A DNA stretch of 64,000 nucleotides, taken from positions 1 to 64,000 of the forward strand of contig CAXHJY010001554.1 in assembly GCA_964016885.1 (NCBI GenBank). Reading direction: 5' to 3'. Each line of letters opens with the position of its first letter. The first letter of the stretch is position 1. The notes under the pieces are model-generated. The model was not told the origin of the DNA, did no database searches, and saw only the letters and a program-made list of their open reading frames with translations. Positions 1 to 64,000 of the stretch are shown here, piece by piece. The position numbers and the translations under genes are program-made. This DNA is from Eledone cirrhosa (Eukaryota).

Positions 1-19907: not shown

Positions 19908-20062
19908 TTCATTATTTCTGAAGACGGCGTATATGTGTGTTTGGTATGTATATTTAATCTTGATAGTTTGTATAATTTTGTATAATTTTGTACATAGATC
20001 TGTTGAATATGCATGCCAATTCTAACACATATATATCCTAGAAACGATCGTTAAATAATGAA
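19908..20062 (+). ncRNA. Hammerhead ribozyme, family A, 116-nt stem II
   Basis: TTCATTATTT-CTGAAGA(19918)-116 nt-GAAA(20041)-CGATCG-TT-AAATAATGAA; stem I is a perfect 10 bp. Confidence 0.78.
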
Positions 20063-20127
20063 CTTTTTTTGTTTAATATAAGGAACTGTTTCATTGTTTT
20101 ATTCATTATTTGTTTAATATTTTATAT

Positions 20128-23366
<3,239 letters not shown>

Positions 23367-23409
23367 ACAATATTAAATAAATGGAAAACTATATTTATAA
23401 AACCATATC

Positions 23410-23475
23410 TATTTCATTATATATATTTCGGGGATATCATATTAACAATATGCTATGCCTTCATCAGACAAAATA
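23410..23475 (-). ncRNA. Hammerhead ribozyme, family B
   Basis: Reverse complement of 26778-26843. Confidence 0.72.
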
Positions 23476-23749
23476 CAATATAAACAGTTTTATAGATAAA
23501 TATATTCGACATACCGTAATAAACATCAACTTCATTTGAAGAGGTTTACTCTAGCAGTGAAAATACAGAGAGAAAGAAAGAGAGAAAGAAAAGAGGGAAA
23601 AACGAAAGAAAGAAAGACAAAACGAAGAGAAGGAAGAAAAAGAAGAAAAAGTTTAATTTGCCTAAACCACTCAACAACCTCTCCAGTTCCCCTCCACAAG
23701 CTCAGGTTAGATACACAATCCAAGTTCTTAATTTGCAGTATCACCAAGA

Positions 23750-25293
23750 TTGGATTGTGTATCTAACCTGAGCTTGTGGAGGGGAACTGGAGAGGTTGTT
23801 GAGTGGTTTAGGCAAATTAAATATGACAATAATAATAGGTTTATTCAACTTGATATAGCTAACTATTATTCTTCTATTACCCCTAGTCTACTAAATAGGG
23901 CACTAAATTACGCATTCAAACATACGGACCTAACTAGCAAAGAAATGCATATTATATTATCGGCTAGGAAAACTCTGATAGAATTTAATGACAAATTATG
24001 GACTAGAGCAGATAGAGATAGCAATTTTGACATAACTATGGGATCTTCCGACTCAGCTCAGGTAACTGACCTTGTGGGCTTATTTTTAATCAATTCGCTA
24101 CATAGGAAAATACCTGGTACTACCGGAGGTTTATATAGGGATGACATGCTTTTACTTATTAATAATAATAACCCTGAACTAAATAGAAAATGTAAACAAA
24201 TTACAACATTTTTTAATTACTTTAACCTTAAAATAGAAATTGAGAACAACCATAGAATAGTCAATTTCCTAGATATAACATTAAATCTCAACACATGTCT
24301 CCACTATCCTTTTCACAAGTTGAATGAAAACTTAAACTATGTCAACTTTAACTCTAACCACCCCAGATCTGTCAAAAACACTATAGTAAACTCAGTCCAA
24401 AAACGTATCTCTAGGATCTCGTCGAATAGAAAGATTTTTGACGAAAAGGCCCAATACTATAATGAAGCACTAGCTAGGGCAGGGTATGCTGATAAGATTG
24501 TATACATAGATAATGATAGACAAACTAAACAAAGTAACAACTTTTTTAATTACGGCAACAACATTAACAACTATAATAGAAAGCATTACAATAATTCCAA
24601 AGGACAAAAAAGAAATAGAACTAGGAACATAATTTGGTTTGCCCCCCCTTTCTCACTAAACATTAAAACCCACATCGCTAAATTATTTTTCAAAGCTCTT
24701 GATAATCGCTTCCCTAGAACACATAGGTATCACTCAATCTTCAATAGGCATACAATTAAATTAACCTACTCATCCACCAAAAATTTAGCACAAAATATTA
24801 ATAGAATAAATAATAGGAACTTAAAACCTACTGATAATAGCATAAATAATATACAAGTTAACAAATGTAACTGTAGAGATAGATCTAAATGTCCGTTAAA
24901 TAACAACTGCTTAGTTAAAAATATAGTATACAATTGTAATGTTAATACTGACTCTAATTCTTTTAACTACGTCGGTTCCACATCGACGGAATTTAAACTT
25001 CGCTATAATAACCACAAGAATTCTTTCACAGACCCAAATAAAAAATCTTCAACGGCACTATCAGGGTACTCTGGCAACTTAAGCTAGATAACGTTAGATA
25101 TTCGACGGCTTGGAATATAGTCTCAAGAGGGATTCCTTTTAATTCATCCTCTGAGACATGTGACCTCTGTGCAGAGGAGATATTCTTTATACTAAAATCT
25201 AAAAACTCCCTTAACCTACGGACAAATTTATTCAGTTGTTGCAAACATAGATTAAACTCAACGTTTAAATATAAATTTAAATTTAAAATGTAG
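23750..25293 (+). pseudogene. PLE RT + GIY-YIG endonuclease (5'-truncated; single 1-nt deletion near 25065)
   Basis: FIQLDIANYYSSI, MGSSDSAQVTDLVG, GGLYRDD, CNCRDRSKCPLNNNCL, VYNC..YVG. The in-frame C-terminus can be restored from the copy at 9540-9861. Confidence 0.92.
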
Positions 25294-26777
25294 TATATTT
25301 AGTTTGATTTATATTTATATGAGAACTAGCCATAAATCTTTTGATTCCTAAATCTTTGATTCCCTCGTTTTACTCTTTTTATTGTTTATTTTATTTTATT
25401 TATTTTTATTTTTATCTAAACATTCCTCATGAAAAATTAAGCTACCGTAAAAGCCGATGCTCCAAATTTTTTGAATTAACCTTACACTAGATAAACTTCT
25501 ATATTAAACATAGGAACATATGTAGACATAATTGGACATCATAATCTTTTTTACGATATTCTTTGCTAGATGTGATTGATAGATAATTTTTGGCTTTGTC
25601 TTGTAGTGAACGTGGCAATATATTGTCAATTAACTTTGAAGGGTTGTTTTTTTGTGGTTTATTTTTATTTTTATTTTTTTTATTTTTATTATTTTAGTAT
25701 TGTAGTATTCTATAATATTTTATTTTTTATTTATTTATTTTTTAATATTTTTATATATTTTTATATGTAAATTTTTATATGTAAATTTTTATATGTATAT
25801 TTTTATATGTAAATTTTACTATGTAAATCTTTAATACGTAATATTTTTTAATACGTAGTATTTTTAATATGCAATATTTTTATTATGTAATATTCTTTCG
25901 TAATATTTTTAGTTTTCTATTCTATATTTTTACTTATTATTATGTTTATAATATAATATATATTTTCGATTAGTATATTGAAATCTGCTCTCTATTTCTG
26001 CTTGATAGATAATCTTGTAGAGTAATCGCAAGAATAATAATACGCTCAAATTTTTATACCACGTTGAGAATGTTTTTCCGATAACAGAGTTTGCGGAGTG
26101 AATCAGTTGGATTCAAATTGAGATTTGTAGCTGTCACATAGACATATGAATTTTAAAACTAAACATAAGTTAATGAATTTTCACACATTGTGAATACTTG
26201 TTTCATTCAGGAATACTGATATTTACAGTGTAGTGTAAGTTTTATAAATATATAAATACTAATACATTAAAACATAGGGTTTTCTACGCCTCGAATATGT
26301 CTGGATATTTTAAATTTTTTTTCTCTCTCTATATCTCTCTATATCTCTCTATATATCTCCCTTACATTAATACTTGAGCTAAATAAATAAATAAATAAAT
26401 AAATAAAATAAATGTATCATTGATACACTTACTCAAAATGACCTCCCACTACCTAATTTTCTATATATATATATGTATCTATCTCTATTTCCTCTCTCTA
26501 TATATATATATATCTTTCTGTCTCTTTACATGAAGCTCTTCACTTTATCTATTTTTCCATCTCTCTATTTTGTTCCATGCATTTCTTCTTTTTCTTTTTT
26601 CTTCTTTCTTCTTTTTCTTCCTTCTCTTCGTTTTGTCTTTCTTTCTTTCGTTTTTCCCTCTTTTCTTTCTCTCTTTCTTTCTCTCTGTATTTCCACTGCT
26701 AGAGTAAACCTCTTCAAATGAAGTTGATGTTTATTACGGTATGTCGAATATATTTATCTATAAAACTGTTTATATTG

Positions 26778-26843
26778 TATTTTGTCTGATGAAGGCATAG
26801 CATATTGTTAATATGATATCCCCGAAATATATATAATGAAATA
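26778..26843 (+). ncRNA. Hammerhead ribozyme, family B
   Basis: CTGATGA at 26786, 31-nt stem II containing CATATT/AATATG, GAAA at 26824, palindromic TATATA stem III, UA cleavage site. Confidence 0.72.
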
Positions 26844-26971
26844 GATATGGTTTTATAAATATAGTTTTCCATTTATTTAATATTGTAAATATACTCCAAA
26901 TATTTGTCGAGTGCTTTTATATCAGTTATAAATATTTACTAGTTGTAACCCAACAATTTTAAATATAACTT

Positions 26972-27011
<40 letters not shown>

Positions 27012-27085
27012 TATATATATACAAATATATATATATATATATAAATATATATAAATATATATATATATATAAATATATATAAAAT

Positions 27086-27152
<67 letters not shown>

Positions 27153-27157
27153 ATATA

Positions 27158-27214
<57 letters not shown>

Positions 27215-27225
27215 TTTATATATAT

Positions 27226-27270
<45 letters not shown>

Positions 27271-28250
27271 TATATATATAAATAGATATATATACAAATA
27301 TATATATATATATATATATATAAATATACATATATACAAATATATATATATAAATATATATAAATATATATAAATATATATATATATATAAATATATATA
27401 AATATATATATATATATATAAATATATATAAATATATATATATATATAAATATATATATATATACAAATATATATATATATATATATATATAAATATATA
27501 TAAATATATATATATATATATAGAAAGATTTGAATGGATACAGTTTAGTTGAAAGGAATTTATTGACACGTGTTTCTATAACAGTTACATAACCTAAAAC
27601 AGCTATCTACAAACTTTTAGTTATGCAGACATTCAATATTTCAATGTTATTATTTACTGTCATTTCATCAGAATAATATTACTGAGGACCTATTTAGTTT
27701 TTATAGAGAATATTAGGAGGGAGGGGTGAAGTTGTTAGAAGAATAGTTGAAGGAGTGGTTTTTCGTTAGCAGTGAGAATTCTTGGTGGCAGTGAGTAATT
27801 AGATTCCCATCTGTTGTTTTGGACGTTTTTATAGAATATATTATTGGTTATTTTTCTAAATCTATAGAAGGATTAGAGATAGTAAAGATATTGCGTGGTT
27901 GGTTTTGTGTTTGCACTTAACATTCAGACTTAAATTTTTCTTTCAAGTGTACGTATTCTTTCACCCACGCATTCACACACAAATATATTTGCACACCTCT
28001 ACAAAATACATATACTCACAATTCACATATTCATACTTACATATATATACACATGCATACACATATATATACACACATGTATTCATGTACATACATACGC
28101 GCTCATGTGTATACATTTTCATACTCAACTTATCTTTATATATACACACGTATAGACACACACATATATACATACATACTCTAGTCCATGTGTACACACA
28201 TACACATACATACACATCCATATACACATACATACATACACATATATATT

Positions 28251-28311
<61 letters not shown>

Positions 28312-28894
28312 CACATATATACATACACACACATATATATATTATATATATAAGCACTTTAATACATGAATACACTTACATCTAACTATACACATCAAAC
28401 ATATATATATATTTACTTATTTATATACATTTTCACATATATATACATACTTATGGACGTTTTTTAGACACATTCATTATCGCATATTTGTACTTATTCT
28501 CATCAGCATATCTTTTCATTATTAGTATGGTAATTTAAGGTTATTAATATATGTTGAGAAGAGATTGTTTTTATATTTTTCTAACTAGATTAAGGTTTAT
28601 ATAGTTGGGGGATGTCCCTCTTTTATGTAATATTCAGCTTGTAGTGGGAAAAAAAGGGTTTAGTTCTGTGACGGCAGAATAATGTTCGTTCAATTCTGTT
28701 ATTCAGCAGTTTCTTCTTGTGTGTGATTATGTAATAAATCTCAAGATTACACAATTTGCAGAAATTTTGGCTCCTGGAAAAGCTTTGGGTTTTAGCTAAT
28801 TTTTCCCATTTTAGGGTAAACTTTGATTGCTATCCCTGAGCGTCCAAGCTTTTTCTGCTAAAGTTGTTATATATATATATATATATATATATAA

Positions 28895-28925
<31 letters not shown>

Positions 28926-29077
28926 AATATATATAAATATATATATATATAAATATATATATATAAATATATATAAATATAAATATATATATATAAATAT
29001 ATATAAAATATATATAAAATATATATATATAAATATATATATATATAAATATATATATATAAATATATATATATATA

Positions 29078-29111
<34 letters not shown>

Positions 29112-29190
29112 AATATATAAATATATACATATATAAATATATATATATATATAAAAATATATATATATATAAATATATATATATATAAAT

Positions 29191-29221
<31 letters not shown>

Positions 29222-29224
29222 AAT

Positions 29225-29258
<34 letters not shown>

Positions 29259-29262
29259 TATA

Positions 29263-29304
<42 letters not shown>

Positions 29305-29309
29305 AATAT

Positions 29310-29436
<127 letters not shown>

Positions 29437-29537
29437 AATATATATATATAAATATATATATATAAATATATATATAAATATATATATATTATATATAAAT
29501 ATATATATATATATAATATATATATATATAAATATAT

Positions 29538-29620
<83 letters not shown>

Positions 29621-29865
29621 TATAAATATATATATATAAATATATATAAATATATATAAATATAAATATATATAAATATATTAAATATTAAATATATATA
29701 TATATATTAAATATAAATATATATATATATAAATATAATATATATAAATATATATATATATAAATATATATATATAAATATAAATATATAAATATATATA
29801 TATATAAATTACATATATATATATATATATATATAAATATATAATATATATATATATATATAAAT

Positions 29866-30180
29866 ATATTAGTGAGAAAGAACAAAGGAACTATTATGAC
29901 ATATATAACAAGTTTATTGACGACAGCCGTTTCGTCCGACCATATGGTGGGACTTTTCAAGGCATATAACATGTGATTGTAAGATCATTATTTACATCAA
30001 CGTATCACGAAACGGCTGTCGGCAATAAACTTGTTATAATGTCATAATAGTTCCTCTGTTCTTTCTCACTAATATTTCTGCTCTGCGTATACACATAGAG
30101 CTTAGCTAGCTACCGTCACATATTTTGGTAGGTCAGACGTGATCATCGCGATTCACATACGACCTACCATACATCTTGCT
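29866..30180. mobile_element. Solo inverted pLTR pair, PLE family D
   Basis: 29866-29934 is the reverse complement of ~30008-30075; HHR on the minus strand; tail at 30078-30180. Confidence 0.75.
29915..29966 (-). ncRNA. Minimal hammerhead ribozyme, U3:A8 core (family D)
   Basis: Reverse complement reads TGCC-TTGAAAA-GTCC(loop)GGAC-GAAA-CGGCTG-TC-GTCA; the partner copy at 30021 supplies GGCA for stem I. Confidence 0.7.
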
Positions 30181-30596
30181 TATATAAATATAATATATAT
30201 AAAATATATATATATCTATAAATATATAAATATATAAATATTAATATATATCTATAAATATATAAATATAAATATATATATATAATATAAATATATATAT
30301 ATAAATATTTATATATAAATATAAATATATATAAATATATATATATATAAATATATATATATATAAATATATATATATATAAATATATATAAATATATAT
30401 ATATATAAATATATATATATATAAATATATATATATAACTATATATATATATAAATATATATATATAAATATATATATATATAAATATATATATAAATAT
30501 AAATATATATAAATATATATATAAATATAAATATATATAAATATAAATATAAATATATATATATATAAATATATATATATATAAATATATAAATAT

Positions 30597-30644
<48 letters not shown>

Positions 30645-30685
30645 TATATATATATAAATATAATATATAAATATATATAAATATA

Positions 30686-30740
30686 TGGAAAGGTATATTT
30701 AAATTGTTGGGTTACAACGAGTAAATATTTATAACTAATA
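30686..30740 (-). mobile_element. ~50-bp solo 3' tail fragment of PLE family B
   Basis: ggaaaggtatatttaaattgttgggttacaacgagtaaatatttataact matches 40878-40928. Confidence 0.7.
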
Positions 30741-31166
30741 TTTATATATATATATATATATATAAATATAAATATATATATAAATATATATATAAATATA
30801 TATATAAATATATATATAAATATAAATATATATATAAATATATATATAAATATAAATATATATAAATATATATATAAATATATATATAAATTTAAATATA
30901 TATAAATATATATATATAAATATATGTATATATAAATATATATATATATAAATATATATATATTATAAATAGATATATATATAAATAGATATATATATAA
31001 ATAGATCATATATATAAATATATATATATATAATATATATATATATAAATATATATATATATAAATATATATATATATAAATATATATATATATAAATAT
31101 ATATATATATAAATATATATATATATAAATATATATATATATAAATATATATATATATAAATAAAT

Positions 31167-31197
<31 letters not shown>

Positions 31198-31198
31198 A

Positions 31199-31229
<31 letters not shown>

Positions 31230-31232
31230 AAT

Positions 31233-31291
<59 letters not shown>

Positions 31292-31310
31292 AATATATAT
31301 ATATATAAAT

Positions 31311-31359
<49 letters not shown>

Positions 31360-31501
31360 AATATATATATAAATATATAAATATATATATAAATATATAT
31401 ATATATAAATATATATATATATAAATATATATAAATATATATATTATATAAATATATATATATATAAATATAAATATATATAAATATATATATATATAAA
31501 T

Positions 31502-31534
<33 letters not shown>

Positions 31535-31570
31535 AAATATATATATAAATATATAATATATATATATAAT

Positions 31571-31659
<89 letters not shown>

Positions 31660-32356
31660 TAAATATATATATATATAAATATATATATATATAAATATAT
31701 ATATATAAATATATATATAATATAAATATATATATAATAAATATATATATATATAAAATATATATATATATAAATAAATATATATATAAATATATATATA
31801 TATAAATATATATAAATATATATATATATATATAAATATATATATATATAATAAATATATATATATATAATATATATAAATATATATATATATATATTAT
31901 ATAAATATATATATATAAATATATATATATATAAGTATATATATATAAATATATATATAAATATATATATATAAATATATATATATATAAGTATATATAT
32001 ATAAATATATATATATATAAATATATATATATATAAATATATATATATATAAATATATATATATATAAATATATATATATAAATATATATAAATAAATAT
32101 ATATATATAAATATATATATAATATAAATATATATATATATAAATATATATATATATAAATATATATATATAAATATTATATATATAAATATATATATAT
32201 AAATATATATATATATAAATATATAATATAATATAAATATATATAAATATATATATATATAAATATATATAAATAAATATATATATATAAATATATATAT
32301 ATATAAATATATATATATATAAATATATATAAATAAATATATATAAATATATAAAT

Positions 32357-32393
<37 letters not shown>

Positions 32394-32476
32394 CATTATA
32401 TATATATATAAATATATATATAAATATATATAATATAAGAATATATATATAAATATATATATAAATATATATATAA

Positions 32477-32626
<150 letters not shown>

Positions 32627-33000
32627 TATATATATAAATATAGTAATAATATAATAAAATTGAAGACTAAAATCCAAAGAGGGCTCGATAAGGAAAATAT
32701 ATATCAAATATATAAGAACCGTAGAGCAAATATTTATTAAAATAACAGATTAAAGTTTAAGCAAAGAATCGCTCCTTTCACCCTTAACGGGATCTTCTGA
32801 AACTAACAAAGTCAATCTGTAAACGCAGAACTGGATATTTCAAAAAACGTTGCAACCGGAGGAAGACAGGAAGACGATACTTACGTTCGTGGTAACGTTC
32901 GCTGTCAAAGAACGGGAAAAAAACGAATAATACGTCATTAATAGGAGCGGTGAAAAACAATTACGCGCAAAGACAAAACCACGTTTATGGTATAAAAGAG

Positions 33001-33201
33001 GTCGTATGGGAGATCCTAGCTAGGGCTAGATCGTATAACGGAAATAAAAGACCATGTGACCTCTGTGCCGCTGAGGCCCTGGAAATACTCTACGCTACAG
33101 ACCACATCTTAAACAAAATATCTGAGGCAATTTCGGCTTGTAAACATAAATTGCACAAAACTTTCCTGTATTACAGCCCCACGTTATACCTTAACGGATA
33201 G
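33001..33201 (+). pseudogene. PLE GIY-YIG C-terminal fragment (family E)
   Basis: Same W...CxLC...LN...SxCxH pattern as families A and B. Confidence 0.8.
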
Positions 33202-34128
33202 CAAGATCTATACGTGGATATTTTACGTCTTGATGTGGGAGCTAAGTATATGTTTTGTTTATTCCTTTACGTATTTGCATAGGTAAGTATATAATACCCG
33301 TATGTTTTGTGAAGGTATGTATACCTTCTCGTACGTATATTTGACTGTTATAGCGTATAATTTTACATATTCTGGTATTTAGGGTTTGGCTATGTGTATA
33401 CGGGAGTTTTGCGTCCGTGTGAGTGTGCAGGTTCGTACGTATGGTGGGTGTGTGTATATGTGTACTTCTTGTTTTAGTTGACTTACGTCTCCGAACATTC
33501 GTGTATTTATATGTAGGTATGCGTGTGCGCTTGTTATATACGTATTTATTTACTTATATACGTTTATATAATTATTTATTTATTTGTACACAAACATACA
33601 CACGCACACATATTTATATGTGCGTGGTTTTGTATACCCATGGTAAGGTTTTGCGTATGCTTGTGTATGTACGTATCTGTTTGCGTGTATGTATTTATTT
33701 GTTCCTATTACTTCTGTATTGTATTTATTTACTTTGTTCTTAACTCTGTAGCGGAGATTCATTTGGTCTCCTAGTTAGAATTTTAGTCTACGATTTCTGA
33801 TATACCATTTACGTGGTTTTGTCTTTGCGTGCTATTGTTCTCCACGCTCCACATATGACTTATTATCTTCGTTTTTTCGTTCATTGCCAGAGAACGTCTC
33901 TATGCACCACTTAAGAGAACATTAGTCTACGACCTCTTTTATACCATAAACGTGGTTTTGTCTTTGCGCGTAATTGTTTTTCACCGCTCATATTAATGAC
34001 GTATTATTCGTTTTTTCCCGTTCTTTGCCAGCGAACGTTACCACGAACCAAAGTATCGTCTTCCTGTCTTCTTCCGGTTGCAACGTTTTTTGAAATATCC
34101 AGTTCTGCGTTTACAGATTGACTTTGTT

Positions 34129-34179
34129 AGTTTCAGAAGATCCCGTTAAGGGTGAAAGCAGCGATTCTTTGCATAAACT
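34129..34179 (+). ncRNA. Hammerhead-like motif with CAGAAGA core (family E; second copy at 32754-32804, minus)
   Basis: AGTTT-CAGAAGA-TCCC gttaa GGGT-GAAA-GCA..TGC-..-AAACT. Confidence 0.55.
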
Positions 34180-34230
34180 TTAATCTGTTATTTTAATAAA
34201 TATATATAAATATATATATATATAAATATA

Positions 34231-34930
34231 TGTAGATAAATCTACCAAAAGTTTACGGTAGTGTCCAATCCGTATGAAGAACTCAATGTAATCCGGATAT
34301 CATGGAAAGAGAAGATGCATTCAAAAACTACTTTCGGTGAAAAATAAACGGAAAACAGAGTCAAGATAAATTAATAAAATAATGAATAAACAAAGAAACA
34401 GTTCCTTATATTAAAAAAATTCATCATTTTACGATCGTTTCTAGGATATATATGTGTTAGAGTTGGTATGCATATTCTATAGATCTATGTACAATATTTA
34501 TACAAACTATCAGAGGGAATATACATACCTACACATATATATGCTGTCTTCAGAAATAATGATATTTGTTTATTGAAAAAAACAAAGATTCAATACAATA
34601 GGTCTGTTTGGGAACAGGTTTTGAATTGACCAATAGAGAGATAGTGAGGGTCAAGATAGTAATATAGTAGTAGAAGAACCTTAAATTATGGGTAGAGGAA
34701 GGTAGATTTCAGTTTTGGATGGAAAAGAATATTATGAATGAAGGATTATTTTAGGGAAGAAATAGGTTTTATGCTGACCTCAGAAATAATTTTATTTGTT
34801 CATTGAATAAAACCAACAAAGATCTAATATATTCTGTCTGTTTGGTAAGAGGTTTAGAATTAACCAATAGAAAGTTAATAATTGGCCAAATGGTAAAATT
34901 GTAGTAATTGAAGCTTATTTTAGGGGTGAA
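34231..34930 (-). mobile_element. Diverged family A-like pLTR copy
   Basis: Same terminus (gtagataaatctacc) and HHR region as 10476-10890 with many substitutions; the right boundary is approximate. Confidence 0.75.
34420..34562 (-). ncRNA. Hammerhead ribozyme, family A-like, giant stem II, GUA site
   Basis: Reverse complement reads TCATTATTT-CTGAAGA-~105 nt-GAAA-CGATCG-TA-AAATGATGA. Confidence 0.75.
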
Positions 34931-35129
34931 AATAGGTCAGGTGGTCAGTAAAAGGTATACAAGCAGTTGCTGTTATAAAAAATGGGATCGATTGTGCATT
35001 GGATATCGAATGCTCTACTAAATATATAATATTATAGATGTAGCGAGATCTAGGCAAATTGATGTCTATTGAAACCTACGTAAGAACCGAATAAATCTCT
35101 TTTACTGCATCTTTCTGTTCTTTTTAATT

Positions 35130-35174
<45 letters not shown>

Positions 35175-35656
35175 TAAATAGGTCTTAGGAGTTCTTGGTT
35201 AACGTAGGAGGTATTGTTTCGTTTTTAGAACGACCTTTCAGGCTGAGGTGCGCTTGTCAAACTGATGTGTATGTGGTGTGTCGTTCTATATATAGGGATT
35301 TAACATGTCTGTGGTGTGGTGGGGGTTTTTTCTCCCCCTTTTTAATAAGTGTATGGGTGTAGGTGTGTTGAAAACTGACAAGCGCATCTCAGCGTGAAAG
35401 GTCGTTCTAAAAACGAAACAATACCTCCTACGTTAACCAAGAACTCCTAAGACCTAACTTAATTTATAAAATAATTTTTTTTAAGAAAAACTTTTTTTTT
35501 CTAATCCGGAAAAAAATTCTTTTTGGATTTTGTGAAGAAAATAAATTTGTTGAAAGCACAAGTGAAGCCATTTTTTCTTCCCCCTGTCTTAATATACCTA
35601 ACTGTACCAAGGATTACACACATTTTCCAATATTCTATCCCCTTGTACAAGACAGA

Positions 35657-36871
35657 ATGGCTAACACACGTTCAAAATCCTCTACTGAATCCCTCAAATC
35701 GGATACACTACTACAGGAAATATCAGAAAAACTCACCATAATAATAGATAAATATGATTCCCTTACGAATGCCGTACAAGAAATGGAACAACAAACACGC
35801 AGCTATAGGGAAAAACTTGATTCACTAATTACAGACCGACAAAAACAAGAACAAACCTTTTCTCCTGAAATAGCTACACATGAACAGAACTCCATCACCA
35901 ATAATGCATTCAAAGAATGGAATGAACTGAATCTAGAAAAAGAAGCCTACAGAAAAAGAAACCAAATGAAAAACATTTGGAACCAACTATTAAATCAAAG
36001 GAAACAGGCATACTGGAAAGCCTTGAGGAGTGAAAACCTAGCAGACACATACGAAATATGGCGTAGCAAGGAACCAGTTATCCTCCCGAGAAAATTCCGA
36101 ATTAAAGAAATACCATCGGAATCAAAGGAAGAAACTGCAACAAGACTAAATCTAGCACTCCAAACACTTGAGACCGAAATCACCCTACTCCGCCTAAGAG
36201 TGCCAAAATTCAAAGAGAAATTTGAAAAATGCGACACCACCATACAAGAGGAAATAAACAAAAGAAGCAGCGGCAATGTACGTGAAAAACTCCTTAACCT
36301 ATGGCAGACAGATACAACTAGAGAGGAGTTAAAATATAAGAAAATCTTGGAGTCAAGAACTCAATGGCTTCAATAATATGAAGATAACTATGGGAAAGAC
36401 CAAATAAAACCCAGAAAACAAAACCATAGGAAACCCCAGAACTCAGGAAAATACAACAACACAAGAAATGAAGCACCCACACACAATAAACCAACAACAA
36501 CCAGATATTGGGTAACCCCAAACACACAACTACATACAGACCCAATACTCAACACCAGAACCAGATACAACCACTGCCATAACACCAAGAACAATTACCG
36601 GAGACAAAATCAAAGACACATGAATACTGAACGAAACAACAGAAGAACCAGACCCCCATACAGCAACGACCACGCAAGAGTCTATCGCCCAACCAGTTAC
36701 CGGCATGAAGTTCCGGCGGGCCAAAGGTTTCACCACAACAGAAACACCCCTATCCCAAATGGCACCCATTTTTTAGGACTAGGGGCCTCGCACCAAATGA
36801 AAGAAAAAAAGAAAAAAGCACCACCTTTCAAGTGGCACCTGACGAGGAAGAACCAATCGAACCAAAAATAA
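35657..36871 (+). CDS. PLE upstream ORF1 (helical/coiled-coil-like N-terminal half, N/R/T/H-rich C-terminal half); one premature TAA at 36374-36376
   Basis: ORFs 35657-36376 and 36620-36871 are in the same frame and the frame is open between them. Confidence 0.7.
36769..36847 (+). promoter_or_regulatory. Candidate -1 programmed ribosomal frameshift signal (U UUU UUA + downstream stem-loop)
   Basis: CAT TTT TTA GGA in the ORF1 frame; the -1 frame is open into IINISAKKLT..GLKFTPTP; pairings CCTCG/CGAGG, CCA/TGG and TGAAAG/CTTTCA. Confidence 0.65.
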
Positions 36872-39097
36872 TCAATATATCAGCCAAGAAATTAACACAA
36901 CCAGAAATACAACTGTTAGAAAATGGACTGAAGTTCACTCCCACTCCAAAAGCAGATACAGCCGACGTTATAAAAGACACAGAAGAATACTGTCGAAAAT
37001 TACGCTTAGGAGAATTTTCCAGGGTGTACAATACGAGGAAGAATCACTGGTGAAAAACAAAAAGAACTTCACACCCCCGCCAAATAGAGATAAATACCTG
37101 GAGGAATACATAACCTGCCTTCGCCGATCAGCACGTACAAATACGGCCGAGACGAAACACAAACGCAACATCCCTACAGACCAACTACTAGCATTGAACA
37201 AGCTACAAAGGGATTCCTCAATAATAATAAAAGAAGCGGACAAAGGTGAAGTAATCGTCATCATGGACAATAACCACTACAAAGATATGGTTCTAGCACA
37301 CTTGAATGACGAAAACTTCTACAGGAAAATCACTAAAAACGAAGAAAGGAAATCGAGGAACCAAATAGGCAAACTAACAACAAAGTACCAAAACAACCTA
37401 ACACCAAAAGAAATAGATTACCTAACCAACTTCGAAATGAAAACCAGCAATTTCTATGGATTACCAAAAATTCACAAATCCATAGAAATCCAAAACAACA
37501 TAAAAGGGAAAAATACATCATACATCGAAGCACCAAAACCGACAGACTTAAAATTACGCCCCATTATTGCTGGCCCAGCCTCAAGCACACAACGTCTTAG
37601 CAACCTATTAGACATCATACTCAAACCCCTATGTAAAAAAAGTTCCAAGCTACATCAGAGATGATATGGAATTCCTTAACTATATCCCCCAAAAAGTACA
37701 CCAGGATACAATCCTAGTCAGTTTTGATGTAATAAGCCTGTACACTAACATCCCACACGACCTAGGGATTGAAGCTGTGGACTTCTGGATTACAAAACAC
37801 TCAAGTCACATTTCAGAAAGATTCCCCAAAGAATTCATCTTGGAAGGACTTAAATTAGTATTGGAAAACAACCACTTCCTCTTTGACAACGAACTTTATC
37901 TACAAATAAAAGGAACAGCCATGGGTACCAAAGTGGCCCCTACATATGCAACGCTCGTTATGGGTCACTTAGAGGCAAAATTATATTCCCAACTACAGAT
38001 AACATTCAGTCACGACTTCGCCTTCTACATTAATAAAACTGGAAACGTTACCTAGATGACTGCTTCATCTTCTGGAACAGAAGCCAAACAGACCTACAAA
38101 AATTTTATTCGATCTTAAACAGGCTTCATGAAGCTATACAATTCACTATGGAATGTAACGAAAAGGAACTGCCCTTTCTAGATATCCTCATCATTAAAGA
38201 AGGGGAAAATATCATAACGGACCTATTTTGCAAACCCACTGACACACACCAAAACTTAAATTTCCGGTCAGCACACCCCTCACATACGAAAAGGAACATT
38301 CCCTTCAACGTGGCAAGGCGCATCTGCACTATAGCAACACACCCCGTACTACAAGAAAAAAGATTATGTGACCTGAAAAAATTCCTTAAAAAACAAGAAT
38401 ACCCGATGAAACTCATCAACGCAGACATCTCCAAGGCTAAGAACATCCCAATAACAACACTGAGAAAACCAAACCCACAACATAAAAAAGAAAACCCTGC
38501 TATCTCTTTTGTCATCACTCACAACCCAGGGAACATCAACATTGTGAAAACTGCTAAGCAGTATCTCCCGATTCTACAGCAATCTACCAAAATGAATGCA
38601 CTCTTAAAAACACACAGATAATTTATAGCAGACGCCAAGCACCCAACCTTAAAAAACTAATTACCAAGGCAAAATTTACGACCAACATGGAATCAATGCA
38701 AGTGACGAAATGCGGGGACCCTAGATGTGGAACCTGTGAACTCATCGAAGAGGGCAAACAGTTGTCCTTCAAAAACCATGATAATTTCAAGGTCAATGCA
38801 AACATGAACTGCAAAACGAAAAACCTAATATATTGCGCAACATGTCCACAGTGTAAAGAGTATTACATTGGGGAAACCGGAACGGGATTACATGATAGAG
38901 TCCGGGTACATAAACAACAAATTAAAGACCCCACAGTCAGAAATACCACATGTAGCGCACACTTTGCATCATGCGGGAAGGGAAAATTCACAATCTTCCC
39001 TTTCTTCAAGATATGGTCGGATAACGAACATTTCCGCAGATATAAAGAAGAATTCTTCATTGAAAAATTTAATCCACTACTGAACACGAAAAAATGA
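36772..39097 (+). pseudogene. Neptune-type PLE RT + CxxxxCxxC linker + GIY-YIG (about 4 small frameshifts)
   Basis: ADKG, FYGLPKIHK, LRPIIAG, SFDVISLYTNIP, QIKGTAMGT, RYLDD, LPFLD, KPTD, CGDPRCGTC, LIYCATCPQCKEYYIGET. Confidence 0.93.
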
Positions 39098-39179
39098 ATT
39101 AACACTCGGAGGTAGAATTCCATTTCACTACCACCCCCCTATCTTCTTATGTGTACACATGAATATCTGAGTGAACGGT

Positions 39180-39317
39180 GAGACACACACATATGTGTGT
39201 AGGTATGTATGGATGTATGTACGTGTGGGTATATATGTATGTGGGTGTGTGTATGTGTGTGTGTATATATATGTATGGATGTGTGTATATATATGTATGG
39301 ATGTGTGTATGTTTGTA

Positions 39318-39348
<31 letters not shown>

Positions 39349-39399
39349 GTGTGTATGTGTGTATATATATGTATATGTATGTATGTGTATGTTTGTGTA

Positions 39400-39431
<32 letters not shown>

Positions 39432-39640
39432 GATATATGTTTATGTGTGTGTGTATGTATATGTATGTATCTATATGTGTGTGTGTGTGTATGTATGTGC
39501 ATATATGTATATATGTGTGTACATATGTGTATGTTTCTGTATGTGTATATGTATGTATGTATGTAGATGTATGTATATATATGTATATATATATATATGT
39601 ATATATGTATGTATATATGTGTCTTTATGTGGTTGTGTGT

Positions 39641-39683
<43 letters not shown>

Positions 39684-39695
39684 CTTGTATGTGTA

Positions 39696-39728
<33 letters not shown>

Positions 39729-39832
39729 GTGTATATATATATATATAGATATATGTATGTGTATATGTATGTATATGTGTGTATGTGTCTGTATGTGTTT
39801 ATGTGTACATATATGTATGTATGTATATATGT

Positions 39833-39876
<44 letters not shown>

Positions 39877-40290
39877 ATGCCTCTCTCTCTCTATATATAT
39901 ATGTATATATATGTATGTGTGTATGTGTGTGTGTGTATGCATGTATGTGTGAACGGAGGTATATATACGGACATATGTATATATGTGTGTGTGTACACGT
40001 GTGTGTGTGTGTGTGTGTGTGTGGGGGGGGGGGGGGTATATATGTATATTTAGTTATGTATCTTTATGTATGTATATGTATGTATGTATATATATATATA
40101 CCCATGTGGAGGTATGAGTACATATTCGTGTGTGTACGTATGGGTATATGTGTTTTTGTATGTGTCTTTATGTTTTTGTGTATGTATGTGGATGTATATG
40201 TACATGGGTGTGTGATTGATGGTGTGTGCCTATATATTCCTACATATGCCCGTGTGTGTATGTACGTATATACGCACATATGTGTGTGTT
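39180..40290. repeat. (GT/TA) compound microsatellite inside the family C 3' UTR
   Basis: Read directly from the sequence. Confidence 0.9.
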
Positions 40291-40619
40291 GAACAAAGGA
40301 CTAATTTTGGGATGGACGTAGAAAAATTCTTCATAAAAAAATAATTGTTTACAAACTTGGCAGGTGCGATTTGCTTGTGACCATTCTCAACACAAAGGAA
40401 TCCCCTGAATAAAGGAATTTTTCGAGAATGACCGGGGCAGGCCACACTTGCTACATTTCTCCCCACCCACCCCTACTCACCGTCTCAACTCATTACTGCT
40501 ATTAACACTTTTTCAACACACCTACACCCATACACTTATTAAAAAGGGGGAGAAAAAACCCCACCACACCACAGACATGTTAAATCCCTATATATAGAAC
40601 GACACACCACATACACAAC

Positions 40620-40707
40620 AGTTTGACAAGCGCACCTCAGCGTGAAAGGTCGTTCTAAAAACGAAACAATACCTCCTACGTTAACCAAGAACTCCTAAGA
40701 CCTAACT
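40620..40707 (+). ncRNA. Hammerhead ribozyme, family C: U3:A8 core, extended stem III (other copies 35375-35459 plus, 35179-35263 minus)
   Basis: AGT-TTGACAA-GCGC acctca GCGT-GAA-AGGTC.GTTCT...AGAAC..GACCT-A-ACT; stem I is only 3 bp. Confidence 0.62.
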
Positions 40708-40877
40708 TAATTTATAAAATAATTTTTTTTAAGAAAAAAAATTTTTTTCTAATCCGGAAAAAGTTCTTTTGGGATTTTGTGAAGAAAATAAATTTGTTGA
40801 ACGTACAAGTGAAGCCATTTTTTCTTCCCCCCTGTCTAAATATACATATATATATAAATATATATATAAATATATAT

Positions 40878-42342
40878 GGAAAGTTATATTTAAAATTGTT
40901 GGGTTACAACTAGTAAATATTTATAACTGGTATAAAAGCACTCGACAAATATTTGGAGTATATTTACAATATTAAATAAATGGAAAACTATATTTATAAA
41001 ACCATATCTATTTCATTATATATATTTCGGGGATATCATTAACAATATGCTATGCCTTCATCAGACAAAATACAATATAAACAGTTTTATAGACAAATAA
41101 GTTCGACATACCGTTATAACACCGACTTCATTTGAAGAGGTTTACTCTGGCTGTGAAAAAATTTTACACAGGGAGAAAGAAAAAGAGAGAAAACAGAAAG
41201 AAAGACAGAAAACGAAGAAAAGGAAGAAAAAGAAGAGAAAGAGGAAATGCATGGAACAAAATAGAGAGATGGAAAGATAGATAAAGCGAAGAACTTCATG
41301 TAAAGAAACAGAAAGATATATATATATATATATAGAGAGAGAGGAAATAGAGATAGATACATATATATATATATAGAAAATTAGGTAGTGGGAGGTCATT
41401 TTGAGTAAATGTATCAATGATACGTTTATTTATTTATTTATTTATTTAGCTCAAGTATTAATGTAAGGGAGATATATATAGAGAGAAAAAAATATATAGA
41501 GAGAGGAGAGGAAAAAATATAGAGAGAGGAAAAAATAGCGAGAGAAAAAAATTTAAAAATAGCCAGATATATTCGAGGCGTAAAAACCCTATGTTTTAAT
41601 GTATTAATATTTATAGATAATTAATTTTCACACATTATAGATACTTGTCTCATTCAGGAATACTGATATTTACAATATAGTGTAAGTTTTATAAATATTA
41701 ATACATTAAAACATAGGGTTTTTACGCCTCATATATATCTGGCTATTTTTAAATTTTTTTCTCTCGCTATTTTTTCCTCTCTCTATATTTTTTCCTCTCC
41801 TCTCTCTATATATTTTTTTCTCTCTCTCTATATATATCTCCCTTACATTAATACTTGAGCTAAATAAATAAATAAATAAATAAACGTATCATTGATACAT
41901 TTACTCAAAATGACCTCCCACTACCTAATTTTCTATATATATATATGTATCTATCTCTATTTCCTCTCTCTCTATATATATATATATATCTTTCTGTTTC
42001 TTTACATGAAGTTCTTCGCTTTATCTATCTTTCCATCTCTCTATTTTGTTCCATGCATTTCCTCTTTCTCTTCTTTTTCTTCCTTTTCTTCGTTTTCTGT
42101 CTTTCTTTCTGTTTTCTCTCTTTTTCTTTCTCCCTGTGTAAAACTTTTTCACAGCCAGAGTAAACCTCTTCAAATGAAGTCGGTGTTATAACGGTATGTC
42201 GAACTTATTTGTCTATAAAACTGTTTATATTGTATTTTGTCTGATGAAGGCATAGCATATTGTTAATATGATATCCCCGAAATATATATAATGAAATAGA
42301 TATGGTTTTATAAATATAGTTTTCCATTTATTTAATATTGTA
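40878..42342. mobile_element. Head-to-head pair of family B pLTRs (non-coding palindrome, ~650-bp arms)
   Basis: 40965-41615 is the reverse complement of ~41690-42342; HHRs at 41009-41072 (minus) and 42233-42298 (plus). Confidence 0.9.
42233..42298 (+). ncRNA. Hammerhead ribozyme, family B
   Basis: Identical layout to 26778-26843. Confidence 0.72.
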
Positions 42343-42431
42343 TATAAATATATATATATAAATATAAATATATATATGTGCGTGTGCGTGTGTGTGTGTG
42401 TGTATGCACGTGTGTGAGTACATAAATATGT

Positions 42432-42680
42432 CATCATCATCATTGTTTAACGTCTATCTTCCACGCTAGCATGGGTTTAGACGAGAATTGTCCTACTTGA
42501 CACAAGATTGGGTGAGTGACCATGTCTCGCTCATATAAGACTATCTGGCAGGTTTTCTACGGTTGGATGCTCTTCCTAACACCAACCACACAGTGTATAT
42601 ATATCTACGGCTGGATCCCCTTCCTAACACCAACCACACAGTGTATATATATCTACGGCTGGATCCCATTCCTAACACAG
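42432..42680 (-). mobile_element. SINE fragment (Ceph-SINE-like) with internal ~41-bp triplication
   Basis: (ATG)n tail on minus; GTGGTTGGTGTTAGGAAGRGSATCCA(G/A)CCGTAGA motif repeated three times. Family name is from recall. Confidence 0.55.
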
Positions 42681-42983
42681 TGTATGTATATATATACATA
42701 TATAAATACAAGGGAACGCGCGAAAGCTTCAACAACATCATCATCTTTGTCGCTTCTCTTGGATTGCCTCTAGAACGTAACCTTATTATGTAAGAAGCTG
42801 TCTGATGAGATCATGGCACTGGTTAGATGGAATCACATGGCCACTGTAGTCCTTGAAATATGTATCACAGCCTTATCAATAAAGAACTTCAACATCTGAA
42901 ACTACTTCGCATTTTCTTATTTTATATATATATATATATCACAGAAAAAAGAGAATCAGTGTTGCGACGAAAGGAATTTATTG

Positions 42984-43078
42984 GACATATTACAATCGTT
43001 TCTCTGGCGACCAGCTCGAGGCACGATCGATGCGATGATCGAACCTGACTCTGAAATCGCAAGGTCCTCAGATACGTC
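42984..43078 (-). ncRNA. Hammerhead ribozyme, family F
   Basis: Reverse complement reads GACGTAT-CTGAGGA-62 nt-GAAA-CGATTG-TA-ATATGTC. Confidence 0.78.
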
Positions 43079-43444
43079 TCGATTCTTTAACATCGAATTC
43101 CTTCGTTTGTTGATTTAGATTCTGTTGTTGTCATTCCATGAGTGGTCAAGAATTGTACACGACATCGGTATTTCAAGCCACTCATGGTTGCCCACTGTTT
43201 GGTTCTTCTCGTTCTCCACCTGTCAGTTAAAATATCTTCATGTATCCGAATTACTACTGTGGTGGGAAAGGGGCTGTGATCTTGAACGGCTGGCATCACT
43301 TCGACGTGTTCAATGACCCAAGGCGCCCTATTCCACAGCGGTCAGGTATACACCCGCAATTATGCTGTATGCGGCAGTCATTGTAAATAATGTTTGGCGG
43401 GAATTCCTTTAAAAAACAAATCATAGGAATATTTAGCATAACAT

Positions 43445-43654
43445 TTGGAACTGGATACAGGCCTACACCGACCATATCACAAGCCCAACGAGAACCTGCA
43501 GTATGTTAACAGGCACTCAAACCACTCCAAGTCGCTTATTGATGCTATAGTGAAGGGGGTATCCATCCGAGTATCCACACTCTCCGCCAACATTGATGTG
43601 TTCAATCAGCACGCCGACTACTACAATGAGGCACTGGGCAGGGCCGGTACATAG
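43445..43654 (+). pseudogene. PLE RT thumb fragment
   Basis: LDTGLHRPYHKPNENLQYVNRHSNH...YYNEALGRAG aligns with the family A and B RT. Confidence 0.85.
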
Positions 43655-44260
43655 AGGCCATAGTGTACACCCCGGATAAAGGCAGGCCGCAGAGTGATGA
43701 ACACAAACACCTAGACACCGCTAGTAATAACTTAGGTGTTTGCTTATGGGTAGGTTGTCTGCCTAACAGTATAGATAGGAGTATTAAACTTGACAGTGAT
43801 GGCAGCACAGTGCATAGACAGTCGAGGGAGCTTGGGAACCCTAGGGACCACAACACATGGACTGAACAGTAGTAACACCTCGGACGAGGGCGGGTTAACC
43901 ATAGATAGTGAAGTAGATAACACAGCTCGGAGCTCTATGGTTAAAGGACAATAATTGCGGGTGTATACCTGACCGCTGTAGACTAAGGTCCCTGGGGGCA
44001 ATGAAGACGTCGAAGTGATGCCAGCCGTTCAAGATCACAGCCCCTCTCCCACCACAGTAGAAATTCTGATATATGGAGAAATTCTGATTGACAGGTGGAG
44101 AATGAGAGGAAGCAAGAAGTGGGCAACCATGAGTGGCTAGAAATACCGGTGACGTGTACAATTCTTGACCACTCATGGAATGACAACAACAGGATCTAAA
44201 TCAACAAACGAAGGAATTCGATGTTAAAAGACAATAGGAAAATCTGCTTCGTAGAATCGA

Positions 44261-44355
44261 GACGTTTCTGAGGACCGCGCGATTTCAGAGTCAGGTTCGA
44301 TCATCAAATCCATCGTGCCACGAGCTGGTCACCCGAGAAACGATTGTAATATGTC
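44261..44355 (+). ncRNA. Hammerhead ribozyme, family F, 62-nt stem II
   Basis: GACGTTT-CTGAGGA(44268)-...-GAAA(44337)-CGATTG-TA-ATATGTC. Confidence 0.75.
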
Positions 44356-44477
44356 CAATAAATTGCATTCGTCGCAACACTGATTCTCTTTTTTTCTGTG
44401 ATATCATACTCTGTTCTACGAGAGCATCGAGTGCTCATACGGTCTACCGCATACGGGCGCTTTAAGCATCCAACACC

Positions 44478-44532
<55 letters not shown>

Positions 44533-44564
44533 TAAGTATGTTTTGAAACAGTGAGCAGGTTTGA

Positions 44565-44698
44565 AATTAGAAAATTGAATAGCTTTCACCCTATTTTTGA
44601 CTAAAGAAATTTTAGTCTGATAATGGGGTTTAAACCCCATTATCAGACTAAAATTTCTTTAGTCAAAAATACGGTGAAAGCTATTCTATTTTCTAATT
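44565..44698. repeat. 134-bp near-perfect spacerless palindrome
   Basis: Centred on GGGGTTT|AAACCCC at 44631/44632. Confidence 0.95.
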
Positions 44699-44706
44699 AT
44701 TGGGCA

Positions 44707-44833
44707 CCCACTGAAGAATTCTAAGAGCCCACTTGAATATGTATCTGTTGATCTTATACAAGCTCCTACATAAATTGATATAATTTCACCCAAATTGTAG
44801 GAATCTTATAATGAAACGAGACGTCCGTCTGGG
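44707..44833 (+). ncRNA. Candidate hammerhead (family G) with 95-nt stem II
   Basis: CTGAAGA(44711)-ATTCTAAGA...TCTTATAAT-GAAA(44813)-CG aga CG-TC; stem I is weak (CCCA/TGGG, offset). Confidence 0.45.
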
Positions 44834-45003
44834 AAGAGATATATTCGATATATCTCATATGAAATAATACAGCCAATTTTCCACACAATACAATTAGTTA
44901 GCACCCCGAACGTTTAATTAGGAATATACTCACTTATTTCCTAATGTTTGTTGAGTGAGTTGGGATTTGGCCGGACTATCGCTATAAGCTTTCTCCGATA
45001 ATG

Positions 45004-45055
<52 letters not shown>

Positions 45056-46350
45056 AAACTAATATCTCATATATCAGACTCTGTATCTGAAGGATTGACT
45101 GAGGGAAACACGGAACCAATCTCTGGATCTCACTGAACTACTGGCTAACGGAATACATTGAGTTCTAACTACGGTATAGACCCTAGCATAAAAGGTAGAA
45201 CTCACTACAAGTAGCTGACTGCTGTAGCTGGTCACGTGACAGTTGACAGGTCAAAGGTGAGACGAAGAATGTACAGTGTATTGTAGCAAGACACTAAATG
45301 ACACGAGTTCTAACCCCTTCAACTCCCCCTAACAGTACCCCCCAACCGTATCCCCCCCTTCAACTGTAGCACCCCCACCCCTTCAATGTCCTTTCTCTCT
45401 CTCTCCCTCTTACTTTTACGAGAGTCATCTGAATAGTTCATAGACTGACTATAGAGGAGTGATGCTAGAGCTGTGAAAATCTTGTATGCATTAATTTCAA
45501 CTCCTCTTATTAATAAACTGCCTTATTTTTATCCAGGGACTATGTTGAAAAATAAACCTCATTTGGTCATTCCATGAGAGTATCTTGGTTAATCTATCAA
45601 CTTTGAAGCCAACCCTTGTAAACCCTGAAGACGAAAACCCTTCATACATCACCACCCTTTCAATTCTTCTTTGCTCTTGCTTGAGGGGACTATAATTTTC
45701 CTAGGTCAGCGATCCCAGGGGTATCATTGTATTTAGAACTGACCAGGTCCACAAGTTCCCTCCATCTTCACAGCAGCTACAGCTAAAACAATTTTTTGTA
45801 GTCAAACAACACTGATGCTGCTTTGAAATTTACAAACTTCTTATCAGCTCAATCTACATATAAATTTGACAGACTTCCGTCTGCCCGTGCGTCACACAAT
45901 GTGTGTGTGAATGTATGTGTGTAAAAGGAAGGAAGGGGATGGTGAAAAAAACTATAGCAAAACAGCGGCTGGCATTCCATTCGCTACACTGTATGTGAAT
46001 GTATGCATTTGTGTTTGTGTGAGTGTATGAGTGTGTTTGTGTGAATGTATGTGTGTGTTTGTGTGAATGTATGTGTAAATGTATGTATGTGTGTCTTTGT
46101 GTGCATGTGTTTGTGTAAATATATGTGTGTGTTTGTGTGAATGTATGTGTGTTTGTGTAAATGTATGTGTATGTGTGTGTGAATGCATATCTGTCAGTGT
46201 TTATTATTGTAAGTGAGCCTGCGTTTGAGCATTTATATATATATGTTGTTGTTGTTACAGCTCACACCTATGCAGGTTTAGCTGGCCTCCTCCAAGGTAT
46301 ATCTCGGAGATTTCTTGGTTGATTTAATGATAGGGACCCCAGTCCTATAA

Positions 46351-46491
46351 TCTCATTTCTACAGCTGAGTAAACTGGAGCAATGTGAAATAAAATGTCTT
46401 GCTCAAGGAAACAACGCATCACCCAGTCTGAGAATTGAACTAACAACCTTTCGATTGCAAGGCCAATGCTCTAACCACTAAACCATGCGCC
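46351..46491 (-). mobile_element. tRNA-derived SINE with CORE-like domain
   Basis: Reverse complement has A box TGGTTTAGTGG, B box GTTCAATTC, then TCCTTGAGCAAGACA. Confidence 0.75.
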
Positions 46492-46877
46492 TATATTTAT
46501 ATACTCATCCATATAAATGTATGCACATACACACATATACACATATGCGTGAGCATGTTGAACAAAATTCGAGTAAATCTAATATTAGATAAATAAATTT
46601 CCACTTACTCAGTAAAGACAGTTGATCTGATGAAAGGAAATTGTCTCTGCTTTCGAATAGTTTTCTGTTGTAACATGTTTCCTGATACCAACCATCTTTT
46701 GGAGAGGAATAAATATAAACATAAATATATAAACACAGATATATAAACCAAAAAATATATAAACAGATCTTTACATCTTCTCTGCTACTAACATATTGAG
46801 TACTTTATTTAACTGAGGTTTCCTCACAATCTACAATCCCCTTTGGTAAACAGTTCTTGATTATATATATATATATA

Positions 46878-48611
46878 CTAGCAGCTGATCCCGGTTGCAC
46901 CCGGGGCCACTTTTTATTAAGTTAATAATTTGAAAAATATTATTGAAAGTTTATTATAAAGAAGCAGTTTCAGGAAAAAAAAATAGAAATATGCACTTGG
47001 GGCTGGACGGCGTACAATAAGAAGTGAAGCGACGTGAAAAGCGTTGTTTATTAACAGCGAAATAGCAATGTCGATGATATGCAATTTGAAAAATACTACT
47101 TACTGTTAGTGGTGGTTAACATGTATTAGAATTAAAATAAAAACACGCGTCCCTTCTTCGCAATTTAAGGGTTTAGCGATACTTGGTTTTAGTGTCCTAA
47201 ATTATCATTATCGACATTCAATTATTAGCTCCACCCACTACACGATACGTCACGACACGTCATCAGCTGATGCTTGATTTTTACATGTTCATTTTCTTAC
47301 ATGCTACATTTTTACACGAAAAAACATTGAATTTTTAGAATAAATATTTATTAAAATATTAAGAGAAAATTAGATTTTTGATTTATTTTTTGAACAAAAT
47401 AAATATTTATTTACAGTTTTTCACAGAAAAACTATGCTTCATTTTTACATGAATATTTATTTACAGGTTTTAACAGAAAAAAAAATTGCTGCGAAATCCA
47501 TTTTTTTTTAACACACGATACGTCACGAAGGTAAATGTTTCGAAAAAATGTTAAACTGTATATCGCAACAATATATTGTTTAAAGAAATTTTTTTTCTGT
47601 TGTTTAAAACTGTAAATCTGTTAAAAAAATGTATTTAACCGAAACACTATGCTTCATTTTTACATGAATATTTATTTACAGTTTTTAACAGAAAAAAATT
47701 GCTGCGAAATACATTTTTTTTAAACAGATTTACAGTTTTTAACAACAGAAAAAAAATTTCTTTAAACAATATATTGTTGCGATATACAGTTTAACATTTT
47801 TTCGAAACATTTTTTCGAAACATTTACCTTCGTGGCGTATCTTGTAGTGGGTGGAGCTAATAATTGAATGTCGATGATGATAATTTAGGACACTAAAACC
47901 AAGTATCGCCAAGTATTATTTCTTTTGATGGCGGTGGATTGGCAGTATCGGTAGAAGGTCGGACGCCATGCTTTCTAGCATAGTTACGCCCCTTTACGAT
48001 TTGAGTTCAAATCCCGCCGAGGTTGACTTTGCCTTTCATCCTGACGGGGTCGATAAAATAAAGTACCAGTAATGCACTGGGTAATTGCTGGCCTTGTGCC
48101 TAAAGTAGAAACAATTATTTCTTTTGATGGAAAACAGTGACCGTACTGCAGAATTGATTTCATAAAACTTAACTGTATGATCGTTAAATGTAAAAGGATG
48201 ATAGTTTATTAACAGCGAAATAGCAATGTCGATGATATGCAAGTTTAAAAATGCATATTATGAAGGTTTGTATGATAGTTTACACTTTTTCCTGAAACTG
48301 CTTCTTTATAATAAACTTTCAATAATATTTTTCAAATTATTGGTACTGTATGTTAACAGCGAAAGAACGTTGATGAAATTGTAAATAAGACAAAAGTATT
48401 AGAACAGGGGGAAATAACTCACCGAACGTGATAGTTTTGGGGCTCCAGGGACCACATTTTTCAAGTTAGAGATTTGAGACCTCGTCTATTTGCTTCTTTG
48501 GCACTTTTTACATAGGTGTGTAAATTTTCATGTCAGTCCGACCACGTCTACTACCATTTAACCGTGCACATTTGAATTTCAACCACCGCTATTTCACAAA
48601 TATATATTAGA
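46878..48611 (-). mobile_element. Non-autonomous Helitron
   Basis: The minus strand starts A|TC and ends CCCGG-gtgcaa-CCGGG-atcagctg-CTAG|T: canonical termini, subterminal hairpin and AT target. Confidence 0.72.
47930..48113 (+). mobile_element. tRNA-derived SINE (Meta-domain-like) with 15-bp TSD
   Basis: B box GAGTTCAAATCC; GCCTTTCATCC..GGGGTCGATAAA; TSD ATTATTTCTTTTGAT at 47915 and 48114. Confidence 0.85.
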
Positions 48612-49289
48612 TAAGCAAGTATTGCACCAAGAAAAATAAAATGTCGGATGAAGAAATTTGGAATTTATTTGCTTTGATATATAATACACACACACGTGTG
48701 TGTGTGCGTGTGTGCGTGTGCGTGTGCGTGTGCGTGTGTGTGTGCGCGCGCGCGCTTTGTTTTTGTATTTGTTTTATAAGATTTCTTATCTGAAACTATG
48801 TGTTTAAACAGATATTGTTATACATTGGGAGGATCATGTTCCCAATAAAAACACCCGCACCAGTTGTATTCGCTTCAATTTATTATAAATCTCTGGTTGT
48901 TTGAATAACTGGAGGGTTGTTTATTTGTAATTGTCATTAATTTTAGTATCAACCTAACCGTTTAGTTTTGAGGAAACTGACGCAGATCTGACTAATGTGT
49001 TCTGCCCAGGCCACCTTGTCGCCTATTAGGTTCACTCCTACTAATATATATATTGGTCACTCTACCAATATATATATTGGTCACTCTACCAATATCTATA
49101 TTGGTCACTCTACCAATATCTATATTGGTCACTCTACCAATATCTATATTGGTCACTCTACCAATATATATATATATTGGTCACTTTACCAATATATATA
49201 TTGGTCACTCTACCAATATATATATTGGTCACTCTACCAATATATATATTGGTCACTACCAATATATATATATTGGTCACTCCACCTAC

Positions 49290-49697
49290 TTGTGGATATG
49301 GTGTGGTGTGCGGTCGCCGGAAGCTGAGGAGTGGTCGACCGGAAGAGTGCTTGACCGGAAGGGTTCTTGACCGGAAGGGTGCTCGACTGGAAGGACCAGC
49401 AGGTCGGTCGCTCTCTCTAGTAGTGGACGTCAGTTTTGTACGCACGTGGAAGACAAGAAACCAACCATGGGATCTAGCGGCGCCTGTAAAGGGCGGTAAG
49501 TGAGGCAGCTTCTTCTAACCACTATTTCAGCCTTTCCCAAAATGGTCTTGAGGACTGCCGCCATGATCTTCGGTGCGGAGCTCAGCCCGAAACCGAGCCT
49601 GGTCAGGCAATATGTCCGGCCCTTATACCTGACCAGCTGATACTGCCAGAGTTTCTCATCTATATGCAATTGCAAGTATGCCGACTTTAGATCTACG
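49290..49697. mobile_element. LTR-retrotransposon remnant, with an RT fragment on minus at ~49500-49699
   Basis: IVDLKSAYLQLHIDEKLWQYQLVRYKGRTYCLTRLGFGLSSAPKIM corresponds to LTR-type RT motifs A and B. Confidence 0.7.
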
Positions 49698-50254
49698 ATT
49701 GGTCACTCCACCTACTAATATATATATTGGTCACCTCACCTACTAATATATATATTGGTCTCTCCACCAATTAATGTATATACTGGTCACTCCACCTACT
49801 AATATATTGGTCACTCCACCTACTAATATATATATTAGTCACTCCACCTACTAATATATATATTGGTCACCTCACCTACTAATATATATATTGGTCACTT
49901 CATCTACTAATATATATACTGGTCACTCCACCTACTAATATATATACTGGTCACTCCACCTACTAATATATATATTAGTCACTCCACCTACTAATATATA
50001 TATTGGTCACCTCACCTACTAATATATATATTGGTCACTCCACCTACTAATATATATATTGGCACTGCTACTAATATATATATTAGTCACTCCACCTACT
50101 AATATATATATTGGTGGCCTCTCCTACTAATATATATATTTATCACCGCACGTACTAATATATATATTGGTCACTCCACCTACTAATATATATATTGGTC
50201 AGCTCACCTAATAATATATATATTGGTCACTCCACCTAATATATATATTGGTCA

Positions 50255-50839
50255 TGTAGCAGGAGTTGCCTCCCTTGTTGTGACACTCACATCACCAATA
50301 GCTTAACGCTCTCTAGATAGGAAGTAGAACCCTTTCTGTAACTTCCGGCAGAACCCTATAAAGGGAATAACTTTAAGCTCTCTACCTCTCATTTGCCTGT
50401 TCGGCTCCTGGCCTTCGGCCAGGCGCGTTTGCCTGGAGACCAAACGGTAACTAATAATTTTGCTTCATTCTCTCATCTATTCATTGACATGTCAACTATA
50501 CTGTTCTATATATCCACAAATTGTTAATTAAATATTATACACACAAACCACGTCTCATGTTATACTTATAACAAAATACTGGGTTGTATAAGTATAACAT
50601 GAGACGTGGTTTGTGGATATATAGAACAGTATAGTTGACATGTCAATGAATAGATGAGAGAATGAAGCAAAGTTATTAGTTACCGTTCGGTCGCCGGGCA
50701 AATGAGAGGTAGGGAGCTTAAAGTTATTCCCTTTATAGGGTTCTGCCGGAAGTTACAGAAAGGGTTCTACTTCCTATCTAGAGAGCGTTAATATATTGGT
50801 GATGTGAGTGTCACAACAAGGGAGGCAACTCCTGCTACA
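50255..50839. mobile_element. Two inverted LTR-like units (50255-50573 plus; 50585-50839 minus)
   Basis: TG...CA ends, CCCTATAAA(A)GGG TATA-like box and ATTAAA; the arms are reverse complements with indels. Confidence 0.7.
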
Positions 50840-51860
50840 TTATCCCCCGCCAGATTTTTAAAATATAAAAATCGAATGAAATATGTATGTAGTAAGTTGG
50901 CGAGAATGTTGTAACAGGCATGAAAATTACGAAAAAACTAATGTTTGCAATAATCAATGATAGAGAACGACTGGACATCTCTCTATCCATCACCCAAAGA
51001 TACAATGTAATCAAAGTAAGAAAAGAGCTCAAAGTTCAAATGTTCAAAATGCAGTTCACAGGTGTGCAATCACATGACAGCATGAAAGAAAGTGTGTTCC
51101 AGAGAATAAATGCAGGTGGTTTCTGTTCTGTGGTATAACGTGAAATTTCCAACCTCCGAATGGATTTTCTCACAGGAAGAGTGCTGCAAAAATAAATTCT
51201 CTGGCTTGTTCTGCTGGTTTTGGTTGTTGATGAAGCTGTGTTGCTGTTGATGTTGTTGTCTCGCGGGGTGAGCGTATTCGATGTTTAAATTCACAGGAAA
51301 AAACTTTTTCAGAAAAAATGAGTTGCGCAAAGTGCTAGAAATAACAGACGAAGTTGATGGTCGATGTTGAGAATGCGTTGACCTGGAAGGGTCAAGAGGC
51401 CAAAGAAATGAGCATTCTGAATAAATGTGCAGTTTTCAACGGCAAATTTACGTGGTAAATTTTTAAACCGGCAAATAGGAGAATATAGCTTAAGGCTGGA
51501 GAATCCTTGGCGAGAAACGTTATCTCATGGCGTGTGGTTATCTCCGTAAGTCGAGAATTTTGCTGCCTACACGTGCCAAAACAAGGTTAAAAAAAAAATT
51601 TCTATTGCACGAGAAAATGGCGCGAAAAAGATAGTGCAACAGGCCGTTGGCAGCCATTTTGAAAAAAATGTGTGTGTGAAAGTGACAATGATGAAAAAGA
51701 AAGAAAGTCTTGACTTAGTATAACGAATATGGCGAGTTCAATTTTATTATTTTTTTTTTTTTTTGTGTATAATATTTAATTAATAATTTGTGGATATATA
51801 GAACAGTATAGTTGACATGTCAATGAATAGATGAGAGAATGAAGCAAAGTTGTTGGTTAC
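50585..51860 (-). mobile_element. Possible short non-autonomous LTR element (partial 5' LTR ~51765-51860, internal segment, PPT, 3' LTR)
   Basis: The minus strand has GGCGGGGGATAA immediately before TGTAGCAGG; 51789-51860 repeats 50612-50683. Confidence 0.55.
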
Positions 51861-54486
51861 TAATATATATATTGGTCACCTCACCTACTAATATATATAT
51901 ATTAGTCACTCCACTTACTAATATATATATTGGTCACTCCACCTGCTAATATATATACATTGGTAACTCCACCTACTAATATATATATTGGTCACCTCAC
52001 CTACTAATATATATATTGGTCACTCCACCTACTAATATATATATTGGTCACTCCACCTACTAATATATATATTGGTTACCTCTCCTACTAATATATATAT
52101 TGGTCACTCCACCTACTGATATATATATTGGTCACTCCACCTACTAATATATATATTGGTCACCTCATCTAATATATATTTTGGTCACTCCACCTACTAA
52201 TATATATCTATATTGGTCACCTCACCTACAATATATCTATATTGGTCACTCCACCTACTAATATATATATTGGTCACTCCACCTACTAATATATATATTG
52301 GTCACTCAACCTACTAATATATATATTAGTCACTCAACCTACTAATATATATATATTGGTTACTCAACCTACTAATATATATATTAGTCACTCCACCTAC
52401 TAATATATATATTGGCACTGCTACTAATATATATATTGGTCACTCCACCTACTCATATATATATTGGTCACCTCACCTACTAATATATATATTGGTCACT
52501 CCACCTACTAATATATATATTGGTCACTCAACCTACTAATATATATATATTGGTTACTCAACCTACTAATATATATATTAGTCACTCCACCTACTAATAT
52601 ATATATTGGCACTGCTACTAATATATATATTGGTCACTCCACCTACTCATATATATATTGGTCACCTCACCTACTAATATATATATTGGTCACCTCACCT
52701 ACTAATATATATATATTAGTCACCTCACCTACTAATATATATATATATTGGTCACCTCACCTACTAATATATATATATTAGTCACCAAACCTACTAATAT
52801 ATATATATTAGTCACCTCACCTACTAATATATATATATATTGGTCACCTCACCTACTAATATATATATTGGTCACTCCACCTATTAATATATATATTGGT
52901 GGCCTCTCCTACTAATATATATATTGGTCTCTCCGTCTACTAATATATATATTGGTCACCTCACCTACTAATATATATATTGGTCTCTCCACCTACTAAT
53001 ATATATATTGGTCACTCCACCTACTAATATATATGTATATTGGTCACTTCACGTACTAATATATATATTGGTCACCTAACCAACTAATATATATATTGGT
53101 CACCTCACCTACTAATATATAGATTGGTCACTCTACTAATATATATATTGGTCACCTCACCTACTAATATATATATATATTGGTCACCTCAACTACTAAT
53201 ATATATATTGGTCCCCTCACATACTAATATATATATTGGTCACCTCACCTACTAATATATATATTGGTCACTCCAACGACTAATATATATATCGGTCACT
53301 CCACCTACTAATATATATATATTGGTCACCTCACCTACTAATATATATATATTGGTCACCTCACCTACTAATATATATATATTGGTCACCTCACCTACTA
53401 ATATATATATTGGTCACTCCACCTACTAATATATATATCGGTCACTCCACCTACTAATATATATATATTGGTCACCTCACCTACAAATATATATATTGGT
53501 CACTCCACCTACTAATATATATATCGGTCACTCCACCTACTAATATATATATATTGGTCACCTCACCTACAAATATATATATTGGTCACTCCACCTACTA
53601 ATATATATATTGGTCACTCCACCTACTAATATACATATTAGTCACCTCACCTACTAATATATATATTGGTCACCTCATCTACTAATATATATATTGGTCA
53701 CCTCACCTACTAATATATATATATATTGGTCACTCTACCTACTAATATATATATTGGTCACCTCACATACTAATATAAATATTGGTCACCTCACCTACTA
53801 ATATATAGATTGGTCACTCTACTAATATATAAATTGGTCACATCACCTAATATATATATATATATTGGTCACTCTACCTACTAATATATATATTGGTCAC
53901 CTCACATACTAATATAAATATTGGTCACCTCACCTACTAATATATAGATTGGTCACTCTACTAATATATATATTGGTCACCTCACCTACTAATATATATA
54001 TATATTGGTCACCTCACCTACTAATATATATATTGGTCTCTCCACCTACTAATATATATATTGGTCACCTCACCTACTAATATATATATTGGTCACTCCA
54101 CCAACTAATATATATATTAGTCACTCCACCAACTAATGTATATATTGGTCACCTCACCTACTAATGTATATATTGGTCACTCCACCTACTAATATATATT
54201 GGTCACTCCACCTACTAACATATATATTGGTCACCTCACCTACTAATATATATATTGGTCACCCCACCTACTAATATATATATTAGTCACCTCACCTACT
54301 AATATATATATTGGTCATTCCACCTACTAATATATATATTGGTCATTCCACCTACTAATATATATATTGGTCACCTCACCTACTATTATATATATTGGTC
54401 ACTCCACCTACTAATATATATATTGGTCACTCCACCTACTAATATATATATTGGTCACCTCACCTACTATTATATATATTAGTCAC

Positions 54487-54672
54487 GGCGGTGGATTGGC
54501 AGTATCGGTAGAGGGTCTGACGCTATGCTTTGCAGCAAAGAGTTACGCCCCTTTATGGTTTGAGTTCAAATCCCACCGAGGTTAACTTTGCCTTTCATCC
54601 TTACGGGGTCGATAAAATAAAGTACCAGTAATGCACTGGATAATTGCTGGCCTTGTGCCAAAAGCAGAAACA
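54487..54672 (+). mobile_element. Second copy of the Meta-like SINE, inserted in the minisatellite, 18-bp TSD
   Basis: Highly similar to 47930-48113; ATTATATATATTAGTCAC at 54469 and 54673. Confidence 0.85.
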
Positions 54673-55711
54673 ATTATATATATTAGTCACTCCACCTACT
54701 AATATATATATATTGGTCACTCCAATTACTAATATATATATTGGTCACTCCACCTACTAATATATATATTGGTCACCTCACATACTAATATAAATATTGG
54801 TCACTCCACCTACTAATATATATATTAGTCACTCCATTTATTAATATATATATTGGTCACTCCACCTACTAGTATATATATTGGTCACTCCACCTACTAA
54901 TATATATTAGTCACTCCACCTACTTACATATATATTGGTCACCTCACCTACTATTATATATATTAGTCCCTCCACCTACTAATTTATATATTGGTGGCCT
55001 CTACTACTAATATATATATATCGGTCACTTCACATACTGATATATATATATTGATCACTCCACCTACTAATATATATATTAGTCACCTCACCTACTAATA
55101 TATATATTTGTCACCTCACTTACTAATATATATATTAGTCCCTCCACCTACTAATATATACTGGTCACTCCACCTACTAATATATATATTGGTCACAATA
55201 CCTACTAATATATATATTAGTCCCTCCACCTACTAATATATATATATTAGTCCCTCCACCTACTAATATATATATTGATCACCTCACATATTGATATATA
55301 TATATTGGTCACTCCACCTACTAATATATATATTGGTCACTCCACCTACTAATATAGATATTGGTCACTCCAACTACTAATGTATATATTAGTCCCACCT
55401 ACTAATATATATATTGGTCTCTCCACCTACTAATATATATATTGATCTCTCCAACTACTAATATATATATTGATCTCTCAACCTACTAATATATATATTG
55501 ATCTGTCCACCTACTAATATATATATTGTTCACTCCACCTACTAATATATATATTGGGCACTCCACCTACTAATATATATTGGTCACTCCACCTACTAAT
55601 ATGTATATATTGGTTACACCACCTACTAATATATATATTAGTCACTCCACCTACTAATATATATATTAGTCACTCCACCTACTAATATATATATTGGTCA
55701 CACCACATACT

Positions 55712-58700
55712 AATAAACTATGTTACTCAGGTAAACTATATTATGAGGTAAACTATATTAATGAGGTAAACTATGTTACTCAGGTAAACAATGTTACTAA
55801 GGTAAACTATATTACTCAGGTAAACTATGTTACTGAGGTAAACTATATTACTCAGGTAAACTATGGTACTCAGCTAAACTATATTACTGAGGCAAACTAT
55901 ATTACTCAGGTAAACTAGATTACTGAGGTAAATTATATTACTCAGGTAAACTATGTTACTCAGGTAAACTATGTTACTCAGGTAAACTATGTTACTCAGG
56001 TAAACTAGATTACTGAGGTAAACTATGTTACTCAGGTAAACTATGGTACTCAGCTAAACTATATTACTGAGTCAAACTATGTTACTCAAGTAAACTATGC
56101 TACTTAGGTAAACTATATTACGGAGGTAAACTATATTACGGAGGTAAACTATATTACTGAGGTAAACTATATTACTGAGGTAAACTATATTACGGAGGTA
56201 AACTATATTACTCAGGTAAACTATATTACGGAGGTAAACTATATTACGGAGGTAAACTATATTACGGAGGTAAACTATATTACGGAGGTAAACTATATTA
56301 CGGAGGTAAACTATATTACTCAGGTAAACTATATTACTCAGGTAAACTATATTACTGAGGTAAACTATATTACGGAGGTAAACTATATTACGGAGGTAAA
56401 CTATATTACGGAGGTAAACTATATTACTCAGGTAAACTATATTACTCAGGTAAACTATATTACTCAGGTAAACTATATTACACAGGTAAACTATATTACT
56501 CAGGTAAACTATATTACTGAGGTAAACTATATTACTGAGGTAAACTATATTACTCAAGTAAATTATGTCACTCAGGTCAACTATATTACTGAGGTAAACT
56601 ATTACTCAGGCAAACTATATTACTCAGGCAAACTATATTACTCAGGTAAACTATATTACTCAGGTAAACTATATTACTGAGGTAAACTATGTTACTGAGG
56701 TAAACTATATTACTCAAGTAAATTATGTCACTCAGGTAAACTATATTACTCAGGTAAACTATATTACTCAGGTAAACTATATTACTCAGGTAAACTATAT
56801 TACTCAGGTAAACTATATTACTGAGGTAAACTATATTACTCAGGCAAACTATATTACTCAGGTAAACTATATTACTGAGGTAAACTATATTACTCAGGCA
56901 AACTATATTACTCAGGTAAACTATATTACTCAGGTAAACTATATTACTGAGGTAAACTATATTACTCAGGCAAACTATATTACTCAGGCAAACTATATTA
57001 CTCAAGTAAATTATGTCACTCAGGTCAACTATATTATTGAGGTAAACTATATTACTCAGGCAAACTATATTACTCAGGTAAACTATATTACTCAGGTAAA
57101 CTATATTATTCAGGTAAATTATGTCACTCAGGGAAACTATATTACTGAGGTAAACTATATTACTCACGTAAACTATATTACTCAGGTAAACTATATTACT
57201 CAGGTAAGTTATGTCACTCAGGGAAACTATATTACTGGAATAAACTATATTACTGAGGTAAAATATATTACTGAGGTAAACTATATTACTGAGGTAAACT
57301 CTATTACTCAGTTAAAGTATGTTACTCAGGTAAACTCTATTACTCAGGTAAACTATGTTACTCAGCTAAACTTTGTTACTAAGGTAAACAATGTTACTCA
57401 GGTAACTATATTACTCCCCTAAATTATATTGCACAGGTAAATTATATTACTGAGGTAAAGTATGTTACTGAGGTAAACTGTATTACACAGGTAAACTATA
57501 TCACTCAGGTAAACTATATTACTGAGTTAAACTATGTCACTCAGGTAAACTATATTACTGGCGTAAACTATATTACTCAGGTAAACTATATTACTCAGGT
57601 AAACTATATTACACAGGTAAACTATGTTACTCAGGTAAACTATATTACTCAGGTAAACTATATTACTCAGGTAAACTATATTACTCAGGTAAACTATGTC
57701 ACTCAGGTAAACTATATTACTGAGGTAAACTATATTACTGAGGTACACTATATTACTGAGGTAAACATTATTTCTCACGTATACTATGTTGCTCCGGTAA
57801 ACTATACTCAGGTAAACTATATTACTCAGGTAAACTATATTACTGAGCTAAACTATATTGCTCAGGTAAACTATATTACTCAGGCAAACAATATTACTCA
57901 GGTAAAGTAGATTACTGAGGTACACTATATTACTGAGGTAAACTAGATTACTGAGGTACACTATATTACTGAGGTAAATCATATTACTCAGGTAAACTAT
58001 ATTACTCAGGTAAACTATATTACTCAGGTAAACTATGTTAATCAGGTAACTTTGTTACTCAGGTAAACTTTGTTACTCAGGTAAACTATGTTACTGAGGT
58101 AACTATATTACTCAGGTAAATTATATTACTCAGGTAAACTGTAACAGGTAAACTATATTACTGAGGTAAACTGTTACTCAGGTAAACTATATTACTCAGT
58201 TAAACTATATTACTCAGGTAATTATATTACACAGGTAAATTATATTACTGAGGTGAAGTATGTTACTGAGGTAAAATATGTTACTGAGGTAAACTATATT
58301 ACACAGGTAAACTATATTACTCAGGTAAACTATATTACTGAGTCAAACTATGTTACTCAGGTAAACTATGCAACTGAGGTAAACTTTATTACACAGGTAA
58401 ACTATATTACTGAGGTAAACTATATTACTGAGGTAAACTATATTACTCAGTTAAACAATATTACTCAGTTAAACTATATTACTCAGTTAAACTATATTAC
58501 TCAGGTAAACTATATTACTGAGGTAAACTATATTACTGAGGTAAACTATATTACTCAGGGAAACTATATTACTGGAGTAAACTATATTACTCGGGTAAAC
58601 TATATTACTCAGGTAAATTATGTCACTCACGGAAACTATATTACTGAGGTAAACTATTACTCAGGTAAACTATATTACTCAGTTAAAGTGTGTTACTGAG

Positions 58701-61700
58701 GTAAACTATATTACTGGGGTAAACTATATTACTCAGCTAAACTTTGTTACTCAGGTAAACAATGTTACTTAGGTAACTATATTACTGGCGTAAACTATAT
58801 TACACAGTTAAACTATATTACTCAGGTAAACTATACTCAGGTAAACTATATTACTCAGGTAAACTATATTACTCAGGTAAACTATATTACTCGGGTAAAC
58901 TATATTACACAGGTGTACTATATTACTGAGGTAAACATTATTTCTCACGTTTACTATGTTGCTCGGGTAAACTATATTACTCAGGTAAACTATATTACTC
59001 AGGGAAACTATATGACTGAGGTAAACGATATTACTCAGGTAAACTATATTACTCAGGTAAACTATGTTACTGAGGTAAACTATATTACTGAGGTACACTA
59101 TATTACTGAGGTAAACTATATTACTGAGGTAAACTATATTACTGAGGTAAACTATATTACTCAGGTAAACTATATTACTCAGATAAACTATGTTACTGAG
59201 ATAAACTATATTACTCAGGTAAATTATGGTACTCAGCTAAACTATATTACTTAGGCAAACTATATTACTGAGGTAAACTATATTACTGAGGTAAACTATA
59301 TTACTGAGGTAAACTATATTACACAGGTAAACTATATTACACAGGTAAACTATATTACTGAGGTAAACTATATTACTGAGGTAAACTATATTACTGAGGT
59401 AAACTATATTACTGAGGTAAACTATGTTAATCAGGTAAACTATGTTAATCAGGTAAACTCTGTTACTCAGGTAAACTTTGTTACTCAGGTAAACTTTGTT
59501 ACTCAGGTAAACTTTGTTACTCAGGTAAACTTTTTTACTCAGGTAAACTTTTTTACTCATTAAACTTTGTTACTCAGGTAAACTTTGTTACTCAGGTAAA
59601 CTATGTTACTGAGGTAACTATATTACTCAGGTAATTATATTACACAGGTAAATTATATTACTGAGGTGAAGCATGTTACTGAGGTAAAATATGTTACTGA
59701 GGTAAACTATATTACTGGCGTAAACTATATTACTCAGTTAAACTATATTACTCAGTTAAACTATATTACTCAGTTAAACTATATTACTGAGGTAAACTAT
59801 ATTACTCAGTTAAACTATATAATTGAGGTAAACTATGTTACTCAGGTAAACTATATTACTGAGGTAAACTATATTACTCGGGTAAACTATATTACTCGGG
59901 TAAATTATGTCACTCAGGTCAACTATATTACTGAGGTCAACTATATTACTCAGTTAAAGTATGTTACTCGGGTAAACTATATTACTGAGGTAACCTATAT
60001 TACTCATGTAAACTATGTTACTCAGCTAAACTTTGTTACTCAGGTAAACAATGTTACTGAGGTAACTATATTACTCAGGTAAATTATATTACACAGGTAA
60101 ATTATATTACTGAGGTAAAGTATGTTACTGAGGTAAACTGTATTACACAGTTAAACTATATCACTCAGGTAAACTATATTACACACGTATACTATATTAC
60201 TGAGGTAAACATTATTTCTCACGTAAACTATGTTGCTCGGGTAAACTATATTACTCAGGTAAACTATATTACTCAGGCAAACTATATTACTCAGGCAAAG
60301 TATATTACTCAGGCAAAGTATATTACTCAGGTAAACTATATTACTCAGGTAAACTATATTACTGGGGTAAACTATGTTACTCAGCTAAACTATATTACTC
60401 AGGTAAACTATGTTACTCAGCTAAACTGTTACTCAGGTAAACTATATTACTCAGGTAAACTATATTAATCAGGTAAACTATATTACTCAGGTAAACTATA
60501 TTACTGTGGTAAACTATATTACTGAGGTAAACTATATTACTGAGGTAAACTATATTACTGAGGTAAACTATGTTACTCAGCTAAACTATATTACTCAGGT
60601 GAACTATGTTACTCAGGTAAACTGTTACTCAGGTAAACTATATTACTGAGGTAAACTATGTTACTCAGGTAAACTATATTCTCAGGTAAACTATATTACT
60701 GATGTAAAGCATATTACTGAGGTAAACTATATTACTCAGGTAAACCATATTACTGAGGTAAAATATATTACTGAGGTAAAATATATTACTGAGGTAAACT
60801 ATATTACTCAGGTAAACTATATTACTCAGGTAAACTATGTTACTGAGGTAAACTATGTTACTGAGGTAAACTAAGTTACTCAGGTAAACTATGTAACTCA
60901 GGTAAACTATGTTACTCAGGTAAACTATAGTACTCAGGTAAACTATATTAGCGAGTCAAACTATATTACTCAGGTAAACTAGAATACTCAGGTAAACTAT
61001 GTTACTGAGGTAAACTATATTACTCAGGTAAATTATATTACACAGGTAAATTATATTACTGAGGTAAAGTATGTTACTGAGGTAAAATATGTTACTGAGG
61101 TAAAATATGTTACTGAGGTAAACTATATTACAGAGGTAAACTATATTACTCAGGTAAACTATATTACTCAGGTAAACTATATTACTGAGTCAAACTATAT
61201 TACTGAGTCAAATTATGTTACTCAGGTAAACTATGCTACTGAGGTAAACTATATTACTGGCGTAAACTATATTACTCAGGTAAACTATATTACTCAAACT
61301 ATATTACTGAGGTAAACTGTATTACTCAGTTAAACTATATTACTGAGGTAAACTATGTTAATCAGGTAAACAATGTTAATCAGGTAAACAATGTTAATCA
61401 GGTAAACAATGTTAATCAGGTAAACAATGTTAATCAGGTAAACTATATTACTCAGGTAAACTATATTACTGGGGTAAACTATATTACTCAGTTAAACTAT
61501 ATTACCCAGTTAAACTATATTACCCAGTTAAACTATATTACACAGGTAAACTATGTTACTCAGGTAAACTATATTACTCAGGTAAACTATATTACTCAGG
61601 TAAACTATATTACTCAGGTAAATTATATTACTCAGGTAAATTATATTACTCAGGTAAACTATATTCTCAGGAAAACTATATTACTCAGGTAAACTATATT

Positions 61701-64000
61701 ACTCAGGTAAACTATATTACTCAGGTAAATTATATTATGAGGTAAACTATATTACTGAGGTAAACTATATTACACAGGTAAACTATATTGTTGAGGTAAA
61801 CTATATTATTCAGGTAAACTGTAACAGGTAAACTATATTACGGAGGTAAACTGTTAGTCAGGTAAACTATACTACTCAGGTAAACTATATTACACAGGTA
61901 TACTATATTACTGAGGTAAACATTATTTCTCACGTAAACTATGTTGCTCGGGTAAATTATATTACTCAGGCAAACTATGTTACTCAGGTCAACTATATTA
62001 CTGAGGTGAACTATATTACTGAGGTGAACTATATTACTGAGGTAAAGCATATTACGGAGGTAAACTATATTACTCAGGTAAACCATATTTATGAGGTAAA
62101 CTATGTTACTGAGGTAAACTATGTTACTCAGGTAAACTATGTTACTCAGGTAAACTATATTCCTCAGGTAAACTATATTACTCAGACAAACTATATTACT
62201 GAAGTACACTATATTACTGAGGTAAACTATATTACAGAGGTAAACCATATTACTGAGGTAAACTATATTACAGAGGTAAACCATATTACTGAGGTAAACT
62301 ATATTACTGAGGTAAACTATATTACTGAGGTAAACTATATTACTGAGGTAAACTATATTACTCAGTTAAAGTATGTTACTCAGGTAAACTATATTACTGA
62401 GATAAACTATATTACTCAGGTAAACTATGTTACTCAGGTAAACTTTGTTACTGAGGTAACTATATTACTCAGGTAAATTATATTACACAGGTAAATTATG
62501 TTACTGAGGTAAATATGTTACTGAGGTAAACTATATTACACAGGTAAACTATATTACACAGGTAAACTATATTACACAGGTAAACTATATTACACAGGTA
62601 AACTATATTACTCAGGTAAACTATATTACTCAGGTAAACTATATTACTCAGGTAAACTATATTACTCAGGTAAACTATGGTACTCAGCTAAACTATATTA
62701 CTGAGGTAAACTATATTACTCAGGTAAACTATATTACTGAGGTACACTATATTACTCAGGTAAACTATATTACTCGGGTAAAGTATGTTACTGAGGTAAA
62801 CTATATTACTGAGGTAAACTATATTACTCAGGTAAACTATGTTAATCATTTAAACTTTGTTACTCATGTAAACTATGTTACTGAGGTAACTATATTACTC
62901 AGGTAAATTATATTACACAGGTAAATTATATTACTGAGGTAAAGTATGTTACTGAGGTAAAATATGTTACTGAGGTAAACTATATTACACAGGTAAACTG
63001 TATTGCTCAGGTAAACTATATTACTGTGTCAATCTATGTTACTCGGGTAAACTATGCTACTGAGGTAAACTATATTACTGGCGTAAACTATATTACTCAG
63101 TTAAACTATATTACTGAGGTAAACTATATTACTGAGGTAAACGATATTACTCAGGTAAACTATGTCACTCAGGTAAACTATATTATTGAGGTAAACTATA
63201 TTACTCAGGCAAACGATATTACTGACGTAAACAATATTACTCAGGTAAACTATATTACTCAGGTAAACTATATTACTCAGGTAAACTATATTACTCAGGT
63301 AAACTATATTACTCAGGTAAACTATATTACTCAGGTAAACTATATTACTCAGGTAAACTGTAACAGGTAAACTATATTACTGAGGTAAACTGTTACTCAG
63401 GTAAACTATATTACTCAGGTAAACTATATTACTCAGGTAAACTATATTACTCAGTTAAAGTATGTTATTCAGGTAAACTATATTACTGAGATAAACTATA
63501 TTACTCAGGTAAACTATGTTACTCAGGTAAACTTTGTTACTCAGGTAAACTTTGTTACTCAGGTAGACTTTGTTACTCAGGTAAACAATGTTACTGAGGT
63601 AACTATATTACTCTGGTAAATTATATTACACAGGTAAATTATATTACTGAGGTAAATATGTTACTGAGGTAAACTATATTACACAGGTAAACTATATTAC
63701 TGAGTTAAACTATGTTACTCAGGTAAACTATGTTAGTGAGGTAAACTATATTATTCAGGTAAACTGTAACAGGTAAACTATATTGCGGAGTTAAACTGTT
63801 ACTCAGGTAAACTATATTAGTCAGGTAAACTATATTACACAGTTATACTGTATTACTGAGGTAAACATTATTTCTCACGTAAACTATGTTGCTCGGGTAA
63901 ACGATATTATTCAGGTAAACTATATTACTCAGGTAAACTATATTACTCAGGTAAACTATATTACTCAGGCAAACTATATTACTCAGGCAAACTATGTTAC
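55712..64000. repeat. 18-bp satellite (AAACTATATTACT[C/G]AGGT)n running off the window end
   Basis: Read directly from the sequence; source of the VNYITQ/LSNIVY ORFs. Confidence 0.98.

Follow-up and report, generated by a model that had tools for sequence, protein, structure and literature searches.

Penelope-like elements (PLEs) are the sister group of telomerase reverse transcriptases (RTs), and among PLEs a frameshifted ORF1 is reported for the endonuclease-minus (EN-minus) Athena elements and Terminons. Canonical endonuclease-bearing (EN+) PLEs are described as single-ORF elements (PMC8557442, PMC4209133, PMC6515669, PMC3846280), and the legend of Fig. 1 in PMC8557442 notes that in some animal PLE type, the clade being unstated there, a frameshift with a pseudoknot may set ORF1 apart. 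The literature searched held no published slippery site in EN+ PLEs, although key papers by Arkhipova and Repbase, which may note one, lay outside its scope; the excerpts of PMC9004415 and PMC5718144 contain nothing on a frameshifted ORF1 in PLEs. Here we describe EN+ elements from Eledone cirrhosa in which two overlapping ORFs, rather than one, are found in both families analyzed (families 1 and 2).

The element in the window

The window (the whole stretch of DNA analyzed, 64,000 nt) holds a decayed copy of a young EN+, Neptune-type PLE, the features of which are collected in Table 1. Pieces of its RT-EN region match RVT_1 and GIY-YIG (PF01541, E 2.6e-7, above cutoff), the RT carries the PLE N-terminal motifs N[LI]S, GxKF, and DKG as well as YxDD, and the direct pseudo-LTRs, inverted 5' copy, and (TA)n flanks that are features of EN+ PLEs are all present. 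The linker joining RT and EN reads CGDPRCGTC in family 1, with CNDNRCGTC as its counterpart in family 2; according to the sections of PMC8557442 on these groups, a CX2-5CXXC linker is common to Neptune, Nematis, and Naiad, and Neptune is reported to be paraphyletic. Against an assignment to the EN-minus Athena or Coprina elements, an endonuclease is present and the flanks are (TA)n, not telomeric repeats. Rfam gave no hammerhead match in the window, its only matches being microsatellite-driven and below the gathering score; a canonical-looking CUGAxGA...GAAA hammerhead motif occurs twice in locus L033 and also in L051, and the family 1 core is degenerate.

Table 1. Features of the element, in window coordinates
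Feature	Position	Strand	Remark
Inverted copy of pseudo-LTR, element 5' end	35167..35374	-	Adjoins a (TA)n tract; head-to-head arrangement also in L004, L006, L009, L013, and others
5' pseudo-LTR	35376..35596	+	Direct repeat of the 3' end; degenerate hammerhead-like core only
ORF1, 404 codons	35657..36871	+	Long-helix domain aa 9-244; disordered R/N/Q-rich tail ending H-F-L + 31 residues
Premature TAA in ORF1	36374..36376	+	Private to the window copy; in 0/26 other covering copies
Slippery heptamer T_TTT_TTA	36769..36775	+	Phe-Leu in ORF1, Phe-Phe in the RT frame; kept in 28/29 other copies
Candidate stimulatory long-loop stem	36781..36840	+	Arms 36781-87 and 36834-40, 5 nt past the heptamer; marginal in family 1
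ORF2, -1 frame	36769..39097	+	PLE N-terminal motifs, RT, CX4CXXC linker, GIY-YIG endonuclease
CX2-5CXXC linker motif CGDPRCGTC	38711..38737	+	Neptune/Nematis feature
TA/TG microsatellite-rich 3' region	39180..40290	+	Also in other copies (L041, L044, L049)
3' pseudo-LTR, then (TA)n	40509..40838	+	Approximate limits

The original prediction had placed in this element an ORF1 of ~400 codons with one premature stop, a U_UUU_UUA heptamer in ORF1 phase at 36769-36775, and a -1 frame running open into the PLE N-terminus without an intervening ATG. We found the ORF1 frame to extend from an ATG at 35657 to a TAA at 36869-71, its 404 codons being interrupted by the single TAA at 36374-76. The sequence TTTTTTA occurs once in 35601-39200, at 36769-75, and there its phase relative to ORF1 is T_TTT_TTA. 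From 36709, the -1 frame runs without a stop through IINISAKKLT...GLKFTPTP, and it is free of ATG from 36769 to the first RT indel, the point up to which the last of these claims is borne out. Further on, ORF2 of the window copy is broken by indels near 37017, 37635, 38035, and 38606.

Contig depth over the pseudo-LTR (window 35376-35675) was 20,000-120,000 in public runs X1-X3, as against ~200-1,800 over the body of the element, which suggests very many solo pseudo-LTRs or short non-autonomous copies, depth not being a copy number. The window also contains, at 32896-33201 and 33777-34200, a 3' fragment of a different element together with repeats in both inverted and direct orientation; the short frame of this fragment terminates with the motifs C-x-L-C and KISEAISAC-x-H, an end that may resemble the Naiad type. 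Downstream of the element are two long inverted repeats, 41017-41371/41934-42288 (355 nt, 94%) and 43086-43363/43951-44228 (278 nt, 90%).

Conservation of the ORF1/RT junction

A DNA search of the E. cirrhosa genome (3.0 Gb) returned 166 candidates, 40 of which scored 98-100%, and 30 loci were examined, window included. The T6A heptamer was kept in 28 of the 29 other family 1 copies, and 24 of the 29 were without an indel in 36700-36900, the five exceptions being at five different places. RT lay at -1 in 13 of the 17 family 1 copies that have an ATG anchor (window included), and six had an intact 404-aa ORF1. By comparison, the window's RT indels near 37017, 37635, and 38035 were absent from 29/29, 27/29, and 29/29 of the other copies, respectively. 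Since the heptamer is kept, whereas the stop and the RT indels in the window are confined, or almost confined, to that copy, the -1 offset is the state of family 1; the window copy is dead and its family is recent. A contig of public run X1 (kind not recorded; possibly the assembly's own source), which covers 36389-37133, has six T as well.

Two in-frame ORF1-RT-EN fusions occur in the genome, one at the single locus recorded as both L015 and L042 and the other at L041. In the first (L042:181-4047, G000 C3), a private indel gives a single open ORF1-RT-EN frame of 1289 codons (1289 aa), and in the second a 364-nt deletion spanning the junction gives one of 1096 codons. We considered both as master elements and rejected them because the indel in each is private to one copy.

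Family 2 was found by searching the same genome with an oyster homolog, and ten copies were chosen from the matches without stops, so that the intact ORF1 seen there is partly a product of selection. All ten carry CAT_TTT_TTA_AC, nine have a 449-aa ORF1, and in seven both ORF1 and a 770-aa RT-EN frame are open at -1. Because these seven near-identical copies (0-5 differences in 3643 bases) are intact with the offset, the most recently moved form carries it. Identity between families 1 and 2 is 36% in the ORF1 core and 52% in RT-EN. The check that had been proposed for the family, of the heptamer, the -1 offset, and an intact ORF1, therefore gave the heptamer and the offset as the majority state in two families of this genome, with seven intact copies in the younger one, family 2; a consensus with ORF1 and RT in one frame, which would have reduced the offset to a copy-specific indel, was not found, the offset being the family state.

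With ORF1 as a query, five homologs were found that are 34-56% identical to it, and in each of them FL lies close to the end of a tail that could not be aligned. An ORF1 profile gave 784 clusters at E<=0.001, the best 150 of which were listed, and 90 of the 154 proteins collected were 320-500 aa long. Among these 90 full-length homologs, FL occurred within the last 60 aa in 79 (shuffles: mean 8.0 +/- 2.6, maximum 16) and in the preceding 60 aa in eight; the query profile included FL and may favour FL-bearing matches, its scores being driven by the helical core. Loci in other genomes were collected by RT query, the ORF1 alignment being too divergent for a contig scan, and few of the resulting 128 loci have this ORF1. 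In all six with both an ORF1 match and an RT start, the heptamer was in phase (T_TTT_TTA in five and T_TTT_TTG in one), and the -1 overlap was intact in five, the sixth, L057, being decayed. The non-canonical heptamer U_UUU_UUG is found in L126 and L071. On a quick RT tree (36 rows, no named references, L057 left out), a branch with SH-aLRT 99 set apart the foreign ORF1 loci and families 1 and 2 together with L071, which on inspection has T_TTT_TTG at -1. Judged by the cross-family counts, the junction layout exceeds chance. Fifty-four PLE RT loci (L125-L178) were in bacterial genome bins, most likely as contamination from host animals.

Other PLEs in the collection have other junctions. A separate EN+ group (L098, L100, L102, L104-L106, L108, L111, L114, L117, and L119, which form one record set, plus L131) has a different upstream ORF of 360-430 aa, again at -1, with a G_GGU_UUY heptamer; in the L098-L119 set, the ORF1 stop comes within 2-4 codons, with a short stem of the GGAC...GUC type after it. 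Since the RT of this group is sister to single-ORF elements, its layout arose again or was lost. In L068, L072, L073, and L075, upstream ORFs of 460-715 aa have a stop overlapping or abutting an ATG (ATGA type), which suggests stop-restart coupling as a possible arrangement. L120 (941-2869) has a 643-aa upstream ORF that is unrelated to the ORF1 of the window and ends in H-F-L plus ten codons over T_TTT_TTA, with RT at -1; it contains a GDSN motif, presumably that of a GDSL/SGNH esterase (no Pfam match). Esterases are mentioned in Neptune-like PLEs in a passage of PMC5408684.

Expression of the overlapping frames

The conserved junction is very likely a programmed -1 frameshift. We consider it highly probable that, where ORF1 and RT-EN overlap at the conserved U_UUU_UUA, a minority of ribosomes would slip by -1 and make an ORF1-RT-EN fusion while most make ORF1 alone. 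The tRNAs for Phe and Leu would slip in tandem on the heptamer, a long-loop stem that begins 4-8 nt downstream probably assisting, and the predicted product is a fusion of ~1,130-1,200 aa in low proportion. The gag-pol-like expression originally proposed for a Neptune-type element is supported by layout and conservation, the frameshifting itself being inferred from the sequence.

A heptamer followed by a spacer of 5-9 nt, the canonical arrangement of -1 programmed frameshifting in the pertinent part of PMC7618472, is matched here. A stem with its 5' arm 4-8 nt past the heptamer had a negative z against shuffles in nine of ten junctions (combined z -5.5, the junctions not all being independent) and was among the best 5% of flanking positions in six of the ten; this test was exploratory, having been designed after the folds were seen, and is without demonstrated compensatory changes. 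The candidate in family 1 pairs 36781-87 with 36834-40 and is a perfect six-pair stem in the subfamily copy L048; no downstream stem was predicted in family 2 (z +0.2), and the window's own downstream fold was not significant. The stem-loop at 36786-36847 that had been predicted does form in folds of the window (-14.9 to -16.3 kcal/mol), but its z is only -1.5 and one of its outer pairs uses G36847, which is private (in 0/29 other copies); it was rejected as a structure of the family, and the long-loop stem is the better candidate.

The ORF1 stop lies exactly ten codons past FL in 24 of the 79 homologs and sooner than nine codons in none. As a label on the quick tree, the ten-codon stop required nine changes, six of them forced by strong branches, as against 20.8 in shuffles; the spacing thus appears to be partly inherited, yet it is found across deep branches. 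In DNA, real stops ten codons past FL are present in L057, L071, and L120, and the other distances are one codon in L055, 31 in family 1, and 23 in family 2. Ten codons correspond to about one ribosome footprint. We hypothesize that a ribosome terminating at the ten-codon stop could act as a roadblock, the alternative being a conserved RNA structure that includes the stop; published work exists on collisions and frameshifting, and the fixed distance hints at a possibly unusual stimulation of frameshifting.

The rival that survives best, albeit with a slight probability, is that TTTTTTAG is a 3' splice acceptor and that, once an intron in the ORF1 tail or in the 5' leader is removed, the RT frame continues an upstream exon. 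Introns are described in PLEs in part of PMC8557442, and the ORF1 tail looks neutral. An AG directly follows the heptamer in family 1, L051, L052, L055, L057, L058, and L120, that is, in most DNA junctions, but not in family 2, L126, or L071, where the slippery phase is kept; similarly, an AG after FL is possible in 60 of the 79 homologs, while in the other 19 the next residue cannot begin with G. An alternative AG|G does exist in family 2 and L126, 7 and 13 nt further downstream, and it keeps the RT phase. However, FL is kept in 79/90 homologs, although tail length varies freely and a splice acceptor would place no constraint on the ORF1 phase of the T-run. Of nine ORF1 stretches put through a crude donor scan, one had a phase-compatible donor, and the second PLE group has G_GGU_UUU and then stops at once. 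Contigs of four runs (kind unrecorded, apparently genomic) had four low-depth skips, none of which ends at the AG, and are uninformative on splicing. On these sequence grounds, splicing at the AG after the heptamer is unlikely.

Two further rivals are each somewhat less probable again. Polymerase slippage on the T run could add one U to some transcripts and so put ORF1 and RT in frame, and T7 variants are indeed present in DNA, at low depth in X2 and X3 (12-17 of ~1000) and in copy L044. The run, however, is only six T, and slippage by polymerase would need neither the T_TTT_TT(A/G) phase, nor the spacer of 4-8 nt and stem, nor the G_GGU_UUU of the second group.

Equally improbable is that ORF2 is translated separately, by re-initiation or from an internal or non-AUG start, with FL kept only as a motif of the ORF1 protein. 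The stop-start (ATGA-type) junctions of L068, L072, L073, and L075 indicate that PLEs can couple ORFs by means other than frameshifting, but FL is always coded by a T-run and RT is always left at -1. Moreover, the first Met of the RT frame is past the N[LIM]S motif in all eight junctions and lies 165 (family 1), 138 (L126), and 177 (L057) codons beyond the heptamer, that is, beyond the conserved motifs. The best 120 of 471 RT homologs were 517-817 aa long and none was fused (lengths to 1357 were allowed), and predicted RT starts were scattered among homologs. ORF2 thus has no start codon of its own. Finally, a copy-specific indel in a single long ORF has next to no probability as the source of the offset, since each of the two in-frame fusions that might recommend it is private to one copy, and the -1 offset is found both in most copies and in family 2, which is young and intact.

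ORF1 and comparison with known systems

AlphaFold2 (91 sequences) modeled ORF1 as helices at 9-63, 77-137, 157-203, and 206-244, followed by a disordered tail, with pLDDT 85-98 over ~80-250. No capsid, Zn-knuckle, or RRM fold was recognizable in this model of long helices and disorder, and neither a Pfam family nor a specific fold match was found for ORF1: Pfam searches of 91 ORF1 members gave five single-member matches and no family, Foldseek found nothing at E<=0.001 in PDB (with a first, lower-confidence model) or BFVD, the best ESM Atlas score of 0.77 is a lead at most, and the best VIA-align Z (9.3) was to unrelated helical bundles. Residues 1-250 are under purifying selection. Between subfamilies 1a and 1b, third codon positions account for 44 of 74 differences in the core (40 codons synonymous, 26 non-synonymous), whereas the tail is without codon-position bias (22/20/22). 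When the ORF1 profile was compared with upstream ORFs and N-terminal extensions from other PLEs, no match reached significance (best P 0.022); that best, weak alignment, of P-R-K-F in ORF1 with the P-K-G-L region of in-frame N-terminal extensions in single-ORF PLEs, hints that ORF1 may be a detached N-terminal domain. Solely from its position, long helices, and basic disordered tail, we infer that ORF1 might coat the element RNA or serve as its chaperone, in the manner of gag or LINE ORF1p, in which case the ORF1 part of the fusion would bring RT-EN into the ORF1-RNA particle.

If frameshifting operates as proposed, the real enzyme of these EN+ PLEs would be an ORF1-RT-EN fusion, produced in a set proportion to a structural protein, and constructs or annotations starting from the first RT methionine would be truncated. 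The ORF1 family is one without a Pfam model, and the naturally intact, near-identical copies of family 2 make the frameshift question directly testable. A broader proposal, rather unlikely to hold in all its parts together, is that gag-pol-style -1 frameshifting operates in a widespread EN+ PLE clade (784 ORF1-like protein clusters) whose ORF1 belongs to no known family, that frameshifted or stop-start layouts arose more than once among EN+ PLEs by detachment of an N-terminal helical domain, and that in about one third of the clade, where the stop is exactly ten codons past the slip site, a terminating ribosome could be a roadblock that sets off slipping and so replaces the pseudoknot. The mechanism would be classical; within the literature searched, no description of the carrier clade, the ORF1 family, or the stop spacing was apparent.

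With HIV-1 gag-pol, the element shares the heptamer U_UUU_UUA, a spacer in the usual range, and a structural gene placed before a polymerase in the -1 frame; the HIV-1 stem, however, is highly stable and capped by a tetraloop, whereas here there is a weak long-loop stem or none (PMC7618472, in the part on this site). The description "HIV-like" in the original prediction consequently suits the heptamer and not the downstream structure, and, unlike HIV-1, the element has no protease, and its ORF1 shows no recognizable gag fold or Zn knuckle. Like the Chlamys elements, it is an EN+ PLE with an extra upstream ORF, but those elements belong to the green lineage and have an N-terminal endonuclease and a gag-like Zn knuckle or an unrelated ORF, and the supplement rows of PMC8557442 leave a programmed frameshift unstated for them. 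As in the PLE types with a frameshifted ORF1, so far as these are outlined in the source, a helical or coiled-coil ORF1 lies upstream of RT with a frameshift between; unlike them, the element keeps its endonuclease and sits in microsatellites inside chromosomes, with no pseudoknot evident. From canonical EN+, Neptune-type PLEs, the clade described here differs by its conserved ORF1 of ~400 aa, which is separate, and by an RT frame that lacks its own start.
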